DNA from: Vulcanimicrobiota bacterium
GTDB taxonomy: Bacteria; Vulcanimicrobiota; Xenobia; Xenobiales; JADMJV01
Assembly: GCA_050250895.1 (NCBI GenBank)
Contig: JBFWNU010000007.1
Location: forward strand, 1 to 64,000
Length of the DNA: 64,000 nucleotides
Direction of reading: 5' to 3'
Shown: piece by piece, positions 1 to 64,000 of the stretch
How positions within the stretch are numbered: the first letter of the stretch is position 1
How the letters are laid out: every line of letters begins with the position of its first letter
Translations under genes and position numbers: made by a program
The notes under the pieces: generated by a model
What the model saw: only the letters and a program-made list of their open reading frames with translations
Databases searched by the model: none
Told to the model about the DNA's origin: nothing

Positions 1-75
1 GAATTCGATGTCGAGAGCTACCGAACCGAGCAGGCCAAACGCCGGCAGAAAGGAGGTGCTTCAGCGGCGGCGTGA
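1..75 (+). CDS. 3' end of a CDS entering the window (partial, unknown product)
   Basis: Frame 1 reads EFDVESYRTEQAKRRQKGGASAAA* and ends at TGA 73-75. Confidence 0.45.
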   Translation, partial: EFDVESYRTEQAKRRQKGGASAAA

Positions 76-118
76 GGCCGGGAAAAATAGTTGTCGTTTT
101 TCTGGGAAAAGTAGTTGA

Positions 119-766
119 CGTTTATCAAGGGGCCGCTGGCTAGCCTTTCTCGATTCAGACGATGTGTGGGAGCCCGAGAAGTGCCGACTCCAGCGCGACT
201 ATCTCGAGGCCGGCGGCTTTCGAGCCGGGCTTACTCAGGAGTGGTGGATTCGCTCGGGCAAGCGGGCCGAGCCGCCTCTTCGTTATCGGCCCGAAGAGGG
301 CGAGTTGCTGGAGCGGACGGCCGAAACATTGTGCGTGAGCTGTTCGTCTCTGATGATCGAGCGAGACTTCTTCTGGGAGTTGGGCGGATTTGACCCGCGC
401 TTCTTCGTGTGCGAAGACTACGAGTTTGCGCTGCGATTATGCGCTGCTATCCGGCTCGGAGTGCTCGAGCGCCGACTGACCACCAAATACGGCGGGCACG
501 AGATGCAGTTGTCGCGCCAGGTGCCGGCACTTGACCGGATCAGGCTGATGGCCCTGCTCGAACAGGCGGAGCAACGGCCCGCTTTGTTGACGATGGCTCT
601 GGAGAAAGTCGGGATTCTGGCTACCGGCGCCGCGAAGCGACATCGCCAGAGTCTGCAAACCTATGAAAGAATCGGCGCGGCTCTAGCCGGGCGAGAGTGG
701 GCCAGGGCTCGCTCGTTGCTAGCGGCTGAATTGGGCCCTAGTCCCTGGGGACGACCTCGAGTTTGA
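119..766 (+). pseudogene. Family 2 glycosyltransferase, N-terminally truncated
   Basis: Frame reads GRWLAFLDSDDVWEPEK...ELGGFDPRFFVCEDYEF (GT-A DxD and ED motifs). In-frame TGA at 116-118 leaves no N-terminal nucleotide-binding segment. Confidence 0.6.
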
Positions 767-1340
767 TCGGTTTGGATTGGACGCTTCCCTGCCACACCCC
801 AGGCACGGACTTGAGCCCGTCGGGGCTGAGGTACTGATTGTGCTTTATGGCAAAGCGAGCGGTCACGGTGTAGACCCCGGGCCGGTTGAACAGCTGATCT
901 AGCAAGAGCATTTCGCGCTCGGTAACGTTTGAGCGCCCCGGTTCGTAGAGAGCCCAGCGGGTGTGGTTGACGGCCTGGTTGCCCAGCGTGGTCTTGCCCT
1001 CCAGGGCCTGACCCGGAGAGAGTTTTTGGAAGTATTCCTCGGACAGGGTCACAAAGGCGGCGAACTCGTCGAGGCGTTGCAGGCGCAGAGTCTTGCCCGC
1101 GGGCGTCTTGACCTCGAACATCAGGCCCCATTCCTCGGCCGGCAGAGTCGGTCGGGGCACCCGGGTTTCATCGCCCACTTTGACCGGGGCGTTGGAGTTG
1201 TTGATCAAAGAGTAACCGACAGTGATCGGTTGGCCCAGGACCACCTGCTGTTCGGAGGGTGTGAGCTTGAGTACCAGAGGCTCAGCCCAGGCAGTGGCGG
1301 CCATGCACACCAGGAGCAGCCAATTCACAGGCACCCTCAC
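738..1340 (-). CDS. Secreted hypothetical protein
   Basis: Signal peptide ending AWA-E; start overlaps the pepF stop by 4 bp. Confidence 0.75.
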   Translation of the reverse strand: MRVPVNWLLLVCMAATAWAEPLVLKLTPSEQQVVLGQPITVGYSLINNSNAPVKVGDETRVPRPTLPAEEWGLMFEVKTPAGKTLRLQRLDEFAAFVTLSEEYFQKLSPGQALEGKTTLGNQAVNHTRWALYEPGRSNVTEREMLLLDQLFNRPGVYTVTARFAIKHNQYLSPDGLKSVPGVWQGSVQSKPIKLEVVPRD

Positions 1341-3202
1341 GACTTCCTGGCCCGGATCTCTTCGATTTGGTCCATGATGTGATTCATCTCGGCCATGGCT
1401 GCCTGGAAAGGCCGACTGGTCGTCATGTCGACCCCGGCGGCCTTCAGTTCGTCAATGGGGTAGGCCGAGGCCCCCGAGCTCAGCATTTTGAGGTAAGCCT
1501 CGCGAGCACCCGGTTTGCCGTCGCGAATGCTAACTGCCAAACTGGTCGAGGCCACCAGGCTGGTGGCATATTGGTAGACGTAGAAGTTGTAGTAGAAGTG
1601 GGGGATATAGGCCCACTCCACCCCGTAGACCTCGTCGACCTCACAGATTCCCTGGTCGTGGCCGTAATACTCCCGTAGCAGGCCCAGATAGAGCTCGGTC
1701 ATGTTTTCGCCGGTGAGCGTCTGGCCGCTTTCGGCCAGCTCGTGGATCCGGAGCTCGAACTCGGCGAACAGCACCTGTCGGAACAGGGTTTGGCGCATAT
1801 TCTCGAGATAGCTACCCAGCAGATAAAGACGAGTCTCGTCGTCTTGCGTGTTGGCCAGCATATGGTGCAGCAGCAAGTTTTCGTTGAGGGTCGAAGCTAC
1901 CTCGGCCACGAACGTAGCGTAGCTGTGCAGGCCGAACGGCTGATGGCGGTTGGAGAGATAGCTGTGCATCGAGTGGCCAAGCTCGTGGGCCAGGGTCGAC
2001 ACGTCGGTATACTCGCCGTTGAAATTGAGCAACTGGTAGGGGTGGACATCGTAGACAGCCCCTTCGCTGTAGGCGCCCGAGCGCTTCCCGGTCGTGGGCA
2101 GAAAGTCGACCCAGCGTTCGTCGAAAACTCGCTGTAGGGTTTGCTGGTAGTCGGCCCCGAGAGGGGCCACGGCAGCGTGGGTCAGCGCTTTGGCTTGCTC
2201 GGGGGTATAGCGGATGTCGACCCCTTTGATGATGGGGGCATAGAGATCGTCGTAACGGAGCCGCTCGACTCCCATCAGTTGCTGGCGCAACTTGAGATAA
2301 CGATGCAGAGTAGGCAGGTTCGCATGCACATCCGTGACCAGCTGGTGGTAGACCGCGGGGGGAATGTTGTCGGCAAAAAGAGCCGCCTGGAGACTGCTTT
2401 CATATTGGCGGACACTCATCTCGAAGAGGTGGGCCTTCACCTGGGCGTAAAGGGTCGTGCCGAGAGTGCGGGTGAACTCGCTGTAGCGCCCAAAGAAGGC
2501 TTGAAAGACCTTGCGCCGGTCCTCACGGTTGGGGGTGCCTCGATAACGGGTAAAGCCGGCTGCGTCCAGGCGCACTTTCTCGCCGTTCGACAGGGTCACT
2601 TCGGGGTAGGGGAGGTCAGCGTTAGTGAAGATGCCGTAGGTGGCGGCGCCCGAGTCTTCGAGGTTATGCGCTCGAGCGACGATTCTCTCCTCAGCCGTGC
2701 TGAGGGTGTGCGGGGCCAGCCGGAAGATGTCGTCGAAGAGTTGCTGATAGACTTTGAGCTTCTGATTCGAAGCGATGAACGAGTCCACCCTGGCCTTACC
2801 GACCTGCAACAGTTCGGGACGAAAGAACGCTTTGGCGGCGGCGAATTGGACCCCCAACTGTTGGGCCGATTGCTGCAATTCGAGGTTGGCCGAGACCCGG
2901 GTGTCCTGATCGGAGACGAACATGGCGTAGGCATACAGCCGGTCGAGTTCCTTTTGGGTGGCTAGAATGTCGGCGAGGGCGTTGGCCAGGGCTTCGGGTG
3001 AATCGCTCAGGTGGCCCTTATGCTTTTCCAGTTGCGGGATGCGAGTCGCTAGAGCATCACGCGCCGAGGACCAGGTGTCGCGATCGGGATAAATCTCGGT
3101 CAGATCCCACTTCAGATTGTCGGGGACCTCGGAGCGCTCGCGGGCCGCCAGGGGGGCGGCGAGGCTCATCAGGAGTAGAAAAAGACTGAGTGTGCGTCGC
3201 AT
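1337..3202 (-). CDS. pepF: Oligoendopeptidase F (M3B) with signal peptide
   Basis: KWDLTEIYP N-terminal motif, GKRSGAYS, HELGH zinc motif, FVAEVAST, WAYIPHFY. Confidence 0.93.
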   Translation of the reverse strand: MRRTLSLFLLLMSLAAPLAARERSEVPDNLKWDLTEIYPDRDTWSSARDALATRIPQLEKHKGHLSDSPEALANALADILATQKELDRLYAYAMFVSDQDTRVSANLELQQSAQQLGVQFAAAKAFFRPELLQVGKARVDSFIASNQKLKVYQQLFDDIFRLAPHTLSTAEERIVARAHNLEDSGAATYGIFTNADLPYPEVTLSNGEKVRLDAAGFTRYRGTPNREDRRKVFQAFFGRYSEFTRTLGTTLYAQVKAHLFEMSVRQYESSLQAALFADNIPPAVYHQLVTDVHANLPTLHRYLKLRQQLMGVERLRYDDLYAPIIKGVDIRYTPEQAKALTHAAVAPLGADYQQTLQRVFDERWVDFLPTTGKRSGAYSEGAVYDVHPYQLLNFNGEYTDVSTLAHELGHSMHSYLSNRHQPFGLHSYATFVAEVASTLNENLLLHHMLANTQDDETRLYLLGSYLENMRQTLFRQVLFAEFELRIHELAESGQTLTGENMTELYLGLLREYYGHDQGICEVDEVYGVEWAYIPHFYYNFYVYQYATSLVASTSLAVSIRDGKPGAREAYLKMLSSGASAYPIDELKAAGVDMTTSRPFQAAMAEMNHIMDQIEEIRARKS

Positions 3203-3256
3203 GCTGACCGTCCTTTCGCAAGCCAGGCCCTTCGGGAAGGCCGGTTCAGCAACCTT

Positions 3257-4333
3257 TTAGGGTAGCTCGACCACGGCCAGGCCACGTTCGGTGAAGCTGG
3301 CGGCGTAGCGACCATCCTCAGAGATGCGCAGCCAACCCACCTTGCTGCCTTTGAGAGCCGGAACCGGGACGGCTTTGAAGCCATCCTTTTGGCGGCAGAC
3401 GACGACCTCCATCCGTTGCGAGACATTGTCGATCTGACAGGCCACTCCGGTGGAACCATCGCCGGACATGAACAGATAGCGATAGGGGGTCGGACTGCTG
3501 GCGCATCGGTAGCTGGTACCGTCGAGGGCGTCATACACGATCAGGTCGCAGGTGCCGTCGGCCCGGGTGGCGGAGTAGAACAACCGGGAAGTTTCGGCCC
3601 AGTAGCCATTGAAACGCGGGGCCCGGTCAATGTCGCGCTTGTCGGTGCCGTCCCAGGTGGCCAGCACCGACTCGTCGCCCACCTTGCGGGTGAAGAAGGC
3701 CAGGCGATCGCTGGGATAAACCAGATACTCGATGCCGGGGACGCTGCGCTCGAAACGAAAAATCTCGCGGACCGGCGTGAACGCCGCCACTCCGGATTTG
3801 TAGGGGTCGACTTTGGCGATGGATTGGAAATCGGCAAATCTCTGCTCGTCGTAAATGTGGCCGAGAGTCAACAGTTGGCCCTGATAGGTCCACATCACCG
3901 GCGGCTGGACCCGAAAGCCGGATACGCCCTTCTCGTATTTCATCAGGTCGGTGACCTGAAGACTCTTGGTGTCGACCGACACGATCTGGGTGCCGGAGTT
4001 GGCCACGATCAAAAAACGACTGTCATCGGGAGAATAGGTCGCCTGCTCGAAATTGGGAATCGAGAGGGGAACCGAGCGGGTCTTGTCGAGCTGTCCGTCG
4101 ACGGTGAAATCCAGAAACCAGAGCCGGAAGAAGATGCCCTTCTTCTTGTCCTCGAGGGTGGGGCGGTCAAAGCCCGTGAGAGTTCTGCTATTGTGCGCCC
4201 ACATGATCGGCTGAAAACTGAAGATGTCGATGCCTTCCGAGCGAAGGCGGCTGGCGCGAGTGTCACCGTCGGCCAGGGCCGAAACGGTCAGGGCGAGGAG
4301 GAGCAAAGCGGTGAAAGCCGGTTTTTTGGGCAT
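3257..4333 (-). CDS. Secreted hypothetical protein, probable beta-propeller
   Basis: Signal peptide; YSPDDSR, MSGDGS and ISEDGRY blade-like motifs. Confidence 0.7.
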   Translation of the reverse strand: MPKKPAFTALLLLALTVSALADGDTRASRLRSEGIDIFSFQPIMWAHNSRTLTGFDRPTLEDKKKGIFFRLWFLDFTVDGQLDKTRSVPLSIPNFEQATYSPDDSRFLIVANSGTQIVSVDTKSLQVTDLMKYEKGVSGFRVQPPVMWTYQGQLLTLGHIYDEQRFADFQSIAKVDPYKSGVAAFTPVREIFRFERSVPGIEYLVYPSDRLAFFTRKVGDESVLATWDGTDKRDIDRAPRFNGYWAETSRLFYSATRADGTCDLIVYDALDGTSYRCASSPTPYRYLFMSGDGSTGVACQIDNVSQRMEVVVCRQKDGFKAVPVPALKGSKVGWLRISEDGRYAASFTERGLAVVELP

Positions 4334-4360
4334 GCTCGGGCTTTTCGAACCTACCTTCGC

Positions 4361-4840
4361 TCAGACCTCCAACAGCCTCGGCCAGTCCAGCATCTCGGTA
4401 GTCACCCGCAAGCGGTGGTCGTCTTCCACCACGTGGAACTGCAGGTTGATAAAGACCTTCCGGGCGCGCTCGTAGACAGGGTCCAGGGGAACGACCCGAT
4501 CTTTGGTGCCGTGGACCAAGGTGGTGGGGACCGGAATGCGAACGTCGAGCAGGTGGTCGAAATCGGGACGGTGTAGGGCCGGAGCGAGCAGAATCAGCTT
4601 TCTGACCCGCTCGGGGTTCTGGCAAGTCCAGATGGCCGCCATCAGTCCTCCTAGAGAGGAACCGACCAGGATCCAGGTCTGATTTTCGTCGCCCATAAGG
4701 CCGGCCATCTTGTCGAGCCTGGCGTAGAGGTCGCCGTCAAAGTCGGGCACCACCAGGTCGTCCACCAGTCCTTTGATATGGGTGGCCTTGTGGCCCTGGC
4801 TGCTTCCTTCCAGGCCGTGCACCAGCATGCGTTTGATCAT
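4361..4840 (-). CDS. Alpha/beta hydrolase (YqiA-like esterase)
   Basis: VHGLEGS, GSSLGG nucleophile elbow, [12 protein letters not shown]; start set at MIKRML. Confidence 0.85.
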
Positions 4841-4915
4841 GTCGGCGGGTTCGCGGCCGAATCCCGCTCTCCCGCTGCCAGGAGCCGGCACCCACCTGGC
4901 AGAAGGCCCCGTCCC

Positions 4916-6037
4916 ATGCAAACAGATTCGGCCCTATTGGTGCTCGAGGACGGCACGGCCTTTCCAGGTTCACCCCTGGGAGCCAGGGGGGAGGCCGGCG
5001 GCGAGGTGGTCTTCACCACCTCCATGACCGGATACCAGGAAATCATCACCGATCCCAGCTATTGCGGGCAGCTGGTGTGTCTGACCGTCCCCCATGTGGG
5101 CAATGTCGGGGTCAATCCCGACGACCTCGAATCCACTCAGCCCTGGCTCGCGGGGTTCATCGTGCGCGAGGTTCCTGAGGAGCCGAGCAACTGGCGCTCC
5201 ACCCAGGACCTGGATTCCTGGCTCAAAGACCACAAGGTGGTCGGTATCACCCGGATCGATACCCGCAAACTGGTGCGCCACATCCGAGAACGCGGAGCCA
5301 TGCGTGGCATCGTGTCGTCGTCGGACCTCGACCCGGTCAGCCTGCAGGCCAAAATGGCCCAGGTTCCTCAGATGGAGGGTCTGGATCTCGTCGAGCGGGT
5401 CACCTGCCACGAGGTCGAGCCCTGGACCGACGGCTTGCCAAATCAAGAGGCGCCGGCCCCCGAATATCGCGTGGTGGCGTATGACTTTGGCGTGAAACAC
5501 AACATCCTGCGCTTGCTGAAAGCTTCGGGATTGGAGGTCCTGCGGGTGCCCGCCCGGACTTCGGCCGACGAGGTGCTGGCCATGCAACCCGACGGTGTAT
5601 TCTTGTCCAACGGGCCCGGCGACCCCGCCGCCGTCGACTATGCGGTGGCCGAGGTTCGCAAGTTGTTGGGCAAGGTGCCCCTTTTCGGGATCTGCCTGGG
5701 GCACCAGATTCTGGGTCTGGCCCTGGGGGCCAGGACCTATAAGCTCAAGTTCGGCCACCGGGGAGCCAATCAGCCGGTGCGCCGACTGGAGACCGGCCAG
5801 GTCGAGATCACCACCCAGAATCACGGCTTTGCGGTCACTCTCGACACCTTGCCGCCAGAGGTCGAGGTGACCCATCTCAACCTCAATGACGGCACGGTGG
5901 AAGGCCTGCGCCACAAGACACTGCCGGCCTTTTCGGTGCAATACCATCCGGAAGCCTCACCGGGTCCCCACGACTCGAAGTATCTATTTGACGAATTCAA
6001 GAGGTTGATCCATGCCGAAAAGAACCGATCTGCGTAA
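4916..6037 (+). CDS. carA: Carbamoyl-phosphate synthase small subunit
   Basis: [39 protein letters not shown]. Confidence 0.97.
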
Positions 6038-9000
6038 AATTCTGGTGCTTGGCTCCGGTGGCATCACCATTGGCCAGGCTTGTGAATTCGACTATTCGGG
6101 CACCCAGGCTCTAAAAGCGCTGCGCCAGGAAGGTTATGAGGTGGTGTTGGTCAATTCGAACCCGGCCACGATCATGACCGATCCGGAGATGGCCGACCGC
6201 ACCTACATCGAGCCTCTCCGGCCCAAAATCCTCGACAAGATTCTCGAGCGCGAGCGTCCTGACGCGATTCTGCCCACGGTGGGGGGTCAGACCGCCCTCA
6301 ACCTGGCCATGGAACTCGAGCAAGAAGGCCTGCTCGAGAAATACTCGGTGGAGATGATCGGGGCTACCACCGAGGCCATCGCCCTGGCCGAAGACCGCGA
6401 GGGCTTTCGGCTGGCCATGCTCGAGGAAGGCCTGGATGTCCCCCACAGCCGAACCTGCTTTACTCTGGAAGAGTGCCTCGAGTTCGGGGATGGTCAGGGC
6501 TACCCGGTCATCCTGAGGCCGTCTTACACGCTGGGCGGCACCGGCGGCGGCATTGCCTACTCCCGGGAGGAGATGCAGACCCTGGGGGCGCGAGCCCTAC
6601 GGGCCAGTCCGGTGGGTAGCGTGCTGGTGGAGGAGTTCATCGGCGGTTGGAAAGAGTATGAACTCGAGGTCATGCGCGACCGGGCCGACAACTTCGTGGT
6701 CATCTGTTCCATCGAGAACATCGACCCCATGGGGGTGCATACCGGCGACAGCATTACCGTGGCTCCGGCTATGACCCTGACCGACAAAGAATACCAGCAG
6801 ATGCGCGAATGGGGTCGGCGGGTCATTCGCAAGGTGGGGGTCGAGACCGGGGGCAGTAACGTCCAATTCGCCGTCCATCCCGACACCGGGCGCATGGTGG
6901 TCATCGAGATGAACCCTCGCGTTTCGCGCTCGTCCGCCCTGGCCTCCAAAGCCACCGGCTTTCCCATCGCCAAGATTGCGGCCAAACTGGCTGTCGGTTA
7001 TACCCTCGACGAGATTCCCAACGACATCACCAAGAAGACTCCGGCTTCGTTCGAGCCCGTGCTCGACTACGTGGTGGTCAAGATTCCCCGCTGGGACTTC
7101 GCCAAGTTTCCGGGAGCCGACCAGATTCTCGGCCCCCAGATGAAGTCGGTGGGCGAGGTCATGGCCATCGGCCGCACCTTCGCCGAGGCGCTGCAGAAAG
7201 GTCTGCGTTCGCTGGAACTGGGCATGGACGGCTTCTCGCCCGGAGCCGAGCCCATGGCCCGCCTCGACCAGCCCCGAGCCGAGCGCATCTTTGCCATCGG
7301 AGATGCCCTGCGAGCCGGGCAAACGGTCGAGCAATTACACGAAGAGACGGGGATGGACCCCTGGTTCTTGCGCCAGTTCTGGCGCATCATCCAAACCGAG
7401 CAGGCGGTTTCGGCTACCACCCTCGACCAGGTCGACGAGCCGCTCCTGCGCAAGGCCAAGGAGCAGGGCTTTTCAGATAGGCAGCTGGGCCGGTTGCTGG
7501 GTTGTGCAGCCCTGGAAGTGCGGGCCCGCCGACGACAACTCGGTGTCCTGCCGGTCTTTTTGCGAGTGGACACCTGCGCGGCCGAGTTCGAGGCTTTCAC
7601 TCCTTATATGTACTCCAGCTACGAGTCGAGCGACGAGACCGAGGCCACGGACCGCGAGAAGGTCATCATTTTGGGCAGCGGTCCCAACCGCATCGGTCAG
7701 GGCATCGAGTTCGATTATTGCTGCGTCCACGCCAGCTGGGCCCTGGCCGAGATGGGCTACGAGACCATCATGATCAACTGCAATCCCGAGACGGTCAGCA
7801 CCGATTACGACACCTCCGACCGCCTCTATTTCGAGCCCTTGACCCTCGAGGACGTGCTCAACGTCATCGAGGCCGAAATCGGCCACGCCTGGGATCCTGA
7901 CCGCCAGCACCTGATCAAAGGCGTGCTCGTCCAGTTTGGCGGGCAGACCCCGCTCAAGCTGGCCCAGGAACTCGAGTTGCTCAAGATTCCTATTTTGGGG
8001 ACCCAGCCTGATGTCATCGATCTGGCCGAAGACCGCGAGCGTTTCGGTAAGCTGCTCGACTATCTCGAGATTCCCCAGCCCGCCAACGGTATCGCCCGCT
8101 CCTCGGCAGAAGCCGTGAAGGTGGCCGAAGCGATCGGCTTTCCGGTCCTGGTGCGACCCTCCTACGTCCTGGGTGGACGGGCCATGGCGCTGCTGCACAC
8201 GCGAGCGGAGCTCGAGCAATACATCGGCCACGCCCTGGTGGCTTCCGAAGAGAAGCCGGTCCTCATCGACCGTTTTCTCGAAGACGCTTTCGAAGTGGAT
8301 GCAGACGCCATTTGCGACGGGCAACGGGTAGTCATCGGCGGCATTTTGCAGCACATCGAAGAGGCGGGCATCCACAGTGGCGACTCGGCCTGTGTCTTGC
8401 CCCCCTACAAGGTCAGCCACTACCATCTCTCGATCATTCGCGAATATGTGGTAGCCCTGGGCCAGGCGTTGGGCGTGATCGGCTTGATGAACGTGCAGTT
8501 AGCGATCAAAGACGACGTCGTTTATGTGCTCGAGGTCAATCCGCGGGCGTCGCGTACCGTGCCTTTCGTGGCGAAAGCCACCGGCGTGCCCCTGGCCCGG
8601 CTGGCCGCTCAGGTGATGGGGGGCAAGAGTCTGGAAGAGTTGGGCTTTGTGCGTGAACCCGAGGTGCACGGTTTTTTTGTCAAAGCGCCGGTTCTGCCGT
8701 TCTCGAAGTTTCCGGGTTTTGATGCTTTGCTCGGCCCAGAGATGCGCTCCACCGGCGAGGTGATGGGCCAGTCCGACCTGTTCGGTCACGCCTATGCCAA
8801 AGCCGCGGCCGCGGCCGGCGGTGTGTTGCCCCTGGAGGGTGGGGTGCTCATCACGGTCAACGACTACGACAAGAGTACTGTGTTGAAGTTTGCTCGCGAT
8901 CTGGTTCGGATGGGCTTCAGGCTCTACGGCACCCACGGAACGGCCGATTTCATGGCCCGCACAGGCTTGCCCATCGAGCGGGTGAACAAGTACTCCCAGG

Positions 9001-9251
9001 GTTCCCCCCATTGCGTCGACCTGCTGCGCTCGGGCGACGTTTCGCTAGTCATCAACACGCCGCTAGGCAGCGAGTCCCACATCGACGGGCGGGCTATCCG
9101 GGCCGCCTCGATCGAACTGGGCATCCCACTCTTGACCACCACCTCCGCCGCTGCCGCCGCCGTGCGCGGCATTCAGACGGTGCGAGACGAGAAGGTCGAA
9201 GTACGTTGCCTGCAGGAACTACAGGAGCAGACGGTAGTGGGGAGACGGTAG
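6012..9251 (+). CDS. carB: Carbamoyl-phosphate synthase large subunit
   Basis: MPKRTDL..., [30 protein letters not shown]-terminal MGS domain. Confidence 0.98.
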
Positions 9252-9273
9252 ATGGTGGATGGTGGGGCAACAG

Positions 9274-9311
9274 AATGAAAAGAGCCCGCGAAGGCGGGCT
9301 CCTTTCATTTT
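9274..9311. terminator. Probable bidirectional intrinsic terminator
   Basis: AATGAAAAGAGCCCGC-GAAG-GCGGGCTCCTTTCATTTT between convergent genes. Confidence 0.8.
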
Positions 9312-9328
9312 GAAGACTACCGTCTGAC

Positions 9329-9952
9329 TTACTGCCGCAAGTAGGCGGGGGGAGCGGCGTAGGCGCCGGGAACCGGGGGAAGGGTGTGTTGCATGTAGGG
9401 GCTGTTGGCCGGGTCGAGCTGGCTGGCCCACCACAGCTTATGGCGCATGTAGCGCTCGGCGTAGGTGGCTTCGGCGGTCGCTTTGAGCAGCTCGGCGGTG
9501 GCTTCACCCAGACCAGGAGTGTTCTGGGGGGCGCTCACGATAGGGCTGGCCGGAGCGGGCTGGGGCGCTTCGGGAGCGGCCTGCTCGGTCTCGTCTTCCC
9601 GAGCGTCTTTGTCGTCGCTGGTCTTGAAGAGGACCACGCCACGAACTTCGTCGCGCTCGACCTGGCCACCGGTGGCCATGGCGAAGGCTTCAGCGGGAAG
9701 ATAGGGGCGTCCGTCCTGGACTACGGCCACAAACTTGACCGGGCAACCGGCTAGTTTGACCGAACCGGAGTCAAACGACTCGACCCGGACCCGGGTGGCA
9801 GCCGAAAGGGCATCCACCGGAAAGTAGGGCATTCCGTCCTTCATGACGGGTCGCGTGTCGACGCGCACACCATTCACGAACAGCTTGATATCGGCCGCCT
9901 GGCTCGGCAAAAGGGCCAGTAGCACCAACAGGATTAGAAAGATTTTCTTCAT
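9329..9952 (-). CDS. Secreted protein, copper amine oxidase N-terminal-like domain plus Pro/Ala linker
   Basis: GGAGG SD before MKKIFLIL; signal peptide; duplicated xDGxPYxP motifs. Confidence 0.7.
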   Translation of the reverse strand: MKKIFLILLVLLALLPSQAADIKLFVNGVRVDTRPVMKDGMPYFPVDALSAATRVRVESFDSGSVKLAGCPVKFVAVVQDGRPYLPAEAFAMATGGQVERDEVRGVVLFKTSDDKDAREDETEQAAPEAPQPAPASPIVSAPQNTPGLGEATAELLKATAEATYAERYMRHKLWWASQLDPANSPYMQHTLPPVPGAYAAPPAYLRQ

Positions 9953-10093
9953 TTTCCGACCTCCAGGTCTGTGAACGATTACCCAGACTCGCATCCGGTC
10001 GAAACCAATGTATTGGACTGCGACGCCAGGTTTGTTGCCGGTTTGTAAAATTCCCCCGGGTGTGAACGACATCACTGTTGCCCTCGGGCCGGC

Positions 10094-10672
10094 GTGCTAG
10101 ATTGTTGGCGGAGGATTCTCGATTTGCTGACCAGACAAGTTGCTCCGGCTCTCCCTTCTCAGTCCAGTTCTGTCTCTGAGGCTTACGAAGTTCTCGGCTA
10201 CAACCAGCAGTTGGTGGAGTTTGCCGACAGCAAGGCCGGCAATCTCATCCTGATCAACAGCCTCTTCATCGCGGCCGCTCAGGCGATGCCGCCCGGGTCG
10301 TTTCTGAAGTTGCTCCAGGTCGGGTCGGTTCTGTGTTCGGCCGTGGCCGTCTTGCTTTGTCTCAACGTCATCATGAGTAAAGGGGGCGGTTGGCTCAAGG
10401 GGCTGGGTCTCGATGATTGCCTACCCCGTCCTTGCCAGGAAGCCGATTTCGTCTTCTTTGGCGACATCCTTCAGCGGAGGGATGCGCGTGAATATGCGGC
10501 TGCCTTCGCGGCGGCCAGCCCGGCCACCCATCTACAGACCATCCTGGCCCGCACCTACGTCGTGGCCGAGATCGCCGCCCGCAAGTTTCGTAGTTATGGG
10601 CCGGCCCAGACTTTGACCACCTTCTCGGCCGTCATCTGGGTGATGGCCAACGCCCTGTCGGTGATGCGCTAG
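10094..10672 (+). CDS. Pycsar effector-like (DUF5706-type) membrane protein
   Basis: FADSKAG, TM helices, FVFFGDI, IAARKF and a C-terminal TM. The real start may be TTG 10124, after GGAGGA. Confidence 0.65.
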   Translation: MLDCWRRILDLLTRQVAPALPSQSSSVSEAYEVLGYNQQLVEFADSKAGNLILINSLFIAAAQAMPPGSFLKLLQVGSVLCSAVAVLLCLNVIMSKGGGWLKGLGLDDCLPRPCQEADFVFFGDILQRRDAREYAAAFAAASPATHLQTILARTYVVAEIAARKFRSYGPAQTLTTFSAVIWVMANALSVMR

Positions 10673-10938
10673 CGCAGCAGCTTTAGAATGGCCTCGTGCT
10701 CGAGTTCTGAGGCCAGCTGAAAGGGAGTCCGGCCAACCAGATCGCGAACCTCTCGCTCGGCACCGTAAGCGAGCAGCAGTCCGGCCGCCTCGGTGTTGCC
10801 CGCATAAGCCGCGACATGGAGAGGCGTCCAGCCCATCACGTTGCGTCGGCTAAGGGCCTCAGGATCGTGGTCCAGCAGGGCGCGAAGCTCTTGATTGAGG
10901 CCTTTGAGAACGAGATCGTGGACATTGCCATCGGGCAT
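10669..10938 (-). CDS. Small ankyrin-repeat protein
   Basis: GWTPLHVAAYAGN and GRTPFQLA; start coupled to the upstream stop (TGATG). Confidence 0.85.
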   Translation of the reverse strand: MPDGNVHDLVLKGLNQELRALLDHDPEALSRRNVMGWTPLHVAAYAGNTEAAGLLLAYGAEREVRDLVGRTPFQLASELEHEAILKLLR

Positions 10939-11678
10939 CAGGGCGTGGTGTCTTCGGGGCGGTAGGTGCGCGCGCAGGTGACGATTTCGTTGGCCAACCG
11001 GCTCGCCCAGCCAGGGATGGCCATCTCCTGCCCGGTGGGACCGATGAAGCCGTGCCGTTGGTAGGCCATCATGATAAAGCCGGCCATCCCCAGGACGCGC
11101 TGAATGCGCTCGACCGTGAAGCAATGCAGGCTGAGGCTGAGGGAGCGACCGGTGAGGCGCTCGTAGGCGCGAGCAAGACCGAAGCAGCGGTCGGCGCCTA
11201 AAGTGTTGGGCACGCTCAGCACCAGCGTGCCTCCCGGTTTCAGCAGACGGTTGAGGATGGCCAGCGCCTTGAACGGGTTTTCCTGGTATTCTAGAAAAGC
11301 CAGGCCGGCGATGCCGTCGTAGCTGGCCTTGGAAAGGCCCATGGTCACCACGTCACCCTGTTCGAAGCGGCACTCATGGTCGGTCAGTTCCAGCCGACGG
11401 CGCCCCTGTTCGGCCTGTTGGACCATGGCCGGCGAGATGTCGATACCATGGACGCAATAACCGCGTTGCGCCAGTTCGAGCGAAAGCGAGCCGGTGCCGC
11501 AGCCGGCATCCAGGATTTTGGCCCCGGGCTGAAGGTGGTCGCGAAAGTAGCCCATGGCCAACGAGCGGCGCCGTTGCAACAGACGACCCAGGGCGTCGGG
11601 TCGAGGATCTTCGTAGTAGCGGCAATAGTCGGGAGCCAGGCGATCAAAGTGGTCGCGGAGTTTTTCGCAGCGAGACAT
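10938..11678 (-). CDS. Class I SAM-dependent methyltransferase
   Basis: ILDAGCGTG, GIDISPAMV, LKPGG. Confidence 0.9.
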   Translation of the reverse strand: MSRCEKLRDHFDRLAPDYCRYYEDPRPDALGRLLQRRRSLAMGYFRDHLQPGAKILDAGCGTGSLSLELAQRGYCVHGIDISPAMVQQAEQGRRRLELTDHECRFEQGDVVTMGLSKASYDGIAGLAFLEYQENPFKALAILNRLLKPGGTLVLSVPNTLGADRCFGLARAYERLTGRSLSLSLHCFTVERIQRVLGMAGFIMMAYQRHGFIGPTGQEMAIPGWASRLANEIVTCARTYRPEDTTP

Positions 11679-11793
11679 CGGAAGGCCGCCTTCGTCGCCA
11701 AGCGGAAGTTCCCTAGTTAGAGGGAACTCACGAAGGAAAAAGTAGTTGGAAATGCAATATCAATGGCCTTGACGCCAACATCGGACGGAAAGC

Positions 11794-12315
11794 ATGCGGT
11801 CTGACGACGAACTAGTCAAAGATTTCCTGGGTGGCCAGAAGAGCGCCTTCGAAGAGCTCTACGCTCGCTATTCATGTAGGATTTTTGCCTTTTTGGTGAC
11901 CGAGGTGGGGCGGTGCTGGGCCGAAGACTTGCTGCAAGAGACCTTTTCGCGAGTCTTGACCTCGTTGCATCGCTATCAAGCCTGCGGCAAATTCTCGTCG
12001 TATCTCTATCAGATCGCCAAGAACCTGGCTCGCGATATGCAGAGGCGGGCTTACCGAGCCATCCCCATCGACGAACTCGACGGCCAGGCCCATCCCACCG
12101 AGGAACTCGAGACGCACATCGATATCGCCACCGTGCGCAGCGCTCTCAAGACGCTCAGTCTCGAGCAGCGCCAGGTGGTACTGTTGCGCGAGTATGTGGG
12201 GCTGTCGTTCAAGGAGATCGCCAACCTGATCGAGCGCCCCCTCGGCACGGTGTTATCCCAAATGCATCGGGCCGTTCATCGCCTGCGTTCGCGGCTGGCG
12301 GTGCAGGGCGAATAG
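11794..12315 (+). CDS. ECF sigma factor
   Basis: AEDLLQETF region 2; region 4 LSFKEIA...GTVLSQMHRA. Confidence 0.92.
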   Translation: MRSDDELVKDFLGGQKSAFEELYARYSCRIFAFLVTEVGRCWAEDLLQETFSRVLTSLHRYQACGKFSSYLYQIAKNLARDMQRRAYRAIPIDELDGQAHPTEELETHIDIATVRSALKTLSLEQRQVVLLREYVGLSFKEIANLIERPLGTVLSQMHRAVHRLRSRLAVQGE

Positions 12316-12373
12316 ACCGGATGGAAAAGATTCTCGGCAGAACGCTGCCGTTAGCGTGGGAAGGGAGACAGTC

Positions 12374-12739
12374 GTGGACGCTCAGAACAAAGAGATTATC
12401 AAGAGTCTGGTCAAGATGGCCTGGGCCGACGGAGAGGTCAGTGGCAAAGAGCAAGAGCTGCTCGCCGCCATTCTCCTCAAGATGGGCTGCAGTGAAGAAG
12501 AAGTGGACGGTCTGGGCGAGGCACCCGAAGAAGACCCGTGCCTCGACGAGGTGCTGCCCGATAAAGAGTCACGCCTGAACATCATGCGCGCCTTGATGAC
12601 GATGTCGTTTGTCGACGGGATTCTCAGCTTTGACGAGTTCGCCTATATCAACCGGTTGGCCGAGCAACTCGACATCAGCAACGACGAACTCGAGACGCTG
12701 CGCCAGGAGGCGCTGGTGGCCGCCGACGACTACGCCTGA
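12374..12739 (+). CDS. TerB-family protein
   Basis: MAWADGEVSGKE and MSFVDGILSFDE duplicated motifs; GGGAG SD before GTG. Confidence 0.8.
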   Translation: MDAQNKEIIKSLVKMAWADGEVSGKEQELLAAILLKMGCSEEEVDGLGEAPEEDPCLDEVLPDKESRLNIMRALMTMSFVDGILSFDEFAYINRLAEQLDISNDELETLRQEALVAADDYA

Positions 12740-13590
12740 GCGGCGAAGTTGAGATCGTCGGTGATGACCCCCCCGACGGCCGTGAGGCCCAGGAACTTCT
12801 GGACCTGGTCGACTTTGTTGACGGTGTAAGGAAAGACTCGTTGTTGCCTTTTGGCAGCCAGTTTGTCGAGCTGTCTGCCCATCAGGGATGCGTTGGGGAC
12901 CAGAATCTGGGACCCTTCGGTTTGGGCCAGGGCCCGGTCCAGAGCCACATGTTTGGCGATCAGCCCGGCCGCCAGTCCGCTGGCGAGACTGCCGGCGGCC
13001 ACGGCCGCCAGAGGCACGGGCAGCGCCAGGCCGAGGCCTGCGGCCAGGGCTGCTGTAGAGGCGGCTGCGATGGCCGCCTTCTTGAAGATGGGCTTCGCCT
13101 GGACTACCACCCCGGTGGTGAATTCGGGTGCTTGCTCTCGCAGTTGCTTGATAAAACCTGCGTCGGCCGAGGTCACCCAGAAGTCCCGAGCTTGATGCTG
13201 GCGCAACTCGGCTAGCAGCAGCTCTCTTACCTGGGGACGAGTGTCCTTTACCTCGATATTGAGGGGCATCGTGCCTCGAGCCCAGTCGAGCACCTGGCCG
13301 AGGGTGGGGATCCTCTCGCCCTGGAAGGCGGCATCGAATTTCGAGCCGGCATCGAGCCTGTCGAGTTCCTCCGACGTAAGGTCGCTGATCTTGCCGGACC
13401 CGTCGGTGGTGCGATCGACGGTTTCGTCGTGGATCACCCGCAAGACGCCGTCTTTGCTGGAGCGGATGTCGAATTCGATGCGATCCACACCGGCCTCGGC
13501 GGCCTGGCGCATGGCGGCCATCGTGTTCTCGGGTGCGGTTAGCCGCGTACCTCTGTGACCGATGACCTCTCTCTGGTTGTGGATGAACAT
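12730..13590 (-). CDS. Glycerophosphodiester phosphodiesterase
   Basis: IGHRG, PENTM, EFDIR, HDETVDRTT, NIEVK, GVITDD. Confidence 0.9.
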   Translation of the reverse strand: MFIHNQREVIGHRGTRLTAPENTMAAMRQAAEAGVDRIEFDIRSSKDGVLRVIHDETVDRTTDGSGKISDLTSEELDRLDAGSKFDAAFQGERIPTLGQVLDWARGTMPLNIEVKDTRPQVRELLLAELRQHQARDFWVTSADAGFIKQLREQAPEFTTGVVVQAKPIFKKAAIAAASTAALAAGLGLALPVPLAAVAAGSLASGLAAGLIAKHVALDRALAQTEGSQILVPNASLMGRQLDKLAAKRQQRVFPYTVNKVDQVQKFLGLTAVGGVITDDLNFAAQA

Positions 13591-14666
13591 GCCCCCACTT
13601 TAGCCGTCTCGGCTGAAAGATTTCTGATTGATTCGACCGCTTGCTCGTCGCTGAGGCTGGTGAGCAAGCAGTTGGCCAGAGAGCGGTGGATAGATTCGTC
13701 CGGGCTGGTCAGGACCTGTTCGAGCGGGTCGTCGGCCGGGGGGCCGTCGTGGCGAGTCTGTAATAGGGGGTGCTCCAGGGCCTGCTGGGCATATTCACCC
13801 TGGGGATAGGGGCGATAGCGGCTAAAGAAGCTGAAGTGCCAGCCGAGAAAGTAGGTCGATCGGTTGTGGCCGATCTCGTCGTTGCCGAAGTGGTCCAGAA
13901 AGTAGCCGGCCAGGCGCCGATAAATCGCGATGCGCTGCCCGGCCGACGGTAAGAGCTCTCGCCCCTCGCGCAGCTCTTGAAAAAGCCACGGCTTGATCAA
14001 AGCCCCCCGCGCCAGCATCACCGAACTCAAGCCGGAAAGCGTTTTGCGGTGCTCGGCTTCGTAATGGGTTAGAATGTCGCCATTGCCGATGACGACCGGA
14101 CGGCGTTCGGCTCCGATGCGACCGACCAGCTCCCAGTCGGCGGCCCGGGTATAGCGTTGCTCGCGGCTGCGACCGTGGATGGTGATGGCGGCGACGCCCG
14201 CGTCTTCGGCCATCTTCGAGGTCTCGTCGATGTTGAGCTGGCTGTCCTTGAAGCCGGTCCGCAGTTTGACCGTGACCGGCACTTTCAAGTTGGTCGCCAT
14301 CAGGCTCAGAATACTCTCGAGATTGCGGGTCTTTTGCAGCAGGCGAGCGCCCATGCCCCGCTTGACCGTGTCGTGGATGGGGCAGCCGCAGTTGAGGTCG
14401 ACATAGCGAGCCCCCGCCTCGACCGCCATCTGGGCGGCTTCCAGGGCGAGCTGGGGCTTGGCTGCGGCCAGTTGCACGCCGAAGTTGACTTCGCTGGGAT
14501 GGTGTCTGAGCAAAGCCTGCTCGCGGCGATTGCCCTTGATCAGCTGATGGGCGTAAATCATCTCCGAACAGGTCACGGTAGCGCCGAAATCGACGCAAAG
14601 TCGTCGGAAAGGTAGGTTGCCGCCCTTGGTGAGGGGAGCCAGCAGCGTTTGGTTGGCGAAGTCCAT
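13539..14666 (-). CDS. dus: tRNA-dihydrouridine synthase family protein
   Basis: LAPL, DLNCGCP, TVKLRTG, TIHGRSREQRY, GNGDI. Confidence 0.9.
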   Translation of the reverse strand: MDFANQTLLAPLTKGGNLPFRRLCVDFGATVTCSEMIYAHQLIKGNRREQALLRHHPSEVNFGVQLAAAKPQLALEAAQMAVEAGARYVDLNCGCPIHDTVKRGMGARLLQKTRNLESILSLMATNLKVPVTVKLRTGFKDSQLNIDETSKMAEDAGVAAITIHGRSREQRYTRAADWELVGRIGAERRPVVIGNGDILTHYEAEHRKTLSGLSSVMLARGALIKPWLFQELREGRELLPSAGQRIAIYRRLAGYFLDHFGNDEIGHNRSTYFLGWHFSFFSRYRPYPQGEYAQQALEHPLLQTRHDGPPADDPLEQVLTSPDESIHRSLANCLLTSLSDEQAVESIRNLSAETAKVGACSSTTRERSSVTEVRG

Positions 14667-14821
14667 CCCCGCCAATTGGGTCGCGAGACGAACTATCCTG
14701 CTTTTCCTGACAGCTGTCTGTGAACCGGATCCCGTTTGAATATAGGAAAAGGTGGTATAGTATAGAAGTTGTTGATTATCGAGTTCACGCCCCTTCGAGG
14801 GCAGAAGGTAGGAAGAATCCT

Positions 14822-15502
14822 ATGCGCTTAGACGTCACCAAGAGTGTGAAGTTCCCCCTCAACGACCCGAGCTGGCCGGTCAAACTCGGTATCGGCCTTC
14901 TGATGCAGCTGCTCGGGTTTTTGATCGTCCCGATGCTGGCTTTCTCTGGCTATATGCTGCAGGTCGTTCGTGATGCCGCCAACGGCAACGACGAGAACAT
15001 GCCCGAATGGGGTGACTGGGGACGGTTGATCATGCAGGGCCTGATGGTGAGTCTGGCCTGGCTGATCTACATGCTGATTCCTCTTGGCATGATCTTCTTC
15101 GGCATGGGTTCCTTCATCGCTTCCATCATTTTCGGCGCCAGCCGCGATTCCGCCGTCACGGGACTGGCGGGTGGTGCCATGTCGCTGGGCATCGGCGGAG
15201 TCGGCCTGATCCTGCTGCTGATCGTTTGCTGCCTGTTGCCGGCGCTGATGATCCGCTACGCCACCTCGGGCGACTTCGGCTCGTTCTTCCAGGTCGGACA
15301 GGCGGTATCCGACATCATGACCTCTCCCATCGACTACCTGATGGTGGTCATCGTGCCCATCGGCCTGAGTGGAGCCTTCTCGTTCGTGGTCGGTTTGACC
15401 GGCGGACTGCTGGCCATCCTGAGCCCGGTTTTCGTGGTCATCACCAGCCTGGTCGGTGCCCACCTGGCCGGCGACTACTACCGCAACTGTCTGCAGAGCT
15501 AA
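14822..15502 (+). CDS. DUF4013-like membrane protein
   Basis: GYMLQVVR...MPEWGDWG motif; four hydrophobic segments. Confidence 0.75.
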   Translation: MRLDVTKSVKFPLNDPSWPVKLGIGLLMQLLGFLIVPMLAFSGYMLQVVRDAANGNDENMPEWGDWGRLIMQGLMVSLAWLIYMLIPLGMIFFGMGSFIASIIFGASRDSAVTGLAGGAMSLGIGGVGLILLLIVCCLLPALMIRYATSGDFGSFFQVGQAVSDIMTSPIDYLMVVIVPIGLSGAFSFVVGLTGGLLAILSPVFVVITSLVGAHLAGDYYRNCLQS

Positions 15503-15519
15503 GGCTGATATCCAAGCCA

Positions 15520-15549
15520 GAAGGGCGTCCCACCCGGGGCGCCTTTTTT
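15520..15549 (+). terminator. Intrinsic terminator
   Basis: GAAGGGCGTCCC-ACCC-GGGGCGCCTTTTTT. Confidence 0.75.
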
Positions 15550-15551
15550 CG

Positions 15552-16772
15552 TTAGGGAGTCAGCAATTCGCTGACGCCCTGATAGGCAAAAAACAGCAGG
15601 GTTCCCACCAGCACGAGGTTGGTGAGCCAGTTGTTGCGGAACTCGCCCACCCAGTCGCGGCGATTGTTCATCAGCAACAGGGTGACCGCCAACAGCGGCA
15701 TGAACATCGCACCCAACACGGCATAGGCTACCTGAATCTGTTTGAGGCTAAAGCTCTGCAGGCCCAGCGGAAGCAAAGCCAACCCCAGCAGGTAATAGCG
15801 GTAGGTTGGCGTGCGAGTCAGGTCGTCGGCACTGATCTTGAGCCCGCGACTGCGGGAGAAATAGTCGGCCGCCAGATAAGGCACGCCCTGCCAGACACCT
15901 AGCAGACTCGAAAACACAGCCGCCCAAAAGCCCACCAGAAACAGATAACGTCCAGGTTCTCCCAGCAAGCCGGCCAGCAAATCGGCCAGGACCACGGCCA
16001 CCTGGGCTCCCTTGCCGTCGAGGGTCACCCGCGATCCGATGACGACCATGGCCATTCCGAAGACTGCCGTCATGGCGTAGCCTACCGACAGGTCGAGGCG
16101 ACAAGCTTTTAGCCCGTCGACCCCTTCGCGCTCTTCTTCGTCGATCCAGTAGCCGTAAGAGAGCAGCGTTACCGTGCCCCCGACCCCGCCCAAAACTCCC
16201 AGAGTCAGGCCCAACCCGCCTTCCGGGACGCGGGGCCAACCCAACCCCGCCACCAGGCTGGACAGGTCGGCCCCCAGCCACAGGGCGGTCGAAACGACCG
16301 TGCAAAACATGGCCCCGATGCAAACGCTCATCAGCTTCTCGAAGGTCTTGAAGCCGCCCGCCAAGACCATGGCCAGTCCAACCAGCGAATGGATGACCCC
16401 CCACCAGAAGACCGGAACGGCCGGCACCAGGGCGGCCCCAGCGACTCCGCAGGCCTTGATCAGTGCTCCACCCACGAACAGAGTCCAGAGGAGCAGGTAA
16501 GGCACGAACAAGATCTGGATCCAGTTGCCCAGGCGGTCGAGCCAACCAGTGAGCAAAGTCGTCCCGGTGGCCATCTGCCAGCGCGCGATTCCCTCATTGA
16601 GAAACCATTTCAACAAGGCTCCCACCCAGGCCGCCCAGAGGATGCTCAGGCCCAACTTCGAGCCGGCCAGGGTTGCGTTGACCAGATCGCCAGCACCCAC
16701 GCCGGTGGCGGCCACCAGGATGCCCGGACCCAGACGGGCCATCCAGCCCCGGCTCTCTCGCTCGGCTTGCAT
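15552..16772 (-). CDS. NRAMP-family-like divalent cation transporter
   Basis: LGPGILVAATGVGAGDL N-terminal motif; about 11 TM segments. Confidence 0.8.
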   Translation of the reverse strand: MQAERESRGWMARLGPGILVAATGVGAGDLVNATLAGSKLGLSILWAAWVGALLKWFLNEGIARWQMATGTTLLTGWLDRLGNWIQILFVPYLLLWTLFVGGALIKACGVAGAALVPAVPVFWWGVIHSLVGLAMVLAGGFKTFEKLMSVCIGAMFCTVVSTALWLGADLSSLVAGLGWPRVPEGGLGLTLGVLGGVGGTVTLLSYGYWIDEEEREGVDGLKACRLDLSVGYAMTAVFGMAMVVIGSRVTLDGKGAQVAVVLADLLAGLLGEPGRYLFLVGFWAAVFSSLLGVWQGVPYLAADYFSRSRGLKISADDLTRTPTYRYYLLGLALLPLGLQSFSLKQIQVAYAVLGAMFMPLLAVTLLLMNNRRDWVGEFRNNWLTNLVLVGTLLFFAYQGVSELLTP

Positions 16773-16850
16773 GGTGCCGACTTGGTCGCCGCCGGCTCGG
16801 TTCCTCTCGGGCAGGAGCCTCTGCTTGGCCGAGGAACCCAGCCAGCGCCC

Positions 16851-19013
16851 ATGCAGTTGACCGTGAACGCCAAAGAGGACTTTTTTGGTGGCTTGACGGC
16901 CGCCGTGACCGCTCTGCCCCTGGCCATTGCCTTCGGTGTGCTAGCCCTGTCCCCGCTGGGTCCCGAGTATGCCTCGGTGGGAGCCCTGGCCGGACTCTAT
17001 GGGGCCATCTTTACCGGAATTTTCGCGGCTTTGTTTGGGGGGACAGCCTGTCAGGTCAGCGGTCCCACCGGGCCCATGACCACCGTTCTAACCACTTTCG
17101 TGGCCAGTCTGGTCGCCCTCGAGATCGAGGTCGAACTGTTGTTGGTGCTGACCTTCATGATGGTGACCATGGGCGGATGCGTTCAGTTGCTCTTTGGGGC
17201 CCTCAAGGTGGGCGGTCTGATCAAGTTCATCCCGTATCCCGTCATCGCCGGCTTTATGAACGGTATCGCCGTCATCATCTTTCTGGGGCAGGTCCGCCCC
17301 TTTCTGGGTCTTCCCAGCTTGACCGCCTGGACCGACGTGTTGCGCTTGCAGGGCTTGCAACCCTGGACTTTGCTGGTCGGCCTGGTCACGGTGGTGGCGG
17401 TGGTGGTCACCCCCAGGCTGACCAAGAAGGTGCCGGGCTCTCTCAGCGGTCTGGCCCTGGGCACTGTCTGCTACTATCTTTTGTCGGGCCGCGAGTTGGG
17501 ACCGGTGATTGGCGAGATTCCCACCGGCATCCCCACCCCCCATCGGTTGCTGGATTTTGCTGCTCTGGTGGGTAGCGGCGAGGTGGTGGCCTGGCTGCCG
17601 ACCCTGGTGCCGGCCGCTTTCGCTCTGGGCGTGCTGGGATCCATCGATAGCCTGCTGACATCGGTGGTGGCCGACACCGTCACCCGCACCCGCCACGACA
17701 GCAACCGCGAGCTTTTCGGACAGGGGATCGGCAACATCATCTCTGGCTGCTTTGGCGGGTTGGCCGGGGCCGGGGCCACGGTGCGCACCCTGGTCAACGT
17801 AGCCGCCGGTGGCCGGGGCCGCCTGTCGGGCATGGTCCACGGTCTGGTGCTGTTGGCGGTGCTCCTGGCCTTCGGGGGCCTGGCCGGTAAGATTCCCAAG
17901 GTGGTGCTGGCCGGTATCCTGTTGGTGACCGCCGTGGGCATGGTCGACCGCTGGAGTAGCCGCCTGATTTGGAAGCTGACCGGTACTGCCGAGCAGAAGC
18001 GCGAGATCGCCATCAATCTGGCGGTGGTGGTCGTGGTCACGGTGGTGACGGTGGCCGTCGACCTGATGGTGGCTGTGGCCATCGGCATCGTGATCGCCAG
18101 TTTTCTGTTTGTCGAGAAGATGAGCAAGGATGTGGTGCATCGTAGCTTTCGAGCCGACGTCATGCATAGCCGCCGGGTGTTGCCGCCCCACACCATGCAA
18201 GTGTTGAGTGAGCAAGGCAACAACACGCTGGTTTTCGAGTTGCAGGGTCCGCTTTTCTTCGGCACCGCCGACCGCCTGGCCACGGCCTTGACCGACACCG
18301 TCAACGACTCGATAGAGCGGGTGATCCTCGACTTTCGCCGGGTGCGCGAGATCGACGCGTCGGGAGCCAGAGTCCTGATTCTGATTCAGGAGTTGTTGTC
18401 GGATCAGGGTAAAAGGCTGGCCCTGGCGTCGCTGGACGAAGCCCGCAATGAATGGGGCTTTCTAGTCGACATGCGGGTGGTGGAGACGGTTGGCCGCGAG
18501 TTCATTTTCGGGGATCTCGACCAAGCGCTGGAATGGGCCGAGAACCTCATCCTCGACCAAACCGAAGTCGATGACCACGACTATGGGCCCCACCGGCTCG
18601 AGCAGCTAGAGATCCTGGCCCGATTTCAACCCGACGAGATCGAGACTCTCAAAGGCTATCTAGTGGCCGAGGAGTTCACTCAGGGGCAGACGGTGATCGA
18701 GAGGGGACACCAGGGGGATAGCCTCTATATCCTTACCGAGGGCTCGCTGAGCGTGCATCGAGAGCAGCGGCGCGTCGCCACCTATGGGCCTGGTTCCCTG
18801 GTGGGCGAGATGGCTGTCCTGGAAGGACTCGAGCGAGGGGCTGACGTCAAGGCCGACCGCCCGGCCCGGGCCTATCGGCTGGACCGGGCCCGCCTCGAAG
18901 AACTGACCGCCACGCATCCAGGTATAGCCGCCAAGTTTTTGTGGAATATCGGGGCTGAGCTTTCGGCGCGCTTGCGCTGGACAGCCCGAGAAATCGAGTG
19001 CCTGGAGGCCTGA
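16851..19013 (+). CDS. SulP anion transporter with STAS and cyclic-nucleotide-binding domains
   Basis: ALPLAIAFG, SGPTGPM, NRELFGQGIGN, LQGPLFFGTA (STAS), VGEMAVL (cNMP). Confidence 0.92.
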   Translation: MQLTVNAKEDFFGGLTAAVTALPLAIAFGVLALSPLGPEYASVGALAGLYGAIFTGIFAALFGGTACQVSGPTGPMTTVLTTFVASLVALEIEVELLLVLTFMMVTMGGCVQLLFGALKVGGLIKFIPYPVIAGFMNGIAVIIFLGQVRPFLGLPSLTAWTDVLRLQGLQPWTLLVGLVTVVAVVVTPRLTKKVPGSLSGLALGTVCYYLLSGRELGPVIGEIPTGIPTPHRLLDFAALVGSGEVVAWLPTLVPAAFALGVLGSIDSLLTSVVADTVTRTRHDSNRELFGQGIGNIISGCFGGLAGAGATVRTLVNVAAGGRGRLSGMVHGLVLLAVLLAFGGLAGKIPKVVLAGILLVTAVGMVDRWSSRLIWKLTGTAEQKREIAINLAVVVVVTVVTVAVDLMVAVAIGIVIASFLFVEKMSKDVVHRSFRADVMHSRRVLPPHTMQVLSEQGNNTLVFELQGPLFFGTADRLATALTDTVNDSIERVILDFRRVREIDASGARVLILIQELLSDQGKRLALASLDEARNEWGFLVDMRVVETVGREFIFGDLDQALEWAENLILDQTEVDDHDYGPHRLEQLEILARFQPDEIETLKGYLVAEEFTQGQTVIERGHQGDSLYILTEGSLSVHREQRRVATYGPGSLVGEMAVLEGLERGADVKADRPARAYRLDRARLEELTATHPGIAAKFLWNIGAELSARLRWTAREIECLEA

Positions 19014-19330
19014 TGAGTATCAAAGAAGTCGATCCCAAGACCGCCCAGCAGATGCTGGCGTCCGACCCCCAACTGCAGTTGCTGGATGTGCGCGAGCCCT
19101 GGGAATACGAGCAAGCCCATATCCCGGGAGCGCGCTTGATTCCGCTGGGCGAGGTGCCGAGCCGCTATAGCGAACTCGACGCTGCGCGTCCGGTGCTGTG
19201 CGTCTGTGCTGGCGGCGTGCGTTCGATGAAAGCGGCCGAGTTTCTGGCCGGTCACGGATTCACGGTGACCAATCTAGGCGGGGGCACCAAAGGTTGGATG
19301 AGTGACCAGCTTCCGGTAGAGTCAGCTTAG
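19013..19330 (+). CDS. Rhodanese-like protein
   Basis: LLDVREPWEY, HIPGA, CAGGVRS, NLGGG. Confidence 0.9.
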   Translation: MSIKEVDPKTAQQMLASDPQLQLLDVREPWEYEQAHIPGARLIPLGEVPSRYSELDAARPVLCVCAGGVRSMKAAEFLAGHGFTVTNLGGGTKGWMSDQLPVESA

Positions 19331-20530
19331 CCCGGTCATCTGCAAGAAGGGCAAGCCCATCACGATGATGATCAGGGCTACCGCCAGACCGACCACCACC
19401 ATGATGATCGGCTGGATGGTCGAAGCGAAGCCCTCGAGGGCGTTGTACACCTTGAGTTCGTAGACATCGGCCACCTTATGCAGCATGCGGTCGATGTCGC
19501 CGGATTCTTCGCCGGCCGCGATCATTCCGATGGCCAGGCGAGTAAAGTGGGGAGAGTCGCGCAGGCAGGTGCTGAGCTGTTCGCCGCTTTTCACCCGCCC
19601 GGTGATACTGAGGATCTCGTTACCCACTACCCGGTTGCCGACCGTGTCCGAGGCCAATTCCAGAGAGTCGAGCACGGCGATGCCGCTGGCGTAAAGGGTG
19701 GCCAGGGTGCGGCTGAAGCGAGCTGTGTACAGCAGTCGATACAGTTCGCTCACCACCGGCAGGCGAAGGCGGATACTGTCGAGCACCGTCTGGCCTTTTT
19801 CACCGCTAAAGAACCGGGCTACGAAGTAGAGCAGAGCGATGACCAGCGGGATCAGGATGTAGATATTCGAGCCGAGCAGGCCTCCCACCACCACCACCAG
19901 GTTAGTGGCCCAGTGGATCTGCAAGCCGAGGCCGCCGTAGATCTCTTGCAAGAAGGGTACCGAGATGCCCATCAATCCGGTAATCAAAAAGAACGAAAAG
20001 ATGATTAACAGGGTGGGGTAGGTGAGGGCAGCTTTGACCTTCTCTTTGATTCCTTCGGTTTTCTCGGTGTAATCGGCCAGGCGTCGCAGCATCTCGGGCA
20101 GATTGCCCGAGCGTTCGCCGGCCTTGACCATGCTGCGATAGAAATCGTCGAAGACCTCAGGATGCTTGGTCAGCGCCTGGGATAGGGTCTGGCCCCCAGC
20201 GATGTCGTTGGAGAGGTCCGAGACGACGCGCCGCAGGGCCGGATGCTCGATGTCTTCATAGAGGATGTCCATCACTCGCTTCATCGAGATGCCGCCCTCG
20301 AGCATCGAGGCCAGGGCTTGCGAAAACCCAAGCAGGTCGTCACCTTTGACGGGAGTGATCCAATTGAGGAAACGCTGGATGTTGTCGGGGCTGACCACTT
20401 CGTCGAGTTGGACTACGTTGGCGTATTGCTGTTTTAGCATCGCCTCGGCTTGCTGGCGGTCGGGAGCCTCGAGGCGTCCTCGGTGTCGATTGTCGTCGGC
20501 GTCGCGCGCGCTATAGACGAACTCGGGCAA
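19322..20530 (-). CDS. pilC: Type II secretion/type IV pilus platform protein (PilC/GspF)
   Basis: MVKAGERSGNL, KAALTYP, AGEESG. Confidence 0.88.
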   Translation of the reverse strand: MPEFVYSARDADDNRHRGRLEAPDRQQAEAMLKQQYANVVQLDEVVSPDNIQRFLNWITPVKGDDLLGFSQALASMLEGGISMKRVMDILYEDIEHPALRRVVSDLSNDIAGGQTLSQALTKHPEVFDDFYRSMVKAGERSGNLPEMLRRLADYTEKTEGIKEKVKAALTYPTLLIIFSFFLITGLMGISVPFLQEIYGGLGLQIHWATNLVVVVGGLLGSNIYILIPLVIALLYFVARFFSGEKGQTVLDSIRLRLPVVSELYRLLYTARFSRTLATLYASGIAVLDSLELASDTVGNRVVGNEILSITGRVKSGEQLSTCLRDSPHFTRLAIGMIAAGEESGDIDRMLHKVADVYELKVYNALEGFASTIQPIIMVVVGLAVALIIIVMGLPFLQMTGLS

Positions 20531-20600
20531 TGGATCTAAGCCTTTCCTGAAGGTGTTTCAATACCTTCGGGCTCGGTAGAAATTCTCCCGTCCTGGTTGG

Positions 20601-21812
20601 TTAGAAGGATGAGGCCAGCTGATAGATGGGAAGAAAGGCGGCCAGCAAGATGAAAGCCACTACGCTGCCGAGCATCATCAGTACCACCGGTTCGACGAGT
20701 TTGCTGATGGTGTCCAGTCCGCGGGTCATCTCGTCGTCGAAGAACGCTGCCATGCGCCACATCATCTGGCCTACCTGGCCGGTCTCTTCGCCGACATGGA
20801 TCATCTCCAGGCACATTTGTGGAAAGACTTTGTAGGTGTTCATGGCCACCGTCAATCGTTTGCCTTTGCGGACGGCCTCGAACTGAGCCACGGCCGTGCG
20901 GGCCAGGATCTCCCGGTCGAGGCTTCGTGACAGGAGATGCAGGGAAGTGTGCAGGGTGACTCCAGACTCCGCCAGGGTCCCGAAAGAACGGAAGTACTGG
21001 GCCAGCATGCGGTTTTTGATCTGAACACCGTACCACGGGATCTTCAGCATCCACTTTTCTATGCGGAAACGTCCCTCTTTGGTTCGGGCCCAGTTGAGAA
21101 AGAGCCAGGAGAGGGCCGAGACCGGCCCAACCAGGGTGCAAAATAGCACCATGCCGTAGGTCTCGAAGAACTCGGCCGTGTTGACCAGCCAGCGGGTGGC
21201 CCAGGGCAACTCCATGGAGAGGTCTAGAAACAGGCCGACGAACTTCGGAATCATGAAAGTGAAGATGAAGGTCACCAGGGCTCCGGCCGAACTCAGCAAG
21301 ACGGTGGGATAGATCAGAGCCGATTTCAGCTTGTTGGCGTAGGTATACTCCTTCTCGAAATGAGTGGCGCAATTGTCGAGGGTTTCGGCCAGGTTGCCAC
21401 TGGCTTCGCCGATGCGGGTCGAGCCGATGATGAAGGGCGAGAAAAACTCGGGAGCCTTGAGCATGGCCTGTGACAAACAATAGCCCACGGTGATATCGTG
21501 ATAGAGCCGCTCCATCGCCTTCTTGAACCGGATGGGACCTTCTTGCGGTTGCAGCGACTTGAGCGCGCCCGAAAGGGGGATGCCAGCTTTGAGCATCACC
21601 GCCAACTGCCGGATGAAGAGGGCTAGCACTGTGCCTTTCACGGGTTGTAACAGTAACCAGATCCAATGCTTCGGTTGCACCGGCTCGAGCTGTAAAATGG
21701 TCAGATTGCGACGCTGGAGCCTCTCGATGGCCTTCTTCTGATCGCGGGTCTCGATCTCGCCCGAGACGCGTTCTCCCGTTTCGGTGATGGCCACATAGAT
21801 AAACTCGGGCAT
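20601..21812 (-). CDS. pilC: Second PilC/GspF platform protein
   Basis: FIRQLAVMLKAGIPL, GEASGNL, KSALIYP, VGEETG. Confidence 0.88.
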   Translation of the reverse strand: MPEFIYVAITETGERVSGEIETRDQKKAIERLQRRNLTILQLEPVQPKHWIWLLLQPVKGTVLALFIRQLAVMLKAGIPLSGALKSLQPQEGPIRFKKAMERLYHDITVGYCLSQAMLKAPEFFSPFIIGSTRIGEASGNLAETLDNCATHFEKEYTYANKLKSALIYPTVLLSSAGALVTFIFTFMIPKFVGLFLDLSMELPWATRWLVNTAEFFETYGMVLFCTLVGPVSALSWLFLNWARTKEGRFRIEKWMLKIPWYGVQIKNRMLAQYFRSFGTLAESGVTLHTSLHLLSRSLDREILARTAVAQFEAVRKGKRLTVAMNTYKVFPQMCLEMIHVGEETGQVGQMMWRMAAFFDDEMTRGLDTISKLVEPVVLMMLGSVVAFILLAAFLPIYQLASSF

Positions 21813-22328
21813 CTAAAAGCGCTCCAGCACGACGCGGCGAGTCAGGCTATGGGGTTGGGGATCCTCGGGCGGCTTGGCCTGATAGATCACGTCGAGATAG
21901 TCGGGCCGGGACTTGTCGCTGCCGCTGGGCACCTCGAATTTGAGACTCTCCCAGCTTTCGAGGCGCGCCAGCACCTGCAATTCACCAGCGCTGAACAACA
22001 GCACCTTTCCGTCCTGGACGGCGATGGTCGAGGCGGCCGGGTCGAGTTGCAGGGTGCGCCCTTTGCCGATCGTTTGCTCCGAGACCGAACTGAAGACGAT
22101 GGCATCGTTGTTGTAGGTCACAGCGTGCAAGACCGATGAGTTTACGTAGGTTTCGACCTTATTGAGTAAAGTGACGCCACGTCGGTACTGGTCCGAGTCC
22201 TGGTCACGCTTGTGGCTGACCTGGACGCCGTAGAGATAGAATCCCAGCACCAGCGTCATCAGAATGGCAAAGACCATCAGGACCACCAGCAACTCGGCCA
22301 GCGTGGTTCCGCGGGCCGGTTTCACCAC
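21813..22328 (-). CDS. Prepilin-type minor pilin
   Basis: RG|TTLAELLVVL class III signal peptide with E5. Confidence 0.8.
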   Translation of the reverse strand: MVKPARGTTLAELLVVLMVFAILMTLVLGFYLYGVQVSHKRDQDSDQYRRGVTLLNKVETYVNSSVLHAVTYNNDAIVFSSVSEQTIGKGRTLQLDPAASTIAVQDGKVLLFSAGELQVLARLESWESLKFEVPSGSDKSRPDYLDVIYQAKPPEDPQPHSLTRRVVLERF

Positions 22329-22657
22329 CCGAACTTGTCCCGCAACTCGTAGGTCTCGACCCGGTAACTTTGTTTGCCGTTCTTGTCTTCCCAGTCGGCG
22401 CGAGCGATGACTCGCACCAGTTCGGGCACCTCGGGGTGCTTGAGGCCGACTCCTTCACGTCTGGCCTTGGCGAGCTGGGCGGCGACCGATTGGCCGACCT
22501 CCTCGCGATGCACCTGCCGCTGCTCGAGTTTCTGGCCGCTGTGCATGAGTCTGATATGTAAGCTCATGTAACCGAAGAAGGCGATGCTGATGAAGAGGAT
22601 CGCAATCATCACTTCGGCGAGAGTGAAGGCGCGCCGCGGCTTTGGCATGCTGATCAT
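22322..22657 (-). CDS. Prepilin-type minor pilin (PilV-like)
   Basis: RRA|FTLAEVMIAIL class III signal peptide. Confidence 0.8.
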   Translation of the reverse strand: MISMPKPRRAFTLAEVMIAILFISIAFFGYMSLHIRLMHSGQKLEQRQVHREEVGQSVAAQLAKARREGVGLKHPEVPELVRVIARADWEDKNGKQSYRVETYELRDKFGW

Positions 22658-22675
22658 TTCTGGCTTTCGACCGGG

Positions 22676-24193
22676 TCAGCCTGCCGGCACGACCACGATT
22701 TTGGATACTTTGACATCCTCATCGAGTTCGAGTTCCAGGCCCGGGGTTAAGACGACTTCTCCTTTGAGGTAGCTCTCCTTTATGTAGTTGTCGAAATCCC
22801 GGCGCAACCGGATGGAGTCGAGCGAGGTTCCGACACAAAGGCCCTTGTCGGTGCTGTAGAAGCTGTAGGTGGTTTCGATGGCCACCACTCGATCGCCCAC
22901 CAGGCTGAAGGTCAAGAAGTTGGCCGGGTAGGCCAGGCGGCGCAAGCCACTCGAGAGGGTGCGCGCGTCGGGCGGGCCGAGTTCGTTTTCCAGCTGCTTT
23001 TCGGACATTCCCAGCGTGAAGTTGCCCAGGCTCTTGCCCGGCACGACCTTGGCGTTGGAGCGACTGGGTCGGGTGCGATCCATGAGCATCGGCACGGCCT
23101 CGGCCAGCATCTCGGAGGTGCGGGTCGAGACCGGGTCTTCGTTGGAACCCGAATCCGGGTTGGCCCGGCGTAGCATGCGATAGATGCCGGCACTGTTGGC
23201 AGCCAGGCTATAGCAGTGGCCGGGAAAGCCACCCATGCGGCCCAATACGATGCCCACGAGCTCTCCACGCTCGTTGAGCAGAGGGCTGCCAGCGTCTCCG
23301 TCGCGAGTGACCCCCCGAAAGTGAAAGAAGCCTGGGCCGGCTGGCCCCATGGCCTGGGCCGACAAGGCATGGTAAGAGTTGGAATCGTTGGCGTCATGAT
23401 AGGCCAGGCGCTCTCCGCGGTTGGGGGCCTCGGGAGCTAGTGGGACCGCTCTATAGGAGCCGGGAGGTAGCTGGATCAAGGCCAGATCCAGAGTCGGGTC
23501 GCGACTGACCAGGGTGGCCGTGCCTAGACTACCGTTGACCCAGGTGCGACTGAGGTGGCTTGGCCCCAGTCGAGAGGAGCGGGTGATGGCCAGACCGGAC
23601 TCGTCCACTACCACTCCCGAAATATAGTTGCCTTCCAGGTCGGCCATGCGCACCAGGCCAGGGTTGGCCAGGCTCCACTGATTGTCGAGGGAACTCAGGG
23701 AAGGGCGCTTCTGCACATCGGGAAAGACCAGGGCCGAGCCGAGGTCTACGGCGGGTTTGGGGCTGTTGTGCGCCGTTTCTCGGGGCCGCCGTGGTTGTTC
23801 GGTCGTGCGCCTGGGACTGGCCGAAGGGGACGGAGAGGGCGTGGGTCTGGAGGGCTTGGTCTCAGGAGCGGCCGTGGCTTCAGGGAGCGGACTGACCGGC
23901 ATCGGCTGGCTGGGCAGGCGGCGCTCCTCTTTGGGTTTGCGGTGGTAGGCCAGGTAGGTGTAGTTAGGCGGCGCCGTGCGGCCATTGCTCTGGGATTGGC
24001 GCGCCTGGCGAACCCGCTCGCGGTATCCCTCGGCGGTACGTCGGTCGACGCGTTTGAGTTCCTGCTCCCTGGCTGGGCCCAGGAAGAGATTATAGGACAG
24101 GAGGAATCCGGCCAGAGCCGTGACCAGCGATACCGTTCCGGCGAAGACAAGGTGTTCTTTTCGGGGGAACTCTTCGTCGACGGGGATGTGCAC
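22676..24193 (-). CDS. Membrane-anchored trypsin-like (S1C) domain protein, degenerate catalytic triad
   Basis: N-terminal TM, Pro-rich linker, DLALI, GDAGSPLLNERGELVGI. Confidence 0.75.
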   Translation of the reverse strand: MHIPVDEEFPRKEHLVFAGTVSLVTALAGFLLSYNLFLGPAREQELKRVDRRTAEGYRERVRQARQSQSNGRTAPPNYTYLAYHRKPKEERRLPSQPMPVSPLPEATAAPETKPSRPTPSPSPSASPRRTTEQPRRPRETAHNSPKPAVDLGSALVFPDVQKRPSLSSLDNQWSLANPGLVRMADLEGNYISGVVVDESGLAITRSSRLGPSHLSRTWVNGSLGTATLVSRDPTLDLALIQLPPGSYRAVPLAPEAPNRGERLAYHDANDSNSYHALSAQAMGPAGPGFFHFRGVTRDGDAGSPLLNERGELVGIVLGRMGGFPGHCYSLAANSAGIYRMLRRANPDSGSNEDPVSTRTSEMLAEAVPMLMDRTRPSRSNAKVVPGKSLGNFTLGMSEKQLENELGPPDARTLSSGLRRLAYPANFLTFSLVGDRVVAIETTYSFYSTDKGLCVGTSLDSIRLRRDFDNYIKESYLKGEVVLTPGLELELDEDVKVSKIVVVPAG

Positions 24194-24622
24194 CAGAGTA
24201 TTGTAACTGAAGGATAGGAGCGGATCAATTCTGGACGCACCCGTGGCGATGTTCTGGGTCGACCCCTCTTTTCGAGCCTCAGGTTGCCTGGAGGTGAATA
24301 TGATTCACTCATTGTTCGACTCGGTGGGACCCGATGGAGGCAATAATCCTGGGGAGAAAGCGAACAGCGGCCTCAAGTTTTGCCACCGCTCGGCAAAAAA
24401 AAGTTTCGGCCGAATTGGTGGGAAAAAATTCCAGTTTGACCGCGGAATTTCATGGCCCCAGCCTGCCCCTCTGGAACCCGGTAACCTTGTCGGGCTCCGA
24501 CGTGGTAGATGTTCTCGGAAGGGCCGGGCCGGGGATGGTCGATAAAACGGTCGGTTGAGGGTGAGAATCGCTCAAGAATCCGTTGGTTATGGGAAGAATA
24601 ACTTTCAACTTTATCTTCCTCT

Positions 24623-24636
24623 CGAACACCTGTTGG
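24623..24636. promoter_or_regulatory. Putative Gram-positive-type LexA (SOS) box
   Basis: CGAAC-ACCT-GTTGG versus consensus CGAAC-N4-GTTCG; abuts the -35 of the promoter upstream of uvrA. Confidence 0.4.
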
Positions 24637-24637
24637 C

Positions 24638-24667
24638 TTGTATGCCCAGCGGCGCCGGTGCTATATT
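24638..24667 (+). promoter_or_regulatory. Sigma70-type promoter for the large structured RNA
   Basis: TTGTAT-N18-TATATT with extended -10 (TGc); predicted TSS about 24672-24674 coincides with the 5' closing-stem strand. Confidence 0.7.
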
Positions 24668-24672
24668 AACCA

Positions 24673-25640
24673 GGCAAGACCTCGAGCGAACGGAGGAACC
24701 AGTTACCCAACGCTAGACTGAAAGCTTCATAGTATCACGGTCATTAGACCGTTTGAGCATCGCGCACCTTCCTTCGGGAAGGAACGCAGCCCTTCGGGGC
24801 ACGCGGCTGGACTTCGGTCCAGTGCTCCTACCGCCAACCTCCGGGTTGGACGCTCACGGCGATACGTTCTACCCTGGCCTCTCCTGAGAGGCGCCTTTCC
24901 AGGCAGGGCTTCGGCCCTGGGGTAACCCGGCCTGCCAGGAGGCCGCGCCCACCACGGTGAGCGGATTTGCTTGCAAATAGGTTGGAACTGCCGGGGAGTG
25001 GGAAGTCATCGGACTTGTTCCGGTCTCCCCGCAACTCTTTGACTCCGGGATTCGTCCCGGCGAGACGCAGGCCTCGGCCCGCGATGTTTCACCACCGGGT
25101 CGCTTCGGTGACCCAGCCGCAGTCTTCTTCGGAAGACAGTCTTCTTCGGAAGACACGTCCTCTTCGGAGGACACGTCCTCTTCGGAGGACAGCTTTCTTC
25201 GGAAAGCAGCTCGTCGCTCAGACTCCGGTCTGCAGCGAGTTCAGGTTCGCCCTGAGCACCGAGTCTCCTAAGGGTCTTCGGACCCTCACCGCAAGATTCG
25301 CTCTAGCGGCGGGGGACGTCCACCCAGTGGCGGTTGAGCAGTTTGTTCCTCGGGACAGACAACCGTCTCGCTCCGGCGAGACACGCGGCACGGACTGTTC
25401 GCAGTCCAACGTCGACTTCGGTCGACACGACGCCTCGGCGTCAGACGAAGCTCGCTTCGTCAGGTGAAGCAGCTCTCGAACGCTCTCTTCGGAGGGTGCA
25501 AAGAGCGCTCAAGTCGGCTCGCCGACGTGCTAGAGCACCGAATCCTAGGCTCGGCGCGGACTTCTTCGGAAACCCGCAATCAGTCACCGCATAGGCCGCT
25601 TCGGCGGCTGGGTTAGGGCAAGTTCAAACGGGGTCTTGCC
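24673..25640 (+). ncRNA. Large (~970 nt) highly structured non-coding RNA of unknown family
   Basis: About 30 hairpins, mostly with UUCG/UCCG/CUCG loops; G-U pairs fix the + strand; 5' GGCAAGACCUCG pairs with 3' CGGGGUCUUGCC; bounded by a promoter and a U-tract. Confidence 0.8.
25122..25207 (+). repeat. Five tandem 16-nt UUCG hairpins
   Basis: GTCTTC-TTCG-GAAGAC x2, GTCCTC-TTCG-GAGGAC x2, GCTTTC-TTCG-GAAAGC; 1-2 nt linkers. Confidence 0.9.
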
Positions 25641-25652
25641 CTTTTTCTTTTT
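25615..25652 (+). terminator. Intrinsic terminator at the end of the large RNA
   Basis: AGGGCAAG-N12-CTTGCCCT followed by TTTTCTTTTT. Confidence 0.65.
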
Positions 25653-25655
25653 CCG

Positions 25656-28485
<2,830 letters not shown>

Positions 28486-28502
<17 letters not shown>

Positions 28503-29088
28503 GGTCTCCGCGCCCCTGGCGCACCACCACCGGTTCGTCGCCGGTGAAGTCGATCACTGTGGAAGGGTCGGATTCGAGCAGGCCGTCGGCCAGCATCAGG
28601 TCGGCCTGATGATACTGCTCTTCGATTTGGTCGGGGTCGCTGACCACTTCGTCTTCGCTACCACTGGCCGAAGTGTTGACCAGCGGGCGCCCCAGCTGGC
28701 GTACGATGCCCAGGCAGATGTCGTTGTCAGGCACTCGAATGCCTACGGTCCGCTGCTTGGTCATCACGATCTTCGGCACTTCGTTCTTGGCGTTGAGGAT
28801 AAACGTGAAAGGACCGGGCAGCAAGCGCTTCATCATCTTGTAAGCCGGGTTCGACAGCTGGGCATACTCGCTTATCTGCTTGAGGTCTTCACAGATGAAG
28901 GACAGCGGCTTGCGGCGATGCAGCTTCTTGAGTTGATAGATACGTTCAATGGCTCGCTTGTTGAGCAGGTCACAGCCCATGCCGTACACGGTGTCGGTAG
29001 GATAGACGATGACGCCTCCCTGGGTGAGCACCTCAACGGCTCGCGAGATCGCCTTGCCCGAACCGTTAGAGCATTGAATTACAAGCAT
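28486..29088 (-). CDS. Sua5/YciO/TsaC family threonylcarbamoyl-AMP synthase-like protein
   Basis: [24 protein letters not shown]; AAGGAGG SD. Confidence 0.9.
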
Positions 29089-29242
29089 TCGTTCCTCCTT
29101 GCCTGGACTCGGCGATTCTTGCGAGGGGGATCGAATCCTGCCTTGGGTGACATGTTAACAATTTGCTTTCAATTCTGTCACTTTCGCGCGAGTAGTCTTA
29201 GAGCTGTGCTTCGGGAGCCAGCATCCCGTGTGGAGGAAGTTA

Positions 29243-30610
29243 GTGAAATCGGATGTCCAATCAGTATCTTGCCGAATCCGTCCCCCGGCGGCGCGACAGG
29301 CACATAGCTGCAAGTCTAAAGCGCCTGCCCCGGACCAGCAGCCTGCTCCCTTAGCCGACCGCTACGAATCGATCGGCCTGACGGGAGAGGACCTCACCGA
29401 CGACAACCGGATCCCTGTCTTGCTGACCTTTCCGGACGGTGAGACCGGCAAGGCGTGCCGGGACTGCACCGGCATCAGCGAAGACGACCGATACGACCTT
29501 CCTCTCGTCAACGGCTTCAGCGCTTATCTGACCCCCGACAAAGTGGACGGACTGATGGACCTGCTACCCGAAGGCGTCGAGCTGGCCATCAACAAGAAGA
29601 TTCGCTACCCCGAGCCGATCGCGGTGCTGGCCAAGTCGGTCGAAGATGCCGACGGCAATCCCATGATCAAGCGCCTTCCAGGCATCGAGAAGGTCTGGGA
29701 AAAGGGCTTCACCGGACAGGGTCAGACCGTGGCCGTGATCGACTCCGGCATCTATAAGCATCCCGACCTCAAGGATAAAGTGGTCGAGTGGGTCGACTTC
29801 TCGCGTGAAAAACGCAAGACGATGGTTGATCCTTTTGGTCACGGCACCCATGTGGCCGGCGTGTTGGCCGGCAGCGGCACCAAATCGGATGGCAAGGTCA
29901 AAGGCGTGGCTCCCGATGCCAACCTGGTCGGCCTGCGCATCACCACGGTGGCCGAAGCGATTCGGGCCCTGCAGTGGGTCATCGAGCACAAGGACGAACA
30001 CAACATCAAAGTGGTCAACATGTCGCTGGGCGACTTCGCCGCCAAGAGTTACAAGAATGATCCGTGGGCCCAGGCGACCCAGAAGGCTATCGACGCCGGC
30101 CTGATCGTGATCGTGGCTGCTGGCAACGAAGGGCCGGACGGCAAGACGATTTCCACTCCCGGGATCCACCCCCAGGCCATCACGGTCGGCGCTTACGACG
30201 ACAAAGGCACCCCCGACACCTCGGACGACTCGGTGGCCTCGTTCTCGAGCCGCGGACCGACGGTGGACGGCCTGGGCAAGCCTGACGTGCTGGCGCCCGG
30301 AGTAGGAATCTTTGGGCCCCTGTCACCGGGTTCGAACATGGACGTCCCCGATTTTCCCCATATCGGCAAAGACTATCTGGCAATGTCCGGGACGTCCCAG
30401 GCGACCCCGATGATCTCGGGGCTGGTAACCCTGTTGCTGCAGGCCAACCCTAATTTGACGCAGGATGATCTGATGCAGATCTTGCGCCAGTCGGCCGTCA
30501 AGAATTTTCAGGATGACGGCAATGCTCAGGGCGCTGGACTGGTGCAGGCCGACAAGGCTCTAGACCTGGCTTTGAGCTGGGGCCATTCTTCCCAGCCGCT
30601 GGCCGCCTAG
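29243..30610 (+). CDS. S8 subtilisin-like serine protease (AprX-like)
   Basis: VAVIDSG, GHGTHVAG, AAGNEG, MSGTSQATP; GGAGG before GTG 29243. Confidence 0.92.
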   Translation: MKSDVQSVSCRIRPPAARQAHSCKSKAPAPDQQPAPLADRYESIGLTGEDLTDDNRIPVLLTFPDGETGKACRDCTGISEDDRYDLPLVNGFSAYLTPDKVDGLMDLLPEGVELAINKKIRYPEPIAVLAKSVEDADGNPMIKRLPGIEKVWEKGFTGQGQTVAVIDSGIYKHPDLKDKVVEWVDFSREKRKTMVDPFGHGTHVAGVLAGSGTKSDGKVKGVAPDANLVGLRITTVAEAIRALQWVIEHKDEHNIKVVNMSLGDFAAKSYKNDPWAQATQKAIDAGLIVIVAAGNEGPDGKTISTPGIHPQAITVGAYDDKGTPDTSDDSVASFSSRGPTVDGLGKPDVLAPGVGIFGPLSPGSNMDVPDFPHIGKDYLAMSGTSQATPMISGLVTLLLQANPNLTQDDLMQILRQSAVKNFQDDGNAQGAGLVQADKALDLALSWGHSSQPLAA

Positions 30611-30611
30611 G

Positions 30612-31655
30612 TCACTGCATCTGGGTCAGGCTCTGGCGGCACTTGGCTGTGCGGGGGTCGTCGTTGCCCCAGGCCTTCTCGGCGATCTCGAGAGCGCGCC
30701 GGAAGTGCCCGATGGCCTCATCGCTGGCAGCCTTGTCGCGACAGAGGGTGCCCAGATTATGATGGACGGGCGCCAACCGCTTGTCATGAGCCTCGAGGGT
30801 TTCTTCCCAGATTTTGAGGGCTCGCCGGAACAGGCCCTCGGCCCGCATCCCGTTACCGGCTGCATAATAAAGTCCGGCCAGGTTGTTGAGGGTGGCGGCC
30901 AGATCGGGGTGGGAGTGCATCTGGTTTCGCTCGAAAATCTCGATGGACCGAATGAGTAGGCGTTCGGCTTGATCGGCGCGCTGGCGGGCTCGATGGAGTT
31001 CGGCCATCTCGCTGAGGGTCTTGGCATAGCGCACGTCATTGCGTCCGAACCCCTCGGCCAGGCTGAGCGCCTCGACGAGCAATTCTTCAGCCCGGTCTAG
31101 ATCGCCCTGGCCGTAGAGGCGAATTCCCTCGGAGCGGGCCCGGGCCCAGGCCTCGGCGTCGACGCTGCCAGAGTTGCTCGCGGTCGGCTCGTCTTTCTTG
31201 ACCGAGAGGGCCACCAGTCGGCTGCCGACCTCGTTGGCCAGGGTCTTGGCGAACTCGAGATGTTCGTCTTTGAAGGCTCCGGCTTTGAGGCGATTGTCGG
31301 CATAGATCATCCCGACCACCAGGCCGGACGGATGTTTGAACGGCACGCAGAGGATCGAGCGCAGCCCCGATAGGATGACGCTGGTTCGATTGGAGAAACC
31401 TGGCGCTTGAATCGCGTCGACCAGATGGACGGGCTTTCCTTCGTGGACCACCGTCTTGATGACCTCGAGGCTGATTTCACCGGTGGTAAAGACACTTTGC
31501 GGTTCGAGGCCGTGGGTGCCTCGCGGTTCGAACTCGCGACTGCCCTTCTCTTTGTAAGCTATGAAGGCTCGCTCGGGGGAAAGCTCGGCCAGGAGGGCCG
31601 CGAGGGCGCTCTCGAATAGCTCACGCAGGGTCTGACAGTTGTCAAAGTTGGGCAA
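30612..31655 (-). CDS. GAF domain plus TPR protein
   Basis: RSILCVP...GMIYADN GAF motif; HPDLAATLNNLA kinesin-light-chain-type TPRs. Confidence 0.85.
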   Translation of the reverse strand: MPNFDNCQTLRELFESALAALLAELSPERAFIAYKEKGSREFEPRGTHGLEPQSVFTTGEISLEVIKTVVHEGKPVHLVDAIQAPGFSNRTSVILSGLRSILCVPFKHPSGLVVGMIYADNRLKAGAFKDEHLEFAKTLANEVGSRLVALSVKKDEPTASNSGSVDAEAWARARSEGIRLYGQGDLDRAEELLVEALSLAEGFGRNDVRYAKTLSEMAELHRARQRADQAERLLIRSIEIFERNQMHSHPDLAATLNNLAGLYYAAGNGMRAEGLFRRALKIWEETLEAHDKRLAPVHHNLGTLCRDKAASDEAIGHFRRALEIAEKAWGNDDPRTAKCRQSLTQMQ

Positions 31656-31796
31656 TCCAGGAGTCCTCCGCCGGAGTTTTTGTGCCCAAAGGCTGTTTCT
31701 CCTACTCTTTCCCAGGATGATTGGAAGAAAATGTCCGACTCCTACGACCAGAGCGTGTAGGAGATTCGGGGGGGCTTGTCAAAGGAATGAGAAGAC

Positions 31797-33602
31797 GTGT
31801 ATTGTCCTGCTTGTAACAAGAACTTTGGGCCAGTCCACAGCCGCTGTCCAGAATGCGACTCCTGGCTGAAAGTTAGCGCTCCCACCGCCGGAGTGGCCGC
31901 TCCCTCCGCTCCTAAAGCGAGTGCTGCCCCGGCCCGACCCCAAACCTCGCCTTTCGGCAACCCGGTTCCGTCCGGTGGCGGCTCCATTGATTGGGCGGCG
32001 CCGGCAGCCAACAACTGGGGCGGAAGTATCTCCCAGGGTGGGGGAGGAGCCAGCAGTCCCGCTACCAGAGGGTCATCGTGGGTCGACTCATCGCCCCAAG
32101 ACGAGACCGAGGCCGTGGCGGCCGGTGGGTCGTCCTGGGGAGGCTCCCCCTCGAGTTGGGGTGGTGGTCAGTCCGAACCTCGCTCCCAAGGGCCTGCCTG
32201 GGGTGGCGCTCCCAAAGCCCCCACTCCCAAGACCAGCGGTTGGCTGGGCGCAGCCGATGAAGAGGGTTCTTCAGCCTGGTCGGGCGGTGGTACCGCCACC
32301 CAGGCTCCTGGTGCCGGTTCAGGTTGGTTGGGGGGCGCAGGCGGACAGCCGGCTGCCGAAGGCAAAGATTGGGCCGGTGCGCCCAAGGCCGAAACGCCCA
32401 CCGGGGGCGGATGGCTCGGGGCCGAGCCCGAATCCACTACCGAAGACACGATGTGGGGCAGTGCCGGGTCCAGTTCACCCAAGTCCTCGTTGTCATCCAT
32501 GGTGGATGACGCCATCGAAGAGACCGAGCGCGGAGATGATTTTGATGACGAGAGCTGGGTCGACGACGAGGCCGAAGGCGGCCTCGAAGACGAGCCTTTG
32601 GCCGGCGAGGTCTATGACGACCCGCGTGGGGGCGCCGAGGGGGCAGGCGCGAAGATTCTGGTGGCGCTCTTGATCGTCATCGTATTGGGCTGCGGGTTCT
32701 ACCTGCTCCAGCCCAATATGCAAGACCAGCCCGTCGAAGCGGCCTCGACCTCCGAGACCCAGGTCGACCATGCTCAGAGCCTGTTGCTCGAAGCCAAGCG
32801 CACGGCCGACGGTGGACAGTACGAGCTGGCGTCGGTCCAGGCCCTCTCGGCCATCGATATGATGGTCGAGGCCAAAGCCGAACCGGCCAAGATTGAAGAG
32901 GCTCGCCTGACCCTGGCCAAGCTCTATGACGCGGCCCAGGACTATGACAAAGCGGCTGACCAATACGACCTGCTCATCAGCACCGGTTCGAACGAGGCCA
33001 AATACCAGGCTCTGCTCGACGATGCCGAGACCAATTTCGACAAGCAGCAGCGCGTGGTCGCCAATGGCTTGTTGACCGATGCCAAGCAGCAGGTCAAGCG
33101 AGATTCCTTCAACTCGGCGATTTCGTTGGCCAACCAGGCCCTCGCGCTTTTCGAGGATCACAACGGCAGCCGAGCCCAGCTGGGTCAGTGTCACGGTGTG
33201 CTGGGGTTAGCCTACTACCACGGTTACGACTATGGCCACGCTGAGGACCATCTCGTGCAGGCGGTGAATCTTTATCCCGACGGCGGATATCAGTCGGCCC
33301 TGAATCAGGTTCGGGCCGCCTATGCTCCCGAGCCTACCCGTCGTAGCACGACACCCAAGGTGACGGTCATTCGCCAGAGTTCCTCGGTGCCTTCCGGCAA
33401 CCGCAGGGTCTCGCATCGGCGCTCTCGCCGCAGCCAATCGGGTGGTTCGGCGGCGGCCGCCCCGGCCCCGGCTCCGGCTAGCTCGGCTCCGCAGAAACGC
33501 GAAGCTCCGCCTTTCAAGCGGGCCAAGAGCAGCGGGCTGCGTCCGCCCGGTGGGGATAACGGCCTCAAGTCTTACTACAACACCAGTAGTCCGTTCAAAT
33601 AG
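31797..33602 (+). CDS. Zinc-ribbon / Trp-Gly low-complexity / TM / TPR protein
   Basis: CPAC..CPEC, repeated xWGG/GWLG, acidic tract, one TM helix, TPR-like helices. Confidence 0.75.
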   Translation: MYCPACNKNFGPVHSRCPECDSWLKVSAPTAGVAAPSAPKASAAPARPQTSPFGNPVPSGGGSIDWAAPAANNWGGSISQGGGGASSPATRGSSWVDSSPQDETEAVAAGGSSWGGSPSSWGGGQSEPRSQGPAWGGAPKAPTPKTSGWLGAADEEGSSAWSGGGTATQAPGAGSGWLGGAGGQPAAEGKDWAGAPKAETPTGGGWLGAEPESTTEDTMWGSAGSSSPKSSLSSMVDDAIEETERGDDFDDESWVDDEAEGGLEDEPLAGEVYDDPRGGAEGAGAKILVALLIVIVLGCGFYLLQPNMQDQPVEAASTSETQVDHAQSLLLEAKRTADGGQYELASVQALSAIDMMVEAKAEPAKIEEARLTLAKLYDAAQDYDKAADQYDLLISTGSNEAKYQALLDDAETNFDKQQRVVANGLLTDAKQQVKRDSFNSAISLANQALALFEDHNGSRAQLGQCHGVLGLAYYHGYDYGHAEDHLVQAVNLYPDGGYQSALNQVRAAYAPEPTRRSTTPKVTVIRQSSSVPSGNRRVSHRRSRRSQSGGSAAAAPAPAPASSAPQKREAPPFKRAKSSGLRPPGGDNGLKSYYNTSSPFK

Positions 33603-33660
33603 CGCGTTTCGGGCTCGCTCCAGGAAGGTATGATTCCCGGAGCGAAAGGAACGCGCCATT

Positions 33661-34860
33661 ATGAGTAGACCTGTAACCTTCCTCTGTCTGGCCAGCTATT
33701 TTAAAGGCGGTGCTTTCATGCGAGCCTGCAAAGAGCTTGGCATCCGCACTATTCTCTTGTCGACCGAAGAGCTGCGCCACAAGGATTGGCCCTGGGAGGC
33801 CATCGACGAGAAGTTCTTCATGCCCGATCTCTACAAGCAGCCAGACGTGACCAACGCTGTTAGCTATCTGGCCCGCGAGCGCAAGATCGATCGTATCATT
33901 CCCCTCGACGACTTCGATGTCGAGACGGCCGCCTCGCTGCGCGAGCATCTGCGTTGTCCGGGCATGGGCGATACCACCGCTCGCTATTTCCGCGACAAGC
34001 TGGCCATGCGAGTGCAGGCCCGCGATGAGGGCATTCCGGTGCCCGACTTCGTGCATGTCCTCAACTACGAGGAGATCAACGACTTCGTGCGCCGGGTCCC
34101 GCCGCCGTGGGTGCTCAAGCCTCGTTCCGAGGCGGGGGCCGTCGGCATCAAGAAGATTCACAACAGCGAGGAACTATGGCATTGGGTCCATTCTCTCGGT
34201 GACAAAGGTTCCTACCACCTGCTCGAGGCTTACGTGCCCGGTGACGTGTTCCATGTGGATTCGGTGGTGTACGACAAGGAAGTGCTTTTCGGTCGTGCTC
34301 ATCGCTACGGGGTCCCTCCCTTCAATATCTGGAACCACGGCGGAGTCTTCTCGAGCCAGACTTTGCCTCTGGGCGATCCTCTGGGAGACCACCTTCTGTC
34401 GCTCAATAAGAAGATCGTCAAAGCCATGGGTCTGGTTCGCGGGGTCACTCATACCGAATTCATCCGCGGTCACGACGGCAGGGTCTATTTCCTCGAGAAG
34501 GCCGCCCGCGTGGGCGGAGCCAACATCGACCTGTTGGTCGAGGCTGCTAGCGGTATCGACCTTTGGAAGGAGTGGGCTCGCCTGGAGTTGGCTTATCTGG
34601 AGAAGAAGAAGTATAAGCTGCCCAAGCCTCGCAAGGATTGTGCAGGATTGTTGGTCTGCCTGTCACGCGACGAGCGCCCTGACCTGTCGGGCTACAGTGA
34701 CCCCGAAGTGGTTTGGCGGGAAGGCAAAGACCACCATGCGGCTTTAATCGTCGCTTCGTCTTCGGCCAAGCGCGTGGGCGAACTCATCGATGGCTACCAG
34801 CATCGCATGACCCACGATGTCCTGGCCGTTCAGCCCCCGACCGATAAGGTCGTGCACTAG
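33661..34860 (+). CDS. ATP-grasp domain protein
   Basis: FRDKLAMR, WVLKPRSEAGAVG, THTEF, FLEKAARVGG. Confidence 0.88.
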   Translation: MSRPVTFLCLASYFKGGAFMRACKELGIRTILLSTEELRHKDWPWEAIDEKFFMPDLYKQPDVTNAVSYLARERKIDRIIPLDDFDVETAASLREHLRCPGMGDTTARYFRDKLAMRVQARDEGIPVPDFVHVLNYEEINDFVRRVPPPWVLKPRSEAGAVGIKKIHNSEELWHWVHSLGDKGSYHLLEAYVPGDVFHVDSVVYDKEVLFGRAHRYGVPPFNIWNHGGVFSSQTLPLGDPLGDHLLSLNKKIVKAMGLVRGVTHTEFIRGHDGRVYFLEKAARVGGANIDLLVEAASGIDLWKEWARLELAYLEKKKYKLPKPRKDCAGLLVCLSRDERPDLSGYSDPEVVWREGKDHHAALIVASSSAKRVGELIDGYQHRMTHDVLAVQPPTDKVVH

Positions 34861-34866
34861 CCGACC

Positions 34867-35478
34867 GTGATTGCCGAGCTGCCGCTGCACTATCACACGC
34901 CGGACCGCTGGGCCGACCAGGCGTTGGAGTCTGTGCTCGAGCTGCTCAACGATCATGCCCATCTCGAGCGCAAAGCGGCTAGCAACGCTCTCGAGCTACT
35001 CAATCGATGGCCCGACCCGGAACCACCGGAGCGCTGGGTGACCAACCTCGCTTCGGTGGCGCGGGACGAGACCGATCACCTCTTTCTGGTGGCCCGGTTG
35101 CTCAAAGCCCGGGGCGGCTGCCTGAGTAAGATGCACCGTAACGATTACGCCCGCTCATTGCGAGCTCTGGTCCGGCGCGGGCAGGGCCCCCTCGAGCTGA
35201 TCGACCGGCTGCTGGTGAGCGCACTCATCGAGTTGCGGTCATGCGAGCGCTTCGAGATCTTGAGCCGTTGTTGTCAGGACCCCGAGTTGGCTCGGGTCTA
35301 TCGGTCGCTATGGGGGTCCGAGCACGGGCACTACAAGCTCTTTCTGGCCCTGGCCGAAGACCTGGTTCCGGCCGAGTTGATCCAGGCACGCTGGCAAGAG
35401 ATGCTGGGGGCCGAGGCCGAGGTCATCAAGACTCAGCCACCTGGCCCGGCCCTACACAGTTCGGTAGGAGGCGCCTGA
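34867..35478 (+). CDS. miaE: tRNA-(ms2io6A) hydroxylase MiaE
   Basis: DHAHLERKAA, DRLLVSALIELRSCERF, SEHGHY di-iron motifs. Confidence 0.85.
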   Translation: MIAELPLHYHTPDRWADQALESVLELLNDHAHLERKAASNALELLNRWPDPEPPERWVTNLASVARDETDHLFLVARLLKARGGCLSKMHRNDYARSLRALVRRGQGPLELIDRLLVSALIELRSCERFEILSRCCQDPELARVYRSLWGSEHGHYKLFLALAEDLVPAELIQARWQEMLGAEAEVIKTQPPGPALHSSVGGA

Positions 35479-35618
35479 TGCGCACCAAGCTCATCCTCTC
35501 TCTCTTCATGGTGGCTTTCTGGGCCTTCGCCTGGCTGGTCAAAGCCGACCCGGGGCTGGTCCTGATAGCCACGCCGGCCTTTCTGTTCGTGATCGTCACC
35601 GAGTCCAGGAACCCCTGA
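35478..35618 (+). CDS. Small 46-aa two-TM membrane protein
   Basis: AGGAGG SD and TGATG coupling to miaE; MRTKLILSLFMVAFWAFAWLV... Confidence 0.65.
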   Translation: MRTKLILSLFMVAFWAFAWLVKADPGLVLIATPAFLFVIVTESRNP

Positions 35619-35668
35619 ATCCGTTCCGAGCAGGGATTGCTCGGTGGACCGTAGTAAAACTGGCGCCC

Positions 35669-36685
35669 ATGTTGCATTCCGATGTCTGTCTCGAGTCGGT
35701 CGCTTACGAACTGCCCCCCAACGTGGTCAGTATGGAGTCGACCTTCGAAGAGCTCGAACCGCTGCTCGAGCGGCTTAGAATTCCGCCTGCCGGCGTGATG
35801 GCCGCCTCAGGGGTAGAGGAACGGCGGTTCTGGGACCGCGGCACCACCATCGCCGAGGTCGCCACCAAAGCGGCCGTCAAAGCGATCGAGCAGTCGGGTA
35901 TCGATCCCGCCGACCTGGGTTGTATCATCAGCACCTCGGTCTGCAAAGATTACATCGAGCCTTCCATGGCCAGCCTGGTGCACGGTCGGTTGGGCCTGCA
36001 TCCTCACTGTTTGAATTTCGATATCGGCAATGCCTGTCTGGCCTTCATGAACGGGATGTCGGTGTTGGCCGACATGATCGAGAAGGGCCAGATCAAGGCG
36101 GCTCTGCTGGTTGACGCCGAGTCGGCGCGAGAGGTCATCGAAGCCACCGTGGACAGGTTGCTCTTGCCCGAGACCACCAGCGACCACTTTCGTGACAACT
36201 TCGCCGCCCTGACCCTGGGGTCGGGGGCGGTGGCGGCGGTTTTGACCCACAGTTCCTTGTCGAAGACGGGTCATCGGGTGGTGGGCCACGTGTCGCTGGC
36301 CGATACCACCCACTCGGACCTTTGCCTGGGACAGCCTACCGAGATGATCGTCTATGCACGCCCGCTGATGGAGGCTGGCGTCGGTTTGGCCAGGCGCACC
36401 TGGAAAGAGGCCGCGCGCGTGTTCGGTTGGACATCCACCAACGTCGATCTGTTCGTGTGTCATCAGGTAGGCCGCCGCCATCACCAGTTTCTTTTCGAAA
36501 GCCTGGGGATCAACGAGGCGGACTCGTTCGTGACTTATCCATTCCTGGGGAATGTCGGCCCCGCCTCGGTTCCACTCACCCTGGCGCTGGCCCGCGACCG
36601 GGGTCGCCTCAAGCGCGGCCACCGGGTTGCCCTGATGGGGATCGGCAGCGGATTGAACTGCTCCATGATGGAGCTGCGATGGTAG
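35669..36685 (+). CDS. oleA: OleA-like 3-oxoacyl-ACP synthase III / thiolase
   Basis: DYIEPSMAS, GNACLAF, FAALTLGSGA, HQVG, GNVGPASVP, GIGSGLNCSM. Confidence 0.8.
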   Translation: MLHSDVCLESVAYELPPNVVSMESTFEELEPLLERLRIPPAGVMAASGVEERRFWDRGTTIAEVATKAAVKAIEQSGIDPADLGCIISTSVCKDYIEPSMASLVHGRLGLHPHCLNFDIGNACLAFMNGMSVLADMIEKGQIKAALLVDAESAREVIEATVDRLLLPETTSDHFRDNFAALTLGSGAVAAVLTHSSLSKTGHRVVGHVSLADTTHSDLCLGQPTEMIVYARPLMEAGVGLARRTWKEAARVFGWTSTNVDLFVCHQVGRRHHQFLFESLGINEADSFVTYPFLGNVGPASVPLTLALARDRGRLKRGHRVALMGIGSGLNCSMMELRW

Positions 36686-37566
36686 CTGACTATCAAAATA
36701 TCGCCTACCTGGTGGCGGGGGCCGACCTTCACGGGGGCGACTTTCACTGTCGTTTCCGCTGCCCCCACACAGGCCTCGAAGAAAACGTTACCTTGCGAGT
36801 CGAGCGGCCCGGGTCAGTCGAGGCTCCGGCCGAACCCGAGTCGGCCGGCTTTCTCTCGGCCGTGCAGCGAAGTCTGGTGGCTTCCGTGCGCGGGATGTTC
36901 GGGGGGCGCACGCAACCCCCGGAGGCGTCTGGGGCCGGACCCGAACACCTGGCCAGGTACGTGGTTCGGGCTTTTGAGCAAGTAAAGCCGCATTTTCGCT
37001 GGCGCGACGGTCGTTGGGTGCACCGTGAGGTCGATGTCAGGCTGCACGACTTCCATCGCCTGTTGACTCAGGCCCCGGTGAAAGAGCTTTACGACCAACA
37101 GATCCTGGCCCGGGTCTTACTGGAAGTGGTCAAGGCCGACGGCGAGATTCAAGCGCAGGAGCGAGAGTTTCTTGAGCAGTTCGTGCCCGAGCCACTGCGC
37201 GGTTATGAAGACGCGGCCCCTCTGACCATGGCCGAGATGGCCGAGGTGTCCCATCAGGGTGAGCGCGAGACCATCCTGCTGTTGGCCTGGGCCACCGCCT
37301 ACGCTGATCAGGAAGTGGATGCCGCCGAACTGCGACGTCTGGGAACCTTCGCCAAGGGCTTCATGCTGCCCGAAAAGCGAATGCGCGAATTGCGCCAGTC
37401 GGCCCGCCTTTTCGTGGTCGATCGGGCCCTGGCCGAGGTGTTCGCGCGGGGCACCACGCCCACCGCCGCAGAGCGCGAATCCATCTATGCTCTGGCCGAC
37501 AAAATCGAGCTTCCCCGCGCCGATGTTGACCGGCTCGAAGAACAGTTTCGGGCGGGCCAAAGTTAA
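36679..37566 (+). CDS. TerB-domain protein
   Basis: VVKADGEIQAQE and AYADQEVDAAE; start overlaps the oleA stop. Confidence 0.75.
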   Translation: MVADYQNIAYLVAGADLHGGDFHCRFRCPHTGLEENVTLRVERPGSVEAPAEPESAGFLSAVQRSLVASVRGMFGGRTQPPEASGAGPEHLARYVVRAFEQVKPHFRWRDGRWVHREVDVRLHDFHRLLTQAPVKELYDQQILARVLLEVVKADGEIQAQEREFLEQFVPEPLRGYEDAAPLTMAEMAEVSHQGERETILLLAWATAYADQEVDAAELRRLGTFAKGFMLPEKRMRELRQSARLFVVDRALAEVFARGTTPTAAERESIYALADKIELPRADVDRLEEQFRAGQS

Positions 37567-37619
37567 CAAACCTTTTACAAAAGCCCCTGTGTTCAAATGT
37601 TATGCCGGGCGATTGGGTG

Positions 37620-37628
37620 TGCTATAAT
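37620..37628 (+). promoter_or_regulatory. Extended -10 promoter element
   Basis: TGCTATAAT ahead of an AGAGGAG SD and ATG 37674. Confidence 0.65.
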
Positions 37629-37673
37629 GGGTCCAAGTTTGTAGTCCTAACATAAACAGAGGAGATCCACAGC

Positions 37674-38411
37674 ATGGCCACAGTCAACCCGTTTGTCGGA
37701 GTCGCAGGAGGCTTCAGAACGAACTCGGTTCAGTTCGGAGGAGCCTTCGGCGTCCAAGCCCAGGGCGGTTTCGGAACCTCTTTCAACCCGAGTGCTTTTC
37801 TGGGCGCTGGCGCCCAACTTCAAGGCGGTTGGGGTTCCTTTCTAGGTGGTCCCTCCTTCTCGTCAGGCTTCGCTCAGCCTAGCCCCGTCTTCGGCCAGTC
37901 GGTCAGCTCTCTCAACGCTAACGGTGGTTTTGGAACGGCCTCGGCAATCTCCTCACTCTTCAGTTTCGGCGGCGCCCCGGCCACGGCCGGCTTCGCCCCC
38001 CACCTCGGACAGCCCCAGGTAGCCCTGGGCGGTTTCGCCGGTTTCTCGCCCCATCTTGGTCAGCCCCAGGTAGAATTTGGTGGCTTCGCCGGTTTCGCTC
38101 CTCACCTGGGTCAACCCCAGGCGGCCCTGGGCGGCTTCGCCGGCTTCTCGCCTCACCTCGGCCAGCCTCAGGCTGCCCTCGGTGGCTTCGCTGGCTTCTC
38201 GCCTCACCTGGGTCAGCCCCAGGCAGCTCTCGGCGGTTTCGCCGGCTTCCCGCCTCACCTGGGGCAGCCCCAGGCAGCTCTCGGCGGCTTCGCCGGATTC
38301 TCCCCTCACCTGGGTCAGCCTCAGGCTGCTCTCGGTGGCTTCGCCGGCTTCCCGCCGCATCTTGGTCAGCCTCAAGCCGAGTTCGGTCTGCCGTCCTGGG
38401 CCTTCTTCTAA
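37674..38411 (+). CDS. Gly/Phe/Ala/Gln/Pro-rich tandem-repeat protein
   Basis: Strong SD and promoter; 8 copies of AGF(S/A/P)PHLGQPQAALGGF. Confidence 0.8.
   Translation: MATVNPFVGVAGGFRTNSVQFGGAFGVQAQGGFGTSFNPSAFLGAGAQLQGGWGSFLGGPSFSSGFAQPSPVFGQSVSSLNANGGFGTASAISSLFSFGGAPATAGFAPHLGQPQVALGGFAGFSPHLGQPQVEFGGFAGFAPHLGQPQAALGGFAGFSPHLGQPQAALGGFAGFSPHLGQPQAALGGFAGFPPHLGQPQAALGGFAGFSPHLGQPQAALGGFAGFPPHLGQPQAEFGLPSWAFF
37986..38393 (+). repeat. 8 x 51-bp coding tandem repeat
   Basis: Copies differ mostly at synonymous positions. Confidence 0.9.
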
Positions 38412-38415
38412 ACCC

Positions 38416-38444
38416 TTGAAATTCCAGGTTTAACCTGGTATACT
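38416..38444 (+). promoter_or_regulatory. Sigma70 promoter with a palindromic spacer
   Basis: TTGAAA-N17-TATACT; spacer holds CCAGGTT-T-AACCTGG. Confidence 0.65.
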
Positions 38445-38458
38445 GAGGAAACCAACTA

Positions 38459-38496
38459 AGAGCGTCGCTCCAACAGAGCGGCGCTCTCCTGTTTTT
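38459..38496 (+). terminator. Terminator-like hairpin
   Basis: AGAGCGTCGCTC-CAACA-GAGCGGCGCTCT then CCTGTTTTT. Confidence 0.6.
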
Positions 38497-38556
38497 CTGA
38501 CAGAATTCCCCAGGGGTCTGCTAAGGGTTTTTCCAGTCTGTGCCGAACGGTGCCCT

Positions 38557-41500
38557 ATGCCGGAACTTGGTCAGTCGGTAAAACGTTTTCTCTCCGAGCC
38601 TGGGCTAGGCGAAGAAGAGAAAGCACGCAGGACCGTCGAGTGCCTGAAATACCTCAGGGCCTACTTCGAGGGCCTGGTTTCCGGTCTTATTGGGGTTGGA
38701 CTCGAAGCGTTCCTGGTTGACGAAACCCATCGTGAGCAGGTTCATCGCGACATCCGCTCGGTCTTTCTGGATTTGGGCGGCACCCCTCGCTTCGTGACTC
38801 GTTGGCTCGGCCTGGTCGGGCAACGTCCCACCACACCACCGCCCCTGACCGCTCTCTGGGCCCTGGGCGAGGATACCCTCTTAGAAGAGGTGGTCTCTTA
38901 CAACGCGCTGCTGCAAGAGTGGCTGCGATCCGCGCGGGCGTTTGAGGAGAATTGGGCGGTCGAGCCCGACCGGGTGCGCCATCGCGACAGCAGCACGGTC
39001 TATCCCCTCGATCCCCCCCTCGATGCCGAGCAGTTAGGTCCGCTTCATCCGGCTGTGCCCGGCTCGTCGCCCGACTTGAGTCAGGCCATCAATCAAGTCA
39101 AGACTCTCTTCGAGCCGTTGACCGAGCCCTATTTTGACTTGCTCGGAATTCCAGAGTTGTCGGGCTCGACGGGTGAATTCGAGGCCAAGCTCAGTCGGCC
39201 GATCGCCCCGACTGAACTGTTGGAACGACCTCCCGCTCGTACCCCGGGGCGCCGGGTGCCGATCGAGCCGGCCTTCCCCCCCCATTTGAAGATCCTGGCC
39301 TGTCGCTTGTCCGACGCCCTCGAGCGGCAGGACCCGGTCGCCTCGGCCAACGCAACCGTTGAAGCCATCGACTACATGGTGCGTTTTTTCGCGGGCGTGG
39401 CCGGCGGCGGGCTGGCTGAGCTCGAGGGCCGTCAAGAGAGGACCCCGGTCGATCTCGAGTTCGATGAGTGTCTCGACCTGTTGCGCAATAGTGTTCAGGC
39501 CCTGCGAGTCTACCGAGGCGACGTGATCGCCGACAGCATTCTGGCCGTCTTCGAGCCGGGCGGCAGTCAGCCCGACCATCATTCCTGGCTGGGCCTGGGT
39601 GAACGTTCGGCCGAAGAGGACCCCGCCGTCTGGCGGGTGCGCGCCGACAGTCGCATCCAGGATGAGGATCCGGGGCCTTGCGCCCAGCTACTGAAGGGCA
39701 TTTTGCCGATTTTGTCTGACTGGCTCGAGGCCAGCAAGTATTTCTTCAACTGTTGGGACCTCTATCATTCGTTGCGGCGCGACTTCAATCTCGACGTACG
39801 GTTGGCCCGGGGGGATCGCGCCTTTAACGCTTTTCCCCTGGTTTATCCCGAGCGTTACGGTATCGTGTTGCCTCAGCCCGACCTCAACAAGGCGCGGGAG
39901 AATCCACTCTGGGAGCCGCGCGGGTTTGGCCAGGGGACGAGCGTAGCCAACCTGACCACTCCCGAACCCTCCGATGCGGACCCGCCCCACCTGGCCCGAC
40001 TGCTAGAGGAGTTTGGCCGAGCCGTCCGCGACGAAGAGCCCCTTCCCGCTGGCAACGCTTTGCTAGGGTGCTTCGACTTCTTACTGCGCTACTATGCCAG
40101 TCTGGCCACCGGCGCCCTGCGCAGCATCGCTCCGTTTCCGCTTGAGTCGGTCCTGGCCGAGTCGGCCAGTTTGTTGCACTGCAGCAAGCTGTTGCACTAC
40201 TCCTTGTTCGCGCTGGACCGTTTTCCCGAGCATCCCGTCTCGGGAATGGTGGGCAGCGTCTTCTTCCAGGGCGAACGACCCCGTGCGTTTACCCGCTGGC
40301 TGGGCTTTGCCGGTTCGCCGCTGTCGGGCCTCGAGAACCTTTCCGGCTGGACCCACATGCTGCGGCGACCTGACGCCGCCCTCCGCATCGACGAGATCCT
40401 GGGCCAGATCCGTGTCTACACTCAGTTCCTGGGGGAGTGGGTCGAGCAGTCCCGTCATGTCTTCAAAGCCCTTAAACATCACTATGATGTGGGTGAGGGC
40501 TCCAACACCGTCGGGGTGGTGTTCGAATGCGACGGCAGTCGTTTTCGCGGCGTTCCCGACATTTATGTCGGCGAGTACGAGTTCCATCTGAGCCGTGAAG
40601 AGGTGCTGGCCTGGGGCTCGGCCGAGACCCTGCCCAATCCGATGTCCGAGCAGAGTTTCGAGGCCTGGGAGGCTGCCCTCAACGAAGAGCTGCCGACTTC
40701 GGTCTTTGAGGATGATCCAGAGCTCACCGAGCTGGTGCCCGAGTTGGCCGACTTCGAGTCGGGCCCCATCGTGATGCCGTCGTTGTTTCCAGACGAGCCG
40801 GCTCCGCCCACCTGGGGGCAGCCCGAGGCCGACGGATTTTCACGATACTGCCAGGCTTTGAACTATTCCGGTCCCGAGTCGCGACCCAAGATTTTTTCCG
40901 AGCGGGTGGCCGCCTTCGTAGCCAAGCGTGACTCGGGCTTGATTCTGGTCGAGGGCGGGCCGGGGTTCGGCAAGACCTTCTTGAGCAGGACCCTCACCAA
41001 TCCGCGCTCCTCGCCGTTCGATACCAACTTCCCCGTGATTCACTACTCGGTGGGCCGGCGCATCGAAGGCGACTACGGTATTCTGATCGAGGTCCTCAAT
41101 GAGCACCTCGGGCAGCAGACCGAGCTGGCCGAGGCCGGTTTTTCCAAGCTCGACCCTCGGGTCATTCGCGACCTCAATGTGCGCTATCCCGAGGGACAGG
41201 CCGCCAGCCGATTTCTGGCCTATTTGAGCGCGCTTACGATCGCCAACAACCATCGCCGCTTTCTGCTGGTGCTCGACGGCCTCGACGAGCATCAGGCCGC
41301 CGCCGAGGCCGGTCTGACCGTGCTCGACTTTTTGCCTTCTCGCCTGCCCGAGGGGGTCTTCTTGATGCTGACCTATCGTCCGAGTTTCCGGGCCAAACTC
41401 GAGCAGCGGCTAGAAACGGGCCACGAGCACTGCCTGCAGATCAACCTCGACAGCGAAGACCCGACTTATCAGGGCTTGCTCTATCAGCACATGGAAAAGA

Positions 41501-44500
41501 TCGAGTGGAAGGTGGCCGATCTCAACACCCTGATCAAGAAGGCGGGTGGCGGCCTGGCCCTGAGCAAGCTGTTGCGCGATGGCGTGGCCTGCGAGTTCTA
41601 CGGCGCCCCGGCCGAGTTGCCGTCCAGCGACCGGATCTTCGAATCTTTCCTCGAGGCGCTCCACAGCCGCTTCCCTCAAGATGATCGTTTCGAGGCCGGC
41701 GTTCGCTTCTTGATGTTGCTGGCCGCTTCCCAGCGGCCCCTGTCGGTGCCGATGCTCATCGACTTGCATTGTGATCCGGTGGCCGTCCGCAAGATTACCG
41801 AGCTGTTTCCCAGCGCCTTCGCTTTCTGGGGTGAAGACGAACCGGTGGTGGGGCTAGCCCACGACTGGTTGGCCACTCGTTTGCGCGAAGGTCGTCCCGA
41901 GCAGTTTCGTGAGGCTTGCCTCGAGCTACTGGGCAGGTTCGAATCTGAACCTGACCGCGGCTGGCTTTCGCTGGCTTTCTGGTGGGCCATCGAAGGCGGC
42001 GACCCGAAACGGCTCGAGGCTTTTGCCGAGAACGAACAACTCAAGGAGTTCCGGCAAAAGCGTCTGGCCGAACTCGACAGCAGCCGGCAGTATCATGAGA
42101 AAGTGGTCCTGTTAGACGGCTGGTGCGCCCTGCTGCACAATCTCGTCGATGCCCATCAGGCCGCCCACTGGCGCGAAGAGCTGGGTTGGGCTCACAGCAG
42201 TCGTGGTCTGGCCTACCTTCACCTGGGGCAGTTCCAGCGGTGTTTGCGCGATGTCGAGCGGGCTATCGAGATTTTCACCGGGCTGTTCGAAAAGGAGGGT
42301 CAGGTCGAACTGACCAACGGCCTGGCGGCGGCCTACAATCGCCGCAGCGAGGCGCTACTTTTGCTGGGCCAGACCGGACCCGCCCTCGAGAACGCCGAGA
42401 TGGCCATCAATTACTACAAGGACGCGGTGGTCAGCCTCGAGCGCAACGACCTGATGCGACTCTTGGCGCTGGCCTATCTCAACCGCGGTGAGGTGCGCCG
42501 CGCCCGAGGCGAACTCTCCGAGGCCCGCGACGACATCAGCGAAGCCATCGATATCTACGAGAGTTTGGGAGAATTGGGCGAGCACGACCGCACCGAGCAG
42601 GCCCACGCCTACCGCTCTCGCGGTGTGGTGGGCCTGTCGCTGGGCGAGTATGAGCTGGCCCAGGATGATAGCACCCGGGCCCTCGAGATTCTCACCGGTC
42701 TGGCCGAAGCCCACCATCATCAGGAGTTTCGCAACGAGCTGGCGGCCGCCTACAACAACCGGGCCGCCGCCTTGCATCGCCAGGGCGAGTTTGAACTCGC
42801 CCTGGAAGACTACGATCAGGCCGTGGCTCTGCGCCAACAACTGGTAGACGAGGGTCGCCTCGACCTGCGCACGGATCTGGCCATCACCCACACCAACCGC
42901 GGACTGGTGCGCACCGGCGTGGGCGAGATCGAGCTGGCTCTCGAGGATTACGAGATGGCCATCTCCATCCGCACCCAGCTGGTGAGCGCCGAAGGGCGTC
43001 TCGACCTGCGCGGCCAGCTGGCTTTCACCCGGGTCTGTCGGGGCTCGACCTATCGGGCCCTGGGACAGCGGCAGCAGGCCGTCGACGACTATCGCCGGGC
43101 CACCGAGGAGTACAATCTGGCCGCCGCCGACGAGAGCGTGGGGCCGGATACCTGGGCTGACATGGCTCTGGCTTTCGGTAGCCTGGGAGCACTCTACCTG
43201 GATGTGGGCGAGCCGGAACACTGTCTGGCCTGCTGTGACCGGGCCCTCGAGCTGTACGACCGCATTCCCGAGGTTGAGGCCGATCCCGTCTATCGCTTCG
43301 AGATGGCCGTGGCCCATAACAATCGCGGCGAGGCTTGCAAGGCTCTGGGCGACATCGAGAAGGCCGAGGCCTGTTATCGCGAGGCGACCCGCCGTTACCA
43401 GCTGTTGGTCGAATCCGAGGGCCGCCACGATCTGGCCGGTGAGCTGGCTGGAGCCTATCAAAATCACGCCCAGGCCCTGGTCATGCTGGGTCAGGGAGAG
43501 GCGGCCCTCGAGCGGGTCGAGCATGCCATCAGTCTCTACGAGCAGCAGACTGACTCGGTGCATCGTCTGGCTGCGGCCCTCTTGATTCGGGCCGGTGGAA
43601 GGGGGCAGGCCGGCGACCATCCGGCTGCCTTCGACGACCTGGCCCGAGCGGTAGAGATCTATTCCGAGCTGGTGGTCGGGCAGGGTCGCCTTGATTTTCA
43701 CGACGAGCTGGCTCAAACCTATCAGCAGCGGGCCAGCCTGCATTTCGAACTCGGCGCCATCGACGAGGCTCTGGCCGACATCGAGCGGGCGGTGACCCAT
43801 TTCCAACACGCCTGGGAGTTCACCCGCGACGAGCAGTGGCGCCGCGAACTGGTGCGCGCCCTGTTGCAGCGAGCCAACTACCACCGGGCCAGTGGTGACC
43901 ACGAGAGCGCCGGGTCGGATATCCTGGCGGCCTTCGGTTTCGGTGGTCGCACCACCCTGCCGGCCGATTTCGAACTCGGGCCCATGCTCGGCGCCCTGGC
44001 GGTCGAGGCCGAAAGTCTGGCCAACTCGGGACACCTCGAGCGGTCCAAGCAGAAGTGGGATGCGGTCATCAAGCTCTGTCGGACCCTGGCCGGGCCTCAT
44101 TTGCCAGCGGCCGAGGCCCACCTGGCCGCGGCCCACTTCCGCCGGGGCTGGGTGCTGCACCGTCAGGGCAAAGCCACCACCGCCGACCTCGATCTGGGTC
44201 GGGCGGTCGACACCTACAGCGTGCTGGTATCCCTGGGCGGGCGAAAGGATCTGCTGGGCGATCTGGCCGGCGCCTATCTGGCCCGAGGACGCCATCTGGC
44301 CTCGATGGGTCGGGTCGGCAGAGCTTTGCCCCAATTTGGCTATGCCCTCGAAATCTTCTCGGAGCTTCGCGGCAGCGACCCCCAGTGGGGGAGGGCCCTG
44401 GCTCTGACCTTGCTGGAGCGAGCCGACCTCGAGGTGGCCCGGCGGGATCCAGCCCGGGCGGTGGTCGACCTGACGCGGGCCGGTGAGGTGCTCGACGGGC

Positions 44501-45222
44501 TGACCGATTCCTCTCCCGAATCGCTGGGGCAGGCGCGAGCTCTGTGCCAACTGCAGCTGGCCACCGCCATCGAGGCCCTGGGTCGCGAGCGTGAAGCCTA
44601 TCGAGCTTATCTCAAGGCAGCCTACAAATTCAGTGATCTGATGGGCTCCGAGCCGGGCCCCAACCCCCACCGGGCCGGCTGCGTCGAGGCCATGGGTCGA
44701 GCCGCTCAGCTGGCCCCTCCGGCCGAGGCGGGGCATCACTGGCTCAACGTGCTGGCCCAGGTCACGGCCGGTCTTGCCAATGGGCAAGACCTCACCTCGC
44801 TGGTGGCTCTCGATGGCCTCAACGACTATCTCCAGAAGCTATCCGAGTCGGACCCGCGGGTGGTGGTCAGCATCGTCGACGTGTTGACCCAGTTCCCCAC
44901 CGCCGGTGGGCCGCATCCCGCCTGGAGGCTGTTCGCCCCGACCATCTCCAAAGTGGTGCTCGACCCCAACCATGACGAGACCCTGGTCGAGCGGTTGGTG
45001 GGCTCGGTGGGGCAGGCGGTGGCGGCCCTGCCCAGGGCCAATTCCGAACTCCCCTGGCTCAAGGAGACCCTCGAGCTGCTGGCCCTGCATCCCCATCAGC
45101 CCGGCGAGTCGCTCCGTCTGGCCATTCGCGGCCTGGGCGAGGGCCTGATGGGTCTGCCGGTGGAGGTGCGCGAGCGGTTCGACCTGAGCGAGGACCTGAT
45201 CGATTCTCTGCGGGCTCGGTGA
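38557..45222 (+). CDS. Giant STAND/NACHT-like NTPase with a long TPR array
   Basis: Walker A GGPGFGKT, Walker B LLVLDGLDE, many LAxAYxNR TPR repeats. Confidence 0.85.
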   Translation: MPELGQSVKRFLSEPGLGEEEKARRTVECLKYLRAYFEGLVSGLIGVGLEAFLVDETHREQVHRDIRSVFLDLGGTPRFVTRWLGLVGQRPTTPPPLTALWALGEDTLLEEVVSYNALLQEWLRSARAFEENWAVEPDRVRHRDSSTVYPLDPPLDAEQLGPLHPAVPGSSPDLSQAINQVKTLFEPLTEPYFDLLGIPELSGSTGEFEAKLSRPIAPTELLERPPARTPGRRVPIEPAFPPHLKILACRLSDALERQDPVASANATVEAIDYMVRFFAGVAGGGLAELEGRQERTPVDLEFDECLDLLRNSVQALRVYRGDVIADSILAVFEPGGSQPDHHSWLGLGERSAEEDPAVWRVRADSRIQDEDPGPCAQLLKGILPILSDWLEASKYFFNCWDLYHSLRRDFNLDVRLARGDRAFNAFPLVYPERYGIVLPQPDLNKARENPLWEPRGFGQGTSVANLTTPEPSDADPPHLARLLEEFGRAVRDEEPLPAGNALLGCFDFLLRYYASLATGALRSIAPFPLESVLAESASLLHCSKLLHYSLFALDRFPEHPVSGMVGSVFFQGERPRAFTRWLGFAGSPLSGLENLSGWTHMLRRPDAALRIDEILGQIRVYTQFLGEWVEQSRHVFKALKHHYDVGEGSNTVGVVFECDGSRFRGVPDIYVGEYEFHLSREEVLAWGSAETLPNPMSEQSFEAWEAALNEELPTSVFEDDPELTELVPELADFESGPIVMPSLFPDEPAPPTWGQPEADGFSRYCQALNYSGPESRPKIFSERVAAFVAKRDSGLILVEGGPGFGKTFLSRTLTNPRSSPFDTNFPVIHYSVGRRIEGDYGILIEVLNEHLGQQTELAEAGFSKLDPRVIRDLNVRYPEGQAASRFLAYLSALTIANNHRRFLLVLDGLDEHQAAAEAGLTVLDFLPSRLPEGVFLMLTYRPSFRAKLEQRLETGHEHCLQINLDSEDPTYQGLLYQHMEKIEWKVADLNTLIKKAGGGLALSKLLRDGVACEFYGAPAELPSSDRIFESFLEALHSRFPQDDRFEAGVRFLMLLAASQRPLSVPMLIDLHCDPVAVRKITELFPSAFAFWGEDEPVVGLAHDWLATRLREGRPEQFREACLELLGRFESEPDRGWLSLAFWWAIEGGDPKRLEAFAENEQLKEFRQKRLAELDSSRQYHEKVVLLDGWCALLHNLVDAHQAAHWREELGWAHSSRGLAYLHLGQFQRCLRDVERAIEIFTGLFEKEGQVELTNGLAAAYNRRSEALLLLGQTGPALENAEMAINYYKDAVVSLERNDLMRLLALAYLNRGEVRRARGELSEARDDISEAIDIYESLGELGEHDRTEQAHAYRSRGVVGLSLGEYELAQDDSTRALEILTGLAEAHHHQEFRNELAAAYNNRAAALHRQGEFELALEDYDQAVALRQQLVDEGRLDLRTDLAITHTNRGLVRTGVGEIELALEDYEMAISIRTQLVSAEGRLDLRGQLAFTRVCRGSTYRALGQRQQAVDDYRRATEEYNLAAADESVGPDTWADMALAFGSLGALYLDVGEPEHCLACCDRALELYDRIPEVEADPVYRFEMAVAHNNRGEACKALGDIEKAEACYREATRRYQLLVESEGRHDLAGELAGAYQNHAQALVMLGQGEAALERVEHAISLYEQQTDSVHRLAAALLIRAGGRGQAGDHPAAFDDLARAVEIYSELVVGQGRLDFHDELAQTYQQRASLHFELGAIDEALADIERAVTHFQHAWEFTRDEQWRRELVRALLQRANYHRASGDHESAGSDILAAFGFGGRTTLPADFELGPMLGALAVEAESLANSGHLERSKQKWDAVIKLCRTLAGPHLPAAEAHLAAAHFRRGWVLHRQGKATTADLDLGRAVDTYSVLVSLGGRKDLLGDLAGAYLARGRHLASMGRVGRALPQFGYALEIFSELRGSDPQWGRALALTLLERADLEVARRDPARAVVDLTRAGEVLDGLTDSSPESLGQARALCQLQLATAIEALGREREAYRAYLKAAYKFSDLMGSEPGPNPHRAGCVEAMGRAAQLAPPAEAGHHWLNVLAQVTAGLANGQDLTSLVALDGLNDYLQKLSESDPRVVVSIVDVLTQFPTAGGPHPAWRLFAPTISKVVLDPNHDETLVERLVGSVGQAVAALPRANSELPWLKETLELLALHPHQPGESLRLAIRGLGEGLMGLPVEVRERFDLSEDLIDSLRAR

Positions 45223-45266
45223 GAACCCTCACTGAACGTGGCCCGGCCGAGGGCTAAGCTGGGGGC

Positions 45267-45917
45267 ATGCCCCCAATACCTGAAGTCAACACTCCCTACA
45301 GTCCCCCTCTCAAGCTCAAACCGACCAGACCTACACCGGCTCGGCGCGTGGCTCCGACCGCTCCGGCCGGGCTCACTCCGACCCTGCGCTCGGCCATGGC
45401 CGGCGAGTCGATGCGTCAGACCTGCGAAGGCTTTCTAGGCGCGGCCCGGGTCGGCGGGCCCCAGGCCATCCAGCAAGCGCGAGCCAACTATGTCCATAAG
45501 ATGCTGCACCTGGTCGAGTTCCCCGATGAGACCGAGCACAGAGAGTTTCAAGTGGGTGTGGTCGGCGTCGAGCCGGCCGTCGACGCGTTGGAAGGAAGGC
45601 TGGTTCGGGGCAAGCCCATTCGAGTCCACCACCGTCTCTCGCCCCAGGAGATGGCTCGCATGGATGTTTTGCTGGTGGAGGACCCGGCCCGTCGGGACGA
45701 GGCTCTGGCCGCGGCCGGAAAAGGCGTTCTGACTATCGGCGACGGCCCCGAGTTTGTCGAGAAGGGCGGTTGCGTGGGTCTGGTCAGGCTGAGGAACAGG
45801 GTTCGCTTCCGCTTGGGAATCGATGCCATTCGCCAAGCTGGCCTGAGAATCAGTCCCAAACTCCTCGAGGTGTCTTCGGCCTGTCTGGGCGACGAGCACT
45901 CGGCAGGCACGCGCTAG
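45267..45917 (+). CDS. YfiR/DUF4154-like protein
   Basis: [26 protein letters not shown]. Confidence 0.7.
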
Positions 45918-45958
45918 CTTTCGTGGAAAGGGTGGCACACCCTAACCGTGGAGGAATG

Positions 45959-48678
<2,720 letters not shown>

Positions 48679-48679
<1 letters not shown>

Positions 48680-50118
48680 TGGGCGTGGTCTTCTTCAATA
48701 CCCTCACCCGCGCTCGCGAAGAGTTCGTGCCCATCCAGGCCGGCAAGGCCACCATCTATACCTGCGGGCCGACGATTCACGACTATGCTCACATCGGCAA
48801 CTTCCGCACCTTCATCTTCTCGGATCTGGTGCGGCGCTATCTGCGCTATCGCGGTTACGAGGTCTTTCACGTTCTCAATTTGACCGACGTCGAAGACAAG
48901 ATCATCCGTCGTTCGCAAGAGGCCGGCTTGTCGCGAGCCGACTATACCCAAAAGTTCGAGCAGGCCTTCTTCGAAGATGTGGACAGCCTGAATATCGAGC
49001 GTTGCGAGGCTCATCCCCGGGCCACCGACCCGGTGGTGGTGGACAAGATGGCCGAGATGATCATCAAGCTGCTCGAAGACGGGGTGGCCTATCGCTCTAA
49101 CGACGGCTCGACCTATTATGACATCAAGAAGTTTCCCGATTACGGCAGGCTGGCCAACATCTGCGTAGCCGACTTGCAGGCCGGGGCCCGGGTCAGCCAG
49201 GACGAGTACGACAAGGAGACGGCCGCCGACTTCGCTCTCTGGAAGGCGTGGGTGCCCGAGGACGGCGATGTCTATTGGGACCAGTACGAAGAGCTGGGCA
49301 AAGGCCGGCCGGGTTGGCACATCGAGTGCTCGGCCATGAGCTTGCTGCACCTGGGAGCCCATTTCGACCTGCACCTGGGCGGGGTGGATCTGATCTTTCC
49401 CCACCACCAGAACGAGATCGCCCAATCAGAAGCCTTCAATCACGAGAAGTTCGTCAACTACTGGCTGCACTGCGAACATCTCCACGTCGAAGGCCAGAAG
49501 ATGAGCAAATCGCTGGGCAACTTCTATACCTTGCGCGACCTGCTCGACCCGGCCAAGAACGCCTCTAAGCGGGCCTGGGACCCGATGGCGATTCGCTTCA
49601 CCCTGCTCAAAGTGCCCTATGGCTCGCGCTTGAACTTCACCTTCAGCGATCTGGCCGCGGCCGAGACCAGCCTCGAGCGGCTCAAAGGCTTCTTGCAGCG
49701 TTGCGGCGAGCAAAAAGGCGAGGGCCCGGTCGAAGCCGAGGTCGAGGCTGCCATCGAGCGCTCCCGCCAGGGCTTCATCGAGGCTATGGACGACAACCTC
49801 AACATCGCTATCGGATTGAGCCACCTATTCGAGCTGCTCACGGCGGTCAACCCGCTGCTCGAGAAGGGCATCAGTAAGGCCGGAGGAGAACAGCTGGCCG
49901 CCTATCTGCTCGAACTCGACACGGTGTTGGGCCTGCGCCTGGGGTCCCGCTTGGCGGAGCCGGGTCTGTCTGCCGAAGAGCAGCAGCTACTGGATGCTCG
50001 GGTGGCCGCCCGGGCGGCCAAGAACTGGGGCGAGAGCGATCGCTTGCGGGACGAGTTGGCCGGGCGCGGCCTCGTGATCGAGGATACTCCCCAGGGGGTC
50101 CGGTGGAAACGTCAATAG
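48679..50118 (+). CDS. cysS: Cysteine--tRNA ligase
   Basis: CGPT, HIGN, GRPGWHIECSAM, KMSKSLGN. Confidence 0.97.
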
Positions 50119-50843
50119 TCTTTGGGCGCAGGCCGGTGCTCGAATACCTGCGTTCGGGCCAGCCGGTCAACCGGCTGTATGTGCTGGCCGGCGCCGAGGG
50201 CATACCGCGCGAACTCTTTCGCATCGCCAAAGAGCGCGAGATCCCGACCGTGCGCTGCGATCGCCAGCGCCTTGATAGTCTGGCCCGCAAAGGTAACCAT
50301 CAGGGGGTGGCCGCCCAGACCGCGTCGCGCGAGTTCGATAGCTGGCAAGAGATTCTCGAATCCACTATCTATAAGGAGGGGCCCCCGTTGATCCTGGCGC
50401 TGGACGGAGTGCAGGATCCGGGCAACTTCGGAGCCTTGCTGCGAACAGCTGAAGGGGCCGGAGTCAACGGAGTGGTGGTGACGGCCCGCGCCTCTTGCGG
50501 CTTGACCCCGGCCGTGACCCGCGCCGCGGCCGGCGCCGACGCCTATATCAAGGTGGCTCGGGTCGACCGGTTGGATCGGGTCCTGAGCGACCTGGTCAAG
50601 GTGGGCTACCAGGTGGTAGCCGCCAACCCCCAGGCCGAACTCGACTACGACCAACTGGACCTGCGCAAGGCCACGGTTTTCGTCCTCGGGGCTGAAGGAG
50701 AAGGGCTTTCCCGACAGGTCGAAGCGGCCTGCACCGTGGGGGTGCGCCTGCCGCTCAGAGGCCAGGTGGATTCGCTAAACGTGTCTGCAACAGGTGCAAT
50801 TCTACTTTACGAGGCTCTGCGCCAGAGGAAAAAAACTGAATAA
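50103..50843 (+). CDS. rlmB: 23S rRNA Gm2251 methyltransferase (SpoU family)
   Basis: NHQGVAA, QDPGNFGALLRTA, GAEGEG, SLNVS. Confidence 0.92.
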   Translation: METSIVFGRRPVLEYLRSGQPVNRLYVLAGAEGIPRELFRIAKEREIPTVRCDRQRLDSLARKGNHQGVAAQTASREFDSWQEILESTIYKEGPPLILALDGVQDPGNFGALLRTAEGAGVNGVVVTARASCGLTPAVTRAAAGADAYIKVARVDRLDRVLSDLVKVGYQVVAANPQAELDYDQLDLRKATVFVLGAEGEGLSRQVEAACTVGVRLPLRGQVDSLNVSATGAILLYEALRQRKKTE

Positions 50844-50923
50844 TTTTCAAGCGACCTGGGGGGCGTAAAGGTCGTAAAAATGGGGCTTTGGGGAAGATTC
50901 ACGGGCTAACTCCAGTCCTGAAG

Positions 50924-50952
50924 TTTACATTACTCAGGACCTATGGTATATT
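50924..50952 (+). promoter_or_regulatory. Distal sigma70 promoter upstream of sigH
   Basis: TTTACA-N17-TATATT with extended TG. Confidence 0.55.
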
Positions 50953-51072
50953 AGCAAAAGATGGCGTGGCTTGGCACAACCAACTCAACAGCGGCCAGAA
51001 ATTTCGAGCACTGGCCGCACTCTACTCGGAAGCCCACTGGATATGAGGTCCGAGCCCGACTGTTTTATTCTC

Positions 51073-51101
51073 TTGACTTGGTCAGATTACCTCTTTATAA
51101 T
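51073..51101 (+). promoter_or_regulatory. Proximal sigma70 promoter of sigH
   Basis: TTGACT-N17-TATAAT. Confidence 0.75.
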
Positions 51102-51148
51102 GTGGGCACTGTTTTTCCGGGTAGTGAAGCCGGACGGAGGGCGATGTC

Positions 51149-51793
51149 TTGTTAAAGCTCCAGCAAAGTTCTTACATGGCGAATCTCCAGAATGAGCCTG
51201 ATGAGGAGATCGTTAAGCTTGCTAAGAACGGAGATGAATTCGCGACGGAGTATCTTATCAGTAAGTATAAGAATTTCGTGCGCGTGAAGGCGAAATCGTA
51301 CTTCCTGGTCGGCGCCGACCGCGAAGACATTATTCAAGAGGGGATGATCGGTCTCTACAAGAGCATCCGCGACTATCGCGCCGATAAGCTCTCGTCGTTC
51401 CGGGCCTTTGCCGAGCTGTGCATCACACGCCAGATCATCACGGCCATCAAAACGGCCACCCGGCAAAAACACATCCCCCTCAACTCCTATATCTCGCTCA
51501 ATAAGCCGATCTACGACGAAGACTCTGACCGCACGATGCTCGACATTCTGTCGGGCACCAAGGTCACCGACCCCGAAGAGGTTTTCATCAGCCACGAGCT
51601 GTCCGACGACCTGCGCGAGAAGATCCAGCAAAACCTCAGCGAACTCGAGTCGCAGGTGTTGCATTCTTATCTCGAGGGCAAGTCTTATCAAGAGATGGCC
51701 AAAGAGCTCAACCGCCACGTCAAGTCGATCGACAACGCTCTGCAGCGCGTGAAACGGAAGATTGAAAAGACGCTCGGGGAGAAACGTCACTAG
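51149..51793 (+). CDS. sigH: RNA polymerase sigma-H factor (Spo0H type)
   Basis: YFLVGADREDIIQEGMIGLYK, TATRQKHIPLNSYISL, KSIDNALQRVKRK; cysS-rlmB-sigH synteny. Confidence 0.95.
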   Translation: MLKLQQSSYMANLQNEPDEEIVKLAKNGDEFATEYLISKYKNFVRVKAKSYFLVGADREDIIQEGMIGLYKSIRDYRADKLSSFRAFAELCITRQIITAIKTATRQKHIPLNSYISLNKPIYDEDSDRTMLDILSGTKVTDPEEVFISHELSDDLREKIQQNLSELESQVLHSYLEGKSYQEMAKELNRHVKSIDNALQRVKRKIEKTLGEKRH

Positions 51794-51800
51794 GCTGCAA

Positions 51801-51876
51801 GCCCTTGTAGCTCAATTGGCAGAGCATCCGCCTTGTAAGCGGAAGGTTGCCGGTTCGAGTCCGGCCCGGGGCTCCA
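51801..51876 (+). tRNA. tRNA-Thr(UGU)
   Basis: Cloverleaf; anticodon arm TCCGC-CTTGTAA-GCGGA; TTCGAGT loop; CCA end. Confidence 0.93.
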
Positions 51877-51899
51877 TTATTCCGCTCGCTCGTCGGGGC

Positions 51900-51928
51900 T
51901 TGACGATCGGTGACGGGCAAGCTATAAT
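51900..51928 (+). promoter_or_regulatory. Sigma70 promoter for tRNA-Gln/Glu
   Basis: TTGACG-N17-TATAAT. Confidence 0.85.
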
Positions 51929-51940
51929 CAACCACGAATT

Positions 51941-52014
51941 TGCCGGGTCGTCTAGTGGTAGGACAGCGGACTCTGGATCCGTATGCGAGGGTTCGAATCC
52001 TTCCCCGGCAGCCA
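51941..52014 (+). tRNA. tRNA-Gln(CUG)
   Basis: Anticodon arm GCGGA-CTCTGGA-TCCGT; U1-A72 first pair; CCA end. Confidence 0.95.
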
Positions 52015-52018
52015 TTAT

Positions 52019-52095
52019 GCCGCGTTGGTCTAGAGGCTTAGGACGCCGCCCTCTCACGGCGGAAATCACGGGTTCGAATCCCGTACGCGGTACCA
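52019..52095 (+). tRNA. tRNA-Glu(CUC)
   Basis: Anticodon arm CCGCC-CTCTCAC-GGCGG; CCA end. Confidence 0.95.
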
Positions 52096-52101
52096 AAGCA
52101 T

Positions 52102-52132
52102 GAAGGTCGTTTCGGCGGCCTTCTTTTATTTT
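52102..52132 (+). terminator. Intrinsic terminator after the tRNAs
   Basis: GAAGGTCGT-TTCG-GCGGCCTTC-TTTTATTTT. Confidence 0.85.
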
Positions 52133-52164
52133 GGCCGGAACCCGCCGGCCAGGTCGAGGTTATA

Positions 52165-53481
52165 TTGAAGAATATGCAACGTCTGGGATGGTTTTGGATT
52201 GTTTTCTTGACGATCAGCGGGGCGGCCGTGGCCAAAGAGCCGGTCCGCGTGGTCTTGCCCAACGGGATGGCGGTCATCGTGCAAGAGACCTACGCCTCGC
52301 CGACCGTGTCTTTGAACGTGTTCGTGCGCGTGGGGAGCCTGCATGAGACGCCCGACACCACCGGGCTTGCTCACTTCTATGAGCACATGTTTTTCCGCGG
52401 AACACCCACTCGCAGCGGGCTGGATTTCAAGAAAGAGATCGAGTCCCTGGGCGGCATCACCAACGCCAGCACCTCCCGCGACATGACTCACTACTACATC
52501 AACATGCCCAGTGCCTACGCCAACGAGGGGCTCCAACTGCTGGCCGACGCGCTGTTGAACGCCGACCTCGAGACGGCCGGCATCGACAAAGAGCGCGAGG
52601 TGGTTTTGGAAGAATACCGGATTGGCGAGAACAATCCGGCCCGCATCGCCAGCGACAAACTCTTCGAGATGGCCTTTCCCAACCATCCCTACGGGCGTTC
52701 GGTGATCGGGGACAAGTCCAACCTCGAGTCGTTCCAGCGCGACAAGTTCGCCTTTTGGAAGTCCACTTACTATGTGCCCTCGCGCACTTGCGTGGTGGTG
52801 GTGGGTGATGTCGAGGCCGAACAGGTCATTGCCGAAGCGCGCCGGCTGTTTGGCAACTTTCGTGGGACGGGCGAGCCCGTCAAAAGCTTTCCTCGTCCGA
52901 TTCCCCCGGCTCAGCCGGTCTATCGCACCGAGACTGCTCCCGTTAACCGAGCCTTCGTGTTGCTGGGCTACCTCGGCCCGTCCGTCCACGACCAGCCCGA
53001 TGTGGTCGAGGTCGATGTCTTGAGCTTTTTGGTGGGTCAGGGCAAAGGCTCGCTACTGGACCAACAGGTCGTGGATGAGGAGAAGGCCTTCTCTTGCGAT
53101 GTCAGCTTTCTGACCCAGGCCGAGCCGGGTCTCATCGTGGTGGCCGCGGTGGCCGATCCCAAGAAGACCGACGAGACGCGTCAAGCCGTGCTCGAAACCA
53201 TCAACAAGGTGCGTCAGGGCGAGTTCACCCAGGCTGATATCGACCGGGCCAAGAACATGTTGATCAACAGCTATCGCTTCGGCAACGAATCCAATTCTGG
53301 CAAAGCCAGCAGTCTCGGATTCTACGAGACCCTCGACAAGGTCGACTTCGCCACCCATTACCTCGCCAATATCCAGAAGGTCGACAAAGCGGCGCTGATC
53401 AAAGCCGCCAACAAATACTTCATCGACAACCATTATGGGCTGACCCTGGCTCCCAAAGGCCGAAAGGACGGACGGTCATGA
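52165..53481 (+). CDS. M16 (pitrilysin-family) zinc peptidase, catalytic subunit
   Basis: Signal peptide, LPNGM, HFYEH inverted zinc motif, NASTSRD. Confidence 0.9.
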   Translation: MKNMQRLGWFWIVFLTISGAAVAKEPVRVVLPNGMAVIVQETYASPTVSLNVFVRVGSLHETPDTTGLAHFYEHMFFRGTPTRSGLDFKKEIESLGGITNASTSRDMTHYYINMPSAYANEGLQLLADALLNADLETAGIDKEREVVLEEYRIGENNPARIASDKLFEMAFPNHPYGRSVIGDKSNLESFQRDKFAFWKSTYYVPSRTCVVVVGDVEAEQVIAEARRLFGNFRGTGEPVKSFPRPIPPAQPVYRTETAPVNRAFVLLGYLGPSVHDQPDVVEVDVLSFLVGQGKGSLLDQQVVDEEKAFSCDVSFLTQAEPGLIVVAAVADPKKTDETRQAVLETINKVRQGEFTQADIDRAKNMLINSYRFGNESNSGKASSLGFYETLDKVDFATHYLANIQKVDKAALIKAANKYFIDNHYGLTLAPKGRKDGRS

Positions 53482-54809
53482 AGCGTCTACTGCTGGTCCT
53501 GCTGATCGGCTTGCTAGGGGTGGGGGCAGTCGCCCAGGAAGTCTCTTCTTCCTCGTCAGCAGCCAGCGTCAAGGCCGCCCGGGCCACCCCGGTGGGGCGC
53601 ACGGTGTTGCCCAACGGCCTGGTTTTGTTGGTCAACGAGGCTCCTGCCGAGGACATGGTGGCCGTCGAATTGCTGGTCAAGGTGGGCCTGGTGGACGAGC
53701 AGACGCCCACGGCCGGCATCACCAACGTCATTCAGGCCCTCATCGAGAAGCGGGTCAAAGAAGACAAGCGACTGGCCGCGAGCGGCAGCCTCTTCGAGGT
53801 GTCGACCGAGCCCGACTATGCGCGGATCAGCCTGCTAACCACCTCAGAGAACTTTCCCCAGTTGCTCGATACCCTGGGCAAAGCCATCGCTCAGCGAACC
53901 TTCGACCCGGCCAAAGTCGAAGAGGTCACCCGCGACGCGGTCAACAACCTCGAGAACCCCGGCAATGCCTACACCCAGCTCTATGGGATTTTTCGCAACG
54001 CCTTCTATCGCTACCATCCCTACCGCAAGTCCGACCGAGGGCGCAAGTTGTCGCTCGAGCGTCTCAAGCCCGGGACTCTGGCCGAGTTCTTCGACCGTTA
54101 CTACGTGCCCAATCGTATGGTCTTGTCCATTTCTGGGCGCGTCGACCGTCTGGCCGTGGTCGAGTCGGTGAAGGCCAGTTTTGGCGCCCTGGCCCCGGGC
54201 GACAGCCATGTGATCGAAGTTCCCTGGGAGGCCAAGCCGGTCGAAAAGCAGGTCAACCTCTCGACCTCGGCCGACATCGCCTGGCTCTTTATCGGGTTCC
54301 CCGGGCCCAGCGTGGCCTCGCGCGACTACATTCCCATGACTTTGGTGCACGCCATCCTGGGCGATGGTCTGTCATCGCGGCTCTTCAACGAGATCCGTGA
54401 GAAGCGCGGGTTGGCTTACGAAGTCGGGGCAACCTATCCGATCTTGCGTGGTCCCTCGCACTTTCTGACTTACGTGATCACTCGCCCCAATGACGCTGGC
54501 AAAGTGCGTCGCACGCTGCTGGCTGAGGTCGACCGCATGAAGACCGAGCGAATCACCATTACCGAGTTGGAGGCGGCCAAACGCAAGGCTACCGGTCGCT
54601 ATCTGCTGGCTCACGAAACCAACCGGGACAGGGCTCTCAAGCTGGCCGAGGCCGAGACCATCGGGCTGGGTTTTCAGTTCGATCAGAACTATCTCGAACA
54701 ACTCGAGCGGGTGACGCCAGAGGATATCCAGCGGGTCTCGACGACTTATCTGGTCGACCCTACCCTGATTGTGGCTCGACCAGGAGGGCGATTCTACCTG
54801 GACTTCTAA
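53478..54809 (+). CDS. M16 peptidase non-catalytic partner subunit
   Basis: LPNGL, SSRLFNEIREKRGLAY; no HXXEH. Confidence 0.88.
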   Translation: MKRLLLVLLIGLLGVGAVAQEVSSSSSAASVKAARATPVGRTVLPNGLVLLVNEAPAEDMVAVELLVKVGLVDEQTPTAGITNVIQALIEKRVKEDKRLAASGSLFEVSTEPDYARISLLTTSENFPQLLDTLGKAIAQRTFDPAKVEEVTRDAVNNLENPGNAYTQLYGIFRNAFYRYHPYRKSDRGRKLSLERLKPGTLAEFFDRYYVPNRMVLSISGRVDRLAVVESVKASFGALAPGDSHVIEVPWEAKPVEKQVNLSTSADIAWLFIGFPGPSVASRDYIPMTLVHAILGDGLSSRLFNEIREKRGLAYEVGATYPILRGPSHFLTYVITRPNDAGKVRRTLLAEVDRMKTERITITELEAAKRKATGRYLLAHETNRDRALKLAEAETIGLGFQFDQNYLEQLERVTPEDIQRVSTTYLVDPTLIVARPGGRFYLDF

Positions 54810-54812
54810 GTT

Positions 54813-55484
54813 GTGAGTATGTTGCGCATCGCTATCGACGGCTCGGCGGCCAGTGGTAAAACCACCGTGGCACGCTTGCTGGCCGGCATGTTGAATCTGA
54901 CCTATCTCGATACCGGAGCCATGTATCGGGCCGTCGCCTGGCGGGCTCGCCAGGACAATATCTCTTTGGATGACGAGGCGGCCCTGGCCAAACTGGCTGA
55001 AGCGCTGCCGCTCGAGATGCGCAGCGACGGCCAGGGCGGCTGCTTGGTCAAACTCGCCGGCCACGATGTGACCGAGAAGCTCTATACCCCGCAAGTGGGT
55101 CGCGACGTGCCTCAGGTGGCCTCGGTTCCCGGCGTCCGGCGGGCCATGGTGGCTCTGCAGCGGCGCCTGGCCACCAGTCAGGGCGTGGTCATGGTGGGGC
55201 GTGATATCGGCTCGGTCGTCTTGCCCGAAGCCGAACTCAAAGTCTTCTTGACTGCCGACCTCCAAGAGCGGGCCCGCCGTCGCTGGCAAGAAATGGCTGG
55301 GCAAGAGACCCTCGAGACCGTCACCTCGGACCTGGCCAGTCGCGACCAGCAAGATGAAGAGCGAGCCGACTCACCGCTGGTCTGCACCGACGACGCGGTG
55401 GCCATCGACTCGACCGGCCTGACCCCGGAGGAAATCGCCCAGCGGATCGTGGCTTTGGCGGAGGCGCGGGCTGGCCGACTTTGA
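54813..55484 (+). CDS. cmk: Cytidylate kinase
   Basis: IAIDGSAASGKTT, YLDTGAMYRA, GRDIG. Confidence 0.95.
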   Translation: MSMLRIAIDGSAASGKTTVARLLAGMLNLTYLDTGAMYRAVAWRARQDNISLDDEAALAKLAEALPLEMRSDGQGGCLVKLAGHDVTEKLYTPQVGRDVPQVASVPGVRRAMVALQRRLATSQGVVMVGRDIGSVVLPEAELKVFLTADLQERARRRWQEMAGQETLETVTSDLASRDQQDEERADSPLVCTDDAVAIDSTGLTPEEIAQRIVALAEARAGRL

Positions 55485-56088
55485 AACGACGCCCTTCACT
55501 TATCATATCGGGCGTGTTCTCTTTCGAAGCTTCCTGCTCCACCGCCCCCGGGTGGTGGGGCTTGAAAACCTGCCCGCCGACGGGCCGGGCCTGGTGGTCA
55601 GCAATCACGTTTCGTGGCTCGACCCGGTGGTCCTGGGGGCCCTGATTACCACCCGGCCCATTCATTTCATGGCCAAGCGAGAACTGTTTCGCGGTAAGCT
55701 GCTCGAGCATTTCGTCCGCACCCTGTGCGCCTTTCCCGTGGACCGCTCCCGTAGCGATCTGGGCGCCATCCGCAAGGCTGTGGCCCTGCTCAAGGCCGGT
55801 CGCCTGGTGGGTATGTTTCCCGAGGGCCACCGCAATTTCAGCGGCGTGCTGGGACCCTTCCATGACGGAGTAGCCATGCTGGCTTCGATGAGCCGGGCGC
55901 CGGTGATTCCGGTAGCCGTGGTCAACTCAAGAGCCTACTGCGAAGAGTGGACTCCTTTGGGGGTGCCGCCGGGGCCAGAGATCCGTCTGGGGCCGGCCCT
56001 GCATTGGAGTGGGGGAGGACGCCGCGAGTTTACGGCCCAGGTTCGCCAACAGGTAAGTCTGCTGCTCGAGAGAAGCACCCGCCAATGA
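55471..56088 (+). CDS. plsC: 1-acyl-sn-glycerol-3-phosphate acyltransferase
   Basis: NHVSWLD, FMAKRELF, FPEG; probable CTG start at 55471 after GGAGG. Confidence 0.85.
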   Translation: MADFETTPFTYHIGRVLFRSFLLHRPRVVGLENLPADGPGLVVSNHVSWLDPVVLGALITTRPIHFMAKRELFRGKLLEHFVRTLCAFPVDRSRSDLGAIRKAVALLKAGRLVGMFPEGHRNFSGVLGPFHDGVAMLASMSRAPVIPVAVVNSRAYCEEWTPLGVPPGPEIRLGPALHWSGGGRREFTAQVRQQVSLLLERSTRQ

Positions 56089-57218
56089 ACCTTTCACTGG
56101 GGGGCCTGAGCCCCCAACAGTTTCTCGAGCAGTATTGGCAGAAGAAGCCGCTCTTGATCCGGCAGGCTTTTGCCGGCTTCTCGTCGCCGGTCGGGGCCGA
56201 TGAGCTGGCTGGGCTGGCCTGCGAAGCCGAGGTCCGCTCGCGCATGATTTTCGAACGGGGCGGAGAGCGGCCCTGGGAGCTGCGCCACGGCCCTTTCGAT
56301 GAAGACGACTTTAGCGATCTGGGCGACCAGTACTGGACTCTGCTCGTTCAAGAAGTCGACCGCCATGTACCGGCCGTGGCCGACCTGGCGGACGCCTTTG
56401 CCTGTCTGCCCGAATGGCGCAAGGCTGACGTGATGATCAGCTTCGCCTCGAACCACGGAGGAGTGGGGCCCCACATTGATAGTTACGATGTCTTTCTGTT
56501 GCAAGGGTCGGGCCGTCGGCGCTGGGAGATCGCTCCAGCCGGTTCGGCCAGCCAGTGGGTGGATGGCCTGGATATCCAGGTTCTAGCCGATTTTGAAGCC
56601 ACCGAGAGCTGGGAACTCGAGCCGGGCGATATGCTCTATCTGCCGCCGGGAGTGCCCCACAACGGGGTGGCCCTCGAGCCCTGTCTGACCTACTCCTTCG
56701 GTTTTCTGGCTCCCACCCGGGGTGCGATGCAGGCTGACCTGTCGGCCTTTCTCGAGAGTCTGGGTCGGGTCACCCGGTATAGCGATCCCGACCTTGTAGT
56801 AGCCGAACATCCCGCCCTGCTCGACCGCGCTGCCCTGGCCCGTCTGCGCAACCTGGTCGGTCAGGCAGAGGTGTCGGACCGCGAGTTTGTTACCTGGGCG
56901 GGATGTTTTCTCACCCGCCCGGGCCGCCCTAACCTGGGCGAACCCGAAGAGTTTTCTGGCGAGGATTTTGACGAGCTCTTCGCCGGACCAGGACTGATGC
57001 GTCGCAGCGAGGCTGTGCGCTGGGCCTTTCATCCCCTCGGGGACACGGCCTTGCTGTTTGTCGACGGCGGCTGCTACGAGGGGCCGGTGGAGAGCGTGCG
57101 ACGCCTGACCGGTCAACGGACCTTCAGCCTGGTCGATCGCCAGTCGCTGCAAACCGTGGCCGGCCTATTGGCCGAGCTCTATGCGCGCGAATATCTCTAT
57201 TTTCTGGAGGGCGCGTGA
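56085..57218 (+). CDS. roxA: JmjC/cupin ribosomal protein uL16 hydroxylase (YcfD/RoxA-like)
   Basis: FLEQYWQKKPLLIR, GPHIDSYDVFLLQG, LEPGDMLYLPPG..H. Confidence 0.85.
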   Translation: MNLSLGGLSPQQFLEQYWQKKPLLIRQAFAGFSSPVGADELAGLACEAEVRSRMIFERGGERPWELRHGPFDEDDFSDLGDQYWTLLVQEVDRHVPAVADLADAFACLPEWRKADVMISFASNHGGVGPHIDSYDVFLLQGSGRRRWEIAPAGSASQWVDGLDIQVLADFEATESWELEPGDMLYLPPGVPHNGVALEPCLTYSFGFLAPTRGAMQADLSAFLESLGRVTRYSDPDLVVAEHPALLDRAALARLRNLVGQAEVSDREFVTWAGCFLTRPGRPNLGEPEEFSGEDFDELFAGPGLMRRSEAVRWAFHPLGDTALLFVDGGCYEGPVESVRRLTGQRTFSLVDRQSLQTVAGLLAELYAREYLYFLEGA

Positions 57219-58543
57219 GAAGAGAACTACCCGTGGTGACCATCGTGGGTCGACCCAACGTGGGCAAGTCGGCCCTGTTCAACCGACTGATCGGTCGCCG
57301 CAAGTCCATCGTGGCCGATCAACCGGGAGTTACCCGCGACCGCATCTATTCCGAGTGCGAGTGGAACGGAACGACGTTCCTGCTGGCCGACACCGGGGGG
57401 ATCGACCCCCAGGACCCCGACATTCTCCGTCGTCAGGTTTTCGAACAAGCCAATCGCGCCATGGAGGAGTCGGCCCTGTTGCTGTTGGTGGTAGACGGCC
57501 AACTGGGCATTCACGCTCTCGACGAAGAGGTGGCCAGCCTGCTGCGCAGTAGCGCCAAGCCGGTCATTCTGGTGGTCAACAAGACCGAGAGCCCCAAGGA
57601 CGAAGCCGACCACTACCAGTTCTACGCTCTGGGCCTGGGGGATCCCGTGGCCATCTCGGCCATTCACGGCACCAACACCGGCGATCTGCTCGACGCCGTG
57701 GTGGCGCATGTCCAGAGCGACGCCCCGCCGCCGGACCACGACGACATCAGCATCGCCCTGGTCGGGCGCCCCAATGTGGGCAAGTCGTCGTTACTCAATC
57801 GCATCCTGGGCGAGGAGCGCAGCCTGGTGCACGACGAAGCCGGAACCACCCGCGACACCGTGGACACCTTCCTCGACTTCGAGGGCAATTCCATCTGTCT
57901 GCTCGACACCGCCGGACTGCGTCGCAAGGGCAAGGTCACCGACGAGGTGGAGTATTACAGCTCGGTGCGGGCCATGGACACCATCAAGCGGGCCCACGTC
58001 GGCATTCTGGTGCTTGACGCACAAGAGAGCGTGGTGGCCCAGGACAAGCGGATTGCCGGGCAGCTTCAAGAGGCTGGTCTGGCTAGTCTGGTGCTGATCA
58101 ATAAGTGGGACCTGGTGGCCGATAAAGGCACCGGTCAGCAACTCGAGCGCTGGAAGCAAGACTTTGCCGAGATGCTCAGCCGCGAGCTCGACTTCATCTC
58201 GTATGCTCCCATGCTGTATGTTTCGGCCAAGACGGGGCACGGCTGCGAACAGATCCTGCCGGCCGCCCTCGAAGTCCACCAGGAGTGGTCGCGCCGCGTC
58301 CCCACGCCGGTCCTCAACCAGGTGGTACATGAGGCGGTGGCCCTGCGTCCGCCGCCCAGCTATAAGGGCGACTCTCTCAAAGTCTTCTATGTCTCGCAGC
58401 GTCGCTCGGGACCTCCCACCTTTTTGTTGAAGGTCAATTCACCAAAGTTGGTGCATTTCTCATATCAGCGCTATCTCGAGAATCAGATTCGTCAGGCTTT
58501 CGGGTTTGTGGGCGCGCCAATCGTTTTGAAGTTTGTGAGGTAA
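57215..58543 (+). CDS. der: Ribosome biogenesis GTPase Der (EngA)
   Basis: Two GRPNVGKS G domains; C-terminal KH-like domain YQRYLENQIR. Confidence 0.97.
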   Translation: MRRELPVVTIVGRPNVGKSALFNRLIGRRKSIVADQPGVTRDRIYSECEWNGTTFLLADTGGIDPQDPDILRRQVFEQANRAMEESALLLLVVDGQLGIHALDEEVASLLRSSAKPVILVVNKTESPKDEADHYQFYALGLGDPVAISAIHGTNTGDLLDAVVAHVQSDAPPPDHDDISIALVGRPNVGKSSLLNRILGEERSLVHDEAGTTRDTVDTFLDFEGNSICLLDTAGLRRKGKVTDEVEYYSSVRAMDTIKRAHVGILVLDAQESVVAQDKRIAGQLQEAGLASLVLINKWDLVADKGTGQQLERWKQDFAEMLSRELDFISYAPMLYVSAKTGHGCEQILPAALEVHQEWSRRVPTPVLNQVVHEAVALRPPPSYKGDSLKVFYVSQRRSGPPTFLLKVNSPKLVHFSYQRYLENQIRQAFGFVGAPIVLKFVR

Positions 58544-58545
58544 TT

Positions 58546-59154
58546 GTGTTTCCACTCTGGACCATCGCACTACTGGTCGTCTGCTATCTACTGGGTTCGA
58601 TCCCCTCGGGCATCCTGGTGGCTCGCCGAAGCGGCGTCGAATTGAGCCAACACGGTAGCGGCAACACCGGGGCAGCCAACGCATATCGGGCCCTGGGGGC
58701 CAAGGGAGGCCTGCTCGTGTTGGCTATGGACCTCTTTAAGGGCTCGCTAGCGGTCTTGCTGGCTCACCTGGCTATCATGCCCGCTTTCTTGATGCCCGCC
58801 GTCAAAGCGGTCTTCGGATTGGTGGCCATTCTGGGACACAACTACTCGGTGTTTCGGCGCTTCAAAGGTGGCAAAGGCATCGCCACTACCTTTGGGGTGG
58901 TCCTGATCATGGCGCCCCGAGTGGCTGTGCTGGCCTTCTTGCTGTGGCTCGCCATGGTGGCCCTGACCCGTTACAGTTCGGTCGGCTCGCTCACCGCCAT
59001 GGCCTCTCTTCCTATCTTGATGGCCCTGGAAGGTCACTCGCTGTTTTATATTCTGTTTGGTTTCGCCGCCGCTGCCCTGGCTTTCTACAAGCACCGAGAG
59101 AACATCGAGCGGTTGCGGCAGGGGACCGAACTCAAGCTAACGCAGAAGAACTAG
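58546..59154 (+). CDS. plsY: Glycerol-3-phosphate acyltransferase PlsY
   Basis: YLLGSIP, GSGNTGAAN, GHNYS, FKGGKG, HRENI. Confidence 0.95.
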   Translation: MFPLWTIALLVVCYLLGSIPSGILVARRSGVELSQHGSGNTGAANAYRALGAKGGLLVLAMDLFKGSLAVLLAHLAIMPAFLMPAVKAVFGLVAILGHNYSVFRRFKGGKGIATTFGVVLIMAPRVAVLAFLLWLAMVALTRYSSVGSLTAMASLPILMALEGHSLFYILFGFAAAALAFYKHRENIERLRQGTELKLTQKN

Positions 59155-59333
59155 GATCCCTTCCTATAGGCCTCGGGAGCCTCTGGATTTGAGGCGGGGG
59201 CAGGGAGGGAGTGCCCGCTGATTCGGATAATACCGAGGGGTATTTTTGCATCACCGGTGTGGTTCGGACGCGGCGGTAGGGCGCCAGACGGGGTTCGGCC
59301 GCGCACCACCTCAGGAGTCTTAAGGAGCAACGA

Positions 59334-60455
59334 ATGATCGAGATTGAAAGCTTACGAGGTCTACTCGACCAGGTCCTTACCGTATCGGTTCGCGAGAAGG
59401 CCTCCGACGTTTACATCAAGGCCGGCAAGACCCCGATGCTACGCATCGAGGGACACCTCATTCCCATCGAATGTGCCGCCCTCACCCCCGAGATGACCGA
59501 GCATCTGGCCTACACCATCATGCCCCAGCATCAGAAAGAGAAGTTTGAACAACAATGGGCCGACGCCAACTTCGTCTACAACATCGAAAGCATCGGCCGC
59601 TTCCGTGTCAACGCCTATCGGCAGAAGAGTTCGGTGGCGATGGTGATGCGACGCGTCGAAGACGAGATTCTCGATTTCTCGATGCTGGGTCTGCCCGAGG
59701 TGCTGGCTCAACTGGCCATGCAGAAGCGTGGCCTGGTGCTGGTGACCGGCCCCACCGGTTCCGGTAAGTCGACCTCGTTGGCCTCGATGATCAAGTATCG
59801 CAAAGACAACGCCACCGGTCACATCGTCACCATCGAAGACCCCATCGAGTATCTGCACGAAGATGAAGAGACGTGCATCGTCAGCCAGCGTGAGATCGGT
59901 CACGACGTCATGTCCTTCCGCGAAGGTCTCGAGAGCGCGGTGCGTCAGGCTCCCGACGTGTTGCTGGTCGGTGAGATGCGTGACGTGGCTTCGGTGCAAT
60001 CGGCGGTATACTTCGCCGAAACCGGTCACCTCGTGCTCTCGACCCTGCACGCCAACAACGCCTACCAGACCATCGAGCGCGTGTTGCAGTTCTTTCCTGA
60101 GGACATGCAGACGGCGGTGTTGGCTCAGCTTTCTTTGAACCTGCGGGGCATCGTGGCTCAGCGCCTCATCCCGGGTATCGACGGCAAGCGCGTGGTAGCA
60201 GTCGAGGTGCTGATCGGTAACGCTCGTATGGCCGAGCTGATTCGAGCCGGCAGCTTGACCCAGATGAAGCGCGAGCTCGACCAGTTTCACCCCGAGGGTA
60301 TGCAGAGCTTTGACCACTCTTTGCTCAAGCTTTATCGCGAGGGACGCATCACGGCCGAAGAAGCGATGCGCAACTCTGACAACGCCAACGACATGCGACT
60401 CAAGCTCAAGAGCATCCCCGTTACCATCACTGGCGACGAAGAGCGCTACGAATAG
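59334..60455 (+). CDS. pilU: PilT/PilU-family type IV pilus ATPase
   Basis: GPTGSGKST, TIEDPIE, VGEMRD, ETGHLVLSTLHAN, GMQSFD. Confidence 0.85.
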   Translation: MIEIESLRGLLDQVLTVSVREKASDVYIKAGKTPMLRIEGHLIPIECAALTPEMTEHLAYTIMPQHQKEKFEQQWADANFVYNIESIGRFRVNAYRQKSSVAMVMRRVEDEILDFSMLGLPEVLAQLAMQKRGLVLVTGPTGSGKSTSLASMIKYRKDNATGHIVTIEDPIEYLHEDEETCIVSQREIGHDVMSFREGLESAVRQAPDVLLVGEMRDVASVQSAVYFAETGHLVLSTLHANNAYQTIERVLQFFPEDMQTAVLAQLSLNLRGIVAQRLIPGIDGKRVVAVEVLIGNARMAELIRAGSLTQMKRELDQFHPEGMQSFDHSLLKLYREGRITAEEAMRNSDNANDMRLKLKSIPVTITGDEERYE

Positions 60456-60472
60456 CCGCGAAAGGAACCTCC

Positions 60473-61087
60473 ATGGACCAGGAGCCGAGGGCCAAGGAAC
60501 TCATTCACGAACGCGGCACCCCACTGCCCACGCGGGTTCGCGACGGACAGTTCGAAGAGGAGCACCTGGTCCTCGAAGGGCTGCGAGTGCCGTGGGGTGA
60601 TGTCTATTTCATGGCTCTGGGCATCATCGATCAGGTCGTCAAAGACAACGATGGTCCCAAAGGCGTCTTTCGCAAGATGATGGGCAAGGCCATGGGCAAG
60701 GACGACGATAGCAAGTCGTCTAACCGCGGCCGTCAAGTGTCCGAGATCTACATCCTCGACATCTTTATCGAGGGCTACGAGCAGGCCTTTCGTTTCGATT
60801 CGGGGGCCGTCAACTATCGTCAGTTTCTCGACGAAGTCGGCTATATCTCGATGCACAACTTCTTCAAGTTCTGTGTGCATCTGGCCCGCCGCACCAACCA
60901 GGCCCGCTTCGACCAGTCATTGGTCGGCTTTTTAGCTCGGCGCCGCGAGCAGGTGCGCCACTACGACGCCATCTACGATTTTGAACTCGAGCTGCAGTCT
61001 CTTGTCGACAAACTCGAAGAGCAGGCCGAGCAGCAGAACGTGGATCTCAGTCGGGACAGTTGGATGGACGAGTGGAGTGACTGGTAA
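60473..61087 (+). CDS. Hypothetical protein
   Basis: 204-aa ORF with AAGGA SD, in operon context. Confidence 0.75.
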   Translation: MDQEPRAKELIHERGTPLPTRVRDGQFEEEHLVLEGLRVPWGDVYFMALGIIDQVVKDNDGPKGVFRKMMGKAMGKDDDSKSSNRGRQVSEIYILDIFIEGYEQAFRFDSGAVNYRQFLDEVGYISMHNFFKFCVHLARRTNQARFDQSLVGFLARRREQVRHYDAIYDFELELQSLVDKLEEQAEQQNVDLSRDSWMDEWSDW

Positions 61088-61385
61088 CCGCCTTTCGCCC
61101 CAAGAGGTCGACCATGTCGCTCATCTGGCCCGACTAGAGATCACTGCGGCCGAGCGAGAGAGCTTCTGCGACCAGCTCGGCGAAGTGCTCGGCTACGTCA
61201 ACAAGCTGCAAGAGTTGGCCACCGACGAAATTGCGGCCACCCTCGGAGTGCAGCCCCAGCCTAACGTTTTTCGCGAGGATGTGGCGCTCGAGCCGATGGC
61301 TCAGGACCAGGCGCTATCCAACGCTCCCCAGGCCCAGAACGGCGGCTTTCGCATCCCGCGCATCCTTAAAGGAGACGAATCGTGA
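61077..61385 (+). CDS. gatC: Asp/Glu-tRNA amidotransferase subunit C
   Basis: VDHVAHLARL, FREDV, LSNAP, FRIPRI; precedes gatA. Confidence 0.9.
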   Translation: MTGNRLSPQEVDHVAHLARLEITAAERESFCDQLGEVLGYVNKLQELATDEIAATLGVQPQPNVFREDVALEPMAQDQALSNAPQAQNGGFRIPRILKGDES

Positions 61386-62836
61386 AGACTCTCGCCGCTC
61401 AGGCGACGGCCGTCGCCAGCGGCCAGACGTCAGCCCGTGACCTGCTCGAAAGCTATCTCGACGGGTTCGTCGAGAACGAAGAGCGTTTGCACTGCTTCCT
61501 TAGCTACGATCTCGAGGCGGCCCGGGCCCAGGCTGCCGCCATCGACCAGCGGGTGGCTCAAGGCGAGAAGGTCGGCCCCCTGGCCGGTATTCCGATTGCG
61601 CTCAAGGACAACATCTGCGTTGCCGGTCGAACCACCACCTGCGGCTCGAGAATGCTCGAACAGTTCGTGCCCCCCTATGATGCCACCGTCTGGGAGCGCC
61701 TGCGGGGGGCCGGCGCGGTGCTGGTGGGCAAGACGAATCTCGACGAATTCGCCATGGGCTCATCCACCGAGAACTCGGCTTTCGGCCCCACTCGCAACCC
61801 ATGGGACACGACCCGTGTCCCGGGCGGCTCGAGTGGGGGGTCGGCCGCCGCTGTGGCCGCAGGGCTGGTGCCGGTGTCGCTGGGATCAGACACCGGTGGC
61901 TCCATCCGCCAGCCTGCTTCTTTCTGCGGCGTGACCGGGTTCAAGCCGACCTACGGGCGCGTATCCCGCTTCGGCCTGGTAGCTTTCGCCTCGTCTCTGG
62001 ATCAGATCGGGCCCCTGGCTCGCTCGGCCGAAGACTGCCGCTATCTCTACGCGGTCATCGCCGGGCATGACCCGCGCGACTCCACCTCGGCTCCCCAGGC
62101 GGTCGAGGTCGCTTGCGATGGCGACCTCACGGGGCTTCGCATCGGTGTGCCCGAGGCCACTCTGGCAGGTCTGTCGGCGGCCAACCGCGAGGCCTTCGAG
62201 CAGGGCAGGGCCCAGTTTGCCAAGCTCGGGGTCACCCTCCATCCCATCGACCTGCCGCATCTCGACTACTCCCTGGCCGCCTACTACGTCATCGCGCCGG
62301 CCGAGGCATCCTCGAACCTGGCTCGCTACGACGGCGTTCGCTACGGCTTTCGAGCCTCTGGGGCCGAAGACGTGCTGGAGATGTTCAAGAAAAGTCGGGC
62401 CCAGGGCTTTGGGGCCGAAGTCAAGCGGCGCATCATGCTGGGCACCTACACTCTGTCTTCGGGCTACTACGACGCCTATTATCTCAAGGCCCAGAAGACT
62501 CGAACCGTGCTGCGGAGCGACTTCGAGCGGGCCTTCGAGAGCGTCGACCTGGTGCTGATGCCCACCACTCCCACGACTGCTTTTAGCCTCGGTGAAAAGT
62601 CCTCCGATCCCCTCGAGATGTATCTCTCGGACATCTATACCGTGGTGGCCAACCTGGTCGGTTTACCGTCTCTAGTGGTCCCCGGCCCCCTGGTTGACGG
62701 CTTACCTTACGGCCTGCAGCTGTTGGGGCCGGCCTGGAGCGAAGAACGCCTGCTCAACGCCGGCATCGCCTTCCAGGCTAACACCGACTACCACACGGCC
62801 CTCCCTTCATCCCTGGTCCTGGCCACCGACGAGTAA
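61382..62836 (+). CDS. gatA: Asp/Glu-tRNA amidotransferase subunit A
   Basis: [44 protein letters not shown]. Confidence 0.97.
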
Positions 62837-62860
62837 CACCCAGGCCAACATCGTTCCCTT

Positions 62861-63038
62861 CGCGGCTTCGCCGCGCCCGAGTTAACGACGCAAAGCGTCG
62901 ACCAAATCTAAAACCCGAGGTGAGCCAAAGCGAACCTCGCTCCCCTCTCCGCGCAGCGGCTCCCCTCTCCCCGGCGAAGCCAGGGGCTCCCATCTCGACG
63001 ACGCAGTCGTCGCTCCCTTCTCGCTGGCGAAGCCAGCG
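62861..63038. repeat. Intergenic hairpin array with constant CTCCCNTCT linkers (REP/BIME-like)
   Basis: Four CTCCCNTCT linkers, each followed by a different GC stem with a c(GNA)g triloop; further palindromes upstream. Confidence 0.65.
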
Positions 63039-63998
63039 CTAGTCAGGAAAGGGAATCCCCTGGCTGGCCAGGTCCTCCTGGTTGTGAGCCCGGTCATGGA
63101 GTTCTTGGAGGGTGATGTGGCCGGCCTCGTAGTGCGAGACCAGCGACTGATCCATGGTGACCATGCCCTGCTCGCGGCCCGTCTGGATGGCGCTCAGAAT
63201 TTGATTGGATTTGCCCTCGCGGATGAGGTAGCCCAGGCTGGGGCTGCCGAGTAGCAGTTCGCCGGCGGCGATACGTCCGGGGCCTTCGGCACGCAGGCAG
63301 AGCTGCTGGGCCAACACGCCGCGCAGGGTATCGGCCAGAATCAGCTGGACCTGGGATTGCTCTTCGGGAGGAAAGACATCGACGATGCGGCTGATGGCCT
63401 TGGCCGCGTTGTGGGTGTGCAGGGTGCAGAACACCAGCATGCCCATCTCGGCCGCCTGCAGCGCCAGCCGGATCGTCTCGAGGTCGCGCAACTCGCCCAG
63501 CATCAATACATCGATGTCTTCGCGCAGGGCGTCGCGCAAGCCCTGGCGGAACGAGGGGGTGTGCAGGCCGACTTCGCGTTGCACGATCAGCGACGTGTCG
63601 GATTCGAGGATGAACTCGATCGGGTTCTCGATGGTCAGGATGTGGAGAGGATGCCGGTCGGCCAGGCTCTTGACCAGCGAGGCCAGAGTGGTACTCTTGC
63701 CCGAACCGGTGGGGCCGGTCACAATCACCAGTCCGTGTCCGAAGTCGACAAATTCGCCGAGCGCCGGGGGAAGGTGCAGATCGTCGAGCTCGGGCACGTG
63801 GGTGGGGATGCAGCGGCAGACGGCTCCCAGGCCGGTACGCTGGCGATAGATGTTGACGCGAAAACGGCCGATTTTCTCGAGACCATAAGAGACATCGAGG
63901 TCGCCTGTCTGCAAGAACGACTCGAGGCCTTTTTCGCCCGCTACGGTCCGGACCATATCCATCAAGAATTCGCGGTCGGGGGGATGATGGGTGGAGGG
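63039..63998 (-). CDS. pilT: PilT-family type IV pilus retraction ATPase (5' end outside the window)
   Basis: GRFRVNIY, GPTGSGKST, QREVG, GELRD, TLHT, GMVTMD; frame open to the window edge. Confidence 0.88.
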   Translation of the reverse strand, partial: PSTHHPPDREFLMDMVRTVAGEKGLESFLQTGDLDVSYGLEKIGRFRVNIYRQRTGLGAVCRCIPTHVPELDDLHLPPALGEFVDFGHGLVIVTGPTGSGKSTTLASLVKSLADRHPLHILTIENPIEFILESDTSLIVQREVGLHTPSFRQGLRDALREDIDVLMLGELRDLETIRLALQAAEMGMLVFCTLHTHNAAKAISRIVDVFPPEEQSQVQLILADTLRGVLAQQLCLRAEGPGRIAAGELLLGSPSLGYLIREGKSNQILSAIQTGREQGMVTMDQSLVSHYEAGHITLQELHDRAHNQEDLASQGIPFPD

Positions 63999-64000
63999 GA

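Follow-up and report, generated by a model that had tools for sequence, protein, structure and literature searches.

A size-plastic family of large structured RNAs in Ca. Xenobia, one member of which lies directly upstream of uvrA

Directly 5' of uvrA in the window, by which is meant the whole 64,000-nucleotide stretch of DNA that was analysed, there is a region (24673 to 25640) that is tiled with short hairpins capped by UUCG and similar tetraloops. This raises the question of whether the region is an RNA gene and, if it is, which part of the RNA matters and whether its position next to a DNA repair gene has a meaning. A preliminary description had taken it to be an abundant RNA of an undescribed class. 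The features on which the answer depends are, along the sequence, as follows.

24622 to 24640, forward strand: upstream box TCGAACACCTGTTGGCTTG, an imperfect inverted repeat CGAAC-N4-GTTGG that abuts and overlaps the -35
24638 to 24667, forward strand: promoter, with -35 TTGTAT (24638-24643), an 18-nt spacer and -10 TATATT (24662-24667)
24674 to 25639, forward strand: the RNA, 966 nt (968 with G24673 and C25640), both ends being common to the homologues
24674 to 24684, forward strand: 5' strand of helix P1, GCAAGACCUCG, pairing with 25629-25639
24685 to 24702, forward strand: invariant 5' strand AGCGAACGGAGGAACCAG, where RNA conservation within the family is highest
24917 to 24944, forward strand: GUAA-capped hairpin (24917-24930), followed by a hairpin with CCAGGA in its loop
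25120 to 25204, forward strand: five C(UUCG)G hairpins of 6 bp, repeated in tandem as units of 17-18 nt
25538 to 25554, forward strand: hairpin CCGA-AUCCUAGGC-UCGG, whose loop contains the palindrome CCUAGG
25610 to 25639, forward strand: conserved 3' strand GGGUUAGGGCAAGUUCAAAC, identified by alignment, then the 3' strand of P1, CGGGGUCUUGC (25629-25639)
25616 to 25652, forward strand: terminator, either the local hairpin GGGCAAG/CUUGCCC (25616-25622 with 25635-25641) or P1, then UUUUUCUUUUU at 25642-25652
25656 to 28502, forward strand: uvrA, with Pfam domains UvrA_inter and UvrA_DNA-bind

All 14 of the hairpins listed in the preliminary description are present in their places. When a stem of at least 4 is required and G-U is permitted, the forward strand of the region carries 24 YYCG hairpins (16 UUCG, 3 UCCG, 4 CUCG and 1 CUUG), so that the earlier tally of about 18 UUCG, 3 UCCG and 5 CUCG loops is right for UCCG and slightly high for the other two. 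The forward strand of the entire window has 28 UUCG and 68 YYCG hairpins, and 1000 dinucleotide-preserving shuffles of the region give on average 0.20 UUCG hairpins (maximum 2) and 0.80 YYCG hairpins (maximum 5). Across both strands of the 9.5-Mb source genome (G000) there are 988 UUCG hairpins with a stem of at least 5, or 0.052 per strand-kb, 15 of which lie inside 828 nt of this region, and no comparable cluster is present elsewhere in the genome. The runner-up, at C6:378-380 kb, has 6 hairpins and proved to be a tandem-repeat ORF.

The minimum free energy fold of the region contains 33 hairpin loops, including 15 UUCG, 4 CUCG and 3 UCCG, and C-G closes 23 of its 29 tetraloops. The folding z-score that had been proposed as a check is -7.9 (-483.8 kcal/mol, 20 shuffles), with a nearly equal -7.8 on the minus strand, and because the minus strand folds almost as well the folding energy alone cannot choose between strands. 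The hexamer CTTCGG occurs 15 times in the region and its complement CCGAAG not once, which points to the forward strand, as does the orientation in which promoter and terminator have been conserved.

Transcription is placed to start approximately 7 nt 3' of the -10, at G24673 or G24674, and two metagenome contigs start at nucleotide 1-2 of the RNA. Of the sigma70 promoter and U tract said to bracket the element, the U tract (25642-25652) is clearly there and one follows the RNA 3' end in 20/20 aligned homologues; the promoter falls below a consensus scan, yet its position is conserved in all 24 homologous loci with upstream sequence, and the geometry TTGnnn-17/18-TAnnnT-7-G is retained in every aligned homologue. 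The box 5' of the promoter can be written CGAAC-N3-TGTTGGCTTG, where CGAAC and TGTTGGCTTG are invariant in 20/20 aligned promoters and in four further loci of family f3, and it may be operator-like. The exact box has only one further copy in the genome, at the promoter of an sRNA of about 140 nt.

The RNA is present in 7 RNA runs from 4 studies. Metatranscriptome contigs from the four studies cover 24685-25632, from which neither the strand nor the exact ends can be resolved; RNA contigs start at 24685-24690, and one contig of 948 nt falls entirely on 24685-25632. Their depth bears out the claim of abundance, with a summed contig depth (word depth, all contigs) that reaches 159,587 in runs other than that of the 948-nt contig, while the upstream flank (23800-24655) has zero RNA contig coverage in 4/4 runs. 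A read-through contig spans 25544-25900 at approximately 1-10% of the RNA depth. The locus thus has a conserved promoter of its own, an intrinsic terminator of its own, and RNA contigs limited to the interval, albeit contigs that resolve neither strand nor exact ends, as would be expected of an independent ncRNA gene.

It might still be argued that there is no RNA gene here, and that the region consists of clustered DNA palindromes of the REP/MITE type or codes for a protein. The equal z-scores of the two strands would agree with this, as would a 166-aa ORF at 24967-25467. Dispersed copies, which the preliminary description had named as evidence that would speak against an RNA, are not seen: the RNA is single copy, its one BLAST match in the genome being to itself. 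There are zero matches among phages, plasmids and viral contigs, on which ground a mobile or viral origin was also rejected. The asymmetry of CTTCGG between strands (15 vs 0) and the very high RNA-only coverage, ending at the promoter, point the same way. The ORF has no Pfam match, has no tblastn match in the family better than E = 0.15, and carries 1-nt insertions and deletions in natural variants. With copy number, strand, coverage and ORF data already contradicting the repeat or coding reading, next to no probability attaches to it; the single copy, the conserved promoter and terminator and the lack of conserved translation are those of an RNA gene, as first described.

Compensatory changes above controls identify the RNA as structured. 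In 9 short forms of 278-330 nt, 97.2% of cells pair and 16 pairs are changed on both sides, against 5.9±1.7 in shuffles (0/500 reach 16) and 1-4 in slid controls, the set being 9 sequences with 75% mean column identity, whose relatedness inflates shuffle tests. Between G000 and its same-genus homologue there are 13 compensated pairs, and strain variants show a G-C to A-U double change at 24907/24916. These data show a noncoding RNA gene of about 966 nt that stands alone, is structured and highly expressed, and extends from a start near 24673/24674 to the terminator, where it ends at about 25640-25652.

The BLAST of related genomes that had been suggested earlier found homologues in 12 of 41 relatives. 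In all, 26 homologous loci were found, every one within a single Eremiobacterota class (Ca. Xenobia). An exact-pattern search of 185,579 species genomes gave 10 loci, metagenomes gave 7, and R1, a sequence-only profile of the promoter and RNA 5' end, found the RNA in 17 of 44 genomes of the class; it is on the exact pattern and R1 that the distribution given here rests. In genus g4 there is also a paralogue (B) of 978-1025 nt, which ends in two terminators and which was the only thing matched, in 3/401 genomes, by a pattern with one extra N. The homologues range from 278 to about 1,180 nt and have 0-16 UUCG hairpins, with about 250 to about 1,150 nt between the conserved ends, and the middle 500 nt of the 966-nt RNA do not align even with the same-genus homologue. 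What all members have is the box promoter, a helix joining the ends, the purine-rich strands and the U-tract terminator. The approximately 30 tetraloop hairpins by which the class was to be defined do not define it, since homologues of 278-330 nt have 0-3 UUCG hairpins and 904-960-nt forms of another family have 0-1.

Nor is the family a catalogued one. The region has no match among the 4227 families of Rfam 15, which include OLE, GOLLD, ROOL, raiA and HEARO, even at E<=10, where a strong match would have told against novelty, and in the scan of the whole window no match falls in the region at gathering scores, the best sub-threshold one scoring 21 bits where the cut-off is 45. Nothing relevant came from scanning 11 homologous loci (E<=1) and 3 other loci. 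The signatures of RNase P, tmRNA and SRP RNA are lacking here, as had been noted, and their models (RF00010, RF00023 and RF00169) match elsewhere in G000 at 305, 181 and 57 bits. No description of the RNA came up in the texts returned by a full-text literature search. Together with the homologues this shows that the RNA belongs to an uncatalogued, size-plastic family of large ncRNAs found only in Ca. Xenobia, and the suggestion of an undescribed class is upheld.

The conserved part of the family is its terminal module, which the preliminary description did not single out. P1 is a 10-12-bp helix that unites the 5' and 3' ends and covaries across genera, with C-G or U-A at position 2 and U-A, U-G or C-G at position 9. 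Beside it lie purine-rich strands common to all members, GGAGGRAYC on the 5' side and AAG..GUUC on the 3' side. Within the 5' strand, ACGGAGGAACC is invariant in 20/20 aligned homologues, and the family-f3 versions of the strand are AUGGAGGAAUC, AUGGAGGGACC or ACGGAGGGACC; in the 3' strand GGTCTT is invariant and AAG..GTTC nearly so. Family f1 has inner motifs as well. The GNRA-capped hairpin motif GGGKRACC is present in G000 and in 9/9 short forms and is absent from G001, M034 and M035; CCAGGA is found in 13/13 f1-type members, in the loop of a covarying hairpin in the 9 short forms; and the loop motif UCCUAGG recurs in all 12 other f1-type members on different stems. In one same-genus homologue it reads UCUAGA, so that the palindrome has been retained through a double change. 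None of these inner motifs (GNRA cap, CCAGGA and UCCUAGG loops) is recognisable in families f2 and f3.

The ATG of uvrA is 3 nt past the U tract, too close for the gene to have a separate promoter in between. Some parts of uvrA beyond 25940 are without RNA contig cover. Of the 24 loci with flanks, 4 are followed immediately by uvrA and 8 by radA, on the same strand. The other 12, among them the three loci of g4 paralogue B, lack an immediately following repair gene. In three more genomes, of g2, uvrA is found on the same strand at a distance of 5-8 kb downstream. The 12 uvrA/radA placements may go back to as few as two ancestral arrangements.

The Cheo-type box of LexA has the consensus GAAC-N4-GTTC. 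A conserved box of the form GAAC-N4-TTTC or GAAT-N4-GTTC precedes the best lexA homologue (lexA1) in 6 genomes, and boxes CGAACACTTGTTCC and CGAACAGGCGTTCC precede uvrA in two g4 genomes. There is no box in the recA upstream regions of 5 genomes, and no perfect one upstream of the four LexA_DNA_bind genes or recA in G000; in the relatives the degenerate conserved box is present before lexA1 only. G000 has 15 perfect intergenic GAAC-N4-GTTC sites, and the ORFs next to 10 of these, which were scanned with Pfam, include EF-G, peptide deformylase, PilZ, GGDEF and thymidine kinase but no repair gene. For a LexA-repressed gene the very deep contigs in ordinary sludge and wastewater RNA would be unexpected, and the SOS reading of the box is weak. 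A link between the RNA and DNA repair is plausible.

The explanation that we favour, by a small margin over its being wrong in some part, is of an ncRNA family with a working terminal module, hairpin expansions and a tie to DNA repair. From its conservation, the terminal module would be the working part, joined in family f1 by the inner hairpins with the GNRA cap, the CCAGGA loop and the UCCUAGG loop, and its most likely binding partner is a protein or a second RNA. In G000 the C(UUCG)G hairpins would be expansion segments, added through local duplication of the kind suggested by the five-unit array. Tandem Repeats Finder gives this array a period of 18, 4.9 copies and 88% matches, and its copy number varies between strains, because one RNA contig is without one 17-nt unit. 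Such hairpins may be kept only for their stability as helices, by which they would maintain the fold and shield the RNA, and this would explain its accumulation; nuclease resistance is likewise inferred from the UUCG caps and the abundance. The tie to DNA repair is the less sure part. The RNA is directly 5' of uvrA or radA in half of the loci, where these genes would be reachable only by read-through of its terminator, and the operator-like box is similar to boxes of the GAAC-N4-GTTC kind that relatives have at their lexA and uvrA promoters. One regulated promoter might then have two outputs, one being a plentiful RNA that acts in trans and the other a small flow of mRNA for the repair gene. 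A bolder version, in which a new class of giant, size-plastic RNA serves the DNA-damage response, the module acts with or regulates UvrA/RadA repair, the body grows and shrinks by hairpin duplication and the palindromic loop may assemble particles, is unlikely as a whole.

Read-through could instead be the point of the RNA. It would then be a giant cis-acting 5' leader or attenuator that senses a signal and sets passage through the terminator into uvrA or radA, the abundant terminated RNA being a by-product. The start codon 3 nt past the U tract here, and 8-25 nt past the RNA 3' end in six radA loci, too near in either case to fit a promoter, is in keeping with this, as are the read-through contig (25544-25900) and the ability of the RNA 5' end to form pairs with the 3' half of the local hairpin of the terminator, from which two alternative folds result. 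Both of these leave a helix before the U tract, however, and an anti-terminator is not obvious in either. No repair gene immediately follows the three paralogue-B loci of g4 or several of the short forms, the RNA remains intact in g2 where genes have been inserted between it and uvrA, and such extreme abundance and size plasticity are unusual in leaders, all of which makes a leader somewhat unlikely. A sponge or decoy that titrates an RNA-binding protein or sRNA, which the preliminary description had proposed alongside a scaffold, is quite improbable. The candidate partner is the sRNA of about 140 nt (G000:C1:1077337-1077478), in which CUGGUUCCUCC and UUCGCUC are the complements of GGAGGAACCAG and GAGCGAA in the invariant 5' strand; these two stretches are conserved in a same-genus genome, and the two promoters carry the only exact copies of the box in the genome. 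The sRNA was nevertheless found only in this genus (exact matches in 2/41 genomes, the others at noise level by BLAST and pattern), and 14/500 shuffles reach its duplex energy, a marginal result. RNAduplex run on the whole RNA gave a long-loop duplex that is meaningless. GGA motifs do occur in conserved loops, but UUCG loops are poor binding sites for proteins or RNA, and of the 12 RNA-bearing genomes searched only 4 have CsrA, which also occurs in 2 genomes that lack the RNA. A CsrA sponge is disfavoured, CsrA being patchy and not tracking the RNA.

There are two other readings. Copies of the RNA might join through the palindromic loop into a self-assembling RNA-only particle, as reported for OLE, ROOL and GOLLD. 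The CCUAGG loop is conserved in f1 over different stems, with UCUAGA in one genome, a compact fold is suggested by the GNRA cap and by junctions that are conserved, and size and abundance are like those of OLE, ROOL and GOLLD (PMC12286853). Against this, the double change is a single one (n = 1), the palindromic loop was not found in families f2 and f3, and none of the three RNAs has sequence or model similarity to this one; the particle is thus very improbable. The chance that the RNA is 6S- or Ms1-like and binds RNA polymerase is slighter still, although its abundance, the long helix with internal loops by which it is closed and the lack of linkage to any one gene would fit. A separate full-length 6S match above the Rfam cut-off (46.9-54.9 bits) is present in 6/6 RNA-bearing g2 genomes, one at C1:76298-76466 in G000 scores 30.7 bits, below the cut-off, and RF00013 has no match at the RNA locus at E<=10.

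To our knowledge only a handful of large structured bacterial ncRNAs have been found, each of which opened new biology. In several metatranscriptomes of wastewater and sludge the present RNA ranks with the deepest contigs, and hardly any molecular biology exists for the candidate phylum to which its source belongs. That lengths from 278 to about 1,180 nt are built around the same core means that a minimal functional unit has already been defined by evolution, and its recurrence in front of two distinct repair genes, downstream of a box that is invariant and operator-like, offers concrete and testable hypotheses. From the tandem C(UUCG)G arrays one can see how hairpin duplication lets an RNA grow, and they may also serve as natural stabilising modules.

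Among known systems, 6S RNA (RF00013) and Ms1 are also abundant, stable and closed by pairing of their 5' and 3' ends, but the RNA described here is 1.5-6 times longer and has its conserved loops by the termini rather than in a central bubble. Bacterial Y RNA (YrlA), which acts with Ro/Rsr, likewise has paired termini and is connected with the biology of UV and DNA damage; in contrast, this RNA is much larger and has no tRNA-like module, and its genome has no TROVE/Ro gene. A Y RNA was rejected because PF05731 (TROVE/Ro) has no match in the 99.6%-complete G000, control genomes being positive. CsrB and RsmZ share repeated hairpins and several GGA motifs, but the loops here are UUCG and not ANGGA, and CsrA is missing from 8/12 of the RNA-bearing genomes searched. 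OLE, GOLLD, ROOL and raiA are similar in being several hundred to about 1,000 nt long, rich in helices, highly expressed and lineage-restricted, and in having had no known biochemical function at discovery. The present RNA differs in that it matches no Rfam model, has no phage association, spans a fourfold length range within one family, and is conserved in a terminal module rather than throughout. In rRNA with its expansion segments, RNase P RNA and telomerase RNA, a small functional core carries lineage-specific helices in which pairing is kept and sequence is not. The RNA has no homology to these, and its own additions are mostly simple tetraloop hairpins, partly in tandem.

The large RNA directly 5' of uvrA (window 24674-25639, + strand, 966 nt) comes from a noncoding gene that is transcribed and present in single copy. 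Eighteen public runs from 8 studies contain the stretch, 7 of the runs (4 studies) being metatranscriptomes. One metatranscriptome run from each of the 4 studies was mapped on window 23800-27000 as assembled contigs, which give neither the strand nor the exact ends of the transcript. Cover by RNA contigs starts at 24685-24690 and ends at about 25632, with a single 948 nt contig corresponding entirely to 24685-25632, and the summed contig depth (word depth over all contigs) is up to 159,587 and 60,742 in two of the runs. There are no RNA contigs at 23800-24655 in any of the four runs, and this silence of the upstream flank argues against DNA carry-over. A contig at a depth of about 2,200 spans 25544-25900, which means that some transcription continues into uvrA. 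A longer relative is carried by two metagenome contigs (1171 and 1172 nt), whose first base is nt 1 or 2 of the RNA and which end a few bases before its 3' end.

The preliminary description had allowed that the stretch might be a dispersed repeat or a conserved translated ORF. It is present as a single copy in its own genome, and the phage, plasmid and viral collections hold no match to it. The internal 166 aa ORF has no Pfam match and no conserved translation, with a best tblastn E-value of 0.15 across the family, and is broken by 1 nt insertions and deletions in natural variants among the RNA contigs.

All of the tetraloop hairpins listed previously are present at the positions given for them. 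On the + strand of 24673-25640 there are 16 UUCG, 3 UCCG, 4 CUCG and 1 CUUG hairpins (stems of 4 or more pairs, counting G-U), which is 24 of the 68 hairpins with such YYCG loops on this strand of the 64 kb window. In 1000 dinucleotide-preserving shuffles of the region the mean is 0.20 for UUCG hairpins (maximum 2) and 0.80 for YYCG hairpins (maximum 5). With stems of at least 5 pairs there are 15 UUCG hairpins within 828 nt, the background in this 9.5 Mb, 63% G+C genome being 0.052 per strand-kb. The second-best UUCG cluster in the source genome (G000) has 6 hairpins and is inside a long minus-strand tandem-repeat ORF (G000:C6:378300-380000), with units of ~120 and ~60 nt, the repeats of which generate GGCTTCGGCC hairpins.

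The minimum free energy fold of the large RNA contains 33 hairpin loops, of which 22 are YYCG, and a C-G pair closes 23 of its 29 tetraloops. The folding energies are far below those of shuffled sequences, with z = -7.9 and -7.8 on the two strands; since both score alike, folding energy does not decide the strand. CTTCGG occurs 15 times in the region and its complement not at all, and this asymmetry, alongside the conserved promoter and terminator, points to the + strand.

BLAST against 40 relatives gives matches restricted to the two ends of the RNA. The exact 5' motif is present in 10 of 185,579 species genomes and in 7 metagenome contigs. The genome titles name Xenobia, Eremiobacteraeota or Vulcanimicrobiota, apart from two given as 'bacterium' only and three as 'uncultured Burkholderiales'. 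RNA-bearing relatives with this last title (L025, L028, L029) cluster with genomes whose titles read Xenobia or Eremiobacterota and are probably mislabelled. Of the 44 genomes of the class, 17 match a sequence profile of the promoter and 5' end; they belong to genera g1, g2 (6/6), g4 (4/5), g8 (3/4) and g9. The profile found nothing in genera g5, g6 and g7 or families f4 and f5, and g3 has a single weak, apparently spurious match. In total there are 26 loci, counting the paralogue in g4, where types A and B are found.

Lengths of the RNA across the family
g2 and three metagenome contigs: 278-330 nt
g9: 479 nt
G001, of the same genus as the source genome: 725 nt
g4 type A: 741-747 nt
g8: 904-960 nt
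Source genome: 966 nt
g4 type B: 978-1025 nt
Two transcript-like contigs: about 1,180 nt

The ends form a conserved terminal module. The promoter geometry is conserved (TTGnnn, a 17-18 nt spacer, TAnnnT and a further 7 nt before the first G), including in the family f3 loci, and every one of the 24 loci with upstream sequence has an unchanged CGAAC-N3-TGTTGGCTTG in front of it. The two ends of the RNA are joined by helix P1, GCAAGACCUCG pairing with CGGGGUCUUGC, with compensated changes at position 2 (C-G or U-A) and position 9 (U-A, U-G or C-G), and with inner pairs that vary among g2, g8 and g9. Conserved strands adjoin P1 on the 5' side (..GCGRACGGAGGAACC..) and 3' side (..AGGGCAAGUUC..), with a 4 bp GRAC/GUUC helix between them, and the U tract at the 3' end is conserved across the family.

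Family f1 has four additional inner elements, all common to the large RNA of the source genome and the 300 nt forms: a GNRA-capped hairpin (in the source genome and nine short forms, with none seen in the three remaining members of g1 type), hairpins with CCAGGA in the loop and with the loop UCCUAGG, and the strand CCCACNAC (source genome and 8 of 9 short forms). In the consensus fold of the nine short forms 97.2% of cells pair, and 16 pairs are changed on both sides, against 5.9±1.7 in shuffles (0/500 reach 16) and 1-4 when the partners are slid.

Compared with G001, the first 366 nt have 66% identity with 13 compensated pairs and the last 100 nt have 74% in alignment, and no alignment is obtained over the central 500 nt, which contain the hairpin arrays. 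Within this body is a tandem array.

25120-25204, + strand: tandem array of five 17-18 nt units

Exactly one of these units is missing from one RNA contig. Strain variants exchange UUCG, UCCG and CUCG loops at 24774, 24911, 25225, 25417 and 25518 and replace G-C with A-U at stem pair 24907/24916, and one hairpin capped by AUUA in the source genome has UUCG in G001. Pairing and stable caps are retained but sequence and number are not, which would suggest that the C(UUCG)G-type hairpins are stabilising expansion segments rather than binding sites. The number of UUCG hairpins is 16 in the source genome, 7 in G001, 6-10 in the long g1-like and type B forms, and 0-3 in all others. The array that had been taken to define the class is real, but is a lineage-specific elaboration.

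In the source genome the uvrA start lies 3 nt beyond the U tract, and G001, G004 and one metagenome contig likewise have this gene directly 3' of the RNA. In all 6 g4 type A loci radA/Sms is directly downstream, 8-25 nt away, as it is in G035 and G039. One or other gene directly follows the RNA in 12 of the 24 loci for which flanks are available. In three genomes (G002, G008 and G010) uvrA is 5-8 kb downstream in the same orientation, separated from the RNA by an alpha/beta hydrolase gene or others, and the type B and two g8 loci have different neighbours. The association spans two different repair genes but may rest on as few as two ancestral arrangements. On one g4 contig (G020:C103) a type B RNA and uvrA are ~5 kb apart and convergent, which hints that type B derives from a copy linked to uvrA, and type A from one linked to radA. 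The uvrA of G008 (L088/L089, G008:C62:35546-36504) is matched by two overlapping segments that lie in different reading frames, with 166 and 856 aa open, possibly through a frameshift or assembly error. Diverging from the RNA promoter is a gene for a 505 aa trypsin-like peptidase (22676-24193, -), next to a pair of small ORFs carrying pilin-like prokaryotic N-terminal methylation motifs (21813-22657, -); elsewhere in the window are three consecutive tRNA genes (51801-52092, +).

The box before the promoter resembles the Gram-positive LexA (Cheo) box. Related boxes are present ~60 nt before the ATG of uvrA in two g4 genomes that have no RNA in front of this gene (CGAACACTTGTTCC or CGAACAGGCGTTCC), and at about -120 of the best lexA homologue in six genomes (GAAC-N4-TTTC in g1 and g4, GAAT-N4-GTTC in g2), as might be expected of an SOS operator. 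However, the recA upstream regions examined have no such box, and the 15 perfect intergenic GAAC-N4-GTTC sites in the source genome have neighbours including EF-G, peptide deformylase, PilZ, GGDEF and thymidine kinase, with no repair gene among 10 adjoining ORFs checked. The large RNA is also very abundant in ordinary samples, and an SOS (LexA) operator seems rather doubtful. The box is treated here as a putative operator. The source genome has four LexA_DNA_bind genes (C7:239773, C1:1610160, C1:2184916, C7:361651), three with their own distinct palindromic operators upstream, such as GTGCAC-type repeats; C7:361651 has AGACATTTGTCT twice upstream.

The source genome has the box in exact form at just one other place, C1:1077286, where it precedes a perfect sigma70-type promoter, TTGACA-17-TAGAAT.

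G000:C1:1077286-1077478, outside the window: box, promoter and ~140 nt sRNA gene with a strong terminator

Two segments of this sRNA, CUGGUUCCUCC and UUCGCUC (11+7 nt), are the complement of stretches in the large RNA's invariant 5' strand, and both are conserved in G001. The sRNA was not found outside the genus, and the duplex energy is matched by 14 of 500 shuffles; as a possible partner it is a lead, not a finding.

No Rfam family matches the large RNA or the homologous loci scanned, and RNase P RNA, tmRNA and SRP RNA are located elsewhere in the source genome, in agreement with the lack of their signatures noted before. 6S RNA has its own separate locus, above cut-off in 6/6 g2 genomes. 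A Y RNA would be expected to accompany a Ro/TROVE gene, of which none was found in the source genome, and a CsrA sponge to accompany CsrA, which was found in just 4 of the 12 genomes searched that bear the RNA. The more general scaffold or sponge role proposed earlier is a candidate function. Titles and the openings of abstracts in the literature contain no description of this RNA, and at that level the proposal of an undescribed class is upheld. Set beside these known classes, the large RNA represents a genuinely new family of large, structured ncRNAs, very highly expressed and recurrently sited before uvrA or radA, with an unusual architecture in which a conserved terminal module encloses a freely expandable hairpin body.

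Follow-up and report, generated by a model that had tools for sequence, protein, structure and literature searches.

A heavily folded 1-kb non-coding RNA with paired ends lies upstream of uvrA in uncultured Xenobia-type bacteria

Introduction

What occupies the space in front of uvrA in this bacterium, and what could be the role of the complementarity between its two ends? The original prediction, made on a 64,000-nt stretch of DNA (the window), held that the first transcribed bases of an RNA of about 1 kb pair with its last ones, and that the same 3′ strand can pair instead into a terminator. It offered two outcomes: (a) after termination, the RNA adopts a closed, end-paired form like that of 6S or Ms1, or (b) pairing of the two ends acts as an antiterminator and so governs read-through into uvrA. 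The RNA comes from a phylum with a single cultivated species, and our search of the literature on Eremiobacterota/Xenobia found no paper on the non-coding RNAs of the phylum. The analysis identifies the 1-kb stretch 5′ of uvrA as a heavily folded non-coding RNA, not described before, of uncultured Xenobia-type bacteria.

An RNA gene in the space before uvrA

24623..24640, plus strand: conserved promoter-upstream element CGAACACCTGTTGGCTTG (CGAAC-N4-GTTGGCTTG), overlapping the likely -35 (pattern search)
24638..24667, plus strand: inferred sigma-70-type promoter, TTGTAT (24638-24643), 18-nt spacer, TATATT (24662-24667) (sequence)
24673..25652, plus strand: non-coding RNA gene, about 970-980 nt (fold z, UUCG asymmetry, RNA-library contig)
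25120..25204, plus strand: tandem array of UUCG-capped hairpins, 18-nt unit in 4.9 copies (fold)

The minimum-free-energy (MFE) fold of the 24673-25652 RNA reaches -484.6 kcal/mol (z = -11.2, 20 shuffles) and contains the end helix. The fold is markedly strand-dependent, with z = -11.2 on the plus strand versus -6.8 on the minus strand. CUUCGG occurs 15 times on the plus strand and its complement not once, and the interior of the RNA holds 22 UNCG-capped hairpins. A coding function was considered and rejected: none of the four internal ORFs matches a Pfam family. The 1.4 kb of seemingly "empty" space 5′ of uvrA holds a gene, which should serve as a warning to annotators.

RNA-library contigs of three studies cover the body of the RNA, and one of them, 948 nt long, spans 24685-25632. 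In two studies, the RNA-library contigs break off at 25632 and 25633, the latter running into Illumina adapter, whereas a contig from a DNA run continues to 25853; these stops are a weak hint of a discrete RNA. Two further contigs of the collection (1171 and 1172 nt, 80% alike) run from the homologous GCAAGACC/CAAGACC to a point within the 3′ strand of the end helix. Uncovered stretches in the RNA runs (before about 24668, and beyond about 25940 in X5) were not counted as evidence. The contigs carry no strand information; the plus strand is assigned from the orientation of promoter and terminator together with the UUCG asymmetry. The length of about 970-980 nt is an estimate from sequence and contigs.

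The promoter-upstream element CGAAC-N4-GTTGG has 21 exact sites in 16 of the 40 genomes of the order, as against none for a reversed-pattern control, and by inspection 19 of the 21 lie 45-50 nt 5′ of an RNA homologue; the genome studied here has only two copies. The element resembles the GAAC-N4-GTTC LexA box of Gram-positive bacteria. The consensus promoter scan did not flag the TTGTAT/TATATT hexamers, which are weak by the E. coli consensus, because the -35 matches at only three of six positions; the promoter is therefore putative. Aligned upstream regions of the homologues carry TTGCAT or TTGTGT at the one hexamer and TAACCT, TAGTCT or TATATT at the other.

The ends of the RNA are joined by a conserved helix

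24673..24684, plus strand: 5′ strand of the end-to-end helix P1, GGCAAGACCTCG, G24673-G24684 (sequence, MFE fold, homologue alignment)
24688..24691, plus strand: 5′ strand of P1b, GAAC, partner GUUC 25622-25625 (sequence; kept in relatives)
24692..24704, plus strand: purine-rich, Shine-Dalgarno-like loop strand GGAGGAACCAGUU, opposite UAGGGCAA (25614-25621) in the closed form (alignment)
24705..24709, plus strand: 5′ strand of P2, ACCCA, inferred partner UGGGU 25609-25613 (read by eye from alignments)
25629..25640, plus strand: 3′ strand of P1, CGGGGTCTTGCC, C25629-C25640, shared with the terminator hairpin (sequence, fold, alignment)

Inspection of the sequence bears out the predicted pairing of 24673-24684 with 25629-25640, which comprises 12 base pairs including a single G-U (U24682-G25631). 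The short continuation proposed beyond a 3x3 internal loop is likewise present: the loop consists of AGC and AAA, and GAAC at 24688-24691 faces GTTC at 25622-25625. Pair probabilities of P1 in the ensemble are 0.71-1.0, and P1b appears in the relatives as GAAC/GUUC, GGAC/GUUC or GAAU/GUUC.

The pairing in P1 far exceeds chance. In an alignment of 23 homologues, pairing holds for 99.2% of 244 cells; three of 11 P1 pairs change on both sides (C-G to U-A; U-A/U-G/C-G; G-C to U-A). None of 500 shuffles matched the paired fraction or the covariation score, and controls in which the strands were slid were 27-48% paired. Covariation in homologues, which had been proposed as a check of the end helix, thus speaks for it: compensatory changes are present, and all complete homologues keep the helix. 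P1 is the most conserved element of the RNA family.

Next to P1 and P1b lies an invariant feature. The GGAGG of the GGAGGAACCAGUU strand is found in 23 of 23 aligned RNAs, and GGAGGAACC is an invariant loop of the family; its place in an internal loop between P1b and P2 is read from folds and alignments of the homologues. P2 itself is absent from the MFE fold of the RNA. Its equivalents in relatives are ACCCG/CGGGU (G001), CCUAC/GUAGG (genus g2), CACCC/GGGUG (g4 copy A), AACCCG/CGGGUU (g4 copy B) and, in g8, GCCGCC/GGUGGC together with ACCACC/GGUGGU. Besides P1, a second covarying helix is common to the homologues.

A family found in one order

24935..24942, plus strand: motif CCAGGAGG in a hairpin loop, followed by CCCACCACGG (corresponding to CCAGGAAG plus CCCACGACGAG of short homologues)
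25544..25549, plus strand: palindromic CCUAGG in a hairpin loop on a stem CCGA/UCGG (sequence, pattern check in relatives)

Homologues were sought by BLAST, DNA patterns and a covariance model. Within one order of Eremiobacterota/Vulcanimicrobiota, 16 of 40 genomes have them, whereas 361 genomes from the rest of the phylum gave none. Among the genomes searched, the family therefore appears confined to one order of Xenobia-type Eremiobacterota. The homologues range from 283 to about 1180 nt, and their interiors from about 230 to 1100 nt. Likeness is limited to the ends and a few motifs. The homologues have in common the promoter element, the end-to-end helix, the invariant GGAGGAACC loop and the second covarying helix, while turnover of the interior is seen even between members of one genus. 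Such a natural size series of one RNA should be convenient for structure work.

In the nine short forms, 16 of 57 predicted pairs show compensatory changes, the helix closing the loop of CCAGGAAG covaries, and the consensus is a multi-branched core with at least five hairpins inside P2. A covariance model built from these nine (R1) found all six g2 genomes, a partial match in G000 (E = 2.8e-4) and no other long forms; since it misses long forms, it cannot map the range of the family, and patterns were used instead. The palindromic CCTAGG occurs at the equivalent position in G000, L063, L064, all nine short forms and g4 copy B, and at that position in none of the five g4 copy A RNAs, G001 or the four RNAs of family f3. 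A palindromic loop in all lineages was rejected, as the TCCGGA matches in the lineages that lack CCTAGG are mostly plain UNCG hairpins.

Terminator, end helix and proposed refolding

25615..25652, plus strand: intrinsic terminator, hairpin AGGGCAAG / CUUGCCCU (25615-25642) plus U-tract (25642-25652) (sequence, scan)

The claim that the 3′ strand of P1 can pair alternatively into a terminator also stands. AGGGCAAG (25615-25622) can pair with CTTGCCCT (25635-25642), TTTTTCTTTTT continues to 25652, and the resulting hairpin and the end helix are mutually exclusive. The terminator scan flags 25630-25642 plus TTTTTCTTTTT, that is, a G+C-rich hairpin directly before a U-tract, and the full hairpin (25615-25642) has a local fold energy of -13.9 kcal/mol. 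When each conformer is forced, the one with P1 (-484.6 kcal/mol) is about 9 kcal/mol more stable than the one with the terminator (-475.6 kcal/mol). Among relatives, energies lie between -20 and -30 kcal/mol for the P1 duplex and between -7.5 and -16 for the local hairpin, the value for g4 copy B being only -7.5. One arm of this hairpin is always the 3′ strand of P1, but its 5′ arm varies between lineages. Family f3 combines a weak local hairpin with a tail 3′ of P1 (GCGCCAUUUCUC) that makes a poor U-tract, so that not every member of the RNA family may rely on intrinsic termination.

Could P1 itself, closing a "loop" of 300-1100 nt, be the stem that releases polymerase, with the local hairpin incidental or a back-up? 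In favor of this, only one nucleotide separates the end of P1 (C25640) from the start of the U-tract (25642), P1 is much stronger than the local hairpin and is conserved more than any other element, and the hairpin of g4 copy B is feeble. Moreover, oligonucleotides pairing with the 3′-arm region can reportedly provoke release at the U-tract in vitro, a finding attributed to Yarnell and Roberts in 1999. However, all f1 and f2 lineages keep a local hairpin on the same 3′ strand in spite of a differing 5′ arm, which argues that the hairpin is selected. In folds of the nascent transcript, inner segments still occupy part of the 5′ strand of P1 when the 3′ end emerges, and f3 keeps P1 without a good U-tract, and thus for a reason other than termination. 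We consider long-range termination of this kind unlikely.

The reading that we favor, and regard as probable, is that of a stand-alone, stable RNA: the local hairpin ends its synthesis, the transcript then folds anew into the closed form, and some transcription escapes into uvrA. Transcription would start at about 24673/24674 from the conserved promoter with its CGAAC-N4-GTTGG element. Some 950 nt of hairpins would fold during synthesis, with the 5′ strand of P1 transiently held by inner partners. At the 3′ end, the local hairpin AGGGCAAG/CUUGCCCU would form first, because its arms are only 12 nt apart, and with the U-tract it would terminate most transcripts. The released RNA may then rearrange, the 5′ end displacing AGGGCAAG so that P1 and P1b form, with the computed gain of about 9 kcal/mol, and clamp both ends of the molecule. 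This refolding would free AGGGCAA to face the invariant GGAGGAACC strand across the conserved internal loop between P1b and P2; this loop is, in our opinion, where a protein or RNA partner would most probably act. The interior would be a fast-evolving scaffold, grown by added UNCG-capped hairpins. A minority of polymerases would read through and give uvrA at least part of its transcription.

The order of events, termination before refolding, is deduced from the energies and the distances between the arms. Alternative (a), refolding after termination into a closed, end-paired molecule, fits the conserved end helix, the gain of about 9 kcal/mol and the discrete contigs. If so, the RNA would illustrate clearly how the 3′ arm of an intrinsic terminator can serve a second time, once the transcript has been released, in holding its two ends together.

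Read-through into uvrA and the antiterminator proposal

25656..28502, plus strand: uvrA, starting 4 nt after the U-tract, without a Shine-Dalgarno sequence (ORF, Pfam, NCBIfam NF001503 at 1468 bits)

The uvrA ATG had been correctly placed at 25656 without a Shine-Dalgarno sequence; between the U-tract and the ATG stand C and T residues and a single G. The promoter scan found no sigma-70-like site on the plus strand between the RNA and uvrA, and the gap after the terminator is too short to hold a separate uvrA promoter. Some transcripts do continue into uvrA, since a 360-nt RNA-library contig crosses the junction from 25544 to 25900. Word depth in the same run is 2,206 for this contig and about 15,600-25,000 for the listed contigs of the body (about 60-370 nt), figures that are a poor measure of level and yield neither abundance, nor the size of the leak, nor a termination efficiency. 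Given the bridging contig and the lack of room for a uvrA promoter, the architecture may fairly be described as a 1-kb leader that ends in a constitutive, leaky terminator.

The RNA lies 5′ of uvrA in one genus only (g1, two genomes). It is followed by radA in g4 copy A, G039 and G035 (seven distinct loci), by an alpha/beta-hydrolase gene in g2 (six genomes) and by another ORF in two g8 genomes; g4 copy B has a second hairpin 3′ of the RNA and no adjacent gene. The radA gene of the genome studied here lies elsewhere, without the RNA. In most lineages, a same-strand gene begins within 14-80 nt of the RNA, and in four of five genera that gene is uvrA or radA, i.e., a DNA-repair gene, in at least one genome each, which leaves room for a role in cis. 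A link between a strong RNA promoter and the expression of the repair genes uvrA and radA is testable.

Such a role could be that of a regulated attenuator, a 1-kb cis leader in which a signal (DNA damage, a protein or a small RNA) would select the terminator or the end helix and thereby set read-through into the repair gene. Several observations agree with it: the two helices exclude each other, uvrA follows 4 nt past the U-tract with neither a promoter-like site nor a Shine-Dalgarno sequence, a contig bridges the junction, repair genes stand behind the RNA in g1, g4, G039 and G035, and the promoter element recalls a LexA box. The geometry speaks against it, in that what P1 sequesters is the 3′ arm of the terminator, not the 5′ arm, and the last base of P1 (25640) lies a single nucleotide short of the U-tract. 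P1 is itself a G+C-rich helix at this distance; it therefore has the geometry of a terminator, not of an antiterminator, which must prevent a helix beside the U-tract. The varied neighbors (the hydrolase gene in six g2 genomes, the isolated g4 copy B, the other ORF in two g8 genomes) and the separate radA of the same genome point the same way. A regulated attenuator is, in our view, unlikely. Alternative (b), a uvrA-specific antiterminator, is poorly supported by this geometry and by the variety of downstream genes; the RNA looks free-standing, with a leaky stop signal, rather than like a switch made for uvrA.

LexA boxes and a possible link with DNA damage

The likeness of the promoter element to a LexA box would favor an attenuator responsive to damage. 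No GAAC-N4-GTTC-type site was found within 330 nt before recA or three of the four LexA_DNA_bind genes, the fourth having a match with two mismatches. The few intergenic near-perfect boxes precede unrelated genes (fusA-like, def/histone-like), and the sole perfect intergenic palindrome of this type lies between a def-like and a Lys/Ala-rich histone-like gene. SOS/LexA control was rejected, as the perfect (12) and one-mismatch intergenic (8) sites of the genome form no SOS-like regulon; nor does the RNA share an operator with the genome's own lexA or recA that would place it in a LexA (SOS) regulon.

The RNA could still be a DNA-damage-linked riboregulator or scaffold of an undescribed kind, which would combine the LexA-box-like promoter, the fusion to uvrA or radA, a capturing loop and self-pairing; we hold this to be unlikely as well. 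The GGAGGAACC loop, exposed only after the switch from terminator to closed form, would act as a trap for the 30S subunit or for a CU-rich small RNA, and the palindromic CCUAGG loop would let molecules pair with one another, as in recent RNA-only assemblies. The genus does contain a candidate CU-rich small RNA of 145 nt, with an 11-nt complement to the GGAGGAACC loop and the same rare promoter element. This complement, CUGGUUCCUCC, and its terminator are kept only in the two g1 genomes, and a conserved small-RNA partner was rejected, since matches elsewhere in the order are at control level. GGTTCCTCC occurs 60 times in the genome, four of them outside long ORFs.

Comparison with known RNAs and systems

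A search with the models of Rfam 15 gave no match at E<=1 on 23500-26500, nor at the gathering threshold on the window, and a short homologue matched no family at E<=5 (best E 0.41). The only Rfam match in the region, to WT1-AS_2 on the minus strand (E 0.4), is at chance level. OLE, GOLLD, ROOL, raiA, HEARO and all other Rfam 15 families were discarded, as their covariance models did not match. The housekeeping RNAs were discarded too: RNase P RNA, tmRNA and SRP RNA score above the cut-off elsewhere in the genome, and none does so in the window.

6S RNA (ssrS) is co-transcribed with the downstream ygfA in E. coli, and mycobacterial Ms1 is likewise end-paired. The RNA described here resembles them: it is stable, a long closing stem joins its ends, its internal loop is conserved, and the gene downstream is transcribed with it. 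By analogy, the closed RNA might bind RNA polymerase (holoenzyme or core) as a mimic of a promoter or nucleic acid and buffer transcription during slow growth. An end-paired and apparently plentiful RNA with a large conserved internal loop between helices, co-transcribed with the next gene as ssrS is with ygfA, would suit this function, as would the fact that the genome's own 6S RNA is only sub-threshold (30.7 versus 46.4 bits). Against it, the 6S models (RF00013 and related) match neither 23500-26500 at E<=1 nor the short homologue at E<=5, and that sub-threshold 6S candidate is full-length and lies elsewhere (C1:76298-76466). Moreover, the conserved core is multi-branched, unlike the 6S rod with its one central bubble, and length varies four-fold (283-1180 nt, compared with about 185 or 300 nt for 6S and Ms1). 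The 3′ end here also differs: it is generated by an intrinsic terminator, and the closing stem then takes over the 3′ arm of that terminator. A 6S/Ms1-type function is thus very unlikely, and "6S/Ms1-like" holds as an analogy of shape, not of fold or of model match.

Y RNAs, which associate with Ro60/Rsr, also have their ends in a conserved stem and a variable interior, and in Deinococcus they are linked to UV or DNA-damage genes. The RNA shares the end-paired conserved stem and the variable interior; however, it is much larger. A Y RNA was rejected, as the 99.6%-complete genome contains no TROVE/Ro protein (PF05731, no matches), a domain that the control search found in Deinococcus.

With attenuators and riboswitch platforms, the RNA has in common two exclusive helices that share a strand at a U-tract, 5′ of a promoterless gene. 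Unlike in those systems, the alternative helix takes the 3′ arm, its partner is the very 5′ end about 950 nt away, and there is no sensor domain tied to one downstream gene, the neighbors being of four kinds.

OLE, GOLLD, ROOL and raiA are large "ornate" bacterial non-coding RNAs of unknown function (PMC12286853). They share with the present RNA large size, structure, restriction to lineages, covarying helices, conserved loop motifs and the lack of a known biochemical role. They differ in that conservation here is confined to the terminal domain and a few loops, the interior turning over within a genus, and in that the RNA has neither a phage or tRNA neighborhood nor partner genes beside it. 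New large structured bacterial RNAs are rare, and the known classes (RNase P, tmRNA, 6S, OLE, the GOLLD/ROOL cages) each opened new biology.

The end helix and the terminator

The gene for the large RNA is single-copy in its own 9.5-Mb genome (G000). The features that concern it, and other observations in the window, are as follows.

22676-24193, opposite strand: trypsin-like peptidase gene, one flank of the large RNA
24228-24200, minus strand: promoter-like site of the peptidase gene
24194-24620: gap of about 430 nt in which no gene is convincing, between the divergent peptidase gene and the large-RNA promoter
24397-24404: A8 run in this gap, upstream of the large-RNA promoter
24673-25652, + strand: large RNA
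25120-25204, + strand: 18-nt repeat unit, 4.9 copies, in the RNA interior among UNCG hairpins
25656-28502, + strand: uvrA, the other flank
51801-52092, + strand: three consecutive tRNA genes

The window sequence confirms the anatomy put forward in the original prediction. The end-to-end helix P1 joins GGCAAGACCTCG (24673-24684) to CGGGGTCTTGCC (25629-25640) through 12 pairs including one G-U and, past a 3x3 loop, GAAC (24688-24691) pairs with GTTC (25622-25625; helix P1b). The competing hairpin is also as described: AGGGCAAG (25615-25622) can pair instead with CTTGCCCT (25635-25642), immediately 3' of which a TTTTTCTTTTT tract runs to 25652. The uvrA ATG lies at 25656, and the bases ahead of it are almost all pyrimidines. 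A simple scan detected the terminator-like site before uvrA; no sigma-70-like site was found by simple scan on the + strand of 24000-26000.

The + strand of 24673-25652 folds at -484.6 kcal/mol, against -399.2 +/- 7.7 for 20 shuffles (z = -11.2), with P1 present in the fold; the opposite strand reaches a z of only -6.8. When computed for the window RNA, enforcing P1 gives -484.6 kcal/mol versus -475.6 for the enforced terminator hairpin, and the ensemble pair probabilities are 0.71-1.0 for P1 and about 0 for the terminator pairs. Of the 33 hairpin loops in the minimum-energy fold, 22 are UNCG (15 UUCG); CUUCGG appears on the + strand 15 times and its complement not once. These counts and the tandem unit make the interior look like a scaffold growing by addition of very stable hairpins.

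Conserved anatomy of the family

Upstream of every copy stands CGAAC-N4-GTTGGCTTG, overlapped by a TTGYRY hexamer and followed by a 17-18-nt spacer and TAnnnT, about 7 nt ahead of the first G in GCAAGACC. From this arrangement we infer a promoter of the large RNA. The CGAAC element has 21 sites in 16 of the 40 genomes sampled from the order (reversed control, 0), and by inspection 19 of the 21 precede a copy of the large RNA.

Each of the 24 complete RNAs, which represent 17 distinct end pairs, has P1 positions 1-10 paired, and 99.2% of the 244 P1 cells of alignment A3 (23 rows) are paired. Changes on both sides occur at 3 of 11 pairs (C-G to U-A in copy B of genus g4; U-A/U-G/C-G; G-C to U-A); of the rest, two show one-sided variation and six are invariant. 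None of 500 shuffles matched the observed values, and slid partners pair at 27-48%. P1b occurs as GAAC/GUUC, GGAC/GUUC and GAAU/GUUC. The putative internal loop, assigned by inspection of the sequences, has a 5' strand GGAGGRACC(AG) with almost no variation and a purine-rich 3' strand (AAGGGCAA, UAGGGCAA or CAGGAAGA). As judged by eye, helix P2 is lineage-specific in sequence yet complementary: ACCCA/UGGGU in the window, and elsewhere ACCCG/CGGGU, CCUAC/GUAGG, CACCC/GGGUG, AACCCG/CGGGUU, GCCGCC/GGUGGC and ACCACC/GGUGGU. For the short-form core, RNAalifold predicts 57 pairs, with compensatory changes in 16; its conserved loops are GUAA, CCAGGAAG and UCCUAGGCC.

At position 357532 of contig C1 of the window's own genome (opposite strand), GGAGGAACC sits in a real ribosome-binding context, GGAGGAACCTCATG; hence the loop kept invariant in the large RNA resembles a strong Shine-Dalgarno region of its own organism.

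The second, and only other, own-genome copy of CGAAC-N4-GTTGGCTTG lies outside the window (G000:C1:about 1077287-1077470; L046:985-1181) and drives a predicted small RNA of ~145 nt that has a strong terminator at its end and no Rfam match. It contains CUGGUUCCUCC, which is complementary over 11 nt to the large RNA's invariant GGAGGAACCAG loop. The congener G001 retains this complement, and BLAST and pattern searches found no counterpart of the small RNA in the other 38 relatives. A stretch with no long ORF at G000:C1:855445-855530 carries AGAACCTATGTTCG, then GGTTCCTCC and a hairpin that resembles a terminator (GCCACCGAA...TTCGGTGGC TTATTT); this may be another small RNA bearing the same CU-rich motif.

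Range, lengths and paralogues

In BLAST against the 40 relatives only the first ~100 and last ~40 query bases match, at very variable spacing; even between the window RNA and that of G001 the alignable parts shrink to a 5' stretch of ~125 nt and a 3' stretch of 55 nt. The RNA is present in 16 of the 40 genomes: g1, the window's genus, 2/2; g2, 6/6; g4, 4/5; g8, 3/4; and g9, 1/1. BLAST, a covariance model and patterns did not find it in g3 (0/8), g5 (0/10), g6 (0/2) or g7 (0/2); the negative results in g3 and the small-genome genera may be due to divergence that the search patterns do not reach. Patterns of the 5' motif identified 14 loci in a species-representative genome collection, all in MAGs that bear the title Vulcanimicrobiota, Eremiobacterota or Candidatus Xenobia or that their submitters mislabelled, and 10 in a metagenome collection. 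A search of 361 genomes from the rest of the phylum with the 5'-motif pattern alone found none, and the promoter-element search revealed more divergent copies in a third family of the order.

Lengths of large RNAs
L066, shortest homologue: 283 nt
g2: 303-335 nt
G039: about 490 nt
G001 (window's genus): 730 nt
g4 copy A: 746-752 nt
g8: 918-974 nt
Window: 980 nt
g4 copy B (second paralogue): 983-984 nt
L063 and L064 (two metagenome contigs), longest seen: about 1180 nt

Genomes of g4 carry two paralogues. Copy A (L053, L060, L061, L062, L068) is about 750 nt long and lies directly upstream of radA. Copy B (L054, L057, L067, L069), about 985 nt, is free-standing, carries the C-G to U-A swap in P1 and has past its U-tract a second hairpin and nothing else.

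Evidence for a discrete transcript

The contigs L063 (Ga0058902_1246198; 1171 nt) and L064 (Ga0222746_10042659; 1172 nt) consist of the large RNA alone, starting at the homologous GCAAGACC/CAAGACC and stopping within P1's 3' strand. Their appearance is that of assembled transcripts; being 80% identical, they come from two source organisms, and it would be surprising for genomic contigs to break off at both ends of the RNA in two cases.

Parts of 24400-26400 occur in 20 public runs, 8 of them recorded as metatranscriptomes. We compared Logan contigs, which give neither strand nor exact ends, from three RNA runs (three studies) and one DNA run. One RNA run (X7) holds a single 948-nt contig spanning 24685-25632, and in another (X19) a contig stops at 25633 and continues into Illumina adapter sequence; the DNA run has one even contig from 24600 to 25853. 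That RNA contigs from two studies stop at one place where DNA continues is a weak hint. In the third RNA run (X5), identity to the window is 99% or more for 72 of 140 matched records. The body contigs listed (about 60-370 nt) have word depths of about 15,600-25,000, and one 360-nt contig with a depth of 2,206 reaches from the RNA interior into uvrA (25544-25900), such depths being a poor gauge of level. The large RNA is plentiful in the RNA libraries examined, and read-through molecules exist.

Downstream genes

The downstream gene is uvrA in the window and G001, with its ATG immediately past the U-tract; radA for g4 copy A and G039 (TIGR00416, E 1e-101 and 1e-113, partial genes); radA-like in G035; in g2, an alpha/beta-hydrolase whose N-terminus is signal-like; and another ORF in two g8 genomes. 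The radA of the window's own genome lies on a different contig, without a large RNA. Thus, the family is not tied to uvrA. Its recurrent placement directly upstream of a repair gene is notable. Since uvrA has no promoter space past the terminator and the scan gave no promoter-like site, terminator leak probably feeds it.

The LexA box of Gram-positive bacteria is GAAC-N4-GTTC, and the likeness of the large-RNA promoter element to it is notable. An SOS link found no support: recA lacks a box of this type, as do three of the four lexA-like genes, and the few intergenic near-perfect ones sit upstream of unrelated genes. The sole clearly intergenic perfect CGAAC-N4-GTTCG site of the genome is an 18-nt palindrome, TTCGAACGTCTGTTCGAA (G000:C1:2439638-2439655), flanked by a peptide-deformylase-like gene and a Lys/Ala-rich histone-like ORF of 109 aa; this palindrome is likely an operator for some regulator.

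Two conformers

Both conformers are conserved, each in its own way: P1 everywhere, in sequence and by covariation, and the local hairpin in that it invariably draws on P1's 3' strand, with a 5' arm that depends on the lineage. For g1, g2 and g4 copy A the energy of the local hairpin is -14 to -16 kcal/mol, for g4 copy B -7.5; family f3 combines a weak local hairpin with a poor U-tract. The P1 duplex lies at -20 to -30 kcal/mol. In folds of the growing transcript, the 5' strand of P1 is partly paired with shifting inner partners until the end.

The original prediction offered two readings, refolding after termination into a closed form and an antiterminator controlling read-through into uvrA. 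The former fits the evidence, and the simplest account of it is kinetic. The local hairpin, its arms 12 nt apart, would win during transcription and cause termination; the freed RNA would then move into the more stable closed form, which would clamp both ends and release AGGGCAA to face GGAGGAACC. An antiterminator role is unlikely because P1 stops 1 nt ahead of the U-tract and is itself terminator-stem-like. The same geometry speaks for a rival in which P1 is the stem of a long-range terminator acting at the U-tract; kinetic refolding is nevertheless the simplest reading.

Comparison with known RNAs

Rfam 15 gives no match in 23500-26500 at E<=1 except a chance-level one on the minus strand (E 0.4), and only the three tRNAs in the whole window at gathering thresholds; a short homologue has no meaningful match at E<=5. 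None of four ORFs within the 24673-25652 region contains a Pfam family. RNase P RNA, tmRNA and SRP RNA were rejected as identities, each scoring above cut-off elsewhere in the genome. For 6S RNA there is a sub-threshold candidate alone, at another locus: C1:76298-76466, minus strand, in an intergenic gap, a full-length model match at 30.7 bits (cut-off 46.4).

As far as their records go, the papers returned for Eremiobacterota noncoding RNA and for Xenobia and Eremiobacterota are unrelated ones only. On these records, and because the large RNA lacks at least one testable membership feature of each of the classes compared below, we regard it as an undescribed family within a known kind, the large structured bacterial ncRNAs. 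Two features are unusual: a terminator arm serves again to clamp the ends, and lengths range four-fold. In shape and gene arrangement it is nearest to 6S RNA with ygfA and to Ms1; in size, ornateness and lack of known function, to OLE, GOLLD, ROOL and raiA; and in logic, to terminator/antiterminator leaders.
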